A DNA stretch of 63,862 bases, the filler included, from Olpidium bornovanus S191 (taxonomy: Eukaryota > Fungi > Olpidiomycota): assembly GCA_017911155.1 (NCBI GenBank). It is 34 parts of 34 records of this genome, joined end to end, with 100 filler letters (N's around TTAATTAATTAA, not from the genome) between each part and the next. Parts side by side here need not be neighbours in the genome. Positions count along the whole stretch, not along the records: positions 9,180 to 10,660 come from JAEFCI010006884.1; positions 10,761 to 12,220 come from JAEFCI010003663.1; positions 12,321 to 14,395 come from JAEFCI010001716.1; 31 more parts are not named here. The stretch is one strand, 5' to 3'. How positions within the stretch are numbered: the first letter of the stretch is position 1; each line of letters begins with the position of its first letter. Positions 1 through 63,862 of this stretch are shown piece after piece. Position numbers and translations under genes: made by a program. The notes under the pieces were generated by a model. The model had not been told where the DNA came from, did not search any database, and was given only the letters and a program-made list of their open reading frames with translations.

Positions 1-132
1 CCCGCCCCCCCCCCCCCCCCCGGCCGCCCCGCCCCCCCCCCCCCCCGCCCCGCGTCGACACCGAAGCCCGGCCGTTCCCGCCCGGGTCACGCCCGGTGCG
101 AGAGGAAAGAGGCTGGAAAAGAGGCCGCGCGG

Positions 133-1598
133 ATGAGGGCAAGCGCCGCCGCCGCCGCCGCTGCCGCGGCCTCGGCCTCGGCCTCGGCGAGAGCGCTGCG
201 CGCGCTGTCCGCGGCGCCGGCCCCGGCTCCGGCGCGGCTGCTCGCGGGAGCCGGCGCCCCTAAGTGGAACGTCGGGGAATCGGGCGCGCTCCGCGGGCCC
301 GCGCGCCGGCCGCAGGCGACCGCCCCGCGCGGCCGCACCGGCCGGCTGACTGCAACAGCGTCCCTGGCCGCGGTGAGGCTTGACTCCGCGTTAGGTAAGG
401 TGACTGTAAAAGAAAAAAAAAAAAAAAAAAAAAAAAGTATGGGCTGGGGGAGGGAGGCGGGTGCGGAGGCCTCCAGCGTTGCAAAATTTGCGGCTGCCGT
501 TCGTCCGGGGGAGGAAGGGGTGCTGATTCAGAGCTAACCGTTTATTCCAGTTCCGGCCCGGTTCTCGTCGACGCTGTCCTGGGAGCGCGAGCGGGACTTC
601 AACCCCACGTTCGTGAACGACGTGTTCTGCGGCGACTCGGCGGTGCAAACGGAGGAGGTCCCCTTGCCCGAGCACGTCCGGAAGAGCCTCTCCAACCCGG
701 TCGGCGCCGAGTTCCCCCGCGTGGACCAGTTCGACCGCTTCCTGGACTACACCCCCTACGACGACGAGGCGCAGGGCTACCCCGACCTGGGCGTGTCCTT
801 CCCGCGGGTGCGCGTCCCCGGCAAGTACAACATCCCGCCCAAGGCCGAGGTCCCCGTGGAAGTGCTCCTCGAGACCTCCGGCGTCAACCCCGGGTACTAC
901 CGCGGCCTTTACAAGCGGGTCATTGACGTGCGCTACCGGAGGCTCCACAAGAACGGCATGAAAACCAGACTGATGTGCGTCCACGTCATCGTCGGCGACT
1001 GCAAGGGCACGGCCGGGCTCGGAGTCGGCGTGGCGCCCGACGTCCGCACCGCCGTGCGGTTGGCCTACGTCAACGCCTACCGCCAGATGGAATCGTTTTA
1101 CATTTACGACAACCGGACCCTGCATTCCGGAGGGGAATTCATGTACCAGGGGTTCCGGATGAGCGCAAAAGCGAGAGGACCAGGTATTTTTTTTTTTTGG
1201 TTTTACGCTTTTTGTTTTGGTCTCGGCTTTCGGTGGTCTCGCTTCGCGCTGCGCACGGCGGCAACAACCCTCGGTTGAAAGTTCCGTGATCACACGTCGT
1301 TCCGTAACCCCCTTCTCGCCGTTAACGCCGCGCGCATGACGCATCGTTCTTTTTTTCGGCACAAATCACTTTAGGCTTCGGCAAGCGTGTGCACCATTCT
1401 TTCTACGACCTGTGCGAGGCCGTCGGCATCAGGGACGTGCAAGCCAGGGTCAAGGGCACCAGCAACCCCCAAACGGTCATCAACGCCTTCTTCGCTTTCC
1501 TTCGGACACAGCGACCACCGCGCGACGTGGCGCGCGCGAGAGGTCTCAAGATGACAGATCTGATGCACGCATACTACGGCCGCCCGCAGGAACTGTAA
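133..1598 (+). CDS. MRPS5: Mitochondrial small-subunit ribosomal protein uS5m (37S S5), 3 exons
   Basis: Exons 133-394, 551-1183, 1375-1598 join in frame via GT-AG introns (GCTAAC branch site at 532). Ala/Arg-rich presequence, then uS5 motifs VIVGDCKGTAGLGVG, YDNRTL, PGFGKR..LCEAVGIRD..KGTSNP and RGLKMTDLMHAYY. Confidence 0.9.
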
Positions 1599-1745
1599 AA
1601 GAAAATAAAAAGTGACGAAAAACGAAAAAAAAAAAAAAAAAAAAAACTTCCCCCCGCACCGTGCCGGCTGCACCACTACATTCTGTCTTTTGGTTAACGG
1701 CCGTTTCTCCCAAACCTGTTTGCTCGATTTCGAGATCTCCGACAA

Positions 1746-1845
1746 NNNNNNNNNNNNNNNNNNNNNNNNNNNNNNNNNNNNNNNNNNNNTTAATTAATTA
1801 ANNNNNNNNNNNNNNNNNNNNNNNNNNNNNNNNNNNNNNNNNNNN
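1746..1845. other. Artificial contig-joining spacer (first of 33 identical spacers)
   Basis: 44 N + TTAATTAATTAA (stops in all six frames) + 44 N, repeated unchanged 33 times, e.g. 3380-3479, 5267-5366, 62556-62655. Neighbouring fragments are not physically linked. Confidence 0.99.
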
Positions 1846-1995
1846 CGCGGTGGCCGCGGCCGCTGCCGCGGGCGCGTGGCCCCCCCTGGCGCAGCCTATC
1901 CCAACTGTCTTAATGGAAGGGCGAGGTAGTAATAAACAGTCAACGATCATGGGGGGGGGGGGGGGGGGGGGAGGCGTTGGCGTGTACGGGCGGCC

Positions 1996-2026
<31 letters not shown>

Positions 2027-2999
2027 TTATATATATGCGTTTTTTTTTTCTCTGGGGGAACAGCGGTTGATTTTAGGCAGGGGGGGAGCGTGTCTTGCCT
2101 GCTGGCGGACTCGTGCGTCATTTTTTTTTTCGTGTCAAAACTGGAAGTTTCCAACTGCAAGTGTCTCCAGGCGAGAGTTACCGAAGCTGGGTTGCTGATG
2201 GTTTGCGCCAAGATTCTGCACGGTACCGGTGCATTGCTTTCAGCTGGTCCACTCCGCAAATCTTCGCCCTAACCCGCTGAATGTTTGCTTTCTCTGGACG
2301 GAAGGAAGGAGGGGAGGTCGCCCGGATACCCAGTTGAACCAAAATCCACAAATGCCCAAAAAAAAAAAAAAAAAAAAAAAACCGCCGGTTACGAAACACA
2401 TCCTGGAATGCGTCAAAAACCAGGGGAAAAAACGAGCAGACTGGAAGGTGATAATTTTGAGGGTTTTCTAATCCAGGCCGTTTTGGCCGTGCGGTCTGGA
2501 CCGGCGCGGACAAGATTCCGGTCTTTGTTTTTGAAGGAACGCGTGAGGTTGAAAAAAAAAAAAAAAAAAATCGGAGACGGCGTTTCCTGCTGTCACGGCG
2601 ATTGAAAGAGAGAAACAGGCGTGTGCAGCGCCCGAAATATCGCGCGTGCGGACCGGATATATCCACTCGGCGACTTCCTCGTCCCTCCGGCAGCCGGGGA
2701 ATTTTTTTTTTTTTTTGCGCTTCGTCATTTTTTTCTTTTCTTCCACAACGGCAGCAGGGCGAAAAATCCTGTCCCGGGCTGCGTTAGCGCCGGCGGCGCC
2801 GCCGGCAGACGGTCCCGCCTCGTAGACGTTCATTTTGGGTGTCGGGAAGCCCCAGGAGGTCCGGAAAGGTACCCCCGAGCCGTCCAGGCGTCACCGCCGG
2901 GGTGTTAATCATTGTAAAGCCGTCCCCAGCGCCAGGGGGGAGCCCCCGAATGGACGCGGGAGAGGGAGGCGGGCGGCGGCGCGCGTTTCGCGGTTCGCG

Positions 3000-3241
3000 T
3001 CAGGCGGGCGACGAGAACTCGCGCGGGCGCGCGTGCGCGGACGAAGGCGCAGTTGGCGGCGGCGGCCGTTCGCGGCCGGACGCAGGACCGGCGGCGGCGG
3101 CGGCGGCGGACTCTCTCCGGAGCTCTTTGACCACCATGGCGAGGGCTTCCGGGTTCACGCCGGTCTCGCACAGGCCGACGCACAGCGACAGGCACTCGCG
3201 GTCGAGGCCGGTGTTGAGCAGCGAGGAGATCTCGTAGAGCA
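3000..3241 (-). CDS. MZT1: Mitotic-spindle organizing protein 1 (MOZART1), last exon; first exon lost at contig break
   Basis: [43 protein letters not shown] matches the MOZART1 family; CAG acceptor at 3244-3242. Confidence 0.9.
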
Positions 3242-3479
3242 CTGGGCGGGGGAAAAACGAAGGGGGAAGAACGGGCCGGAGGAGGGAAGAAAGACGGGGA
3301 TGGGTTGGGTGTCAGGTGGATTGCCGACGGTCGGCGGGAGGGCGGGGGGGGGGGGGGGGGGGAAAGGGCCCCCCCCCCCNNNNNNNNNNNNNNNNNNNNN
3401 NNNNNNNNNNNNNNNNNNNNNNNTTAATTAATTAANNNNNNNNNNNNNNNNNNNNNNNNNNNNNNNNNNNNNNNNNNNN

Positions 3480-4514
3480 CACTGTTCGTCGACGGCATGG
3501 CGTCCTTGTCATTTGATTTGGCTTGCTCGGCTGCCAGTTCCAATTTGGCGATGAAAGCAGCTAGCGCGGCAGCTCCCCCTGTTCTCGAGTATGTTGGGAT
3601 GGTGGAGAGGAGTGCACGCGCTAGTTGACTGCTTCCTGTCCCTCGTTGTCCTTCGTTGCTTGGGCTTCCATGCCCGAGGTCGTGTTGGCGATTGCTCTCT
3701 TGTTCAGAGCGCCGTTCTCTTGGGTCCTCCTGGGCGACAAGCTCCTCAATCGTAGTTTTGCACTTGTGCCGTCAGCATGTGGACTTGCTGACAAAGCGTT
3801 TGCACTTCTGCGTCGACGTCAGCTCTTCGTTGCGCCTCCTGGCGTGTCCTCTCTCGCTCCAAGAGAATGGAGTCAACGACTCTCTGAGATTGCGCCGACA
3901 GCTTGGTCAACCTCGATGAGGTGGAGTCCCTCAACTCGCTGCGAGCGGCCGTGGTGCCGTCACGCAATGCCCAAACTCCGGCGCGCCCTCTCTCGTTGTC
4001 CGCCGTTGCGTAGTACGCTCGGTCGTCGTCGTACGCCATCTCCGCCTCTCCGTGGGGCGTCTCAGGTGTCACCTGGAGTGCCCCGGGCATGCCTTGTGCA
4101 TGCCGTGGTCTCCCTTCGTCCAGGACAGCACTTGCGCTGAATTGCTGGCGAGGGTGGCGTTCTTCTTCCACGGTTCTGCCTCTGACCAGGAGAAGAAGGG
4201 GTTTTTCTTCTTCGTAGGCGGAGAGTCCGTTGGGGCTCATAACCTGTCGACTTCGGGTGGAAAAAGGAGCCACGGGGCTCTTCTATTCCTTGATTCTACC
4301 CGGTTTTTATAGAGAGGGATTCAGGGGAAAGTTCCGGGTCCAGGGGTTGGATGTGCGCGGTGCCATGCGTGCTTTGCCCCCCTTTTCTACAGGAAGGAGG
4401 TTTCGAATTGCAATCGTGTCTCGCCCAAGGCGCACAAGGTGCGGAGGAAGCCTTACTATGTGGGCAGAGCTGAATGGCCGCAATGTAGACGAGATTCATC
4501 CGTTCTGACGAACA
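3480..4514 (-). mobile_element. Degenerate LTR retrotransposon 5' part: putative LTR, half-tRNA PBS and frameshifted Ty3/gypsy-like gag
   Basis: LTR end ...TCGACA (4250-4245), with TATAAAAA about 60 nt upstream, is followed by GGTTATGAGCCC (4244-4233). ORF 4240-3746 and then, after frameshifts, RALLSTIPTYSRTGGAAALAAFIAKLE, homologous to the gag at 54538-55270. The LTR outer boundary near 4514 is tentative. Confidence 0.7.
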
Positions 4515-5366
4515 GTTGGAAGTTCTGGCATGAACTACGCTCCCGTAAGCACAGGACTCTGGGTCCACGACCGCACTTTAAGCACGTCATGCTGTGAAGG
4601 ATGCAAAATCACATGGGCGAGCTACATTTTTTCATCCTCAGAAATGCACCTCTCGGATCCCCATTGCAACCTCCAGCCCATATGCCAGGCGGAATCCCAA
4701 CCGCGTTTGCGTCCCTGGCTCATGCACAGCAGATTGGAGCTGCGGCACTGCACCGTTGCATAGACAGTCCAAGGATGTAGACGCTTGCGACGTTGAGAGC
4801 GAGGACAACAAAACGAAGGGCAAGACGGCCCAACGGACGCGGAACATGTCGATCTGGATTACAGCCTATTCACAGAATCGTTTGCTTTCCCTGCCCGACG
4901 ACGGTAGAGATAGATTCGTAACGGGTGCGCGCGATGTATGCACAGAGGTCGAGAATCAACAGCGGTCTCGCAAAAATGAAAAAAAAAAAAAAAAACAGAG
5001 AAAACCACGCCACCGAACCATAACATAGGCGGTTTCGCATCCCAAGATAACGCGCATACGCATATTTCACCCGGCAACATTTATTGAAGGAGACGACAAG
5101 TCTATCATATCAAGATACTACGGGTAAAAGAGCGTCGGATTCCCTTTTCTATTCGGGATTCTTTTCGTTCGTTGGTCTCCGCTTTCGCAAACGTGGATGT
5201 GGCATCGAGATAATGTTCGAGGTTCCTGGTGTCCCCCGCCAAACAAACTTCGTTTGGCAGACCATGNNNNNNNNNNNNNNNNNNNNNNNNNNNNNNNNNN
5301 NNNNNNNNNNTTAATTAATTAANNNNNNNNNNNNNNNNNNNNNNNNNNNNNNNNNNNNNNNNNNNN

Positions 5367-6812
5367 CCATGACCCGGTACTGCGCGCAGGTGCTTCGGCC
5401 TCTGGCCGATCCTCTGCCGACCCACGCCGTGAACCGGTACTGCGCGCAGGAGCTTCGGCCCCTGGCCGATCCTTTGCCGGCCCACGCACAGGAAGGGACT
5501 GCTTGGCGCAAACTCTTCGCGGGGGCTCGTTCGCAGCGAGCCCTTCTCCCTCCGACGGGCGGACTGGGGCAGCGAGGTCGTCCGCGGGCACCGCGGAAGC
5601 CCGCGCGCGCTTGATGGCGTCTTCCCACTCCAGCTCCTTCTCCCTCCATGCCATTTCCCTGAGCTCGCACTCGTGAATGCCTCGCTTGAGCACCTCCTCC
5701 CGGGCGCGGATGTCCTGATTCTCCTGGCGCAGGCGGTCGACCTCGCACCGCGCCTCCGATAAGCTGCGGAGGCTCTCCGCAAGTTTAATCTTGGTGTGTT
5801 CGAATTCGAGGTCGAGGCTTTGCATCTTCTTCAGAGTTTTCAACAAGTGGGCATTCTCGGACATTCGCTGCGCCTCCGCCTGACCATTCTTCCTCTGCCT
5901 CTGCCGCTGCTGCTCCGCCTGGGTCGGCGCGTGCAACGACGATTTCGGACCCGGCCGGCCAGCGCTCGCGTAGGGGATGTGCTTCCCCGCATCCGACTTC
6001 GCTTTTTGCAGGCCCGCAAGGTCGTTCGCCGTCGCCAGACGAGGTCTGGACGGCGCGTTCACGGGCCCCGCGGGCTGGGAGGCACCGTACTGAGCCCCGG
6101 GCGCCTTAGCGGCGGTCGTAGGTGCGGCGGCTGTCGCCGCCGCTGTCGAAGGTTGCTCATCGGAGAATGACAGCGAGGATCCCTTGCTGCGAAGCTGCAT
6201 AGCAAGGTCGTGCGCCGTCGCCAGCCGCTTTGCGAACGGGTTTGGCGCGCCAACGGTGACGCCTGAGGACAGATTTTGCTTAGACGAGGACGCGGACGCC
6301 TTTGAACGCGGGGGATGAATAACTTTCCCGCTGCCGAATTTAACGCGGTGCGTCGTGGCCCCGAGGTGGACCTTGTGCTTCGCTTTGGGGCCGAGGGCCG
6401 GGTTGTTCTGGCGCCGGACGAGGGCATTGAAGTCCATGGGATTGAAGGAGGAGGTCCCGCGCTGGCGGTGCAGGTTCCCCAATCCCACCCCGTTAGCGGT
6501 TTTGGAAGGCGCGTTGACCGCCAGGCCGCCGGGGTAGTCGCGCGGCAGCAGGGCGTTCTCGGCCTCGCGCCGCGCGGCCTCCCGGGCGCCGAAGGTCTGC
6601 CACATATTCGCCACATCCACGGCGGCCGCGGCAAGCGGCTTCGAGGGGGCCGGCGGGGTTCGCGGCGCGGCTGCAGGCGTCGCCGCGGACGCGGGGGGCG
6701 GCCGGCCCGCGGCGCCGGCCCGCACCGGGACGGGCTTCGCGTCGTTCTCTTCTTCGTCGGATGACTGAACGGCTTCCATAATGGCATCCCAATCAATCTT
6801 TTTCTTTGCCAT
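5367..6812 (-). CDS. Hypothetical low-complexity protein with coiled coil and C-terminal 20-aa repeats (3' truncated)
   Basis: Uninterrupted frame of about 480 codons from ATG 6812 (MAKKKIDWDAIMEAVQSSDEEE); coiled-coil segment LKKMQSLDLEFEHTKIKLAESLRSL; no family recognised. Confidence 0.55.
5371..5490. repeat. 60-bp tandem repeat, 2 copies visible
   Basis: 5371-5430 and 5431-5490 are near identical (GAxCCGGTACTGCGCGCAGGxGCTTCGGCC...); encodes xDRPxAEAPARSTGS on the minus strand. Confidence 0.9.
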
Positions 6813-8362
6813 TGCGCACGGGGGGAAGTGGGGGTGGGGAGGGGGGTGGGATGGGAAGGAGCGCCGGGACAGGGAAGGGGCGGCGGGCGGGTTGCAAGAG
6901 AGCTGCGACGCCGCGAGCAAGCGCGCGCCCACTCTCTCCCTTGCTCTCTCTCTGTCTCGCTCGCTCTCTTTTTCTCTGCGCCCGACCGGCCGCGGATGGC
7001 GGTGGAAGGGGGGGAAGGGCTGGCGGCGGTCGGCCGGTGCTTTCATGAAAGATAAACTCCTCCAGCCCATCCCCCCTCCTCCCCCCGTCCTCCTTCTCCC
7101 TACCCAGCACAACCTCATGTCCATCCCGAAGCGGGGAGCCAGAACCGCCGGCCCTTTCCCCTCGACGGCGGTCGCGTGTTGCGCGTCGTATGCTCTCCCT
7201 CTCGACAAAAATGCAGGACGCGACGCCGCGAGTTGATCCAAATTGCAAGGAGAAACCATGATTGCCACCTCTGAACATGCGTGACATGCGTGATGACGTT
7301 CGCCGTGTTATCCTTCGTCCAAATTCTCTCCCCGTGAGACCCGCTCGGCCCGCCGCCGCCGACCGCCACATCTAGAAAAATTTCAATTTGACGTAATCCG
7401 TCTTTGTTTTTTCGACTAATTTGCCGGTGCGGCCAATTGGCGGCCTGCGCATGGTCAAGAGCAGATGGGTCTTTGCGTGCGCTCCTCCTTTGTTGCCTTC
7501 GCGTCGACGAAAGGGGGGGGGGGGGAGGGGGGGACGCACGCGCGTGCGGGCAACGGCAGCTTCCTGAGCGGGAGTTAATACCACCTGCAGAAATGAATCA
7601 AGTATGGGTGTGGAGGATCCTCTGCCGGTTGAGATGGAAGATGTTTGTGTCACTCCTTTACACGCTGCAGCATCTCAACGACTGGCGCGCTGATGCTCGG
7701 CTATTGGCACCGAAGGCCTGCCCGAACACGAACGCTGGAAGAACATATCCATTGAAATTCTGGCCACCAGGTCCCAGCCGCCTCTCCAATGGCCGTCAAA
7801 AACAGAAAGGAAGAAAGTGCCCGGGAAACTTCTTTGGAGGCGACGATGTTCAGAAGAATTTCCCGCCGTAATGTGTAGTGCGGAATGAATGAGCGTAAAA
7901 AAAAAAGAAATCACAATAATGTCAGTGCAATCAATACATGGTTCTGTACATGTCAAATAATACGCAATATTTAACACTGGTCGGTTGTTTGAGCGCCTTG
8001 ATGTAAAGGTGCAGTAGCGGTACACCAACGCCTCCCAGCTTCTGTGGAAGTTAGGAAAGATTTGTGTGGGCGAGAACCCGAGGCTCAACGGCGCCATTTG
8101 CGGCAATCGCCTGCGCACGATGAAACTATTCAATACAAATGAATCCACATTCGTCGAATTCGGAGCGGCTCAGAAGAATTAATTCCCAAAGCAAACGTTT
8201 TCTGAGCAGCTGGGAAAAATAAACGCCCATCACGTGCCTAAGTTTTACGAGCAGCTCAAAAGTCCAGGGTGCTCCCTTAAAATCCGGCGATCTCAAAGTT
8301 TGGAATTCCGAAAGGTCACGCGACCAAAAAACAGAGTGCCATCTGGCGCCTCTCTTAACTAT

Positions 8363-8749
8363 TCATTCCACACTCGCTCCCTCCAAAAGCTCTGCTTCAT
8401 CTTTGACTTGCAAATCGCTTGGACTGAAGAGCAGCGTCACCCGGACACCGATGCATTGCAGAAAGTTCCGCATCTCTTCTGTAAAGTTCTCGCGGTAGAC
8501 AACAACGTACGGTCCCCTCTTTGAGTTTGTTGGAAATGTCGCATCGTGAATGCATTGGGTAGTTTTGTAGTTGAGCTTGCTAATTTCTGTCCATTCATCC
8601 AGCGTGTATAATTGTGGGAGAGGTATATCGACGAGTGGCGCGCCTTTTTTAACCACCCTCTCGAAGCCGTCAGGTTCCAGAACAGTGTGTCTTGGGATTG
8701 GTGTTGTAGTGCCAGGTCTTCGGAGAGCTCGACCTGGAGGTCCCGGCAC
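8363..8749 (-). CDS. Possible hypothetical coding segment or pseudogene
   Basis: 128-codon ORF with globular-looking composition (LEPDGFERVVKKGAPLVDIPLPQLYTLDEW...); the frame stays open about 78 codons past the TGA; no family recognised. Confidence 0.25.
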   Translation of the reverse strand: MPGPPGRALRRPGTTTPIPRHTVLEPDGFERVVKKGAPLVDIPLPQLYTLDEWTEISKLNYKTTQCIHDATFPTNSKRGPYVVVYRENFTEEMRNFLQCIGVRVTLLFSPSDLQVKDEAELLEGASVE

Positions 8750-10182
8750 GCCTTCGAAATGGTGTCAGAGAAAAATCGGTGCTCACCTCCCCCCCAGTCA
8801 CGTGCACGTTTCGCGTATCAAAAACATCGTGAACGAATGTAAGATTGTTTTTCCCCCATCGGAAAAAAACAAACAATAAGCAAAGGAAGAGACCCTAATT
8901 TTCTACCGGACGCAGGCCACGACGGGCTGTCGGCGCGCTTCTTGGGACTGGGCGAGAGCATGGCGTTGTAACGGGCAAAATCCGTAATCTGTGCGTAGCG
9001 CTATCTGGAGATTGTATTCGCCGTTCTTGCTCTGGATCTGGATCTGGAGACTATGTGTGCTGTGGCACGGCCCTAGCCCNNNNNNNNNNNNNNNNNNNNN
9101 NNNNNNNNNNNNNNNNNNNNNNNTTAATTAATTAANNNNNNNNNNNNNNNNNNNNNNNNNNNNNNNNNNNNNNNNNNNNCATGCCTTTTTTGTTTTCTTT
9201 TTTTGACAGTTCAGGTCGTGTTTTTATCACAGTTTTCGGTTTACCTTTTGCCGCTTTCCACGTGCCCGTCGGGATAGCGCACGTGCAGAATTTTGCCCAC
9301 CGAGGAAAAGGTCCGACCCAGAGGCCCTGTTTCCGTTTTTTTTTTTTTTTTTTTTTTTTTTGTTTTTCGTGTCGGCGCGACCTGCTTACATCCTCCTTTT
9401 CGAAAACTTTGCCGCTGGGCGCGCGGGCACCCGCCCCATCGTTTCGCAGACGGATAAAATAAAAAGAAAACGATCTCTCGTCGGCAAATTGTATATTTCC
9501 CGGGCGGGGAGAGGGGGCGGGAAGGGGTCTCGGGTAAAAGGGAGGAGGGGGTTAAAAGGGTGGGCGGTGCACCGGCGGCCGGAGGGGGGGGGGGGGGGGG
9601 GGGGGGGGGAAAACATTTTTTGCAGGCAGATCCGCCGCCCGGGGCGGCCGGTCTTTCCCCGAGCAGCCCCGCCTCGAAACTGATGAGCAGGTCCAAACGC
9701 GCGTGACGCCGAAGAGGAAATCCTCGTCTCCCCGAGCATTTATTAGCCGGGGGTTTCGACGGCCGTGCTACAGCCACCCGTTCGCACTGCACACTTCCCC
9801 CGGCTTGCTTTCCCTGCAATTGATTCTCCTAGGCTTCGGAACTTCGCGCGCACTCCGGTTCGGCCGACGCCCCTGCAGCACCTTGTTCCCCGGGGCAGAA
9901 TTTGCCCGCTCTCCTCGACTTCCGCGCAACTGGAAAACTGCCGCCCGCGTCCCCTTACGGCCGTCACCAGAGAACAGGCAGAAAAAAAGGATTGACATTC
10001 GTGTCAATTTTTTAATTGTGGGTTTCTATGGTGCGCTAATATTTATGTACATATTATTTGCGTGATATTAACAAACATTGCGACGAACCCCCCCCCCCCC
10101 CCCCCCCACCCCCCCCCCCCCCCCCCCACACGGCGCGACATAATTCGATCCAGGAAAAAAAAAATCGCCGCGAATTCTCTGC

Positions 10183-10233
10183 TGAGGCCCGAACGGCAAT
10201 GAGGCCCGAACGGCAATGAGGCCCGAACGGCAA
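10183..10233. repeat. 17-bp tandem repeat x3
   Basis: TGAGGCCCGAACGGCAA exact at 10183, 10200 and 10217. Confidence 0.95.
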
Positions 10234-10490
10234 AAAACAAAAAAAATTCCCGGCGAGAACACCGGGGAAAAACCCCCCGCCACTCCGCCGCCGACCCGAA
10301 CGGGAAAGAAAAAATTCCTGTGTCCAACCTCCGCCCATCCCGTCTCGCGCTCCCAACTTGCGCAATTAAAAAGAAAACAAAAAAAACGCGAATCTGCGCC
10401 TGTCGGGGAAGGAGGCCTTGGCCTGCCGGCCAGACAACGCAACCCCTGCGGCGGTGGTTTCTCAGAGCCCTCTCGGTCTTTGAATAAGCA

Positions 10491-10560
10491 GAGCAACCGT
10501 GGGGATCGAACCCACCAGTTGGGGGCCTGAATCCCAACCGTCCCCCTATTTTGGGAGGCG
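10491..10560 (-). pseudogene. Partial tRNA-like sequence (T arm and anticodon-like arm, no matching 5' acceptor strand)
   Basis: T arm GTGGG-TTCGATC-CCCAC (10515-10499); TTGGGA-TTCAGGC-CCCCAA arm with CAG at the anticodon position; no complement to the 3' GGTTGCT upstream. Confidence 0.3.
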
Positions 10561-12031
10561 CACGGAGTGGGGGACCACAAAAAAAAAGTGACCGAATAAC
10601 AACAAAAAAAATTGGACCGAAATACCCCCACCAGGCCGCGCCAACACAGCATCTCCGGGGNNNNNNNNNNNNNNNNNNNNNNNNNNNNNNNNNNNNNNNN
10701 NNNNTTAATTAATTAANNNNNNNNNNNNNNNNNNNNNNNNNNNNNNNNNNNNNNNNNNNNCATGCATCGGTATATCAGGAAAACCCAGTTCCCCCCAGAG
10801 CAGGAGGTTCCGGCAAAACAAAATCACACACGGCCAACAACGGGCAGATCAAGCCGGAGAAAGATGCGAACCCCGGCACAGGCGACTCGCACCTACTTCC
10901 CTGTTTCGCCCCCTCACGGTAGACCTCTCTGGCCGACCGCCGTTCGCCTCGCCTTGTTTGTTTGTCCTCGGCGTCACTTTTCCAGACGGCGTCAGACCTG
11001 TCGTAAATCCGCCAGAAATCGGGCCGCCGCCGTCGTTCCACGGTCCATCCAAGGGATCGAGGGATCGGCCAACCTCTCCTTGCCATTCACTTGGGTCGTC
11101 CTAAGCTGGCGGAAGTAATCCCAATTCGTGCAAGTCTCAGATTCACGGCAAAGGGTGGGGCCCGGGGCGCGGTTGATCTACTTGTGATCACGTGCCGGCT
11201 TTGAGCCGGCCGAGCTGCCTTAGACGGCTCACGGCTCGGCTCGACTCACGATGATAGACATATCGGCTGAGCCGGCTCAGCTGCTGGGTAGCCGGTGTAT
11301 ATTTATTGTTTCGATATTTTGCGAACGTGGGGATAGTTTGTAAACGTTTTCAGGTTTCTTTCCATTGACGCGTTCGTTATTTATGTGCAAAATGAGCTTG
11401 AAGTTTATAGAACTTCTCCACCTTAATGGACCATGATAGTCATATAGAGCGAACACCACAGCTGGCATAGGATCGGTTCATTCGCGGGGTTGTTTAGTTT
11501 CCGAGAACGATGTCGCGTGCCGCCCAGATTATCAGGCGCAGAGCTCGTCAAGGCTTCCTGATCTCCGCGATAATGAGCTGTGATTGTGGTATGCCAGTGG
11601 GCAATGCACTTCCAAAGGTGGCCTCCAATCCATGAGGTGCTGGGGACCCGAGACCGTGGTTATCATTGACATATCTACGGATTGGGGTTCTACGGAGCGA
11701 CTGCGCGAGCCGCGACCTGACGCAGACGGGCGTGTGAGGTGGCGGCGTCGGCGGAAACTCGTGCGCTGCGAACTCGTTGGCAAACGGAGGCGGGGAATCC
11801 GTGGGATTCTGTTTCTCGCCCGCAACCTGGAGGTCTCGGAACTGGGCGGCTGTGATTTAAATGTCACTCGGGAAACGCGGGGAGGAGGATGGGATATGGC
11901 GGCGTGGGGGCCCAGCGCCACGGATTGCGGGGCCGGACATGGCGGCTTTTCTTCTTGGAGCCGCCGGCGGCAGCGGGAGGCGATGGCATGTTGGAATGGC
12001 TTCGCAGGGCAAGCCAGACACCTGGTGAATA

Positions 12032-12104
12032 GGGCAGATAGCTCAGTTGGTAGAGCGTCCCTCCGGGATAGGGAAGGTCCCGAGTTCGACCCTCGGTTGG
12101 CCCA
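12032..12104 (+). tRNA. tRNA-like cloverleaf inside the LTR, anticodon position GGG (nominally Pro), non-canonical C33
   Basis: Acceptor GGGCAGA/TTGGCCC (one A-G mismatch), D stem GCTC/GAGC, anticodon stem TCCCT/AGGGA with loop CCGGGAT, variable loop AGGTC, T stem CCGAG/CTCGG with loop TTCGACC, A73; intact A and B boxes; TTTT at 12106-12109. Confidence 0.8.
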
Positions 12105-12120
12105 CTTTTGATGCGCAACA

Positions 12121-12134
12121 GGTTATGAGCCCAA
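12121..12134 (+). promoter_or_regulatory. Primer-binding site complementary to the initiator tRNA-Met anticodon stem-loop (half-tRNA type)
   Basis: GGTTATGAGCCCAA is the reverse complement of TTGGGCTCATAACC; GGGCUCAUAACC is the conserved anticodon arm of tRNAiMet. It directly follows the LTR-terminal CA. Confidence 0.85.
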
Positions 12135-13915
12135 TCGTGACTTTGTCCCTCCGATTGTGGTTGCGCGGGTGGCCGAGCCCCGTTGATAGCAGTGCCTGAG
12201 GTGCCTGGCTCGAGGGGGGGNNNNNNNNNNNNNNNNNNNNNNNNNNNNNNNNNNNNNNNNNNNNTTAATTAATTAANNNNNNNNNNNNNNNNNNNNNNNN
12301 NNNNNNNNNNNNNNNNNNNNCATGAGCATTGCCAAGTAAAGGTGCGGACTGAGAGTGACAGCATATTTGGAGCGCAAAATCAGGTCTCTCAATGCCCAAA
12401 GGGAGGCCCGAGTTCCGGAGCAAGACCAAATCTGTTAATGAGAAATGCCAAGTAGGGGTGCAGACTGAGCGTGACAGCATTTCCTGTCCAGGATCCACAG
12501 GTTGCAAGATGTGCATTGGAGGAGCAGCAAGAGCGCCTGGATGCAAGGTCCACGAACGTTTTGCCAGGCGTGACTGGCATCTAAATTTAATTTCGCTTGG
12601 AGCTTTTGGACAGGAGGGGGGGAAATACCGTAATGCTTACTTACATGATGTGCTTTTTTTACAAAGTCGGCTTGCCGTATCCTTTCTTCTCACGAATAGT
12701 ATCATCACAAGTGCTTATCATGACTCGGGCGGAATAATCGCCAATGTGAGTGTGTTCAAACTCCCTTGGTGAATGCCACTTTTGGGCTTTTTAACGTATG
12801 GATGCTATTTGAACGGGTGCCAAGCGGCGTTCCTCTTGGGGGGGGGGGAGATTTCTGAGCGGGAAATCGACGACGGTTGAAGTTCGCCGTTTGCTGTTCG
12901 TTAACTTAGTCTCTCTGATCGAGATTCTCATAAGTTGTTTACGGCAATCCCCGTCCCGCCTCTTTCCCTCCCCCTCTCACCCACACGGTCGCGTTGCCGC
13001 ACTTTTCTGCGAGGGGGGGGGGAGCGGAAAGGCGGGCCGAGATTCAATCACGCGACCGTCGTGCGCTGCCATACTGCTTTGCGCGGCGTTCGGCCAAAAC
13101 CTGCCGTACGGAGCGGCGGGTGCGTTCGATGGGGCGCGAACCCGCGGATACCGGCTACCAACGAGGGGGACGCCTGGCCGGCCTCTTTTTGCTGCCGAGT
13201 ACGTCTGCCCTGCCGGGACGTTTCACACCGAAGCTCGACCCGCCATACGCAGCAACACCAGGACGCGCGCGCGCACTCCGACAGCGTCGGCGCACGTGCG
13301 TGGTTTCGGACTGCGCAGCGTTCTGTTTATTTCCCCCCCCCCAATTCCAAAAGACACATGCAAGGATTACGCCGGGCATTTTCCAAACCGTTTTGATGCC
13401 AGCAGAATTCACCCGAAAAGGAAACTTTACGAGGGGGGAGAGAGGGGAATTGTGGCAGCGGCACGCAAAAGTGCGCAATATGCATCAATGTATGAGCCGG
13501 CTGCCGCGGTGTGCTGTACGAACGCGACTTCTTTTTACTTCGGTCACCTGGATCTCAAGCAAGGCGTTGGTTGAATTGACCCGAGTGGCTTTTGAGTCGT
13601 TTTGTAGCTCTTCAGCGGCCTTTTAAATGAGCTTTGAACATTCGTCTGGTGTTCCTACGGCCCCCATCCCTTCCCCCCACCAGCCCGACACAAGCTTGGG
13701 ATACACCGAGCGTTTTGCAGGAGAGGAAAACGGGCCTGAAGTGTCCTCCGCCGTGTTGGGAGCTGGCATTTTCCCTTTGAGTACAGCAGGTGGCTGTGAA
13801 ACGCCGGGAGAATTTCCAGGGATCCGCACGGGGGACAGCTTGGCAGGGAGGGCACGCGGCGTTCCTGCAAAAGCGGGGGTTGGGGCGGGCGGGCGGGCGG
13901 GCGGGGGGGGGGGGT

Positions 13916-13952
<37 letters not shown>

Positions 13953-13999
13953 GGTGGCCAGCGCTGCCCTTGTCCTCCTCGGTGAAACGGTCCGGGAAG

Positions 14000-14035
<36 letters not shown>

Positions 14036-14166
14036 CCGGCTCCCCCCCCCCTCCTCCCCGAGGGGGCCGGCGGCACCCGCCAACAACTTTTTTTGGCTTG
14101 CGGGAAAAAAAAAAAAGAGAGCGAGGGCGCCGGGCGGGTCGTCGCTCTCCTCCCCCCACCAGGCGG

Positions 14167-14213
<47 letters not shown>

Positions 14214-14220
14214 CCAAACC

Positions 14221-14255
<35 letters not shown>

Positions 14256-14260
14256 AAAAA

Positions 14261-14395
14261 CAAGTCGAGCAGGAGCCGAACAAGTCCGAGCTGCTGATGA
14301 ACAGCATCCTCGGCGTCCTCAAGGCTTCCATGAGCCTTGTCGAGCTTCCGTACCTCGAAGACATGCGCCTCTCGCGCCGGCAATTCATGGTTCCG
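14261..14395 (+). CDS. Unidentified coding exon (3' truncated)
   Basis: QVEQEPNKSELLMNSILGVLKASMSLVELPYLEDMRLSRRQFMVP with strong third-position G/C bias after an A-rich intron-like tract. Confidence 0.45.
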
Positions 14396-14500
14396 NNNNN
14401 NNNNNNNNNNNNNNNNNNNNNNNNNNNNNNNNNNNNNNNTTAATTAATTAANNNNNNNNNNNNNNNNNNNNNNNNNNNNNNNNNNNNNNNNNNNNCATGC

Positions 14501-15114
14501 CTTGTTGTCAGCAGCATTGACCAGGATCTCGTCGAATATCTTGTAAAAGCCCGGGACAAAAGTGATCGGTCTGAATTCCATGGCTTCAGTGGCGGAGCTG
14601 AACACCCACATCGGCTGCGTGACCGACTCGACAGATCCGATATACGTGTCCGGTCGAAGTAGTATGTGTTCAAGCTGCGTTTTTTTCTGATAGATATCTA
14701 CGAAGCAATGGACGTTCAAAATGCTGCAACTCGCGACGAAGGCAAGGTTTGCGCGCGGCACCCCAATTTTTACCTTCAACGGCACGCTGTCCAACGCTGT
14801 TCCCAAATGAAACAGGATTTTTCCCTCCGCCATCTTTCGCGTTCTCGGCGCTCCGTTGCTTCAGCGCAGCTCTATGAGCTGGCTGTTATGAAGGGGCCGC
14901 GGGTCAGCGGCCCCGGCCATGGAGAAGTCGCTATAAAAATTCAGCCCTGGGGAGCGCTTGCCTTTTGCGTTCGGGGAGCGTTGGTTGCGGCGGACGAAGG
15001 GCGTTGCGGCGCGCCGTAGTCGCCGTCCTCCGCGCAGTCGCTGGCTACGCTGCCGATTTCCGGATCCTCCCACTCGCTGTGCGCGCCGTCCGAGTCGCTG
15101 ACGTGCTGCACCAT
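14501..15114 (-). CDS. TOP2: DNA topoisomerase II, N-terminal three exons
   Basis: Exons 15114-14962, 14882-14774, 14697-14501 give ...VEDIYQKKTQLEHILLRPDTYIGS...PGFYKIFDEILVNAADNK (GHKL ATPase motifs). Donors of introns 1 and 3 are GC. Confidence 0.95.
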
Positions 15115-15322
15115 TGCCGACGGATGACGGGCTGCGTGGGCGCCGGGGCGGTCGCGTGGGCGAGGCGGGCGTTTCGCTGAGGCGCGAAACCGGCCGCCCT
15201 CGAACTACAAAAAAATCTCCGCCGTCCTCGCCCCACCGCCCACCCCAAAGCCCTCCCGCAGCGCGCGAGGGCGTTTGCGCGCGGTGGCCTGGACGCACGC
15301 GGCGCACGGCGGAGTGCCGAAA

Positions 15323-16342
15323 ATGACGGACAGCGCGGTCGGGGAAGACACGGCGCCCCAGCTGGCGCAGAAGCAGAGCCCCGGTGACCAGAACGAGCCC
15401 GACGGAGCGGAGTCCGCGTGGGGCCCGCCACCGCGCCGGCAGATCCTGACCAAGGCCGACCTGGAAAACTTCCACAAATCGGAGACGTACCAGCGCTTTG
15501 TCGGGTTCGTCCAGCACCTGAACGACGCCGTGGTCGGAAAGTCGTTGAAATTGCCGTGCTACGTGTCGAAGGTGCGGTCGTCCGCGCTTGCAATGGCCCC
15601 GTGGGGCGTCGCCCGTCGTAACAGGAAGAAGTTCTGAACTCTCACGCCCGCGAGCCCTTTTTGCACTCGTCTGCAGAACGTCGAGAAAATCCTCGAAATA
15701 ATCGCCGAGGTAGGCAAGATCGCGGACGACACTCCGCCTACGGCCGACCACACTGGCAGATTCGGGAACCCGGCGTTCCGATTGTTCTACGACAAGCTCT
15801 CCAAAGTACGTGTGCACATTCTTTGGGGGACGCCTCGCGATCAACGTCAAGGACAAAATTACTTTTGTCTCCCGCTTACGACAACCACGTAGGCCGCCCC
15901 TTTTCTGCATGAAGGCTTTGTTCAGACTGAGAAAATCAATGAGATTTCCCGATATTTTATCGACTCGTTTGGAAACCGGAGGAGAATTGATTATGGGACC
16001 GGCCACGAGGCAAATTTCGCCACTTGGCTGTGAGTCGCTGCGTGGTCCGTCTTCGACAGCGAATTCCAGGTGTGGTTATTGTCAACCACCTCTTTGCCGA
16101 AGTTGTGACAAGTCACGTGTCTCGAACCACTTTCACCCCACGCAGCCTGTGCTTGGAGATAGTGGGACTAATCAAGCCGGAAGACTACGAGGCCGTCGTC
16201 CTCCGGATATTTCACGCCTACCTAAACCTGATGCGGAAGCTTCAGTTTGCATACTGGCTCGAACCCGCTGGCTCGCATGGCGTTTGGGGCCTTGATGATT
16301 ACCATTTCCTGCCGTTTATGTTCGGTTCTGCTCAGCTGCGAG
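15323..16342 (+). CDS. RRD2: PP2A activator PTPA (Rrd2-like), 4 exons visible
   Basis: GRFGNPAFR, SFGNRRRIDYGTGHE and YWLEPAGSHGVWGLDDYHFLPF are PTPA motifs; GT-AG introns; 3' truncated. Confidence 0.93.
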
Positions 16343-17379
16343 GTACGAAAATGGTAGTATTTGCGGTGTAATTCCGAGGTTTCCAGCGGGTTCTCCNNNN
16401 NNNNNNNNNNNNNNNNNNNNNNNNNNNNNNNNNNNNNNNNTTAATTAATTAANNNNNNNNNNNNNNNNNNNNNNNNNNNNNNNNNNNNNNNNNNNNGTCG
16501 AGATTTTAGTGGTATCCGGAGAGGAGTTAATCGATCCGTTTAGCACCTCGCACAATCCCGATAAAACCTCGATCCGACCGTCAAAACCACCTTACGGGCC
16601 CGATCCCTCGTAATAGGGAGTTTTCGACCTGCGTCGGTAGTTCAATTCCATATTAAAGGAATGTCACTCCAGTATCTGTCCAATAGGTATAGTGTAAGTA
16701 GTTAATAAATAGGTAATGGTTCAAACCCATTACACATATGTATTCCGCTTTATAAAGTTATGGTTGAAGTTTTTTCTGCGCCAGAATGTGCGTTGGATTC
16801 TGCTTCTGAATCTGTTTTAGATTCCCTCCTGAATATGCGCCTGACTCCGGTTCTAAATCTGTGCCAAATTCTGCTTCTGAATTCGCGTCTGATTCTGCTT
16901 CCAAATCTGCAACCCCGTTTTGATATCCTGCACCTGAGCTTGAGCCAGCGTCCGTGTCAGGAGTTGCATCAGTATCTGCATTGGATGCTTTGTCAGAATC
17001 AGCATCAAATTCCGCAGGGGACTTCTACATCAGAATGCGTTTTACATCTATGCCTCTGATCAGATGATGATCAGATGTAGATCAAATTTACGCATCAGAT
17101 TTGACAGTTGAATAACACCGTGTGCAATGGGCCATCAGCGGCTTCAACCAGCGTTACGCGGTGAAGACCGACAAAATGCAGAACGACCCGTCTGCTCTTT
17201 TATCCGTCAATGCACTTGGCAATAGCTCGGAGGTGCCCAGTACTGCTGGTTCTGTCCATTCAGATAGAACTATAACGCCGACGATTGAAATAATGAAAAA
17301 AATTGTATGCCACCCGCAGCTGCAGCAAAAGAAAAGTGTCCAAGGTATCCAAGACACTTTGTGCCGAAAAAGTATAAAA

Positions 17380-17755
17380 TCGGCTGCCGCAAAAAAAAAC
17401 AAAAAGGGCCGGTAAGAAAAAGATCGGAAAAAAAAGAACGCCGGCACTTTAATGCAACAAAAATAGAAAGAAAAAAAAATTAAGGGAATAATACGTACGC
17501 CGGCAGCCGCAACAAAACAAAAAAAAGGTACGACGGCGGCCGCAAAAGAAAAAACAAAAGAAGGAGAAACGAAGGTGCACCGGCAACCGCCACAAAAAAA
17601 AAAAAACAAAAAAAAAAGTTCGTCGGCGGTTGCAACAAAAAAAAAGAAAAAGAAAAAGAGTGCGTCGGTAACAGCCACAGAAAAGAGGTACGCCTGCGGC
17701 CGCCACCAGAAAAAACCAAGCATGGACCGGGACCCAGGTACGCCGGCGGCCCGCC
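17380..17755 (+). repeat. Degenerate interspersed array: GC-rich core of about 18 nt separated by A-rich spacers (Lys/Ala-rich coding potential)
   Basis: About 7-8 variants of GGTACGCCGGCGGCCGCAAC (e.g. 17494, 17527, 17574, 17617, 17659, 17687, 17737), each followed by A runs; translates as TPAAATKQKK / SSAVATKKKK-like units. Confidence 0.6.
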
Positions 17756-18589
17756 CTCCACTTCCCCGGAAAAAATGAAATGTATGCCGGCGCTTCCGCC
17801 CCCGCTCCCTCATGGACAATAGTATGTTGACGACCGCAAAACGAAAATAAAAACCGCGATCAGATGCCTGTCGCGATAACTCGCACACTGCTCGGCCCTT
17901 GTCCGCTTTTGCGTGAAGAAGCTGTCTCATGGTCTCTGGGCCGCAGCCCGAACGGGAGAACGAACGAAGGAAAGCGAAGGGGATCGGCTGTGGTAATGGC
18001 GAGCAAAACAAAAGCCAAGAGACCGGCAGCGTGGCAGCCAAAAAGAAANNNNNNNNNNNNNNNNNNNNNNNNNNNNNNNNNNNNNNNNNNNNTTAATTAA
18101 TTAANNNNNNNNNNNNNNNNNNNNNNNNNNNNNNNNNNNNNNNNNNNNCCCCCCCCCCCCCCCACCCACCCTCCGGCCCTCACTGGACATCCCGCAAAAC
18201 GCCGACAGCAGCGAGCTGCTGCGCGCGATCGACGACGGAAACCGTTCTTTTGCGCCAAGAATTTTTTCTTTTTCGTTGCGGGTGGAAAAAGTCAAGCACC
18301 GGGCTTTTTATTTTGTCCTTTTTTCTTTACGCGTTTTTTGTTGTTGTTGTTGTTAGAAAAAGCGGGGTTTGCGCGAGAAATGAGAATGTCTAAAAAGTAA
18401 TGCGTAAAAGTGAGAGGGGCGGAAAGGGTGGTTGGGGGAGGAAAGGGAAAGCGAAATGGCGTAAGGGTGGGGGGGGGAACGGAAAGGGGAAAGGGGAAGT
18501 AAATAAATAAACAAATAAATTATGGATTAAGCCGGTGTACGGTTAGTACGATCACCGGGGGGGGGGGGAATTCCGGAGAGAAAGGAGAA

Positions 18590-18910
18590 TCACCGCCCGG
18601 GGCACGGGTTGACGTTCCGAGGACGCGTCCGGTACTGCGCGAAGTTCTGGGTCCAGAATACCTTCCTGCGGGAGTTTCTGGCAGCGGCTCCCCCGAAGTG
18701 GGTGAAGTTGGGGTTGAGGATGTTCCTGCGGTGGCCTGTGAGGAAAGAGGGGGGAAAACGAGGGGGGGGGGGGTTGCGGTATTCGGAGTTCAGCGCTAAA
18801 CAAAAACCGAGCGGCCGCGTGTCGCGCGGCCAGTTCCGTACCTCTTTGTGAAATAATAATTATCACACACGCGCAACCTACCACCACCCATACCCCCCCC
18901 CCCCCCCCCA

Positions 18911-18942
<32 letters not shown>

Positions 18943-19480
18943 CCCCTTCCCCCCCCCCCTCTTCCTGCTCCTTCCTTCGCTCCTCTCCCGCGCCACCTTC
19001 TCTTACCCGGGGAAGCCATCCACGTCTCCATCACTTCCTGCGCCGTTTGCTGTCCAGCAGCAATGTTTTCGGCCATTTGGATGGGCCGAAGGCCGACGGC
19101 GTTAATGCGTCCCCCGAGACCGCCGGCCTCGCCTCTGAAGCTGCTGTGCGACAGCTTGTTTGCCTTGGCTTGCAACCGCGAGTGGCGCAGCGTGCTCTGA
19201 ACCAGGGCGCTGTTCCACGACGGCAAACAAAAAAAAAAATCAGCAGCACCGGAACGGTAAAGAAAGAAAGATCAGCACAACACGGCAGTTCGTCTGAGGG
19301 GGGAAAACCCTCGGGGCGGCAAAACGAAAAAAAAAACGATAATAAAATAAAATAAAAACGTGAAACACTTACGGGCTCAAAACGAGCGGGCGGATCCCTC
19401 TGTTCATCCGCTCCCTGTTCACCATGCGCTCCCAAATCCAGCTGCCGGAAGCGGTGGGGACGTTGCTGGTGGGGCCGCTA
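18590..19480 (-). CDS. CAP/SCP (YkwD-like) domain protein, 3 exons visible
   Basis: Exons about 19480-19373, 19209-19007, 18735-18590 join to MVNRERMNRGIRPLVLSPALVQSTLRHS..KLSH..MAENIAAGQQTAQEVMETWMASPGHRRNILNPNFTHFG...FWTQNF, the bacterial-type CAP signature. Confidence 0.85.
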
Positions 19481-21242
19481 ATGGGGGGGTAGAGCACACT
19501 GCCAAACGTGTCGCCGGTTCAGCGTGGTAGGCGCGAACAGTANNNNNNNNNNNNNNNNNNNNNNNNNNNNNNNNNNNNNNNNNNNNTTAATTAATTAANN
19601 NNNNNNNNNNNNNNNNNNNNNNNNNNNNNNNNNNNNNNNNNNCATGAACGAAAAAAAAAAACAAACAAGAAACAAAAAACAAAAGCTGATCAAAATGCGC
19701 TTGCGCGTCATTCTTTTTACCAACGATCTCACCGACGATGAAGAGGTGCCTATGGATCTGTGCGACACCGTCGGTGGGATCCTGGTAGTGTTGCCGGATC
19801 CCTGGGCCGCCGCAGCACCCGCCTCCGCGCCTGCCCTCGCCGAGCCAGCCGTCGGCGTCGCACCCACCGCCTCCGCCGGCGACATCCCTCCTCTCGCCCC
19901 AGGTCCGGCGATGTCCGGCCCGTGAGTGAACCGTCAATTGACAATGCCTTTAAATTTGTACCGTTTTCGTCCTTTTCGAAACGCTGACCAGCTTCGCGTT
20001 TGCCTTCCCTTTTTTTTATTTACCCGTGCCTTCCGCCCCCCCCACCGAAGAAGGCCAGCGCCGCCGGATCGGGAGAGGCTGGGGACGATCCCCGAAGAGA
20101 CCGTGGAGAAACTGCTGCTCGCATCGGGGGTAATTGCGAACGTCCGCTGTTTCCGCTGTTGAACCAGGGGCGGAAGTGCAGGAACGACGCTAACTGCCGG
20201 TTTCAGCTCTCCAGCGACGACATTTTGCGCAGGTGGTCGCTGGCGGGCTTCAGGGCTTCCGCCACCGTCCTCACATTTGGCGCGGTCCCACAATTAGACA
20301 CGTAAACATTTTCCAGGGCCTCACTTTCTGTCCCAAATTTGATCTTGGGTGGGCAGGATATTCCCGTATCATCTCTGTTTTCGAGATTGTCATAGATTGT
20401 TTAGGCTAGTCAAAAATTGGCTGTTTTTGGTCCGGCAAAACATTTAGTGAGAATCTCTCTGGACCGGACCAAAATGCTCCTGAATGGCGTTTTATGTTTC
20501 AAAATGTCTCAAATGGGTATCCACGGAGTATCTCTCGCACTAAAAGTGCATCGCAAACGGTCCGTGGAAATGGTCCGTACGGGCTATTGCGCAGGGTGCA
20601 GGCAGTAGTAAACCTCGGTCTCGGGATGATGGTCGTCCGTCCATCGAACACGGGTGACGACGTCGCTGCCGTAAGTGAGCCACAGGTGCCGTGCTTCTTT
20701 TGTTTGTAAGGATGCTTTGGCGGCTTGCTGATTGTTTGACTACGTAAAGCCAGGCCGCGATTGGCAGCGACGCTGTCACCCACCTGGGCCTCAACTCCTG
20801 CGCCCAAGTAAACGCAACACTGCGCCGGATTGGGGCCCGTATGCAGGCGGCAGAGAGCGAAGGACGTAAGTGCCACGTTTCCTTTTGATCTACCTTCTTG
20901 TTTTACCTTCGTTTTCCGTTCCCCTCACTTCTTCGCTTCTCATTTTCCTAGTGTAAAACAAAACTCTTTACGGTATGCCGGAACCTCTCTTTTTTTCCCC
21001 GGTCCATTTTCCTGTCCTTTTCATGTAATTTCATAGCAAATGTGCTGACTCATTCTCTTTTCAATCTTCTAGATCGTGAAACAATATTGGTAGATTTGTG
21101 CTGAAAGTATTTTTCGGCGCCACAACTGTTGGCCGTGAACGCNNNNNNNNNNNNNNNNNNNNNNNNNNNNNNNNNNNNNNNNNNNNTTAATTAATTAANN
21201 NNNNNNNNNNNNNNNNNNNNNNNNNNNNNNNNNNNNNNNNNN

Positions 21243-22291
21243 ACATGTCGCGCGTCGTCGACTTCACCGTCCGCGGAATCGTGTCCGACACGGCGCCGCG
21301 GACCATCCGCCAGATTTTGTCGAAGCCGGTTGACATTCTAATCACCACGGTGGCGGCCGCGCTAAAGCTGCACAAGAAGGGTGAGATGTCTTTCGCGTCC
21401 ACACGCTTCCTCGTCATTGACGAGGCCGACTCGCACCTGGAGGAAGGTTGGATTGGCGACGTGCGCCAAATTATCACGCACGTGAAGGAGTCGGCGACTA
21501 GCCAAGGCGGCTGCTACCAGCTGATCATGGTCTCCGCGACGCTACCCCGAGAAATCAGGGACGTACTGCGCCAGGAACTTCCCGACGCCCTCGAATTGGC
21601 CACACCGGCGCTGCATTGCACCAGGGCGTCCCTCCGGCAGACATTTATCGACGTTAAGGAAAGGTTTGGCGGTAATAGTGAAGAAGCGCTGCTCCACGTC
21701 CTCCGCGAAGCTTCCATGCGTGGCGACCGGCGGTTGATGATCTTCTGCAATACCAAGCGGTGCGCGATTTACCTCTACTTTTTCCTGCAACACCGGAAGG
21801 TCAGCCCGCTCCTCTTCCACAGTCACATGAGTGACGTGAGGCGGGAGGCGACGCTGGCGTACTTCAAAAGCGACAATTACGATCCGTTCGTTCCACCGCC
21901 GGACCCTGCGTGGCTGCGGGCGCGGGCGGCCGCAAAGGCGGCGGAAGCAGAGGACGATGAGCAGCGGGACGAGGAAGCGTACGACGACTGTGAGGACGAG
22001 GACGATGACGACGTCGAGGAGGAGGAGGAGGAGGAGGAGGAGGAGGAAAACGAGGAGAACTGGTTGGTCAAAGGGGAGAAGAAGAGCGTCAAGCGGCGGC
22101 GGAGGGCCAAGCTCCAGGCCCAAATGTCGAAGCTGCTGGCGGCGGCGCGGGAGCAGGCGGCGAAGGAGGAGCAGGAGCGCGAGCCGGCGGCGGCGCGGAG
22201 GATCCTCTCGCAGTTCGCGGAGGGCACGCTGGAGGTGCCGTTCCCGGTGCGGCCGGACGCCTCCGGGGGGGTGCCCACGGCGCAGCGCATG
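21243..22291 (+). CDS. MRH4: DEAD-box RNA helicase, Mrh4/DDX28-like, internal fragment
   Basis: LVIDEAD (motif II), MVSATLP (III), TPALH and LMIFCNTK (IV), then a long acidic insertion. The subfamily is inferred from the TPxLH context. Confidence 0.7.
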
Positions 22292-22591
22292 NNNNNNNNN
22301 NNNNNNNNNNNNNNNNNNNNNNNNNNNNNNNNNNNTTAATTAATTAANNNNNNNNNNNNNNNNNNNNNNNNNNNNNNNNNNNNNNNNNNNNTAATGAGAA
22401 TTAGGGAGAAAACCTGCCTGAACCTGTACTTACCCGGTCTCGATCTTTGTTATTGCTGCCGCAGATTCCTGGTAATGTGTTTCAAGCGGGGAAAGCGGGC
22501 CGGAATTCATGGTTACTTCCTCCTTCCTCGAACAAACGCGAACGCGTCCGCCGCCTTGCCGGAGCACAGACGGCAAAAACACATCACTTCC

Positions 22592-22610
22592 ACAGGTTAT
22601 GAGCCCAACG
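22592..22610 (+). promoter_or_regulatory. Third copy of LTR end plus half-tRNAiMet PBS (retroelement remnant)
   Basis: ACAGGTTATGAGCCCAACG shares ACAGGTTATGAGCCC exactly with 12118-12132 and with 4247-4233 (minus). Confidence 0.6.
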
Positions 22611-22858
22611 GGATTCTGACGCGAGCCTAACGAGACTCTGGCGGCAGCCGTCGCGCACCGGTTCTCCCCTTTCCCGCCATCGGCGCCGCTCCCCGCCGCA
22701 GCGCAGCTCCGCCGCCGACCGCCGCTCTCGCTCTCCACTGCGGCGCAGCCCCGCTCGCAGAGCTCCGCCGTCCCCGTCCGATGCTAACGAAAGAAAGGCC
22801 CCTCTTTTCTCTCTTCTTTATCGTCCTTCCCCCCCCCCCCCTTTTGCGCGCCTGTCAG

Positions 22859-23009
22859 GCCTTGCTCGCCCTCTTGGACAAGGTGACGGCGCCGGGTGCG
22901 CTCGAGGTGTTGTTGGCTGGCCGGGACGGACTCCAAGCGTACGCCCAGCGAGCTCTGTCGTGGCCCGAGGATGCAGCGCTGTGGCCGCTCTTGGGCGCCC
23001 TTGTTGGAG
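22859..23009 (+). CDS. Unidentified helical (ARM/HEAT-like) coding exon
   Basis: GCTAAC branch site, pyrimidine tract and CAG acceptor; ALLALLDKVTAPGALEVLLAGRDGLQAYAQRALSWPEDAALWPLLGALVG; GT donor at 23010. Confidence 0.45.
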
Positions 23010-23722
23010 GTCGTGAAACGCGCTTCCCGCGCGTGAAGGGCGGCGGCCCCGGTGAAGGGCGCGTGGGGCCGCCGCGCATAAAGGGGATGGGGGATACCGG
23101 ATAACCGCGCGTCGCGGGCATCCCCCTCCGTGGATAATCCGCGTGCCTGTCTTGAGAATCGAGCCCTCTCACTGTGGAACGATTTTCCGGCCTTTCCTTG
23201 GGAGAGAGGCAACGACGGAAGGTGACAACGGTGGCGCCTCAATGGTTCAACTCTTCCTCGTGGTTGGTTTGGGGACGTAGAAGGCGAACCGGTGTTTTTT
23301 TTTTTTTTTTTTTTTTTTGGGAAGTGGGTTGGGTTGGGGTGGGGGTGGAAGGTGGAGGCAGCGACGACAGGGCTTTGGAGTGCCGCGGCCGCCTGCGCGC
23401 GCTTCCGGCCCCCCCGCCCCGCGCGTTTGGCACGCGGCCCTCACTGCGAGTTTGCGGCCGCTTCGCGCTTGGACGACCGCTTGTACCGCCGCGGCGCGCA
23501 CTGTATCGGGCAGTAGCACCCTGGCAAACGAAGAACCCGACCAATCCACCCACACCCCCCCCCCCCCCCCCCCCGGGGAAAAACCCCAANNNNNNNNNNN
23601 NNNNNNNNNNNNNNNNNNNNNNNNNNNNNNNNNTTAATTAATTAANNNNNNNNNNNNNNNNNNNNNNNNNNNNNNNNNNNNNNNNNNNNCATGAGCCCAA
23701 CGGCAACCCCCTGCAATCGCAC

Positions 23723-24581
23723 CTATGTCCCACAGATTTTCCGTGCGAGCCCAGGATGAGCATGGTTGCGTTGACAGACTTGGCGGTGTCGCAAATCACG
23801 GGGCGGGGGTCTTGGCCGCCGGTAATTATTCGGTAATATGTCTCGACTTGCTTGTCGGGGTACGCACGCTCAAAGTTAGCGAGGAGCTCCTCGGTGGTCC
23901 ACTTGGCCTGCAGTTAAAAAAGAGAAACACGCAAGTGACCGTCGACGGTTAGCTCAACAGCTAAAAAAAATAAATGCCGGAAGGAACGCGACGAGGGGAG
24001 TGGGATTGGGCGGGGGAAAGAGGGAGGGGGGGAGGGGCGCCTTGTACCTCTTCTTCGTCGTGTTCGTGCTCCTTGGCCTCCTCGGCCTTCCAGCCGGGAA
24101 GGACAGTAACAACTGCGATAATGGGTTTGTGTGTTGGCAGCTGCGTCAGAAAACGCTTTCCGGACAATCGCGTTTTTGACCAATTTCATCAAGCTGCTTT
24201 CTTGGAGCAAGGCTCACCAGTTACCTGAAGAACGCGGAGGCGGAAAGAGAACTCAGGTAAATGCGAACACGCCCTCAAGAGGTGTCGAAGAGAGAACGCC
24301 TCTCTGAACCACAGCAAAACAAACCCCGGTAACGCAGCCAAAAGCGAATGAGTGAAACCAACAGCAATCCAAGCAGGCCGCGCAGTCGCCCGCCTCGCGT
24401 TTCCAATGTCTCACTCGTTTTTCTGCCGCCGCCCACGAACATCCCTCTCCCCCTCCGCCCCAACCGGGGGGAGGCCGTTACGCACGATGTCACCGGAGCG
24501 CACGAGGCGCTGGAATGCCCAGTCGAGGGTGTGGCGCGAAGCGTCGGTCCTGTCGAGGGCGACGACGTAATGGGACGGCAT
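23723..24581 (-). CDS. Universal stress protein (UspA family), 3' truncated
   Basis: Exons 24581-24486, 24140-24048, 23907-23723: MPSHYVVALDRTDASRHTLDWAFQRLVRSGD ... GGQDPRPVICDTAKSVNATMLILGSHGKS match UspA N- and C-terminal motifs. Confidence 0.82.
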
Positions 24582-25157
24582 GGCTCCGTTGTCTCTCTGG
24601 GGTGTCTAGCTGGCACGCGGTGGGTGCGTGTGGTGGGGGAAGGGGGGGGGGCGTGGAGGGGCGGGCGGTGAGGAGAGGATGGGGGAAAACGCGCGGTGAC
24701 GGGGTGGCGGGGAGTGTCTCCCCCTCCCTTACGGGGATCGGCAAACGATGCAGACTTGGAAGACATCATGGCGCGGCCGGGTCCGCCCGAACCAGAAGAC
24801 TTTCTCTGCTTTCCCCCGTCTCCCCTCGGCCGTTTCGCACGCGGACTCGGTTCTGCCTCTGCCGCCTCGTTTCGCGGAGCCCAAACCGCGACGACGGAAT
24901 CAAACGGAAAAGCGCCGCGCATCCAGCCGGGCTGATCCGCTGTTCCGCCCTCCCTGGTTCATGTAGCTGACAGACGCGGACGCGGCTACGCTTTGCGGCG
25001 TCGTCGGCGGGAACGGCGTCGAGGATGGTGTCGGCGGGAACGGCGTCGAGGTGTCGGCGGACTCGATCTGCTCGCTCCTTTTACTTTTCCTTCACCGCGC
25101 GCGGCATCCGGACTGCTGCCACAAGGCCCTCCTCCCGTATCTCCAACTGCCACAGCC

Positions 25158-25234
<77 letters not shown>

Positions 25235-25810
25235 NNNNNNNNNNNNNNNNNNNNNNNNNNNNNNNNNNNNNNNNNNNNTTAATTAATTAANNNNNNNNNN
25301 NNNNNNNNNNNNNNNNNNNNNNNNNNNNNNNNNNTGTGGGTTTTGTTTTTTCTGGACTCGGCGCCGCACCATCTCGAACGGCCGTTCCAGATTGTATGGG
25401 AATTTGGCCACTGGGGACGCAAAAAAAAAAAAAAAAAAAATAAAAAAAAATAAATAAATAAAAAAAGTAAAAAATAAAAAATAAAAAATAAAAATTAAAA
25501 AATAAAAAATAAAAAATAAAAAAAGTTCGAATGTCCGCTTTTCTGTTTTCTGCTGCGCCTGAAGAAGAAAAAGAATCTGCTGGAACTCGCATTTTTAGTT
25601 CGGCGACGTCATCATCACTCGTTTCACGCGACCGTCGTTCTTTTCACCCTGTTGGAGTCGGCGGTTTAGATTTCTTTAGCGAACACGGTGTTTCGTTGAC
25701 GGGCTTCGGCACTGGTTGAGAACATTCCTCTGGTAAGGCGTACGTTGGGTTCAGCTGCACCTTACCGTTGGGGCGAGTTGGAAGAGAAGGCTCCAACGAC
25801 AAGAATTCGT

Positions 25811-26237
25811 GCCGCGGAGGAAGTGCGCTCCGAAGAGCGTCTGAGGGCTCCAACGACGGAGACCAACGTTCACGGGTGGAGGTGCGCTCCAAAGATAGCG
25901 TCTGAAGACTCAAACAACGACGGAGACCCGCGTCGCGGAGGGCGGGCACTCCGAGCAGCGTTCGGAAAAAAGGAACTCCAGCGACGATCTGTCCTTTCTG
26001 GGAACGTGCGAAAATGCGTAGGGACCCGATTGCGCGAGGATGCGAAAGATCAGGATTGCTTTGAGTATAGAATCAAAAACACGTAAACGGAGATTGCCAT
26101 GGAAAGAATGAGGTGATTGACTGTACGTGTAGTTAACGGTCTTCCAGACCTCATGCCATAGCTGTACTGGCAATTTGGACTGATTTAGTGTTGCTCGAGA
26201 CTCGCGCCGCGGAGGAAGTGCGCTCCGAGGAGCGTCT
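25811..26237. repeat. Dispersed 32-bp direct repeat pair
   Basis: GCCGCGGAGGAAGTGCGCTCCGA(A/G)GAGCGTCT at 25811 and 26206, with a degenerate third copy near 25930. Confidence 0.8.
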
Positions 26238-26918
26238 CTTGAAGCCATGGAGACGCCGCTGATTTGGACGGAGGGGATTGATGGGTTTGGGCTCATGACC
26301 CTTGGAGAAAAGAAGTGGGCAACGATCGATGCCGACGCCCTGACGCCTGCATGGATGAGTTTCGCCTTGTATTTTATACAAAGGAGCAGAAGGGAAGAAG
26401 AAGAGAAGGAGAGCGGGAGGAAGGAGGACGACGGTCTCCGGCGGAGTAGCGTTTGTTTACGTGCGTGAAGAAGTCAGGTGGTTTCGTTCAACGCCAACGC
26501 CCTTCGACTCTTCGGCTGCCTTTTCCTCGCACGAGGCGTGAACCGACCACGTGGGCCCACAACGTCGTGATCTGTTTCCCGCCGCGCCTCGGTTTGCTGT
26601 GAGCTTGTCCTTCGATTATAAAACATCCCCTACCGTGGGCCGTATTCCACCGGCAGTTGGTTGGGGATTGCGCGTAACACTACAGAACCTGCGCCCCCCC
26701 CAGTCGGCAGGCCAAAAAAAAAAAACCCACAAAACCGTCCAGTCCCGTACCACCACACACGTTCAAATGCTCTCACCAAAACGCTCTCAAAGAGGTACAA
26801 AATAAAATATCACGAAGCTACGAATCACACCGAGATGCTCTCCCAGATAGTGCACGTGGAAAAAACCTTCTCGCTGAAGTTGGAAAACGGACAGCTTGCC
26901 TCGTCGCAAACAAACATT

Positions 26919-27505
26919 TCATCGTTTGCCAAAGAATTTCCCGCCACTTTTGAGCTGCTCGATAATAGCCACCTCGCTGTGCTCGTGTTCGATTTCCCGC
27001 CTGAGCTGGTCGATCTCGCCGTTGAGTTCTATGCGCTTCCTGTTCAGCTACCAGCATCAAGTAATCCCAAGACAGCAGTGTCAATTTATGTCGCTCAACG
27101 GCTTCATTGTCTCTCGGACCTCCCAAGCACTCAGACAACGTATACACCGGAATTCTGCCGAATTAGAACGACCGCATAAAATGACGGGCCGAAATGTCAA
27201 ACTCACCGCCTCCTCCCTCTCCTTCAGCATCTTTTCAGTCTCCCTGACGCGTAACACGAAGTCCCTCCTCATATCCTCCTCTTTGCGCAGCATCTCCTCG
27301 GCCATGACCTGTCTTGTTTTCTCCACCCGCGTATCGTAACTATCATCGCACAACAGGATTGACTCGGGCCGCCCCAACGACCGGAGCTTCGCCCCGCGAT
27401 AATTGGCATATATCTTTCTGTGCGTCGACTCAATGAGGTCATGCAGGCAATGGGCCATCATGAACTCGCGCAGGTGGAGGAAGTTGCAGTGCTGATCGTT
27501 TTCAA
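26919..27505 (-). CDS. Septin, C-terminal two exons
   Basis: VENDQHCNFLHLREFM..HDLIESTH..YANYRGAKL and coiled coil KEEDMRRDFVLRVRETEKMLKEREE (27505-27207); last exon 27047-26919. Confidence 0.9.
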
Positions 27506-29666
27506 CTGGTTTGTTCGCGTGCCGGAGAAAGACGGTCAGTAGCCAAATCAGCTGTGATTCGGCAGGGGCGTTTGGAAAANNNNNNNNNNNNNNNNNNNNN
27601 NNNNNNNNNNNNNNNNNNNNNNNTTAATTAATTAANNNNNNNNNNNNNNNNNNNNNNNNNNNNNNNNNNNNNNNNNNNNGCCGTCACGCCAACTGCAGCA
27701 TACACAGACGCTACAGCCGCAGAAGTCTCCGACGGGGTTGAGGAGGCGATGGGAAGAGCTGTCGTGGCACCAGAACGGTACCACCCAAAACGATGCCATG
27801 TGGTTTTCCCCGCATGCTCGCTCCCTGGCGACGAAGCGCACACCCTCTCCCCCCCACCCCCCGGCAGGCTTTTCCGATTCTTTTCCCACACCATATGGGC
27901 CACTTTCGGGAACGTAAACACCTCCTACGGGGGCACCCTTGCCTGTGGCCTCCTGAGGGGTACTCCCGGTGCCCAAATCCAAAGTCTCGTGCATATCACA
28001 GATTACACAGAAACGAGAGTCAAACACTCCACAGGAGGCCCATTTTTGGCCCGAATTTGAAGATTCTCACTAAATGTCTGCCCGGACCAAAAAAACAGCC
28101 TGTTTTCGACTCGCCTAAACAATCAATGAAAATATAGGCTCCCCTTCTCGCCGGCCAAGACGTTTTTTTGGCGGTCGTTCTTCACAAATCGGCGAGATCG
28201 TCCCGGGACATCCTGCCGCGTCTGCGCGCCGCGAGCACCGGGGCGCCACCGGGCCCGATTTGCTCCGCCAGGAAGCGCCTCAAAACGCGTATATGTCCGA
28301 ACCATTTCCCCACCTTCGGGTGTGTGTGTGTGTGTGTGATTTTTTTTTTTTTTTTTTTTTTTTGGCGCGGGCACGGGAAAGTCCCACCGCTAACGTGAAA
28401 TTGCCGTCGTTGACGCGGCGTTTTCCGCGTTCCGACGGGCCCCGACGGGTCCCGCGACGGCCTGTTGTTTGGAATGGCGGAGCGGCTCCGGAGCCCGCGT
28501 TGCCGCCGAACTCCGGCGTGCGAGGGAGATCTTAGACCGTTGGGATGCCGCGGTTCCTCTTGGACCGCACGGACGCGAGAATTTCACGGGTGGCCCCCGT
28601 TCGGCTGGTGGCCGGCGCGTCCCGCGGACGTCGCGAAGCGGCCGGTTTTCCGCAGCACGTGGGCAAGCGGTTGCCGCCGGATGGAAACAAAAAAAAAAAC
28701 ACGCGCGGCAGGTGAGAGCAGCGGGGAAACCAGATGCACAACTGCGGGAGGGTTGAAATTTCAAAACAGGCGGTTCGGAAACCCCCCCAGCGCCGTTATC
28801 CCCCCCGTTGCCTCCCCCCCCCCTCCCCTCCCCCGCGGGCCACACCTCCCCCTCCCGGCCGTCTTCTTCGTCGGCGTACTCAGAAAGAAGCTCGGGGTTC
28901 GCTCGTGAGGAAACAGAGAAAACGTCTATTTTGTGTGGAATCCCGTTGGCCGCCTCGCTGCAATTCTCACGCGCATCGACTAGAGAAATCACTCGCGAGC
29001 ACTTCATTTTTGTTTTTTTTTTCCTCCGTAGACGCGAGAATTACTACGAGTACCCCTTTCCCCTTCCGGCACACTTGCGGCATGGCCACATATTTCCCTT
29101 CGCACAGATTTCAAAAAAGAAAAAAACGAAGGCCCTACCATCTGGGGACGGCTGGCAGTTACTTAACAGGACACGTCGCCGCAGCCAACCACTAGGTCGT
29201 GTCACCAAGCGTCAACGTTTCGAAATTGGCGCTGACCGAGTCGACGGCCGACCCGAACGCCGAGGCCTTCTCCGTTGCCCTTTTTTTTTTTTTTTTTTTT
29301 TAAGAACAGCGCAACGCGAACGAAAAAATATTAAGATGGAAGACAAGGGTTAGGGTAGGCAAAACACTCTTGCCGGGGGATGGGGGAAGGGGGGGAAGCG
29401 GAAGAGAAGAGAGGCCAAAGTCGTGCAGAACACGGGTGGCGAAAAAAAAAAAAGAAAGGGGGGGGATTTTGCCACACACCGGACGGGCGTGACGCGAATG
29501 GCCGCCGACGAACCGGGCGCAGGACCGCCTTCCGCCAGCTTCGCCGCCTCCGCGCGCGCTTGATCACGACTCCAGAGCCGGAGGATAGCAATCCCGCGGT
29601 ATTCGGTCGATGGCAAGCGCGACCAGGGGTTGGCCTCGCACAGATCGAGTGCCGAAATGGCGATAG

Positions 29667-29671
<5 letters not shown>

Positions 29672-29715
<44 letters not shown>
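29672..29715. repeat. (GT)n microsatellite
   Basis: About 22 GT units. Confidence 0.95.
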
Positions 29716-29716
<1 letters not shown>

Positions 29717-30150
29717 GTGTGGAAGCGGAGGGGGGAAGGGGAGGCGGGGTCAGCTAAACTCGGTAAACTCGGTAAAACTTTTCAGGGGTCACCCGAGGAG
29801 CGAAAAGCGTAAGTTGATCCGGGGGGGAAGGGGGATCTCGCCCAACACGTACCCTCCCGATGGCGTGCAAATCACCGATGGTAAACGGTTTTTTGATCAG
29901 CGAAGGAAGTGGAGGCGGTGTGGCCCTGCCCTCGTCTCTCGTGGCCGGAGGAATGTGGTGGACTTCGCGCGCTTATCACGCACACCGGGGAGCACACACC
30001 GCGTCAGCCTTCCAAATTCCGCCCCCCCCCCCCCCCCCCCCCCCCCCCCCNNNNNNNNNNNNNNNNNNNNNNNNNNNNNNNNNNNNNNNNNNNNTTAATT
30101 AATTAANNNNNNNNNNNNNNNNNNNNNNNNNNNNNNNNNNNNNNNNNNNN

Positions 30151-30187
<37 letters not shown>

Positions 30188-30293
30188 ACGGGTTACAGGT
30201 GACGCCGCGCGCGCGCGCGCGCCCCCGCCACCGGGGCCCCCACTTCCCCGGCCTGAGAGGCAGGTGAACGACAACAAAAAAAAAAAAAAGAAA

Positions 30294-31969
30294 ATGTCCC
30301 TCGCCTTCGCCGCCCGCCGCCTCGCCGCCGCTGCTCCCGACCGCGGAGACGGCGAGGAGGCCCGCCGCCACGAAGAGACCCCGCCCGGCCCCGCAGGCAG
30401 GACCTCCCGCTCCCGCCGCAACCACGCCCCGCAGCCCGGCCGCGCGTTTTCGGCGCCGGCCGCCCTGCTCGCGTCCATGCTGGCCGACTACCTCTCCGAC
30501 GACGCCGAGGCCGAGGCCGCCGTCCCCTTCGTCCTTGCCGCCGTCGCCCACGGCGCGCTGTTTGCGTCCGCGCGCGCGCCGCGGGGCAGCGCCGCGGGCC
30601 CGTGCGCCGCGCCGCCGGTCTTGCACCGCTGGTCCGTCCGCGTGACCTCTCTGCTGCAGTCCAAGCTGCCCGGCGCCCGCTGGGCCGGAGCTGCGCTCGC
30701 CGCCGAAATCGCGGAGCAGTCTGCGGACATGTTCTCCGCAAACGTCGGCATCTGGACGCCTGCCCTGTTGGGGATACTCACGGTGAGCGGAATTGAGAAC
30801 GGAAAAACGCCCGGCGTTTGACTTTGGAGGGGGGGGGGCCGGACTGTGTGTGGCGAAGCTTCCCCGTACCAGACGAACAGACGGGACGGCGATAAAAGCG
30901 GATTCTCGAACGCTGATGCTTCCTGCTTTTCTTTGCTCCTTTCTTCGCCTTGCTTCGAAAAGAGGCCCGCACTCACTGCGCATCTCCGTACGGCCGTCGC
31001 TACGCTCTCGTTGTTCTTTTCCAAGACTGTGGGCAGGCCCGAAATCCAGAGGGGCGTCACGTCCTCCCACCTCCCGCGCTTCAACGGCTTCCTGCTGGAC
31101 CTTGTCCGCAACAGGGACCTTCTGGTGTGTCGCCGTGGTGTGCAGACGTCGCTATTCCGAAAGGCGGCCAGTTTGCGGCTTCGTATTAAATCCACCCTGC
31201 GCGCGAATGCAGCCGGTTGGACTGACGAGCTGCTGCTTCCGCCGCGACTACGCGTCTGCCGCTTGAAACCCCGTCCAGCCGACCATTCTAGACGCCCTGG
31301 CGCTGTCGATGAGGCAGTTTCCGACTCTTTTCCGGCCGTTCCAAGACAGGACCCAGGCGGTGTTGCTGGAATTGCTCACCGCCGACTCGCCTGTGGAGCC
31401 CGAAGTCGTACGGCATATAGCGAAATGCTTTGCAACCCTGGCCTGCGTTGGCGGAAAGGTGGCCACCCCGGACTACTGGAAAACGAATGTGGCCCGGGTG
31501 ATCGCGACCCTCCACGCCACTTTGGACATCCTTCTGGCTACAGTCGAAGAAGGTATGGGGCGGCCCGCTTTGTGCTTTGGCATTCGTTCCCCGGGCGGGA
31601 TTTCTCCTTTTCTTTTGCCGAGTCATCGCCGCAAGATCTCGCCTGGGAGAAAAGTATGTCTCATCTGCCTCTGATCGGCCGTGTTGTAGAGAAGAAGTAT
31701 GAGTCTCCATTACCGCAGCTTGAAACCGCGCCGGTTCCTCCGGGTTATATCGCTGCTCACCCGTTGCTGGCGGCGAGATTCGCGAAGCTGTCCACTATCC
31801 TCGCAGAGTTTTTGGGGTGCGTCAACAATCCGGTGCTTAACTTTCCGTTGCTGGCTCAACTTTTAACCCGGGAAACGAACCCTGTCATTTCCTGGCATGT
31901 CGATACAGATGCAAACTTGAGACGCCAGTTGCTGCGCCGGTTGAACAGCTGTTTGATCTGCTCTCAAGG
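30294..31969 (+). CDS. RIX1: Pre-rRNA-processing protein Rix1/PELP1, 5 exons visible, 3' truncated
   Basis: LHRWSVRVTSLLQSKLPGARWAG..W..LLGIL, HLPRFNGFLL and FPTLFRPF motifs of the RIX1 N-terminal domain; GT-AG introns. Confidence 0.85.
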
Positions 31970-32306
31970 GTATACAACTTCAACGACTCTTGTATAGTGG
32001 GTATCAGAAACCTCGCNNNNNNNNNNNNNNNNNNNNNNNNNNNNNNNNNNNNNNNNNNNNTTAATTAATTAANNNNNNNNNNNNNNNNNNNNNNNNNNNN
32101 NNNNNNNNNNNNNNNNGGGGCGTTTGTTTACTAGTTCCTCAGGCCCTATTTTGTATGGCGGTAACTAAAGACTCTAAGCAGGGGTAACGCGGGCTGGTGC
32201 GCTCGGTGTTCCTTTATCCAACACTCTCCCCCCCCCCCCCCCCCCCTTCCCCCCCGGGTTTCTTTCCGCCAACAACCAGGGGAGTTCGTCGAACGCCTTC
32301 AACGCG

Positions 32307-32362
32307 GTGCTTCCTGGTTAAACTGCCGCTGTGCGTGCTTCCTGGTTAAACTGCCGCTGTGC
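32307..32362. repeat. Perfect 28-bp tandem duplication
   Basis: GTGCTTCCTGGTTAAACTGCCGCTGTGC at 32307 and 32335. Confidence 0.95.
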
Positions 32363-33607
32363 CCGCAGGACTGGCCGAGTTTGACGTTATAAGTGTGGCC
32401 CCCTGGTGGTTTGAGCGACGCTCTGAACATCGTGGAGTTATATTGTATTTCAAGATATGCTAAATAGTTCATTTTGGAAAGGCGGTTGTCGAAAACAACA
32501 TGTTGACTGCGCACTAATACCGAGCAAGCCGGGGAAATTTTTATGTTCACGGTGTGGGCAGAAAACGGGCGACCGCGGCGGGGAGTGATCGGCACGGGCC
32601 GAACCGCGCGAAGGGCGGCCGCTGAGCAGGGCGCGTGAGGACACGACATCGGGGCGTGGCGGTTGAAGTACCTGCGCAATCTCGGGGCCTTTTGTCGGCA
32701 GGGAATTGCACAAGGACGCGCGGCGGTTCGTCGCGAGCTGCGAGACCTGCCTGCGATACTCCCGGCACGCGGCGGACGGGAACAACCCGCACCGGCGCGC
32801 GTGGGGGTTGGGGGTAGGGGAAGGTGGGTGGGAGGAGGAGAGGCCGCGGCGGGACAGGCGGGCGTGACGGAATAAAAGCACAGGGCGCGAGCAAGCGGAA
32901 AGGGAAAGCCCCCGCACGCGTCAGGGCAAAGGACATGTCAGGTGTCGGAGAGATGTGTCAGAGACGCTGCGGGATTGCCCGCCCAACTATCGAGGGCAAG
33001 CTGGCCTTCCCAGGATGTCTTTACCGCATCGTGACGGCCCCCCTTCCCCACCACACGGCGAGATGTCTGCGTGCCGCACACCGGCCGCGGGGTATTGTTG
33101 CAGCTTCCAACAACTTGTATCGCGGTGCACTAGAGGTCCCCAGCGGTAAATCCTGGCATTCCATTTCCTGAGCCCTCCCCCCACCGCTCTTCCCCCATCC
33201 GCGACGTGCTTCGGGGGCATACGCCAGGGAGACTCAGCTGGAACGCTCTCCCGGAAAAAAAGGTGGAATAAATTTTCGGGACTGTCCCCACATAGGGGAT
33301 ATACGTTGGGATAGCGGAAGCGGCAAGCCCCCCGGCTTTATCCTGCGCAATTTGCACATGTCCAAAATTGTCCAAGCGACAGGGGGATCGCGCAAAAGCC
33401 CCAAAAGCTTTCGTCCCCTCCCCGTGGTAGGTGTAGGATTGACACCAGATGGGGGCATTCTGATCTTTTAAGGCTCAAGACAGGGGGGAGCCCTGCCTGC
33501 GGTGGACGATCGAATTTCCGTCAAATACACCCGTGCTACACGACGGGGCGAGCGGCAATTGTATGTACACAACCAAACGTCAATCTTCCGAACAAAAAAA
33601 ACAAGCT

Positions 33608-34051
33608 TTACAGGGCCAACCATTCGCCGGTGCAAACCAGCTCCTTTTCCAACCGCCTCCGCCTCCGCTTCTCGTACGCCTGCCGGACTGCCGTTTTCAG
33701 CGACATCTGTGCGTCGTCTACGTTCCTCTTAGCCAGACCCAGCAGCTTCGACGTTTGGTCCGGATGGTACCTGCAAATTATGACGTTTTTGAGGGGCAGT
33801 GAAATAATTGTGCAGCACCCAGAAATGGCATCGCCTCGGGCCCAATGCCGGAAGGTCAGAAACCACGCGTGGGCTCAAGCGACCCTGAAACCATTGCAGG
33901 CAACGACAAACGGCCGGGAAATGCCGGCCGCATGCAACAGCGAGAGGTACTTACGCGAAGTTGAACGTGGAGCAGAAGTCTGCAGTCTGCGGATCGAATT
34001 GGGGGTCGTAACCTTCGTTTTTGATCAGCGGCACGTAAACCACGGTGCACC
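33608..34051 (-). CDS. Cytosolic phospholipase A2/lysophospholipase-like protein, C-terminal two exons
   Basis: TVVYVPLIKNEGYDPQFDPQTADFCSTFNFAYHPDQTSKLLGLAKRNV...AVRQAYEKRR resembles the C-terminus of fungal cPLA2-like enzymes; intron 33954-33771. Confidence 0.65.
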
Positions 34052-34671
34052 NNNNNNNNNNNNNNNNNNNNNNNNNNNNNNNNNNNNNNNNNNNNTTAAT
34101 TAATTAANNNNNNNNNNNNNNNNNNNNNNNNNNNNNNNNNNNNNNNNNNNNCATGTAACTCCTAATGTCGGCCGATCTCAGGCGGGAGGGCGGGTGTTCA
34201 CGTGGAGCCCGAGAGACACGAGGTCTGTTTGGGGCCCTTTCTTTTTTTGTTTTCGTCTTTTTGTTTGTTTTTCTGTGTCGCCACTTCTTCACGAGGGGCT
34301 AACGCGCCAGCCATGGGTGAAGCGTTCGAGGGGGCAACGCGCGCGCGATCGGCAAAAAAAAAAAAAAAAAAAAAAAAAAGGCCAGGGCGGCGGCGGCGGC
34401 GAAGAGGAAGAGCGACGACGCCCCCCAGCGCGGCGCAGCGAACCGCGCGCGGCGGAGACACTCCAGCAGCATCTCCCCTCGTTTTCCTCGTTTCCCTCCT
34501 CCGACCCGACCCGCCGGGGACCCTTCGCCCCGCATTCACTCCCCGGTCGCCCTTCCCTGTCCCTTTCCCATCCCTCCCCCCCACACCCCCCCTTCACGCA
34601 GACCGGGGCCACGCCAAGCAGAGCCGGCAAACACAAACCGACGGCCCTCGCGCACGACTTTGAAGCATGGC

Positions 34672-36244
34672 ATGATGGACCGGGACCATACGGAGATCAC
34701 GCCCGAAATGGCCTTGAAGTAAGCCTGGAAAACGGCTGCTGCTGCTGCTGCCGCCAGAGGTCCTGCAAGATTCGCGCCCCTCCCTCCATCCCTCCCTTCC
34801 GCCCCAAGTCTTTCCACCACGTGAGAAAAAGGTCCGCCAACGAACGCATTCAAACAAAAAGGCTTGGCAAACCAACAGAGAAGTTCCTTTGTCCGGCGGG
34901 CGCGATGACCAACATCCAGTTCCTGGAATTCAGGATACTGGAGGTGGGGATGGCGGAGTCTCCCTCTTTCGTCAAGCCCCGTCTTCGCATTCTGCGGGTT
35001 TGGTGGGCGGCGGGAAGTGGTGATGGGGATGTAATGGGAAGGGGATGTAATGGACAAAGTGGGCGAGAAGGGAGGAACTGCCCGACCAGCCTGTTCGCAT
35101 ATGTTGCTGTAGGCTCACCTTTGCCATGGCCTTCGTGCTGTTCGGACCGAGCCGTGACAGACGGAATCGAACAAGATGCTGTTCAACATCAAGTGCCGGG
35201 ACACCGATGCCCCAGTCTCCTCGACGGAGCGGTTAACGACGTCCGACTGCGACCCGACGCCCGGGCACCACTTTGCGGCCGTTGTGGAGAAAGCTGACGA
35301 CTTGGATGTGGCTCAGGACGACGGGCGGACGGTGCACTACGACTTCGGCGCCGAATTCCTCACGTACAAATCCATCGGGACGAAGTGAGTGCGGTCAGGT
35401 GCCCCCCTCCCCCCCCCCCCACTCCCTCGCGGCGGCGGCCTGCGCTTTGCGCCGCGTGCGGTCGAGCAGGATGGGAGGAAACTTTTTAGCGCCGGCAAGT
35501 TTTTGGGAAACGTCGCGCCTGACATTTTTTTTTTTGCGGGCCGCGCCAGGCTCGTCTTTGCGGTGGGCGACAAGGAAGTCAAAAATTTCCGCATGATCGA
35601 ACGCCATTACTTCAAGAACAAGCTTCTTAAGTCCTACGACTTCAGCTTCGGATTCTGCGTATCCTTTTTCTTTTCCTTTTTTTTCTTTCTTCCTTCCTTT
35701 AGTTTTTCTTTTCTTTTTCTTTTGCTTTTTCTTTTCTTTTTTTCCTTTCTATTATTTTCGCCTCCTGATTTTGCGGGAACACATTTTGGCGACAAATTTG
35801 CCGTAGCGGAGCGGATTTCCATCGGATTTCTTTTTTAGCCGCTTCTCCTTGACTTGTTTGCGGGGGTATTATCATAATAATAATAAAAAAAGATTCCCAA
35901 CAGCGTCAACACCTGGGAAAGCATTTACATCGTAAGCAATCCTTCCTTTGGCGTGACGGTGTTCGAGCTGCCATGGGCTTTCGAAAGCTCATGTAAAGTC
36001 GCCTTCTGGCTTCAGGTACCCGAAATGAGCAAGAAACAAAGTGAGTGCGACGCGTTTCTGATCACGGAGCTCGGGCTTTTTCGTCAAGCTCGCTCACCTG
36101 CCGCAAAAAAACAAACCGTTTTGCCGTGCAGCTGAAGAGATGATCGAAGCTCCAAGGAAAACCGTGAGCGACTCCTTCTACTTCATAGATGACAAGCTAG
36201 TCATGCACTCCAAAGCGACTTACACGTTCTCCAGAAAAAATTGA
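34672..36244 (+). CDS. UNC119: UNC119 (PDE6-delta/UNC119 lipidated-cargo carrier), complete, 7 exons
   Basis: [86 protein letters not shown] and [19 protein letters not shown]. Confidence 0.93.
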
Positions 36245-36767
36245 CTGCCTGGAGAGACCGATTGCGTCGCACTGTATATCAAACAAAGTCGAGACGACGG
36301 CAAGCTGTTTATTTCCCGGCACACCCGCAGATCAGTCAAAGTTGTTTTTCGAATCCCCTTCCACTGCACCCCCCTCACCCTTTCCATTGGAACAAAATTG
36401 CGAGCCAACCTAACGTTCAACGAAGGGTTTGAGTCCTTCGAACCCTAGATGTTGTAACCTCCTGAGCGCAGAATTGTTTTCCTCGGCCGCTGGAACCACC
36501 CTGCGGTGCGAAATCGGAGCCAAAAATATGCGTGATAGTGCTGACGGGCGGAGAATCTAGGGGAAAGGCAATGCGTGCATACTGCCTTCCTGGTCTGGAT
36601 CACGCGACGGGAATAGCGAGCGCTGTGTCGGTATGCATCGTAATTCGTGTGAACAACCAAGTGGCGCAAATACAGTGGTCCTCTTTCGTGCTGTGTTTTA
36701 CCATGCCACTATGTCTCTGAGCTGGACTGAACGTTTAGTTGTTGGCGGTGAATTCACACGCACTGGT

Positions 36768-37037
36768 TTTTTTTTTTTTTTTTTTTAAGTGTCCTCTCAT
36801 TGAGTATCTTGTGAATTATTTGGATGGTGCATCAGATTCGGCAAAAGGTACTAATTTTGAACAATTTTTTGCACTTCTTTTGTTATATGCAAGTTTATCT
36901 TCAACTTCATTGGAACAACTTCCATGGTTTGCAAATCATTGTAAACAAGATCTTTCACTCAAGAATTAGAAATTGGAAGTCATTCGTTTTGTAACTCGAA
37001 AGGAACTTCCCTTAAAACAATTTTTGGAACAACCACA
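36768..37037 (-). mobile_element. Possible decayed 3' end of a poly(A)-tailed retroposed element
   Basis: Abrupt switch to AT-rich sequence next to a T run of about 19 nt (poly(A) on minus); stop-ridden frames; no diagnostic motif. Confidence 0.25.
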
Positions 37038-37979
37038 NNNNNNNNNNNNNNNNNNNNNNNNNNNNNNNNNNNNNNNNNNNNTTAATTAATTAANNNNNNN
37101 NNNNNNNNNNNNNNNNNNNNNNNNNNNNNNNNNNNNNCCATGTAGGAACCCGACGCGTGCAATCCCAGCGCAGCGGAAACCGCCAAAGGCCGCGCTGAAC
37201 TGGCCGCCGCCGGCGCTGCCGCCGTCGCCGCCGCACAGGCACAGACCTTTCCCCGCGCGAGCCAGCACAACACGCGCTTGTCAGCACAACACACACACAC
37301 ACAGCCCGCTTCCCGGCTCGGCCGCGCGCGCGCAAGTTCAAAACACCGGCTTATCAGGGGAAGAGGAGACCTTCCTAGCCCCCTTCCCCGGCGTTTGCCG
37401 GCACTAAACGAGGCAATTATGTGTTGCAGCGGGGGTTTTTTTTTTTTGGCTAGGCGCTTCTGTTCTGGCTGTTTAATTCTGTTGGCCCGACTGGGTTGGC
37501 CGGCTCCGGAAGGCGCTTTGTGTAGAATATGCAGTTCTGTTTTGGCTTTTTGCTGCCGCTTGAGCAGAAGAGCCCGTCCGACGTCGGCGCGCCGTCTTAG
37601 CCTGCGAGCAAGGGTTTTCCCTGCTCGTCGGTTGACATGCGCAGGCATCCCCTCGCCCCCTTCGAAGTAGCTCTGATGTCATCCGCTAGGCGCCACTTGC
37701 CATCCGCCCCCTCGCTGTTAGCCAGCACCGAGAGGTGCACCGCCGCTGCCCGTCTGTCGGAGGAGCCCTTGCTGCCGCTGCCGTAACCCGTCGAGCTTTC
37801 CTCCCCCCCCCATCCCACCCTTCAACCGTCGATCGAAAACTTTGACCTTCCATGTTCCCGCGCCCATCGCCAGAAAGAGACCTTTGCCAGTCGACGGGCA
37901 ACGGCAGGCGAAACGGGGCTTGACGTTGGCCGGCACAAGGATCGTTTAGATTCTGCTGGAGATAAAACATTGCATAGTG

Positions 37980-38019
37980 AGGCCGCTGTTATGACAGCAA
38001 GGCCGCTGTTATGACAGCA
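37980..38019. repeat. Perfect 20-bp tandem duplication
   Basis: AGGCCGCTGTTATGACAGCA twice. Confidence 0.95.
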
Positions 38020-39240
38020 TTGCCGTTCGGGATTGTCATCCCTCAATGGAGCGAAACCGCCGTCAAGATCAAGTCGGGGACGAGGTGACGGGTGGCACAG
38101 AAAACAGCCCGGTGGAAGGTCTCTTCGCAATTGACGCCTGCACGTTTGGTAAATCTGCAAGCGACGTAGCAAGCAGTCGTATTTTTGAATGGAACCATTA
38201 GAGTCGAGGTTCCTGCAGCAATTTTTGGCTTCCAACGTGTTGGTTCGCGTAATCTAGGTGTCGCTAGGCGAGAAGATGCGCCCAGTTTAAGCGCCTTCAG
38301 CGGAAGTGCAAAGTGCCCCGTCATAACCTAGGTCCGGAAGAAAAAAAAAATCCAGGGCGCGGTTTTTTTTTGGAACTTTACGGTCGCCGACCGCCAGCGC
38401 GTGTCGCATACGCGGGCGGGCGGCTCACCCGGAAGTTGACAGCGAAAGTTTAGCACTACGGCGAGCAGGCGATTTCCCCCAAGGAGAGGTTTCCCGAAAA
38501 TCGTCCGCAGTCCGGCGTCGCATTCAACGAAGTATTTGCGGTTTTCGCCGGATGCGTCGAGGACGCGCCGAAAAGTCGGAAGAATTCCCTCGCGTGTTCT
38601 CTATTTTTTTTTGATGTCTTTTGTTTTTGTGTGAGCCATACTACGTCGAGCGACGTCGGAAGAATTCCCTTGCGTGTATTTTTTTTTCTTTTTTGTTTCT
38701 TCTTCACTCATTTTATTAAGTTGCTAACTATTAATTGCTAAGAGAAGTCCGAGAACTGGGCTGAAATTTAGTTAATAGAAGCGAACGATTGCCCGAAGGT
38801 TCTCTCCGCCACTGGAAAAGGCGAGGGGACGGGAAGGAAAGAGTGGGAGGGGGAGAGGGGCGTCACGCGTGCATTGGGTTTTGGCGCTTTCTTTCGCGTC
38901 CTTACCCCCTGCACCCGGGGGCGCAGACGGCCGCACCCTCCCCTCCTCTATAACCCCCCCCCCCCTTCCTTCCCCGCCCTGACGTGTCTGTGCCGCCGAG
39001 CCAAAAGGCGAGTCCGGGTCTCCTCCGCTGTGTAGTGCTAAGAGGAGCGGCACACGACGCGCCGGCGTGGGAGGGGAAGCAGCTGGTGCACAGGTGCGCA
39101 GGTGCGGCACGGTCAAAATATGAAAGACGCGTTTCGACGCGCCAAACTCGCGCAATATCCCCCCGCCCCCACTTCCCCCCCGGCCCCCCCTCCCCCCCCC
39201 CCCCCCCCCCCCCCCCCACCCCCCCCCCCCCCCCCCACAA

Positions 39241-39277
<37 letters not shown>

Positions 39278-39489
39278 CGCCACACNNNNNNNNNNNNNNN
39301 NNNNNNNNNNNNNNNNNNNNNNNNNNNNNTTAATTAATTAANNNNNNNNNNNNNNNNNNNNNNNNNNNNNNNNNNNNNNNNNNNNCATAGCTGGAAAACG
39401 AAGCCTCGATTGAAGCCGTAAATTCGCAGGGGCGCGCGTTGCAAAAAGGGGGATATGACGGCACGAGCGGGACAGTTCGGTGAGATGTG

Positions 39490-40787
39490 AAAAAAGTGGA
39501 GGCATGGTCTGTCCGGCGTTGCGCAGCACGAAGATCGCGCAGGCAAAAACGGCCCTCCTCTCGCCGGTGCAAGAAGATCTGGTTTTCTCCTGTTCCACCG
39601 ACCGCGTGAGCTGGTCGCAAGTCTGCCTCCCCCGCGCCCGTCAAGCGACAACAAAAAAAAAAATAAGGAAAATGTCAGGTGGCCGAGATCGCGCGAATCT
39701 GCCAGGAGACCTTGGCGTTGTGATTCCACGCACTATCATGACAAACGGGAAATACATGCTGGCGATCCGCGTTTTCGCCAGCTCAGACTGGTAGCGCGGG
39801 TCCCCACTGTGTTTCGCGAGCAGGTCTCTCAACGTCGCAATCGCCTGATAAGATTCGAAAAATCGGGGCAAAGGGACCCGTGTGGGTTAGGCGACCGGTC
39901 GAAAAGTAACAACTTGACGGCAACAAAAAGAACAAAAAAATCCTCGCCTGCAGTCGCGGCTCCGCTAACGGATGATTCAGCATCGATGCTAGATTGCTCA
40001 ATAGCAGAGCGGCGAGAAAATGTCTTTTTCTGGCAGGACAGGGCCGAGAACGTCAGACACCACGCGACTGCGGAAAAAATCTGCTTTCCTGCACGGCCGC
40101 CCGGCCCTCTCCCCCCCCACCCCCCCACCCGCCCCCGCCAATTCCCAAATAGAGAGGAAAAGGAGAGAGAGAGAGAGTCAAAACAAAAAAGACAACGTAT
40201 GGAGACTCACGCGAAATCCTTGTGCATGGTGGAAATCTTGTCGATGGGAGCGTTGATGTATATCTCGAGGGGCAGGTTCAGCGGCACGAAGTGCTCGTAC
40301 CCGCAGATAATCCGAAGGAACTGGAGCTTGAATTCGAGAAGCGTCTGGGAGTCGCTCGGCTGTATGCTCGTGACGTGCATCTGAATAAGCTCGAACACGA
40401 CCTTTTTGGGAAGAAACGTCAGGCAGTCCAGGAGAAAGTACGCCAGGGACTCGTTGAGCTCCTTGCCCAGGTTGAGCCCCGTTTTGCTCCTTCGGTGCAC
40501 TGGGCGGTGACGCGGGGGGGTTAGATCCGTTTCAGTTTTTTTTTATTCTTATTTTTGCGCGCCGTTGCCGCGTGCCGACGTTTCACCCGCAGATTTTTAC
40601 CTTCCTGCGTGATCTCGGGCACGAGGGTGAGGATGTTGGCGTGGAAACTCGGCGCGAACCAGTCGTTCTTCTTTGCTGTCAATGACCCGCGCAGCAGGCC
40701 TTTTGAATCGAGCTCGAGGACGGCGGATTTGCAGATGATGTCCAGAAATACGCCGGCGTAGCGATACAGCTCTTTGGCGACGGGGCT
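39490..40787 (-). CDS. DOCK-family (DOCK-C/D, zizimin-like) GEF, internal exons
   Basis: LNESLAYFLLDCL..VFELI, KLQFLRIICGYEHFVPLNLP, DFAKRHFLAALLL and AIATLRDLLAKHSGDPRYQ..KTRIASMYFPF match the DOCK6-11 armadillo region. One intron (39947-39845) has a GC donor. Confidence 0.85.
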
Positions 40788-42127
40788 CTGCCAGGCGGGT
40801 TTCGGAGGGGATGGACAGTTGCGCACACGAAAAACCAAAAAAAAAAACACGGGNNNNNNNNNNNNNNNNNNNNNNNNNNNNNNNNNNNNNNNNNNNNTTA
40901 ATTAATTAANNNNNNNNNNNNNNNNNNNNNNNNNNNNNNNNNNNNNNNNNNNNCCTGCCGCTGTCGTCCGTCGTTCTGTTAGCGGGCAACTCTTTTGCGG
41001 CGGACGTGGTTGACGGCTTCGCTACGGGTGCAGATGGCGAGCAAACGACGACGACAACCACACTGAGGGACGTGGCGGTTCTCGGCATCATACGCCAAAA
41101 CTCCCTTTTATTTAAGCAGCGACGACCGCCCTATTCTGCGTCACCAAGCGCTGACGGGCGTGAGTGCTGAAAAGCAGCGAGTCAGCGGTGCGCTCATCGC
41201 ACATTGATCCCTTACGCCGCAGTCTAACTCTAAGCCGTTTCCTCTAATCAACCCTCCGACCCCTACCCCCCCCCCCTTCCTTCGTACCAACAAGCCGCAA
41301 ATCGAAAAAGCTTTTGCTGGAGTGCTTCCCTGAATTTGAACCTGCTTAACGCCGAAACATATACGTGCATAAAGCGGAAATTTTTCTAGAACAAAAAGCG
41401 CCACAATCCCCGAGTCGTGATTCGGCCGGAAATTTCGCGACTTTCGAAAGGTCCGGCGGCTGCATCTTCTGCCGGCACACTCTTTTTCGCGCGTACAGGA
41501 CGGTTCACGGGGGATTGTGCGCGGTGGGCGAGAGGTTTCCTGGTCGCCCTCGGTTGCCCACCGGGGCGCGGGGGGGGGGGCCCCTTCGGAACCGGCGCCG
41601 GGCGTTTTCGTTTTCCGCTTTTCGGGCCGTTTTCCGCTTTTTGGGCGCCGCCGCGCCGCCGCGCGCGCAATTTTTTTTCTCTCATTCGCTCCTGACGAAT
41701 GGGGAAGCGCGGGGTTGTCAGGGTTAGGAGGGAAGGCGCAAAACACCCGGCCAACGCGCCGCGACTCGCTGAGGAAACAGAAAACAAAAACGAAAAAAAA
41801 AAATGGAAATAAAAAAGAAGACATAACGGACAGTGGGGGAGGGACATTCGTTGTGGACGGAAAGGGGCTGACGGAGGGGAAAGGCCGCGCCGCCTTAATT
41901 GGCCATGCAGATTATTTGCTTGCCGGAGGCGACGCAGTGTGTTCCAGGGGCGCACGCCTGGTTCGAGCCGAACGCCCAGGATTTCCCGCCCTGGGTGCAC
42001 AATTGGAAGCCCGTGCCGGAGCACNNNNNNNNNNNNNNNNNNNNNNNNNNNNNNNNNNNNNNNNNNNNTTAATTAATTAANNNNNNNNNNNNNNNNNNNN
42101 NNNNNNNNNNNNNNNNNNNNNNNNGCG

Positions 42128-42166
<39 letters not shown>

Positions 42167-42701
42167 CCACCCCCCCGCCCGCCTTCCCGCCCTCCCGAGA
42201 GAGCCGCTTTGTTGTCGCCGGAAAGGACCCCCGGACGTGGCCACGGTCGCAAGCAGTCGCAGGACTCCGGCGCAGCCAGCTCCCTGCGCCTCCCCTCCTA
42301 CCTCCCTTCTCGCGCGAGGCGGGAGGCGTTCTCCAGGCTTCATATATGACGTCAGCCCGCAACCGCACGCTCCGAGCCACAACCACCACCACCACCGCCG
42401 CCGAACGCGAACAGTTCCGCCTCCCGCCACTTTTTGTGTCTGCGGCCGCGACGCCACCGCCAGCGCATCGCCAGCACGCCCTCTCGGCCTTCGCCGCCGT
42501 CGCCGCCGCCGCCGCCGCAGCCCCCGCAAACTCTTTGTGTACGGCTCGCCAGATCCGCATTCCCGACGGCCCGTTCAAACGTAGGCCCTCAGCGACGCTC
42601 ACCAAAGCAGGAGAGCCGGCCGTTCCCGCGAGGAGAGCCGGCCCAAGCGTCGCAACAACGGCCGCCGCAACGCTAAGCGCCACGGATACCTACCAGGCAG
42701 G

Positions 42702-44125
42702 ATGGCAAGTAGAAAATTGCAAGGTGTGTTGCCTGTTTTGCCGCTCCTGGTGGATGCAACTGGGCGCCGCTCCCTCTTGCGGTACGCCAGGGAACTTGCC
42801 CCGGTTCTGTCCGTCAGGTGTCCCGAGTCAAAGAAACGAAACGCCCCTGCGGCACGACCGGGGGAGGTGGCACAACGGGGGCTCGACGGTCGTCTGCCGG
42901 AAACCACGGCGCCGGAAGGTTCTAGGAGGGCTGGTGCTGCACACTGAAGCGGCGACGGCGTGGGGGAATGATTTAGCGCCCAGCTGTTTATCACGAACGA
43001 TCTAAACTAAGCGGTATACTTTGGGGGTCTCGGTGGAACTCGCTGCAACTTGCAGGTGACATCGACCGCGTCCTTAAAAGGGTCTCGGAGGGCGTCCAGG
43101 AGTTTAACGAGACGTACGACAAGTTGTACCAGTGCACCAATGCGAACCAGAGGGAGAAATATGACCAGGACCTTAAAAAGGAAATCAAGAAGCTGCAGCG
43201 CCTCAGGGACCAAATTAGGACGTGGATAGGCAGCAACGATGTGAAGGACAAGCGGGCCCTCATTGAGAACCGCAAATTGATAGAGACGGTGTGTATGAGA
43301 CTCGCTTTCAAGTTGATCTTCGCTCCCTTCTAACTTATTGCGATCTTTCCAACGGAAAAAAAAAATCGATTACGGAATTCAATTTCCCGGTGACACAAGC
43401 AAATGGAGCGGTTTAAAGCTTGCGAGAAAGAGATGAAAACAAAGGCGTTTTCCAAGGACGGCCTGCTTATGTCTGAAAAGCTGGATCCAAAGGAGATTGA
43501 GCGCCGGGAGTTGATAGAATGGGTGGTTCAAAAAATTGAGGATTTGAATCTTCAGATCGAGAAGGTGGAAGCGGAGGCTGAGAAGCTCCGGGGAACGGCG
43601 AAGAAGGGGAAGAAGGACTCCGTGAAAATGACCCGGGCGACTGCTCTGGAGCATACTGTTGAGCGGGAGCGCTGGCACGTTGGTCGGCTTGAGCTGATCA
43701 ACCGATTGCTGGAGAACTGTGTCGTCATGACCGATAAGGTGAGCTTGTGATACGAAGTAGAAATTGTGGGAGAATCCATATTCCTAAGGAAGCAGTGCTG
43801 CCTACTGACTATTACGGCTTACCCACTTCCGGTTGTATTGGCATGTAAAGAACGCCGGGTTTATAGACAATGTGGCGCAACTTCAAGAAGACATCCAATA
43901 TTATGTAGACCATAATCAGGTATGGTGCATAAGTTTACTGCTGATTTACTAGTATCATCATTATCCCTCATTGTATGTTACTTTCTCGTTTTGCAGGAAC
44001 CAGATTTTATGGAGGATGACGAAATGTACGCCAGTCTTAATCTGGAAGAGGAGGAGGAGATGTACGTGGTCGGAGATATTGACCACCACGACGCTCACGA
44101 GGCCGACGAGTCGCGGCCGACAGAG
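42702..44125 (+). CDS. NOT3: CCR4-NOT subunit Not3/CNOT3, N-terminal five exons
   Basis: [76 protein letters not shown]. Confidence 0.95.
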
Positions 44126-44480
44126 GTAAGGCCGGGTTTTGCATTTGGACGGTTACAAAATTTATCTTACCAGGTTCTTTGTCTGCGCCCTTATTTGTGA
44201 CTTCCGTAGCCGCCAACGCCGGATAGAGACGACCATGGGCATAAGACGGGATCCAAAGATCATGACGAGACCTTGTCGCCTGCAAAAGACAAGCAACCGC
44301 CAAATAAACGTATTTTGGAATGAGAGCAGCTCTGTTCTGCTATGCAGTGGCGTCTTTTACAGACAGTTCAAGAAGTTGACNNNNNNNNNNNNNNNNNNNN
44401 NNNNNNNNNNNNNNNNNNNNNNNNTTAATTAATTAANNNNNNNNNNNNNNNNNNNNNNNNNNNNNNNNNNNNNNNNNNNN

Positions 44481-44549
<69 letters not shown>

Positions 44550-44709
44550 CCCCCCCCCCCTTTTCCCGTCCCTCTCTGCCCCCGCCGCGACTCTTTATTC
44601 TTATTTCCCGTCCCTCTCCGCTCCCCAGCCCCGCCGCGATTCTTATAAATAAAACGCCACCTGCTGCCCCACCAACCGGAGAAAACCGGCAAAAAAAAAA
44701 AAAAAAACC

Positions 44710-46185
44710 ATGCCGCCCACCGACGACGCCGCCGCCGCGCCGCCGCCGCACGTCAGCGCCGAGAGCACCGCCGCGGTCGGGCAGTCCCGCGCGGAGGGCG
44801 CCGCGACCCGGACGGAGACCCCCGCGCTCACCGCAGAATGCGACACCCTTTCGCTGTCGGTCGCCACGCCGGGGGCCCCGGGGTGTGTGCCTGTGTCGGA
44901 CGTAAGACGGCTCTCGACCGCCGCAACGCCCGTGAGCTTGACGTTGGCGCCCGAAACGCCTTCCCCGCCGCCCGCCTCGCTCCCCGCGGCGCCCGCCCAG
45001 CCACCCACGAAGCCTCGCATCCGGATCGTGCCCTACTTTGAGAACGCGCGCTCGCTGTACTTCGACGCCGTTCTAAAGGAGGTCGACGACGGGACCGTGT
45101 TGAAAATCGGAAGGTTCACCGAGCGGGTGTCGTCGCCGCGGCGCATCACCTTCATGTCCAAGGTTGTCTCCAGGGCCCACGCGGAGATATGGTGGGAGGA
45201 CGGGCAGGTAAGCAGAGAAAATTTGTGCCGTGCCAGCGGGGTCCACCCAGGACGCGGACCAGCTGCGGTCGGCGAAAGCTCAGCCGTCGACGCCGCCCGC
45301 TGTGCGTTCCCCGGGTCCTGGGCGTTCCCCGGGTCCTGGGCGCTCCCCGGGTCCTGGGCGCTGTGGGGAGCAAAGCGGGATTCTCCTTAACCGACAGACG
45401 CGCGCTCACCGTGCGCTCCCTCCGCGACCGCAGTTTTTCATCAAAGACACAAAAAGCTCGTCGGGAACCTTTCTCAACAACGTGCGTCTTAGTCCTCCAA
45501 AGGAAGAGTCGCAGCCTCTCCCCTTGAAGGACGGCGACGTCATCCAATTAGGGATGGATTTCAAAGGCGGCACAGAAGGCAGGTTCTTCTCACGCCGTCT
45601 TGGACCGGAGTTTGCGGAAGATGCGGCGGAAATTTTGCTGACCTTCGTTGTTTGACCATTAGACATTCACCGCTGCGTTAAAATACGGTTGGAAATTAAC
45701 CGACACTGGTTGACGTCAAACGATCCTTTCCGGTAGGTGGCTGGGAAGAGAATATGGCGTCCCGTGGAAGCGCTGCGGGTGGCGGCTGTCTCGGCCTAAA
45801 AACTGCCCAGCCCACTTCCTGTCGAGGATGTGGCGGTTCTGAGCTAAAACTCTTGCTCATTTTCATTAACTTTGATTAGGAAAAACGCTCTGCGTATTCT
45901 GCGGGCCGTGCGGAAGCAAGCCGGCCTGGCGAACGACGCGAATACAGATTGCTGCACGTGTCTGTGCACGATCGCGCCCTTCCAGGCCCTTTTTAAGGCC
46001 CCATGCTCGCACACCTTCCACTACAAGTGCGCGCAGCAGCTTTTAATGTACTGGCCGGCCTTTACATGCCCGTTGTGCCGCACGTTCACGGACCTTGCTG
46101 CCAGTGTTAGCACCGACGACCTCGCCGAGCTGCTCGGCGTCAAACTTGACCTCGACGATGACGAGGATGAGAGTGGCGAGGGCGA
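44710..46185 (+). CDS. DMA1: FHA-RING E3 ubiquitin ligase Dma1/Chf
   Basis: FHA motifs KIGRF, SKVVSRAHA, KDTKSSSGTFLNNVRLS, DGDVIQLGMDFKGGTEDIHRCVKIR; RING-H2 CCTCLCTIAPFQALFKAPCSHTFHYKC..CPLCR. Intron 2 donor at 45579 is GC. Confidence 0.92.
45304..45357. repeat. 18-bp tandem repeat x3 in DMA1 intron 1
   Basis: GCG(T/C)TCCCCGGGTCCTGG at 45304, 45322 and 45340. Confidence 0.95.
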
Positions 46186-46919
46186 NNNNNNNNNNNNNNN
46201 NNNNNNNNNNNNNNNNNNNNNNNNNNNNNTTAATTAATTAANNNNNNNNNNNNNNNNNNNNNNNNNNNNNNNNNNNNNNNNNNNNAAAAAAAGAAAAAAG
46301 GAAAGAAAACCGCCTGACAGGGATTCTCCGAAGCAGGTCGGCGTCAACACCCCGCCTCAGGGCGAGATCAACCCACTCGCGCCGAAGTCTTTCTCTCTCT
46401 CTCCCTTTTTCTCTCGCTCTCTCTCACTCTCTCACTCTCCGGGCTCGGGTCGCCAAATTCGTAATCCCGACGGGCTTCCGGTTTAGCCGTTTCGGGAACG
46501 AGGGCTGCGGACAGAGCCCGCAAAGGAGACCACGGGCGGCAGATGTCCCGGCTGCATGGCCCTCACGCTCAGAAGATGTGTTCAAATAATACTGCGCTAT
46601 TCATCGCGGTTTGCGGGCAAGTCCTAGAGGTGTTGTGGACGGCAGCCTTTCCTGGAGGTTTTTAGAATCCTACCTTGGGCTAAGCGTTTGCGGGTTCCTT
46701 CTCTCTCGCGCACTTTCCCTCGTTCCCTCTCTCCATCTCTCTCTCTCCTTCTCTTTCCGTTGCTCGCTTCACTTCCTTACTCCCCATCTCTCTTCCTCCC
46801 TCTCCCTCTTTCTCTCCCATTTGGCTCTCTCACGCACTTCAACCCCACCTTCCCGCCTATTCCGCCGTAGATACATTGCGTACACGAGATACGGCTCAGC
46901 GATTCACCAATGGGTGGAC

Positions 46920-47565
46920 ATGTTGACTGCCGCTGTACTCCCGCGTCCGCGGGATGAAGAGCCGGCCGAATACCGGCGCACGAGGCTTGCACGCATCGCC
47001 GACGAGGTCAACAGGACGGTTTGCGCCCGGACTCGCAACCCGGAACCCTCGGGAGCGGTGGTTTCGAGCTCGGCCGACGATGCGAGCGGTGAGATGTCCT
47101 GGGCCGCGACCGCTGTCCCACGGGACATGTACCATTCGCGGCCGAAATTCGTCCCGACCGACCGGGGCGGACTCGCATCGTCTGCTGGCGCGGAGACTGG
47201 AGCGTCGCCTAGAGAGTCCAACAAAAAAGAAGAGATTGCCGGGGCAGGCGCAAACGCCGACTGCAAAGAAGCCCGCCCGGGCCCCTACGATGACCAGACT
47301 GCCGCGGCCGGTGCAAACGCCGACAGCATAAATGACCGCCCAAAGCCGGCATCGCCGCCGCATCCGAGCGAAAACCCAATTTGTTTTATAAGCGATCGTC
47401 CGGCTTTGCCAAACGACGGGATTCCGCCCGCGCTCAGCGTCGCAATTCCAGCTTCCAATGATCACCTTGTTCAGGTGCTCACGCCTCAGGACAGCGCAAT
47501 CGCGTTGATGCCTGTTGACCACAAAGAGCCGGATGTCTGTGAAAACAAATCACCTGACCAACATG
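46920..47565 (+). CDS. Hypothetical low-complexity protein (3' truncated)
   Basis: Open frame from ATG 46920 to the contig end, with internal AGANAD repeats; no family recognised. Confidence 0.35.
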
Positions 47566-47665
47566 NNNNNNNNNNNNNNNNNNNNNNNNNNNNNNNNNNN
47601 NNNNNNNNNTTAATTAATTAANNNNNNNNNNNNNNNNNNNNNNNNNNNNNNNNNNNNNNNNNNNN

Positions 47666-48369
47666 ATGAGCCGGCTGACCATCACTTCCTCGTCCGACGG
47701 CCTGTAAATGCGGGCGGCGGTCACAACCGGCAGGAGCCTCCGGTTGGGGAGCACACGTTGTGGGGAGGGGAAGGGAAGGGGGGGGGGGGGTGCCCGACGG
47801 CAGGTAACGAGGAGACTCCTCCTCACCTCGCAACCTCGAACCCGAGCGACGCCATCGGCGAGATCTCGGAGGAGATGAGAAAACGACCTTCCGACGGCCG
47901 ATCAGGGTACGGTCGGACGACCTCGCAGGAAACCTTGGCCAAGACCCTGGTCGGCGCGGGGACGAGCAGCAGGAAGAAAGTCAGCATCGGTGGAAAAAAA
48001 AAGGCAGGGCGTCCCAGTCGCCCCCCCCCCGCCCCCTTCCCCCCCCCCCCTCGGCTCGCCGCTTCCTTTTCTCTCTTCTGTGCCAAAGAGACGCGAGAGA
48101 CGGGGGGCCGCACTCAGGCGGCGGCCCAACGCGGAGGGGGGGGAGGGTGGCGGCTCACAGGGCGAGCGGCGCGGGACCGGGGCACGCGGCGCCGGTCGGG
48201 CGTACCGCGTCTTTCCCAGCGACACGTCGACCTGGCCGTGCTGGGCTCCGAAGGAGATGGAGAGCTTCCGCAGGTCGTCGGGCGCGCGGCCGTCGGCCCT
48301 CACGCGGAGCGCCAGCGCGTCCAGGACGAAGGCCTGCTCGTTGGCGGAGGGCTCCAGCTCGCGGGGCAT
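47666..48369 (-). CDS. RRP45: Exosome subunit Rrp45/EXOSC9, N-terminal three exons
   Basis: MPRELEPSANEQAFVLDAL..RADGR..VSLGKTRVLAKVSCEVVRPYPDRPSEG..EISPMAS..RPSDEEVMVSRL; exons 48369-48206, 47946-47827, 47701-47666. Confidence 0.95.
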
Positions 48370-49477
48370 GGCTGCTGGTCGGGCCTGCTGCGGCCGGTAG
48401 CCGGGGGAAAAGGGCAGGCGGTTCGGGCGGTTTTCTTGCTGGCAAAACGCTCCTTTCCCCTCCGTTTTCGCTCCTCTCTCCCCTTTTTCTTCCCACTCCC
48501 CCGTCCTCTCCTCCTCCTCCGCCGCCACACGCACGTTCCCCCAGCGCACGCACACACACACGCACACACACACACGCCCCTTCCCCGGCCGCAGGGGCGC
48601 GCGCGCGCGCGCGTTGCCGGCGACGCCCGCCCGACCCCCCTGTTCCGTGCCTGGCCCCCGGCGTCTTTTTTATTTTATTTTTTTTTTCGCCTCCTGCGCC
48701 GGGGTGGGATCGTAATTGCCCCCCCGTTGCAAGGGTGATTCTCTCGTCGCGCGCGCTGGGTCCGCGCGCGCTGGGCGTCAACGCGGTGCGGGAGACCGTC
48801 CTGTCTCCTGCCTTTTCTTTTAATGGGAAAAGGCTGGGCGGTAATACCGCCGTTTGCACCGGGGCCACAAACCACACGTCGGCCACCCGGGGGGCGCCGC
48901 GCACCTGGCCTCGTCCCTGCCCTGCCCGTCAGGATGCGCGGTGCCGGCTGGTCTAAACTCCTGCCGGCAGATACAAAAACCGGTCCGAAAAAAAAAAAAA
49001 AAAAAAAAAAATTCAGAGGGAAGGGGGAGGGGATGAGGGGGGCGAGCCCGCGCGGCACCCCCGTCTGCGTCGGGGGTCCCCCGCCGCCATCGCCCGAAAG
49101 AGCGGCCGCGGGCGTTGGGGGTGGTGGACGGGGCCGGTCACGACGGAGGAGGGCGTTTCTGTGCACGGGGCAGGAGTCTTGAATTCTGCGTTCGAAAGGA
49201 GCTCGCGGGAGCTGCTCTATTCCGGGAATCTACCCTACTTTATAGAGAGGATTTCAGGGAAAACCCGGGTGGGCGCAGTGCACTATCTCCCCCCTGAACC
49301 CCTTTGTTTCAGGTCTCGTTTCAGCACCCCGCCTCACTGCGCACACCTCTATCTATCTAACGCCCATGGTCACTGCCNNNNNNNNNNNNNNNNNNNNNNN
49401 NNNNNNNNNNNNNNNNNNNNNTTAATTAATTAANNNNNNNNNNNNNNNNNNNNNNNNNNNNNNNNNNNNNNNNNNNN

Positions 49478-49513
<36 letters not shown>

Positions 49514-49567
49514 AAAGAAATGAGGTCGCTAAAGGCGAAAAGGGGCTTCTTTTATTTTCGCGCGTAC

Positions 49568-50335
49568 CGAGCTTTTCCAGCCTCGATACCAGCCGCCTGA
49601 TTATGTGGACGTAGATGACCAAGTAATCCTGCATCCCTTTCGGCGCCTGCCCCGCTTCAAACGAACGGGCCTCCTCGTCCTAGCAGCGCGGGGCGGGGGG
49701 CGTTCGCAATTAGGACGCAGCAGCGGCGGAGTTCGGGCGGGGCGCGCCCCCTCCCCGCCCGCAAAGATGCTCCGCCTGCTGCTCTCTTCTCGCCTTGTCG
49801 CAGTCGAAGAGGAGGTCGACGTTCGCCTCGATCGATTCGTTGTCCGCGACCTTGTACCCGACCTGGAGGTGGTGCGCGGAGGGCGACTCGTACTGCAGCA
49901 GGACGACCATCCCGAGCGCTTGGTAAAACTGGATCGTCCGGTCGATGTCTGGCGGAAAGGGAGCAGGAGGGCGCGTGGGAGAAAAAAGCGGGACGCGAGC
50001 AAAAGGCCGCAGCGTCGGAGGCGTTACGCCACAAAAGGAGGAGCCCTGAATCTCCAGACTAAAAAAAAAAAAAAATAATCCAAAATCCAAAATCCAAAAG
50101 GCCGTGGGCGAAACCCCCCCCCCCCCCTCAAAAAAACAAACGCATCGGGAGTTACAAACAACCCCCCCCCCCCCTTGCCTTTGCAGCGGAACCTGAAGTA
50201 GCGGAACTGGACTCTCGGCAGTCCCGCGCAGGCCGCGCCGGGGTTGAGGTTTTCGCCTCCGCCGCCGGTCCCGAGACCGCCGCGCGCTGCGATGATCTCG
50301 TCCGACGCGGTGCTGACGCCGGAAGAAGCGGCCAT
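49568..50335 (-). CDS. Glyoxalase/VOC-fold protein, 3 exons visible
   Basis: VQFRYFRFRCKDIDRTIQFYQALGM and DYLVIYVHIIRRLVSRLEKLG fit the paired VOC beta-alpha-beta modules. Exons 50335-50179, 49948-49794, 49679-49568; the first two donors are GC. Confidence 0.6.
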
Positions 50336-53076
50336 CTCTGCAGAGAGAGCCCGGGTGCCCTCCCCCCCCACCTCCGCGGTCCAGGTTTTGGCCCTGTTCG
50401 GCCGCAGCAGCTCTGGAACGGGATGTCTGTCTGCGGTGCGTGTGGCCGAGGGCGCCCCGCCGCGGGTGGAGTTGTGGGGGGAAGGGGGCCCGGGACGCGC
50501 TTCCCCCGTGGATCGAATTTCTCACAGACGGCCGACCGGGAAAGGTGCGGGGGGTGGGAAAGCAGGCAGTTTGTAAAATTTGACCCAATTCCAAGGTGAC
50601 GAGAAAGCCCCTTGAGTCCCTTTGACACCGGGTATGTATTTTCGAAAGATATCGGAAAGATACAGCCGCAATGGGGGATAACGCGGAAAACTACCGGATG
50701 CCGCACAAGGGACAAACGGGGGACCCCCCGCACTCTGGAACCAGTGTCCCGCGCGAAATAAAATATAAAAAAAAAAAAAATTCGCCTGATAGTTTGCCAC
50801 GTCTGCTTTTTTTTTTTGGTTTTTCCGAAAACCTTCCGAGCTCCCTCGACAACAGCGGAACCCCGGTGCCGGCTGCAAAAGACCCCCCCCCCCACCCCCC
50901 CCCCCTTCCCCGATTAATGCCGCCCGCAGCCGGCCGGACTCTCGCGGAAGGGCGGTCGCGCAAAAACTTCGCGAACCAAGCAAACTCTCGTACGTGAGTG
51001 CCTGGGCGCGGAAGGCGGGCGCTCTTCCTCGAAAAGCGGATGAAATCATCAGTTATCCTCGGTGTCCGCGTCGAACAGACTCGCCGAGGGATGCACCGCG
51101 AACGCGGTCGAAAAATGCATCCCGTGCAGGCTGAGCCCCGGCGTGCCTGCCCCCGCGCTCCCTTCCTCTTTTAATTTATTCTTTTTTTTTTGTCTTGGGG
51201 CCTTCGTCCTTGGCATCACCTGCGAGGATATAAATGTCCGTCTGACGCAGAATGTTGCCGTCATTACACACATACGATGGTGCTTCTGTTGCTTTCGTTG
51301 GGAGGGTCTAGATTTGCCCGTTGCGCTCGGCTCTTCCCCCCGCGCAGTTCGGGTCCTCCGCGAAGTCAACCCGCGCCCTCCTTGTTCGGAGGTCGCGGAG
51401 CGGTAAAAAAAAAAAAAAGAGAAACGCGTTCCGCGAAATTTTACAGGCGAAGTCGAAGGGCGTGGACTTGGGCGTGTTTTCTTTTCCGGTCTGCAGGACA
51501 AATTTCGCGATTGCGCTCGAGGGGACGATCGGTGGCTTCCGCGATTCGGCGGGGAAGTTCGAAGGCGTTTCGTAAGCTTTTGGCTCGGAAAAACGCTTAC
51601 GTCCGGCGCCGCGCCGCGCGCCTGCTGACAATCCCGCAAACCGTCGCGCCGGGAAAAAAAAAAGCAAAAACACAAAAAACTCGCCGCTGGCCAGGCGTGG
51701 CGTGTCTGATATATGGGGGACGCGCTGGGAACCCGCTCACGAGGCAGGGGACAGGGCATTGCGTGCGAACCGGATGAATGATGAAAAAAAGAGAGAAAAC
51801 TAAACAGGAGGAAGCTCGCGGCGAGTAGGAAAGCGGTGGGAAGGGAGGGGGGAAGGGGGGGGGGGGGGGGGGGGGGGCAAACCGGCGTATCGTGTCTTGC
51901 TTGTGCTAATTTTTGGTTGTTTTTTTGGTACTTGCATGACGTATAAGGCGGGGTATTGGGCGGGAAAGCGAAAATGGCGGCGTTGAATGATGGCCGAGGG
52001 CAAGGGTTTCCCGGGGTGGCGCGGGGCATCACGCTTTCCTTATCCGCGTCTCCAANNNNNNNNNNNNNNNNNNNNNNNNNNNNNNNNNNNNNNNNNNNNT
52101 TAATTAATTAANNNNNNNNNNNNNNNNNNNNNNNNNNNNNNNNNNNNNNNNNNNNCATGCCATCCTTCCCACTCTGGTGGTTTTTTGAATTCATTTTTAG
52201 TTTCCCCTTCTTCACAAAATGGCTTCCACTGCCGAGTGGCGCTGCACATCTCATATCAGTCGCATCTCATATTACAATATTGGGCATTCACCTAATTGGG
52301 ATATGATGGTCCGCGCCGCCGCCACTCGTTCTCGCTCTGCTCACTGTGCGACGGGAGGCCGGAAGGGGTCTGAAGCGCGCGCCCGATGCTGTTTATCACT
52401 GCCGCGCCCCTGACGATTCGACCGAAACTAAAAAGAAAATACTCCCGGGCCAAGCGAGATTGCCACAAAGTTGACCGCTTCTGGAACACGGCGCGGCTGA
52501 GTTTTTTGTTCGGGTCGCGTTGTTTACGTGCGATAATGAGAGACCCGTGGCGACCGTGTTTTGTTTCCAGGCGTGGGTGTGGACGGTGGGACTACTGTAT
52601 TTCGAAGTTTTAGTGGATTATTTTGTGCCGTGTTTGTTTTTTTGTGTTATTTTTGCTTTTTTTCTTTTTTCTTTTGTTTTTTTTTGTTTTCTTTTCTTTT
52701 CTTTTTTTTTTTGAAACGGCCAAAAGCGTCCCGGCCCCCTGCTTTCCTCCCGACTGGCCGGAAAGGGGAATGTTACTATCAATAATGGTAGTGGCAGAAG
52801 GGAAATATAAAATGTGCACGCGCACCACTTCAAGAAAAATGCGGCCAAAGGTGGGAGGGAAAAAAAAAAAAGCCGATCCGAAGCGCAGAGGGAGAAAGAA
52901 AAACGGGAGCCGACCGTGGAAAAGATCATTTTTCCCCCGTTCCCAGCGGCGGGGCTGGCGGGTTTTTTTTTATTTTAAAGGGGTGTAGGGAAAATCGCGA
53001 ATGAAAAAAAAAAAAGCTCGCCGTTCCTTCGTCCAAGGGGGAGGCGCCTATCGGGGTGAGAAAAAAATAATAGAAA

Positions 53077-53150
53077 TGATCTCTACCAGATTTGAACTGG
53101 TGACCGTCTGTGTGTTAGACAGACGTGATAACCAACTACACCAAGAGATC
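53077..53150 (-). tRNA. tRNA-Val: tRNA-Val(AAC)
   Basis: GATCTCT/AGAGATC acceptor stem, D arm GTGTAGTTGGTTATCAC, anticodon arm TCTGT-CTAACAC-ACAGA, T arm ACCAG-TTCAAAT-CTGGT, A73, T7 terminator at 53067-53061. Confidence 0.96.
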
Positions 53151-53809
53151 CAAATTGATGATTTTCCTGCCTCAAAAGTGTTCAATGTGCCATTAAAGCA
53201 TCTCTTCGTTGAGCCGTCACGTTTATATGATGAAAACCCTTGACTCCTGAGATAATAGACTGAATTGTGGTGGCGTCCGAAACAATTCGTTTCATCAGGT
53301 CAAAATTTTTGGGGCCTGAGCGTGCACGTTCGCCTGTCATCAAGCGCGGGCTGAGTCCCGCTGACCTCACTACGAACACGTTTTAAGGCCGACCACGGGC
53401 GAGGGGGCTCTAAGTGCCGCGGCCACGGGGCACGGGCATCATTGAACCGTCGCGTACAGCACAACTGGCATTATGCTCATCGTCGCCATTGATGATCCGA
53501 ATGATGCTATGTTCCGTGGTCGCCGTCAATGATCTCCCCACCTCGACCAGGTGGCGGGAAGGGCAGGCCCGGCTGCGCGTAGGACGTACATGCAGGGCTC
53601 GTTGGGGAGGGCGACGAATCCGGGCCGGAGAAGCTCCGCTTTCAGATCGTGGGTTCCAGACACGTCCTGTTGAGGCAATAGCAGTTGTAATGATGTCTGA
53701 TGGTGCGCCNNNNNNNNNNNNNNNNNNNNNNNNNNNNNNNNNNNNNNNNNNNNTTAATTAATTAANNNNNNNNNNNNNNNNNNNNNNNNNNNNNNNNNNN
53801 NNNNNNNNN

Positions 53810-55270
53810 GCGAGGGGAGCGCGCCGAAGCCCGCGTCGACGAGAGCCGCGATAACAGCAAGAAGAGGGCTCCGCTGTCCTGCGGCCACCCGTACCTACGG
53901 CAATCCGCACGCGTAAAACAGCCCATTGCTGCCCGTCCCAGCCTGCCACAACCCCGTCGGAGTCAACAGTCTCCCGACAACGGTGCGCGGTGGAAGGTCG
54001 AGCATCGGCTCGTCTGCGGGGAGCGGTATCGCAGCGGCGGCCGCAAGTGCGTCTACCTCACCAGAGGAGACAGCCGGGGCGAGAGCGGTCGTGGCGGGAG
54101 CGGTCGACAGGGGTGCCATCGACGGCGCGGTCGAAAGGGCCGCCAAGGGAAGGGCGGTCGACGGCGGTTCGGCGGCGGACATACCGGGGTCGGGCGCGGG
54201 TGTCCCGGAGCTGCGGCGGCGGTGGCGGCGAGGCGAGGGCATGCGCGGGTCGAAGGCCAAGGAGGGAGGCCGGTCGACGGGAGGTAGGCGCTGGAGCGGA
54301 GGATGGGATGGCGTTGGGGGAGCAACGGGAGAGCTTAAAACAACGCGAGGAGGAGAGGGGGGGAGCTTGTCCTCGGATTCCCCACTTTGTTGTGGGTGGT
54401 GGTGTGTCCGGCGAAGGTTTCTTGTGTTTATTAGAAGAGGGGGGACACCAGGGGTTACGTACTTGGGCCCCCCTCGATTGGTGGGGGCCCGAACAATAAG
54501 GAGAAGCGGGCGGTACATCGAGCTCGAGCGGTGGATATCAAAGTCGGGCGAAGAGCATCGGGATCGAGCGACAGGCTTCGAGGTCAAACGGAAAGCATCG
54601 AGGTTGAACGGTACATCGATGGAAGGCGGTGCGTTGGGCGGAGGAGTGAGGGAATAATAGAGTGTCCACTACATTTGTCCAACGACTATGGCTGCCACAT
54701 GGGTAGTCCTTGGAGTGGCTCCTCCAAAGTAGACTTGCTTGTCCACTTAGCTTATTGGTAGCTAACGCCAGGGCCTCTGCCGGGGGGAAGCGTCCGACTT
54801 CCATGACTGTCTCCATTTTTTCTATGAAGCCGGTGACGGTCACCGCCTCTCCTGGACCCGCAAATTGTGGGACGGAGGCCAGCAGTGCTCTAATGATTAA
54901 GTCCGAGGGTTTGGAATTGGCACTCCCATGGTGCTCGACGCGCATGGCAAAAGAGCTTCCGTCGTGGTTTTCCGCGCCGCGCGTGTTTTCGTCATCTGGG
55001 TGCAGGTCCGAAGTGACCATCTCTTCAACCGTGTCTTGGAGGTCTTGGAGTCTGTCCTCCATGGCGGCTTTTTTCCTTTGAAGGAAGGACACCCTATTGC
55101 GTAGGGCGGTCATTTCCGCGTCGGCGTTTTCGGCGCCGCTTCTCTTCCTTTGCTTGTTCTCGTCCTAGCAGAACGGAATCCACTATTTTTTTCGACTTTT
55201 CCGATAGTCCCGTCATTCGGGACGCATTGGACAATATGGATTCTCTCGAGGGGCTTCGCTCGCCGGTCTT
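53810..55270 (-). mobile_element. Degenerate Ty3/gypsy-like retroelement: gag capsid region and possible protease remnant
   Basis: RALLASVPQFAGPGEAVTVTGFIEKME..ALALATNKLSGQASLLW (retrotransposon gag pattern); frameshift near 55130; downstream GLFYACG..*VRV..AALVDAG resembles a decayed retropepsin motif. Confidence 0.7.
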
Positions 55271-55613
55271 GGTGGCGTCACGGGACGTTCCTCTTCCACG
55301 TTCGGAGGTGAAGAAGGCGAAGACGCAGCGTATACGGCGAGCCCGAACGAACGGGAAGGAAAGAACTGTATTTGGGGGCGTCTGTTTACTATAGTTTCCC
55401 CTGTGCCCCATTTTATGTGGGCGGCGACTTGAGGAATCTACGCAAAAGGGGTGACGCGGGCCTGGTGTGCACACAGTGCGTCTACGGCTCAGCTCCCTTC
55501 CCCCCCCCCTTTTCTTCTCCCCCCCCCCCCCCCCCCCCCCCCCCGCAGTTTTCAGCGGTTCCGGACAAACCAGAACTTCTTCCCGCGCGCCGGACACGGG
55601 CACCCCTCTCGCC

Positions 55614-56740
<1,127 letters not shown>

Positions 56741-57267
56741 GTCAGTTANNNNNNNNNNNNNNNNNNNNNNNNNNNNNNNNNNNNNNNNNNNNTTAATTAA
56801 TTAANNNNNNNNNNNNNNNNNNNNNNNNNNNNNNNNNNNNNNNNNNNNCATGGCCGCAGTGTTGATCTGGCGTTTCCGCGCGGCCGAGAGGAGGGGAAAA
56901 GGAAGAAGAAGCAGGTACATATCTGCTGTCAGCCCGAACAGCCGGCAAACCGTTGTCCGACGTGCCGTTCTGCACGACAGTCAACAACCCGAAACGTTTA
57001 CACCGTCCCGTCGGCGCTCTTTTTTCCCAGCTTAAGATGGGAATCGAGGGGCAGGCTCAGGCCTGCATGCAAAGATTTTCCAACCTCAGGCCTGAATTCA
57101 AATCGCCGTCCTGCTCCTCCAATTTTGCCTTTTTCCTAAACGGAATGCCAAACACAACCCGGCAACAAAATGTTCCGGCAGCGGCAGCAGCGGAGGCGAC
57201 GGGACGACCGGCCCTACCAGAAAAGCGAACCAAAAAGGAACCAAGAAAAATTGAAAAAAAAACCTAC

Positions 57268-58007
57268 CACAGCCGCGTGGGCGAGTACGAGCGGAAGGCC
57301 GAACCCAGTGACGATAAGAATCGAGGTGATGAACCTGCCGGCGTCCTGAAAGCCGGAATTCCCCTCGCCCAGCATGAGCTCGTCTCCCCCGCCACCGCAC
57401 CGGGAGAATAAGAAGTTTGGCAGCGGTGCTAAAACGTAAGTCGTCACGACCAACAGCGGGTACCAATTCCTTTTTTTGATTTCGGCGAGGGGTGATCGCG
57501 GAATGCGCCACGCGCGCGTTTAGTGGCGCCTCCAGACCTCGGCTTTCCGAACAAGCGATGGACGGAGCGGACGGAGAAGCGGCCAGCGGGAGTCGCTCTC
57601 AAGCGGACTTACTGGTATAGGGCGCACGAAAGGATCACCAGCAGAAAGCCGCATGCCAACACGAACGCCAGCCCGACAATACTGGACGTTGAAAAATGAG
57701 AGAGCAGTCATAGAAATTTTTTGAGTGTGCGGTGAGGAGACCGGGCGGCGTGCCGGAAGGGCAGTCACCAAACCCTTCCCCGGATTATTTTTTTTTTTCC
57801 GTTCTCCCGGCCGCGCCCAAGCCGTTGGCACCCTCCCGCCACATACGCTAAGACGGTGCGAAAGAGTCCGGAAGAACGCAACGTGGATGAGCTCTCCCCT
57901 CAGTGGCGTAGGAACTTCCAAAGGCTTCCTCACGCGTGGGTCTGCCGCGGTGGAGGGGCCAGTCTCCGTGTGCGACCAAGGCCCAGCTCACTTTTCCCTC
58001 CCGCCAT
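57268..58007 (-). CDS. VPS55: Vacuolar protein sorting 55 / LEPROTL1
   Basis: MAGGK..IVGLAFVLACGFLLVILSCALYQNWYPLLVVTTYVLAPLPN..GRFITSILIVTGFGLPLVLAH. The phase of the first intron is not fully resolved and the last exon was not placed. Confidence 0.85.
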
Positions 58008-58634
58008 GTTCCTCCGCCGTCCCTAGCAATAAGCGCGCAACCGCCCGTTGCAGCCGCCTGATGCGGAAATACTTGACGAATTAAATATCGGCCAGAAGAG
58101 GCGTGGTTTTTGTTGACGAAAACTTCGGGTCGCGCGGGTCCGCTCCGCTTTCCAATTATGTCTCTCTCCCTCTCTCTGCTGCTGCTGTCTTTTTTTTTTT
58201 TTTTTTTTTTTTCCTTTCTTTTTCCTCTCTTTCCTCTTTCGGCAGCCGCGCAGCGGTGCAACAACCCAGACCGTCCCGATTTGTGTGCGACGTGTGATCG
58301 TCTTTCCGCTTTTTTTTTTTTTTTTTTTCTCTTCCGCCCACCGGGAGAACGCGGCCGTTACTCGGTGATGATACCTAAGCCGCCGTCACTGAGACGCACA
58401 CCGCACGCCGCCTGGGCGTTTTCTCTCTTTCTCTTTTGTCTGGTCGCCAAACGGGAGAGGACACGTTCCCGCGTGCGTGCGTGCGTGTGTGTGTGTGTGT
58501 GTCCTCCCCCGTGCTGCCCGGTCGCGTGAGGCGGNNNNNNNNNNNNNNNNNNNNNNNNNNNNNNNNNNNNNNNNNNNNTTAATTAATTAANNNNNNNNNN
58601 NNNNNNNNNNNNNNNNNNNNNNNNNNNNNNNNNN

Positions 58635-59523
58635 CCATGAAGCCTGGAAGCCCCGTTCGCTATTCGATCACCTTCGGCACCGACGGCGTACCGCCTGCGG
58701 ATTTCCAGAGCAGCATTTTGACACCTACGTCCCTCGGCCCGGGCTCGCCCGCAGGCAATCCGCCCGGCCGTTCGCCTGACGAGAGCGGCGGCCCGGTTGT
58801 GGAATCGCAAATTTCGAACGCGGCGCCCGGCGCTTCGCCTAGGGAATTGCCGCTCGATCCGCCCGGCGTTTCGCCCCAGGGATGGGCCGCTTTGCCTCGG
58901 GAATCGCACACGCCGGCATCCGCAGACGACGTTCGGCGGCCTTGGGGAGTCGGTCCGCGCAGATTGCGGCGCAGAAGGACGTTTTCCGTGGCGAAGCGTG
59001 AACCCGCCGCTGGGCCCCTCAGCAAGCGGGGAGGCTTGACCGTTTACGTTCACCAAGCACACGTCAGGCCGTTTCGGACGCAGGCCGGGACGCCAACCAG
59101 GTTGTCGATCCCGTCGCCGGACCGTCGGTCGGAAAGCGAAGGGACGGCCGAGGGCCTGGTAAGTTTCTTGTCTCTTCGGCTCTCGGCACCTCTGTCCGCC
59201 ACGGCGCCCAGCCTCTCTGCGCCAAGTGAGAGCACTCCGACCCAGAACGGCGGCGTCGAATTCGCCGGGATCTCGTCGAAGCGGCGAGGCTCCAGAGACG
59301 CCGCAGAGCAGTCGACGTCGACGGCCCACCATTTCCTGAAGCTGAATGGGTTGGAGCCGCTGCGGAGCACGTTCAGCAGCTGGCGGTCGGCAAACGGGGT
59401 GCGGACAGACGCTCTGAACAATTCGCGGCGGCTGAAGACCCCGACCAAGCTGAAAGATCTTATGAACTGCGCCGCTTGCAGCGGTGGCATATGGCTGTTT
59501 GAGAAACGGCTCCACTGCAAAGG
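58635..59523 (+). CDS. Signalling protein fragment with C1 (DAG/phorbol-binding) zinc finger
   Basis: Long Ser/Pro-rich open frame ending RRLKTPTKLKDLMNCAACSGGIWLFEKRLHCK before a GT donor; parent family not identifiable. Confidence 0.5.
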
Positions 59524-59901
59524 TCGGGAAGGGGGGGTGGGGGCGGGTGGGGAGGAGGGGAAGACATTAGCGGCGTGCGCGTTTTCGTTTTTGGCGAGCG
59601 CCGGTCCCTTTTTGTTTCCAGCACGCGTTGCTCCCACTTACCACCCGGCCGAATGTATGGCGTGCTCATGATCGAGTAGCCATGCGCCGGCCCCCCCCCC
59701 CTTCCACCACGCTTCTTTTTGCGCCCGTTTCAATGACAAACGGAGCGGGCTTACGTCGTTTCCGCCGGTGCACAAATGATCCGTTTTTCTTCTTTTCCTC
59801 GNNNNNNNNNNNNNNNNNNNNNNNNNNNNNNNNNNNNNNNNNNNNTTAATTAATTAANNNNNNNNNNNNNNNNNNNNNNNNNNNNNNNNNNNNNNNNNNN
59901 N

Positions 59902-61131
59902 CATGTCCTCGGTCAGCACAAGCTCGTACGCCCTCCCTTGTTGGAAAGGCTGGCGCTCGACTGTCCCGTCGCACTTGACGAACTCCTCCATCCACGTAAA
60001 GTCTGACACAGACTTCTTCCGTGCGGAAGAGGTAAAAAGCGTGAACAAGCGCAGCTTGTAGGGGTTGCCCACCCGGTGGCGCGCGCCCGGGGACGCGCGG
60101 TGCCGGCTGTCGGCGTCGGAAAGCGCGGCCGACGCCTGCATAAGTCTTCCCGGCGAGACAGTTCGGGGAAGACCTGCGGAGACGTTGGCTCCCGAAGCCG
60201 TGAGGGCCAAACTCAGGTATGGTACTGTTCGCCGCGGCGCGGCGACGAGTTTTATGGAAACAATAACAGGTACGCTAATGAGCTCACAACTTCGAAGCAG
60301 AAAAAACGGACGAATCTACTTCCAGCCTCGCTCAGAACACCATCAGCCTTACCGATATCTTCTATCTTCGCAACAATCTCCCTAAGATCTTTCTCCAGCG
60401 CGTTCTGTTCCTCCACTGTGCTGCTTCTCCGCGACGACCCTGTAGCCGCCGCCTCGTCGCCACCGGACATGTCTGCCATTTTTGCCGTGAGCCGGTCGAT
60501 GTCCTTGCGTAGGCGGGTAGACATGTTGACCACACCGTCCAGAGCCGAATTGCCGCGGGCGGCAATTATCTCGATGAGGTCTTGCCGTTGTTCAAGTCAC
60601 GCGGGAAGTAAAAAGAAAGTTGAAAATTCATGCAGCCACCGACGCGAGGCGCGGGGTAAGTTTCCTTGCTTAATCGGAAACGAGAGCATCGACGCACCGA
60701 TCGACGGCGAAATAATCGCGATCTTCGTCTCAAACTTCTCCTGCAAGGCTTGCAAAGTGCGGACGTTTGCGCTCTGCGCCTTCTGGCTGGCGATATAGCT
60801 GGTCACTTGCCGCTGCGAGCAGTCGGCAGGCGAGCGTTATTATTTCGCGGGCATTGACGCCGTCAGCCAAGCCTGCCAGCTCCCCTAACCGACGGCATCG
60901 CGCGCGCGCGCGGCCCTTCGGCAAGGGCCGGCGCAGTCGCCCTCACCAGGGCAATGCTGGATGCCGTCCCAAAGGCGGCCTTTCCGATAAGCTGGACCGA
61001 GTGGAGGGCTAGCTTCGCGAAGATGTCCTCCTGCGAGTTGTCCGTAAAAGGGAAGCGGGGACGGAGACGGGTCAGCGCGTGGGGCGGGGGAAGGTGAAGC
61101 GAGCGTGCCTGTATGCGCTGTGCAGTACCAT
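59902..61131 (-). CDS. YRB30: RanGTP-binding protein Yrb30-like, 3' truncated
   Basis: Spliced MEDIFAKLALHSVQLIGKAAFG..ALRQV..KFETKIAIISPSIDLIEIIAARGNSAL..VPYLSLALTASG..VSPGRLMQAS..TWMEEF..YELVLTED follows the fungal Ran-binding family pattern. Confidence 0.8.
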
Positions 61132-61317
61132 GGTGGCGGCGTCCTCCTCCTCCGGTTCTGCGAGGGCCGGGGCGGGATGCACGGAGGCCGGGGAGCGTCG
61201 GGAAGTTTCCGCGAGTTGGGTTTGTTGTCGGCTGCGGCGGTGCGGAGGAGGCCGAACGTGCGCGCGCCGCCGCTTTCCCCGTGTGCATTTCCCGGTGCGC
61301 ATTTCCCGCCCGCCCCG

Positions 61318-61366
<49 letters not shown>

Positions 61367-61489
61367 CGCCCCCCCGCCCCCCCCCCCCCNNNNNNNNNNN
61401 NNNNNNNNNNNNNNNNNNNNNNNNNNNNNNNNNTTAATTAATTAANNNNNNNNNNNNNNNNNNNNNNNNNNNNNNNNNNNNNNNNNNNN

Positions 61490-62555
<1,066 letters not shown>

Positions 62556-63196
62556 NNNNNNNNNNNNNNNNNNNNNNNNNNNNNNNNNNNNNNNNNNNNT
62601 TAATTAATTAANNNNNNNNNNNNNNNNNNNNNNNNNNNNNNNNNNNNNNNNNNNNCCGCCCGCACAATCTCTTCCAGGCGCTTCGCCCACCTCTTCCCCT
62701 GTTCCCCGTTGTCCTGTTGGTTTTTGGTTTTGAACCGACGGTTGAGCAATTTTCTCCACATAACGTCGTGAATGAATGCAATATGGCGACCCTTCTTCCG
62801 TCGTCGTTCGTATATCCAGTATGCTGGTCCCGCTCACCCCTGCACAACGTGCAATGTTCGGTTCGTTGGTTCCAGGACCGTGGCGGCGGGGGGGGGGGAA
62901 GGGAGACGCCCACGCGGGCCGCCAGGAAATTTCCGCGGCGATTTTGGTAATGTGGGTTGGTTGCCGCGGGGTGCCATGAATTTCCGGCTTGCCTTTGGTT
63001 GGGCCGCCGCGCCACGTGCAAGCCCGTCCCGAGCGAGGCGGGCTGGTGGGGCTGGGGCTGTTTTTGACGTCACACCGCAAAGGCGACGCCCGCGACGCCC
63101 CAGCTTTTCCTAATCACCCCAGCTTTTTCGCCTATCAGGGTGCTGCTTGCACCCGGGCCTAACGTGACGTACGTGTGCCTGCTGTCTCCGCGCCTA

Positions 63197-63352
63197 CGGT
63201 GTTCACCGCTACATGCTTGGGCCGCGGCCTTCAGCCGTCCACGCCGCGTTCACCGCTTACTGCTTTCAGCCGTGTTCACCGCCGCCCGCGTTCACCCGTG
63301 CGTTCACACGCCGTGTTCACCTCTGACGGCATTTAGCCGTCCGCGTTCTCCG
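63197..63352. repeat. Cluster of about 7 degenerate G(C/T)GTTCACCGC motifs
   Basis: Copies near 63199, 63247, 63272, 63287, 63300, 63313 and 63342. Confidence 0.7.
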
Positions 63353-63679
63353 CCAACAGCTCAGCTGTCCACAAATGCTGCGACCAGGCAGTGCTCGACT
63401 TTCTCCCACTGCAAAAAAAGAAAGAAAAAAAAAAAAAAAAAAAAAAATGCGCGCGCGGGCATTGTGGCCAATGGAGGAAGGAGAGAGAGAGAGAGAGAAG
63501 AAAGGTACGCCCGGAGTTGCGCGAAAAAACAAAAAAAAAAAAGTTGCGAGCGCGCGCATTGCCGCCAACGGAGGAAGGAGAGAGAGAGATAGAGAGCGAC
63601 AGAGAGAGAAGGAAAAAAGGTATGTCAGTGGCCGCTCGATGCCACCAAAAGAGAGGGAGAAAAGAGAGAGAGTGGCCCT

Positions 63680-63723
<44 letters not shown>

Positions 63724-63733
63724 GGGGGGGGCC

Positions 63734-63766
<33 letters not shown>

Positions 63767-63862
63767 CGGGGGGGGGGGGGAGGGAAAGGGGGAATGAACG
63801 GAGTTTTGCAAAAAATTCAAAAACAAAAAAAAAACAAAAAAAAGAAAAAAAAACAAAAATGA

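Follow-up and report, generated by a model that had tools for sequence, protein, structure and literature searches.

A Helenus-type miniature LTR retrotransposon with a tRNA-like sequence in its LTR from contigs labelled Olpidium bornovanus

Positions 11989-12220 of the window (the whole stretch of DNA analysed here, 63,862 nucleotides) very probably comprise the 5' LTR and the entire internal region of a 364-bp non-autonomous retrotransposon of the Helenus type ("TRIMp3"), a reading that includes the Pol III and Copia mechanism proposed below. The layout is that of a non-coding LTR-PBS-PPT-LTR element (TRIM) with tRNA-like sequence within its LTR. The contig ends where it does because of the repeat, the assembly having broken exactly at the start of a second, identical LTR. 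This arrangement is more than chance, because four sequencing runs and two other O. bornovanus contigs (L072 and L073) contain the unit again, its edges at precisely 11989 and 12120, and because the reverse complement of the first 17 nucleotides of its primer-binding site lies within predicted tRNA-Met(CAT) genes. What is new is a distinct Helenus family in contigs labelled Olpidiomycota, outside the published host range of these elements, and the novelty is modest.

Element layout, tRNA-like sequence and primer-binding site

The 5' LTR occupies 132 bp (11989-12120; this and all parts of the element named below are on the plus strand) and is bounded by TGTTG at 11989-11993 and CAACA at 12116-12120 as read from the sequence, with contigs diverging exactly at both edges. 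The initial annotation had described such a unit enclosing a 73-nt cloverleaf with A and B boxes, and these features lie at the coordinates it gave. The LTR start is abutted by TGGCA (11984-11988), a candidate 5-bp target-site copy whose 3' counterpart would fall in flank beyond the contig end; the target-site duplication of fungal Helenus elements is likewise 5 bp (PMC10886601). The part of the LTR that lies 5' of the tRNA-like start (11989-12031) is the putative U3, judging by where the type-2 Pol III promoter lies. It is followed by the cloverleaf (12032-12104), which would form the R region, and, two bases past the end of the cloverleaf, by a run of four T residues (T4; 12106-12109), a weak Pol III terminator that would mark the R end. 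The remaining 11 nucleotides, GATGCGCAACA (12110-12120), are the putative U5 and carry the CA terminus at their end, according to the sequence and the LTR alignment. The T4 run is invariant in all four aligned LTRs.

ARAGORN called the tRNA-like sequence as tRNA-Pro(GGG) at 12032-12104/5, and Rfam RF00005 matched the 73-nt cloverleaf over the full model (1-71; 55.8 bits, E 6e-11). The A box TAGCTCAGTTGG (12039-12050) corresponds to tRNA positions 8-19 and the B box AGTTCGACCCT (12083-12093) to positions 52-62, with G53, T54, T55, C56, A58 and C61 retained, both from the sequence and the Rfam alignment. The earlier description as a full tRNA cloverleaf stands as regards the complete tRNA call, but the structure is not canonical, with C33 in place of U33 in the anticodon loop CCGGGAT (GGG) and an A5:G68 mismatch, both evident in the sequence and the Rfam alignment. 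These two features make tRNA function doubtful, and a working tRNA is probably not what this part of the LTR encodes. The canonical U33, fully paired acceptor stem and unique locus of a functional tRNA-Pro are all lacking here, and the sequence lies within a high-copy repeat. An E-value scan of the piece with Rfam returned tRNA only, plus a sub-threshold snoR12 match outside the element, and no 5S rRNA; a 5S-bearing TRIM of the Cassandra/Ajax kind was rejected on this result.

The internal region (12121-12220) measures 100 bp including PBS and polypurine tract, is too short for gag or pol, and is overlapped only by short, low-complexity ORFs. It opens at 12121, with zero gap after the LTR, on the 18-nt PBS GGTTATGAGCCCAATCGT (12121-12138), which is complementary to tRNA-Met(CAT) across its D-stem/anticodon stem-loop. 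The gapless initiator-tRNA site proposed at first is borne out. The 82-nt remainder past the PBS holds no gene-sized ORF; the 88-bp stretch without gag or pol that had been reported is indeed non-coding, but its length corresponds only roughly to the part that follows the PBS core. The polypurine tract GAGGGGGGG (12212-12220) closes the piece, just as the G run had been placed at the contig break, and in other copies it is followed directly by the 3' LTR, beginning TGTTGGAAT. Two LTRs and one internal region give 132+100+132 = 364 bp, inside the published Helenus range of 311-1263 bp.

A metagenome scan with the PBS 17-mer (12121-12137) yielded 71 loci. Ten of these carry the pattern within predicted tRNA-Met(CAT) genes, where the reverse complement is exact over the anticodon stem-loop, and none of the 71 is a member of the family. 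One locus is an autonomous Copia element (L028) in which CAACA is joined to the identical 18-nt PBS, and a second (L020) likewise has CAACA and then the same PBS; both were rejected as family members, being other elements that have only CAACA and the PBS in common with it. The genome that holds the element yielded no autonomous partner, which counts against the preferred reading. Scans with a 22-mer from the anticodon arm gave 0 matches in GTDB genomes and 0 in IMG/VR, as expected for a eukaryotic repeat.

Proposed transcription and mobilisation

The proposed Pol III transcription, U3/R partition and Copia-dependent mobilisation are deduced from sequence features. Pol III would start at or near tRNA +1 (12032), driven by the internal A and B boxes, read past the T4 run in the 5' LTR, a weak stop, and then through the PBS, internal region, polypurine tract and 3' U3, and halt at the corresponding T4 run in the 3' LTR. 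The resulting RNA would be ~310 nt long, with the tRNA-like sequence as its terminal repeat (R). Minus-strand synthesis would be primed at 12121-12138 by a 5' fragment of initiator tRNA-Met whose end lies within the anticodon stem, on its 3' strand, and plus-strand synthesis by the G run. Reverse transcriptase and integrase may be supplied in trans by a Ty1/Copia-type element that has TGTTG/CAACA ends as well and shares the primer. Two points count against the mechanism: a transcript has to cross the T4 run on its way from the promoter to the PBS, so that read-through must be assumed, and RNase P or RNase Z could cleave an intact cloverleaf, separating R from the PBS.

In an alternative, the element is a genuine TRIM and the tRNA-like sequence is not its promoter. 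Transcription would then come from Pol II or from read-through of a neighbour, and the cloverleaf would either be carried along as a passenger, left by a SINE or tRNA that inserted into the LTR long ago, or serve, for example, as a 3'-end processing signal. The position of the T4 run 5' of the PBS is in keeping with this alternative, as are the absence of the element stretch from all runs recorded as RNA and the statement of Kojima that Helenus Pol III activity is without experimental validation (PMC10886601). Older copies also lose box and stem positions with no compensation: the A box is mutated in the older unit 1 of the L072 array, and the B box shows single transitions in the older L072 units. 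Against it, the window and L072 units 2 and 3 all have an unmutated A box, and both boxes are intact in the youngest copies (the window and unit 3). The only sense-strand T4 run of the 232-bp unit (LTR plus internal region) lies right behind the tRNA-like end, T4 is a weak and leaky Pol III terminator in yeast (PMC9278858), the element length is within Pol III limits (PMC10886601), and Cassandra, the 5S analogue, does make Pol III transcripts (as cited in PMC10886601). On balance, we consider a TRIM with a non-promoter cloverleaf unlikely, and the Pol III-driven reading is preferred.

A further proposal, which we regard as quite improbable, is that the cloverleaf has been kept for more than its promoter: as the R region it would also be an RNase Z/RNase P substrate, and cleavage at the 3' LTR would determine where the genomic RNA ends. 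On the same proposal, the family has ancestry in common with the Helenus elements of rusts and mushrooms. If such shared ancestry were true, either the Helenus-Copia partnership would be older than the split between Olpidium and terrestrial fungi, or horizontal transfer among plant-associated fungi would have occurred.

Copies, junctions and flanking sequence

Copies were assessed from contigs of four public sequencing runs, X1-X4, in addition to the O. bornovanus contigs. The joint from 12220 to 11989 is present in contigs of all four runs; record 9 of X2, for instance, reads 12004-12220 and then 11989-12033 with nothing in between. The TRIM reading of the initial annotation predicted a second LTR, and TGTTGG does stand directly after the G run in the copies from the four runs and in L072. 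Further genomic copies were also recovered: many contigs carry the unit with different flanks, in X1, X3 and X4 and in L072 and L073. Differing flanks at 11989 or 12120 in these three runs and, with the window's relatives counted, in three O. bornovanus contigs describe a dispersed multi-copy family. Among the low-agreement loose ends in X4, 9 contigs lie before 11989 and 20+5+5 contigs behind 12120-12122, and X1 and X3 provide three additional distinct left flanks. One X4 contig matches 11346-11988 and then runs on for 118 nt of sequence foreign to the element, and may represent an empty site. The summed depth in X4 is ~1900-4800 over the LTR, 1000-1600 over the internal part and 7-13 in the flank; an excess of LTR over internal sequence fits solo LTRs.

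Contig L072 of O. bornovanus has the structure flank|LTR-int-LTR-int-LTR-int, the first unit beginning exactly at TGTTGG, with junctions ...GGGGGGGG|TTTGGAATGG and ...GAGGAGGGG|TGTTGGAATGG. It carries three LTR copies at 88-97% identity, and its internal regions are 88-95% identical to window 12121-12220. The units of the array are 85-91% identical to each other, so that the array is old or recombinant and not a fresh insertion. The neighbouring gene in L072 encodes a CRIB/PBD protein, low-complexity and broken by an intron. Contig L073 holds a partial, rearranged LTR copy with flanks GCAAG and CGCAC, in which the U5 11-mer is found again.

The three head-to-tail units of L072, together with a cyclic 232-bp contig from X2, could also be taken for a satellite-like tandem repeat of a tRNA-like unit that spread by unequal crossing-over and was never a retrotransposon. 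A target-site duplication was likewise not seen, the window copy and the L072 array both running off contig ends and no copy with both flanks having been recovered. Nevertheless, both flanked loci are in the same phase and start exactly at TGTTGG, dozens of contigs exit exactly past CAACA into unrelated sequence, and the LTR depth is 3-4x that of the internal part. A precise tRNA-Met PBS stands beside the CA terminus and a purine run beside TG, and tandem arrays that share LTRs are known in the Helenus family LTR-11_DR (PMC10886601). On the same-phase starts, the divergent flanks and the depth ratio, a pure satellite was rejected and a satellite origin is very improbable.

Although ARAGORN and Rfam both call a complete tRNA, an ordinary single-copy tRNA-Pro gene beside an LTR element is contradicted by the repeat boundaries in the run contigs, which take in not just the tRNA-like sequence but also 43 bp on its upstream side and 16 bp on its downstream side, by C33 and the A5:G68 mismatch, and by the same tRNA call being made three times in L072; a tRNA-derived SINE was likewise rejected, the unit having terminal repeats, ending in CAACA and lacking an A-rich or LINE-like tail, and we give these two readings together almost no credence.

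Relation to Helenus, host label and annotation

The Helenus type was described in 2024 (Kojima 2024, Biology 13:119; PMC10886601). [quoted passage not shown] The initial annotation knew of no such element from a zoosporic fungus or in combination with half-tRNA priming; the second part of this claim was wrong, because tRNA-iMet anticodon-loop priming is reported by Kojima, and the first part stands. With fungal Helenus the present element has in common the short non-coding LTR-PBS-PPT-LTR layout and the G-run polypurine tract. In excerpts of the Data S1 consensus file, the fungal elements further resemble it in the LTR start TGTTGGAAT, an LTR end of CAACA or CAATA, the placing of the tRNA-like sequence close to the LTR 3' end with a short T run behind it, and a PBS GGTTATGAGCCCA complementary to the tRNA-iMet anticodon loop. 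The PBS core GGTTATGAGCC (12121-12131) has 50 matches in that file and is placed at internal-region starts in the same excerpts.

We consider this a separate family because nine motifs of 9-11 nt, which sample the U3, the tRNA-like arm, the LTR tail and the internal region, all gave no match in the published consensus set, in which line wrapping may hide matches, and because a D-arm 16-mer occurred only in bivalve families among the matches shown. The 132-bp LTR is shorter than the LTR consensus sequences of Pucciniales in the Data S1 excerpts. The hosts also differ: published fungal Helenus hosts belong to the Basidiomycota only (Pucciniales and Agaricales; PMC10886601), whereas the label here is Olpidium bornovanus (Olpidiomycota), a label that depends on the binning of a metagenome assembly made from zoospores that were non-axenic. 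If this label holds, Helenus-type elements extend to zoosporic fungi and are not confined to Basidiomycota within the Fungi. In that case the element would inform the question of whether TRIMs with tRNA sequence had several origins or have long accompanied Copia elements with half-tRNA priming.

Other known systems share parts of this design. Like the Cassandra TRIMs of plants, the element has a Pol III small-RNA gene within both LTRs, but that gene is tRNA-like and not 5S rRNA, and the host kingdom differs. Ty5/copia-type elements of the Ty1/Copia superfamily have the same TGTTG...CAACA termini and a PBS against the anticodon stem-loop of initiator tRNA-Met; unlike the present element, which codes for nothing and carries a tRNA-like sequence in its LTR, they encode gag and pol and use Pol II LTR promoters. 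The tRNA-derived SINEs (SINE2) are also short, abundant, non-coding repeats with a tRNA-derived head that contains A and B boxes. SINEs have no LTRs, PBS or PPT, and their tail is LINE-derived or A-rich, whereas the present unit forms LTRs and terminates in CAACA, with either the PBS or flank next to it.

As with fungal Helenus, the family inflates tRNA gene predictions. Among the matches to protein searches with antisense ORFs were three O. bornovanus products. They derive from two gene models that lie antisense to the element and that we judge to be spurious; one or more of the O. bornovanus annotations as "hypothetical protein" appears to have been built on the antisense strand of an LTR array. 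Because its LTRs are called as tRNA-Pro(GGG) and an antisense gene model has been placed on them, the family should be masked when tRNAs are counted or genes modelled in this fragmented assembly. The other protein matches were unrelated, being bacterial Ig-like repeat proteins or antisense-tRNA ORFs.

Anatomy of the element and comparison with Helenus TRIMs

The tRNA-carrying element at 11989-12220 occupies the 3' end of the window piece 10761-12220 (58% G+C). Read from the sequence, its LTR extends on the plus strand from TGTTGGAATGG at 11989 to GATGCGCAACA at 12120 and includes a tRNA-Pro call with anticodon GGG (ARAGORN, 12032-12105, plus strand) as well as a full-length match to the Rfam tRNA model (12032-12104, plus strand; 55.8 bits, E 6e-11). 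In canonical tRNA position numbering, the A box TAGCTCAGTTGG lies at 12039-12050 and the B box AGTTCGACCCT, with G53, T54, T55, C56, A58 and C61 retained, at 12083-12093, both on the plus strand. The predicted cloverleaf is not that of a normal tRNA, as the anticodon loop CCGGGAT has C in place of the expected U33 and acceptor pair 5:68 is A:G. Further features on the same strand are a TTTT run (12106-12109) two bases past the tRNA-like end, a primer-binding site (PBS) GGTTATGAGCCCAATCGT at 12121-12138 that directly adjoins CAACA, and a polypurine tract (PPT) GAGGGGGGG at 12212-12220, the last bases of the piece. At 100 bp, the internal region is too short for gag or pol, and the block is overlapped by short, low-complexity ORFs only. 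Upstream, clustered inverted and direct repeats of TGAGCCGGC(C/T)(G/C)AGCTGC occur at 11180-11300 beside an AT-rich stretch (11300-11440), and the 14-mer ATGATAGACATATC is found three times, at 11251, 11433 and 11662.

Helenus elements are miniature non-coding LTR retrotransposons (TRIMs) with tRNA-derived sequence in their LTRs, joined with Cassandra and Ajax as TRIMp3; in fungi they have 5-bp target-site duplications, with Copia elements as their likely helpers (Kojima 2024, PMC10886601). The window element has the same anatomy, and its 364 bp fall within the published 311-1263 bp (PMC10886601). In the excerpted Helenus consensus sequences, LTRs begin TGTTGA or TGTTGG, the tRNA-like part lies near the LTR 3' end and precedes a short T run, GGTTATGAGCC opens the internal regions, and G runs close the elements. 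The consensus file (PMC10886601) holds 50 matches to GGTTATGAGCC and eight to TGTTGGAAT. None of nine motifs of 9-11 nt from the U3, tRNA-like arm, LTR tail and internal region was present in the published consensus set, and the D-arm 16-mer, in the part of that set displayed, is shown only for bivalve families; the element is therefore a separate family. On sequence comparison, it is a new family of the already known Helenus kind.

Published fungal hosts of Helenus are Pucciniales and Agaricales only (Kojima 2024, PMC10886601), and no later extension beyond these groups was found in the literature searched. Within that literature, the statement of the initial annotation that no such element had been reported from a zoosporic fungus stands; its statement that half-tRNA priming had not yet been combined with such elements was wrong, as shown by Helenus itself (Kojima 2024, PMC10886601). 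Some doubt attaches to the host label, since the DNA behind the binned O. bornovanus S191 assembly came from non-axenic zoospores. With the host taken from that label, this is probably the first Helenus-type TRIM from a zoosporic fungus.

Priming and the proposed life cycle

A metagenome scan with the PBS sequence GGTTATGAGCCCAATCG returned 71 loci, none of them a member of the element family. Ten of the 71 have the reverse complement, CGATTGGGCTCATAACC, within a predicted tRNA-Met(CAT) gene, where it runs from the end of the D stem through the anticodon-stem GGG and the CAT-containing loop to the first CC of the 3' strand. The partner of 12121-12137 is, by this position, the 5' portion of an initiator-type tRNA-Met and not the 3' end of a tRNA. 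Ty5 and copia use such half-tRNA priming, which is confined to Copia lineages (Kojima 2024, PMC10886601). One locus (JGI metagenome Ga0160429_1024378, 60-2565) is an autonomous Copia with gag zinc knuckle, protease and integrase, whose LTR (TGTTGAAAT...CTCAACA) is followed by the identical 18-nt PBS GGTTATGAGCCCAATCGT; this contig is AT-rich and hence from another organism than the window element. The same 18 nt follow CAACA in a GC-rich metagenome contig, L020, as well. Its minus strand carries CTCTCTCGCA joined to GGTTATGAGCCCAAT three times at 780-1000, spaced 50 to 170 bp, which may represent another miniature element family with the same primer.

By analogy, the type-2 internal promoter would start transcription at or just before 12032, giving U3 at 11989-12031, R as the tRNA-like sequence and U5 at 12110-12120. 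The T4 run upstream of the PBS, invariant in all four aligned LTRs (window and contig L072), is an obvious difficulty for a Pol III reading. The serious alternative, which concerns mechanism only, is that the cloverleaf is not the promoter; we regard it as improbable. In budding yeast there is very little pausing at T4, five Ts being the minimal functional terminator and six needed for efficient termination, and a T4 adjoining the acceptor stem is a weak terminator only (PMC9278858). With the cloverleaf as promoter and a leaky T4, the polymerase would pass through the 5' LTR and sometimes stop in the 3' LTR, producing a transcript of ~310 nt that begins and ends with R. A tRNA-Met fragment would prime the minus strand, with strand transfer through R, the G run would prime the plus strand, and a Copia integrase would insert the element via its TG/CA ends, as in a standard LTR cycle. 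No RNA run was among the public runs matched by the piece, and a Copia helper of the window element was not found.

LTR junctions in public sequencing runs

The window alone cannot prove that the 132-bp unit is an LTR because its contig ends at 12220, short as a result of the fragmented assembly (13,695 contigs in 29 Mb). The whole piece 10761-12220 was searched against public runs, and Logan contigs from four of these (X1-X4) were aligned to it. A direct joint from 12220 to 11989 occurs in contigs of all four: X2 record 9 runs from 12004 to 12220 and continues at 11989-12033 with zero bases between, X1 has one additional G, and more X4 variants pass from the G run into TGTTGGAATT. In other copies, therefore, a second 132-bp unit adjoins the PPT, as the initial annotation had predicted.

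Contigs exit the unit at exactly two sites, before 11989 (nine X4 contigs, agreement 0.44, plus three different flanks across X1 and X3) and after 12120-12122 (20, 5 and 5 X4 contigs, agreement 0.39-0.54). Summed X4 depths, which are not copy numbers, are ~1900-4800 for the LTR, 1000-1600 for the internal part and 7-13 for the flank. These show a high-copy family in which LTR depth exceeds double that of the internal part, a pattern that solo LTRs would produce.

Positions 10761-11009 are present in X1 with zero differences, which makes its organism A either the source organism itself or one very closely related to it. The left flank is present in X4 at ~90% identity; contig 14 of this soil-metagenome relative matches 11346-11988 at ~90%, ends its match exactly at 11988 and continues with 118 nt unlike the element, and may be an orthologous empty site. 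In organism A (X1 record 3 and X3 record 12, compared with 12118-12220), one internal-region copy is preceded by CACCAAAATTG joined to ACAGGTTATGAG instead of the element LTR, with a normal LTR downstream in X1 record 3. Possible explanations are a hybrid element, a nested insertion, or a second family of LTRs that has this internal region in common.

Copies in Olpidium bornovanus contigs

A protein search with an antisense ORF of the element (12046-12219, minus strand) matched two products of 'hypothetical protein BJ554DRAFT_1885 [Olpidium bornovanus]' (P0001 and P0002). Their contig, L072 (JAEFCI010009164.1), reads on the element strand from the flank GTGTATAT directly into TGTTGGAATGG, begins its array at exactly TGTTGG, and continues as three successive LTR-internal units up to the contig end. 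Because BJ554DRAFT_1885 lies antisense to this three-unit array (L072:1-626, minus strand), its gene model is almost certainly spurious. Identity to the window LTR is 88, 91 and 97% for the three LTRs, each of which ARAGORN called as tRNA-Pro(GGG). Among copies (11989-12220 aligned with the L072 units), transitions exceed transversions ~3:1, many at CpG, a bias compatible with methylated repeats being deaminated, or with RIP-like mutation, in this fungus. The units are 85-91% identical to each other, mostly through transitions, and the array is therefore old or recombinant; the window copy is, by these alignments, close to the family consensus.

Tandem arrays with common LTRs are reported for the Helenus family LTR-11_DR (Kojima 2024, PMC10886601). 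Three observations make a pure satellite array unlikely here: the two flanked loci begin at one and the same phase, the end of CAACA is the exact point of exit for many contigs, and LTR sequence is in large excess over internal sequence. An ordinary tRNA gene and a SINE are excluded by the repeat boundaries together with the PBS, PPT and LTR junctions in the run contigs. The tRNA-like LTR unit, PBS and G-run end originally noticed at 11989-12220 are confirmed by ARAGORN, Rfam and the sequence, and their reading as an LTR-PBS-PPT-LTR TRIM is supported by the junctions and exits in X1-X4 and by the L072 array.

A full HMMER scan found one further contig, L073 (JAEFCI010001832.1). Its copy (165-655, minus strand) comprises the first 70 nt of the LTR, to the D arm, ~410 nt of unrelated sequence with a long G run, and TTTTCGATGCGCAACA, the final 16 nt of the LTR; its flanks, GCAAG and CGCAC, differ from each other. 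By this layout the copy is rearranged. The gene model P0008 overlaps it.
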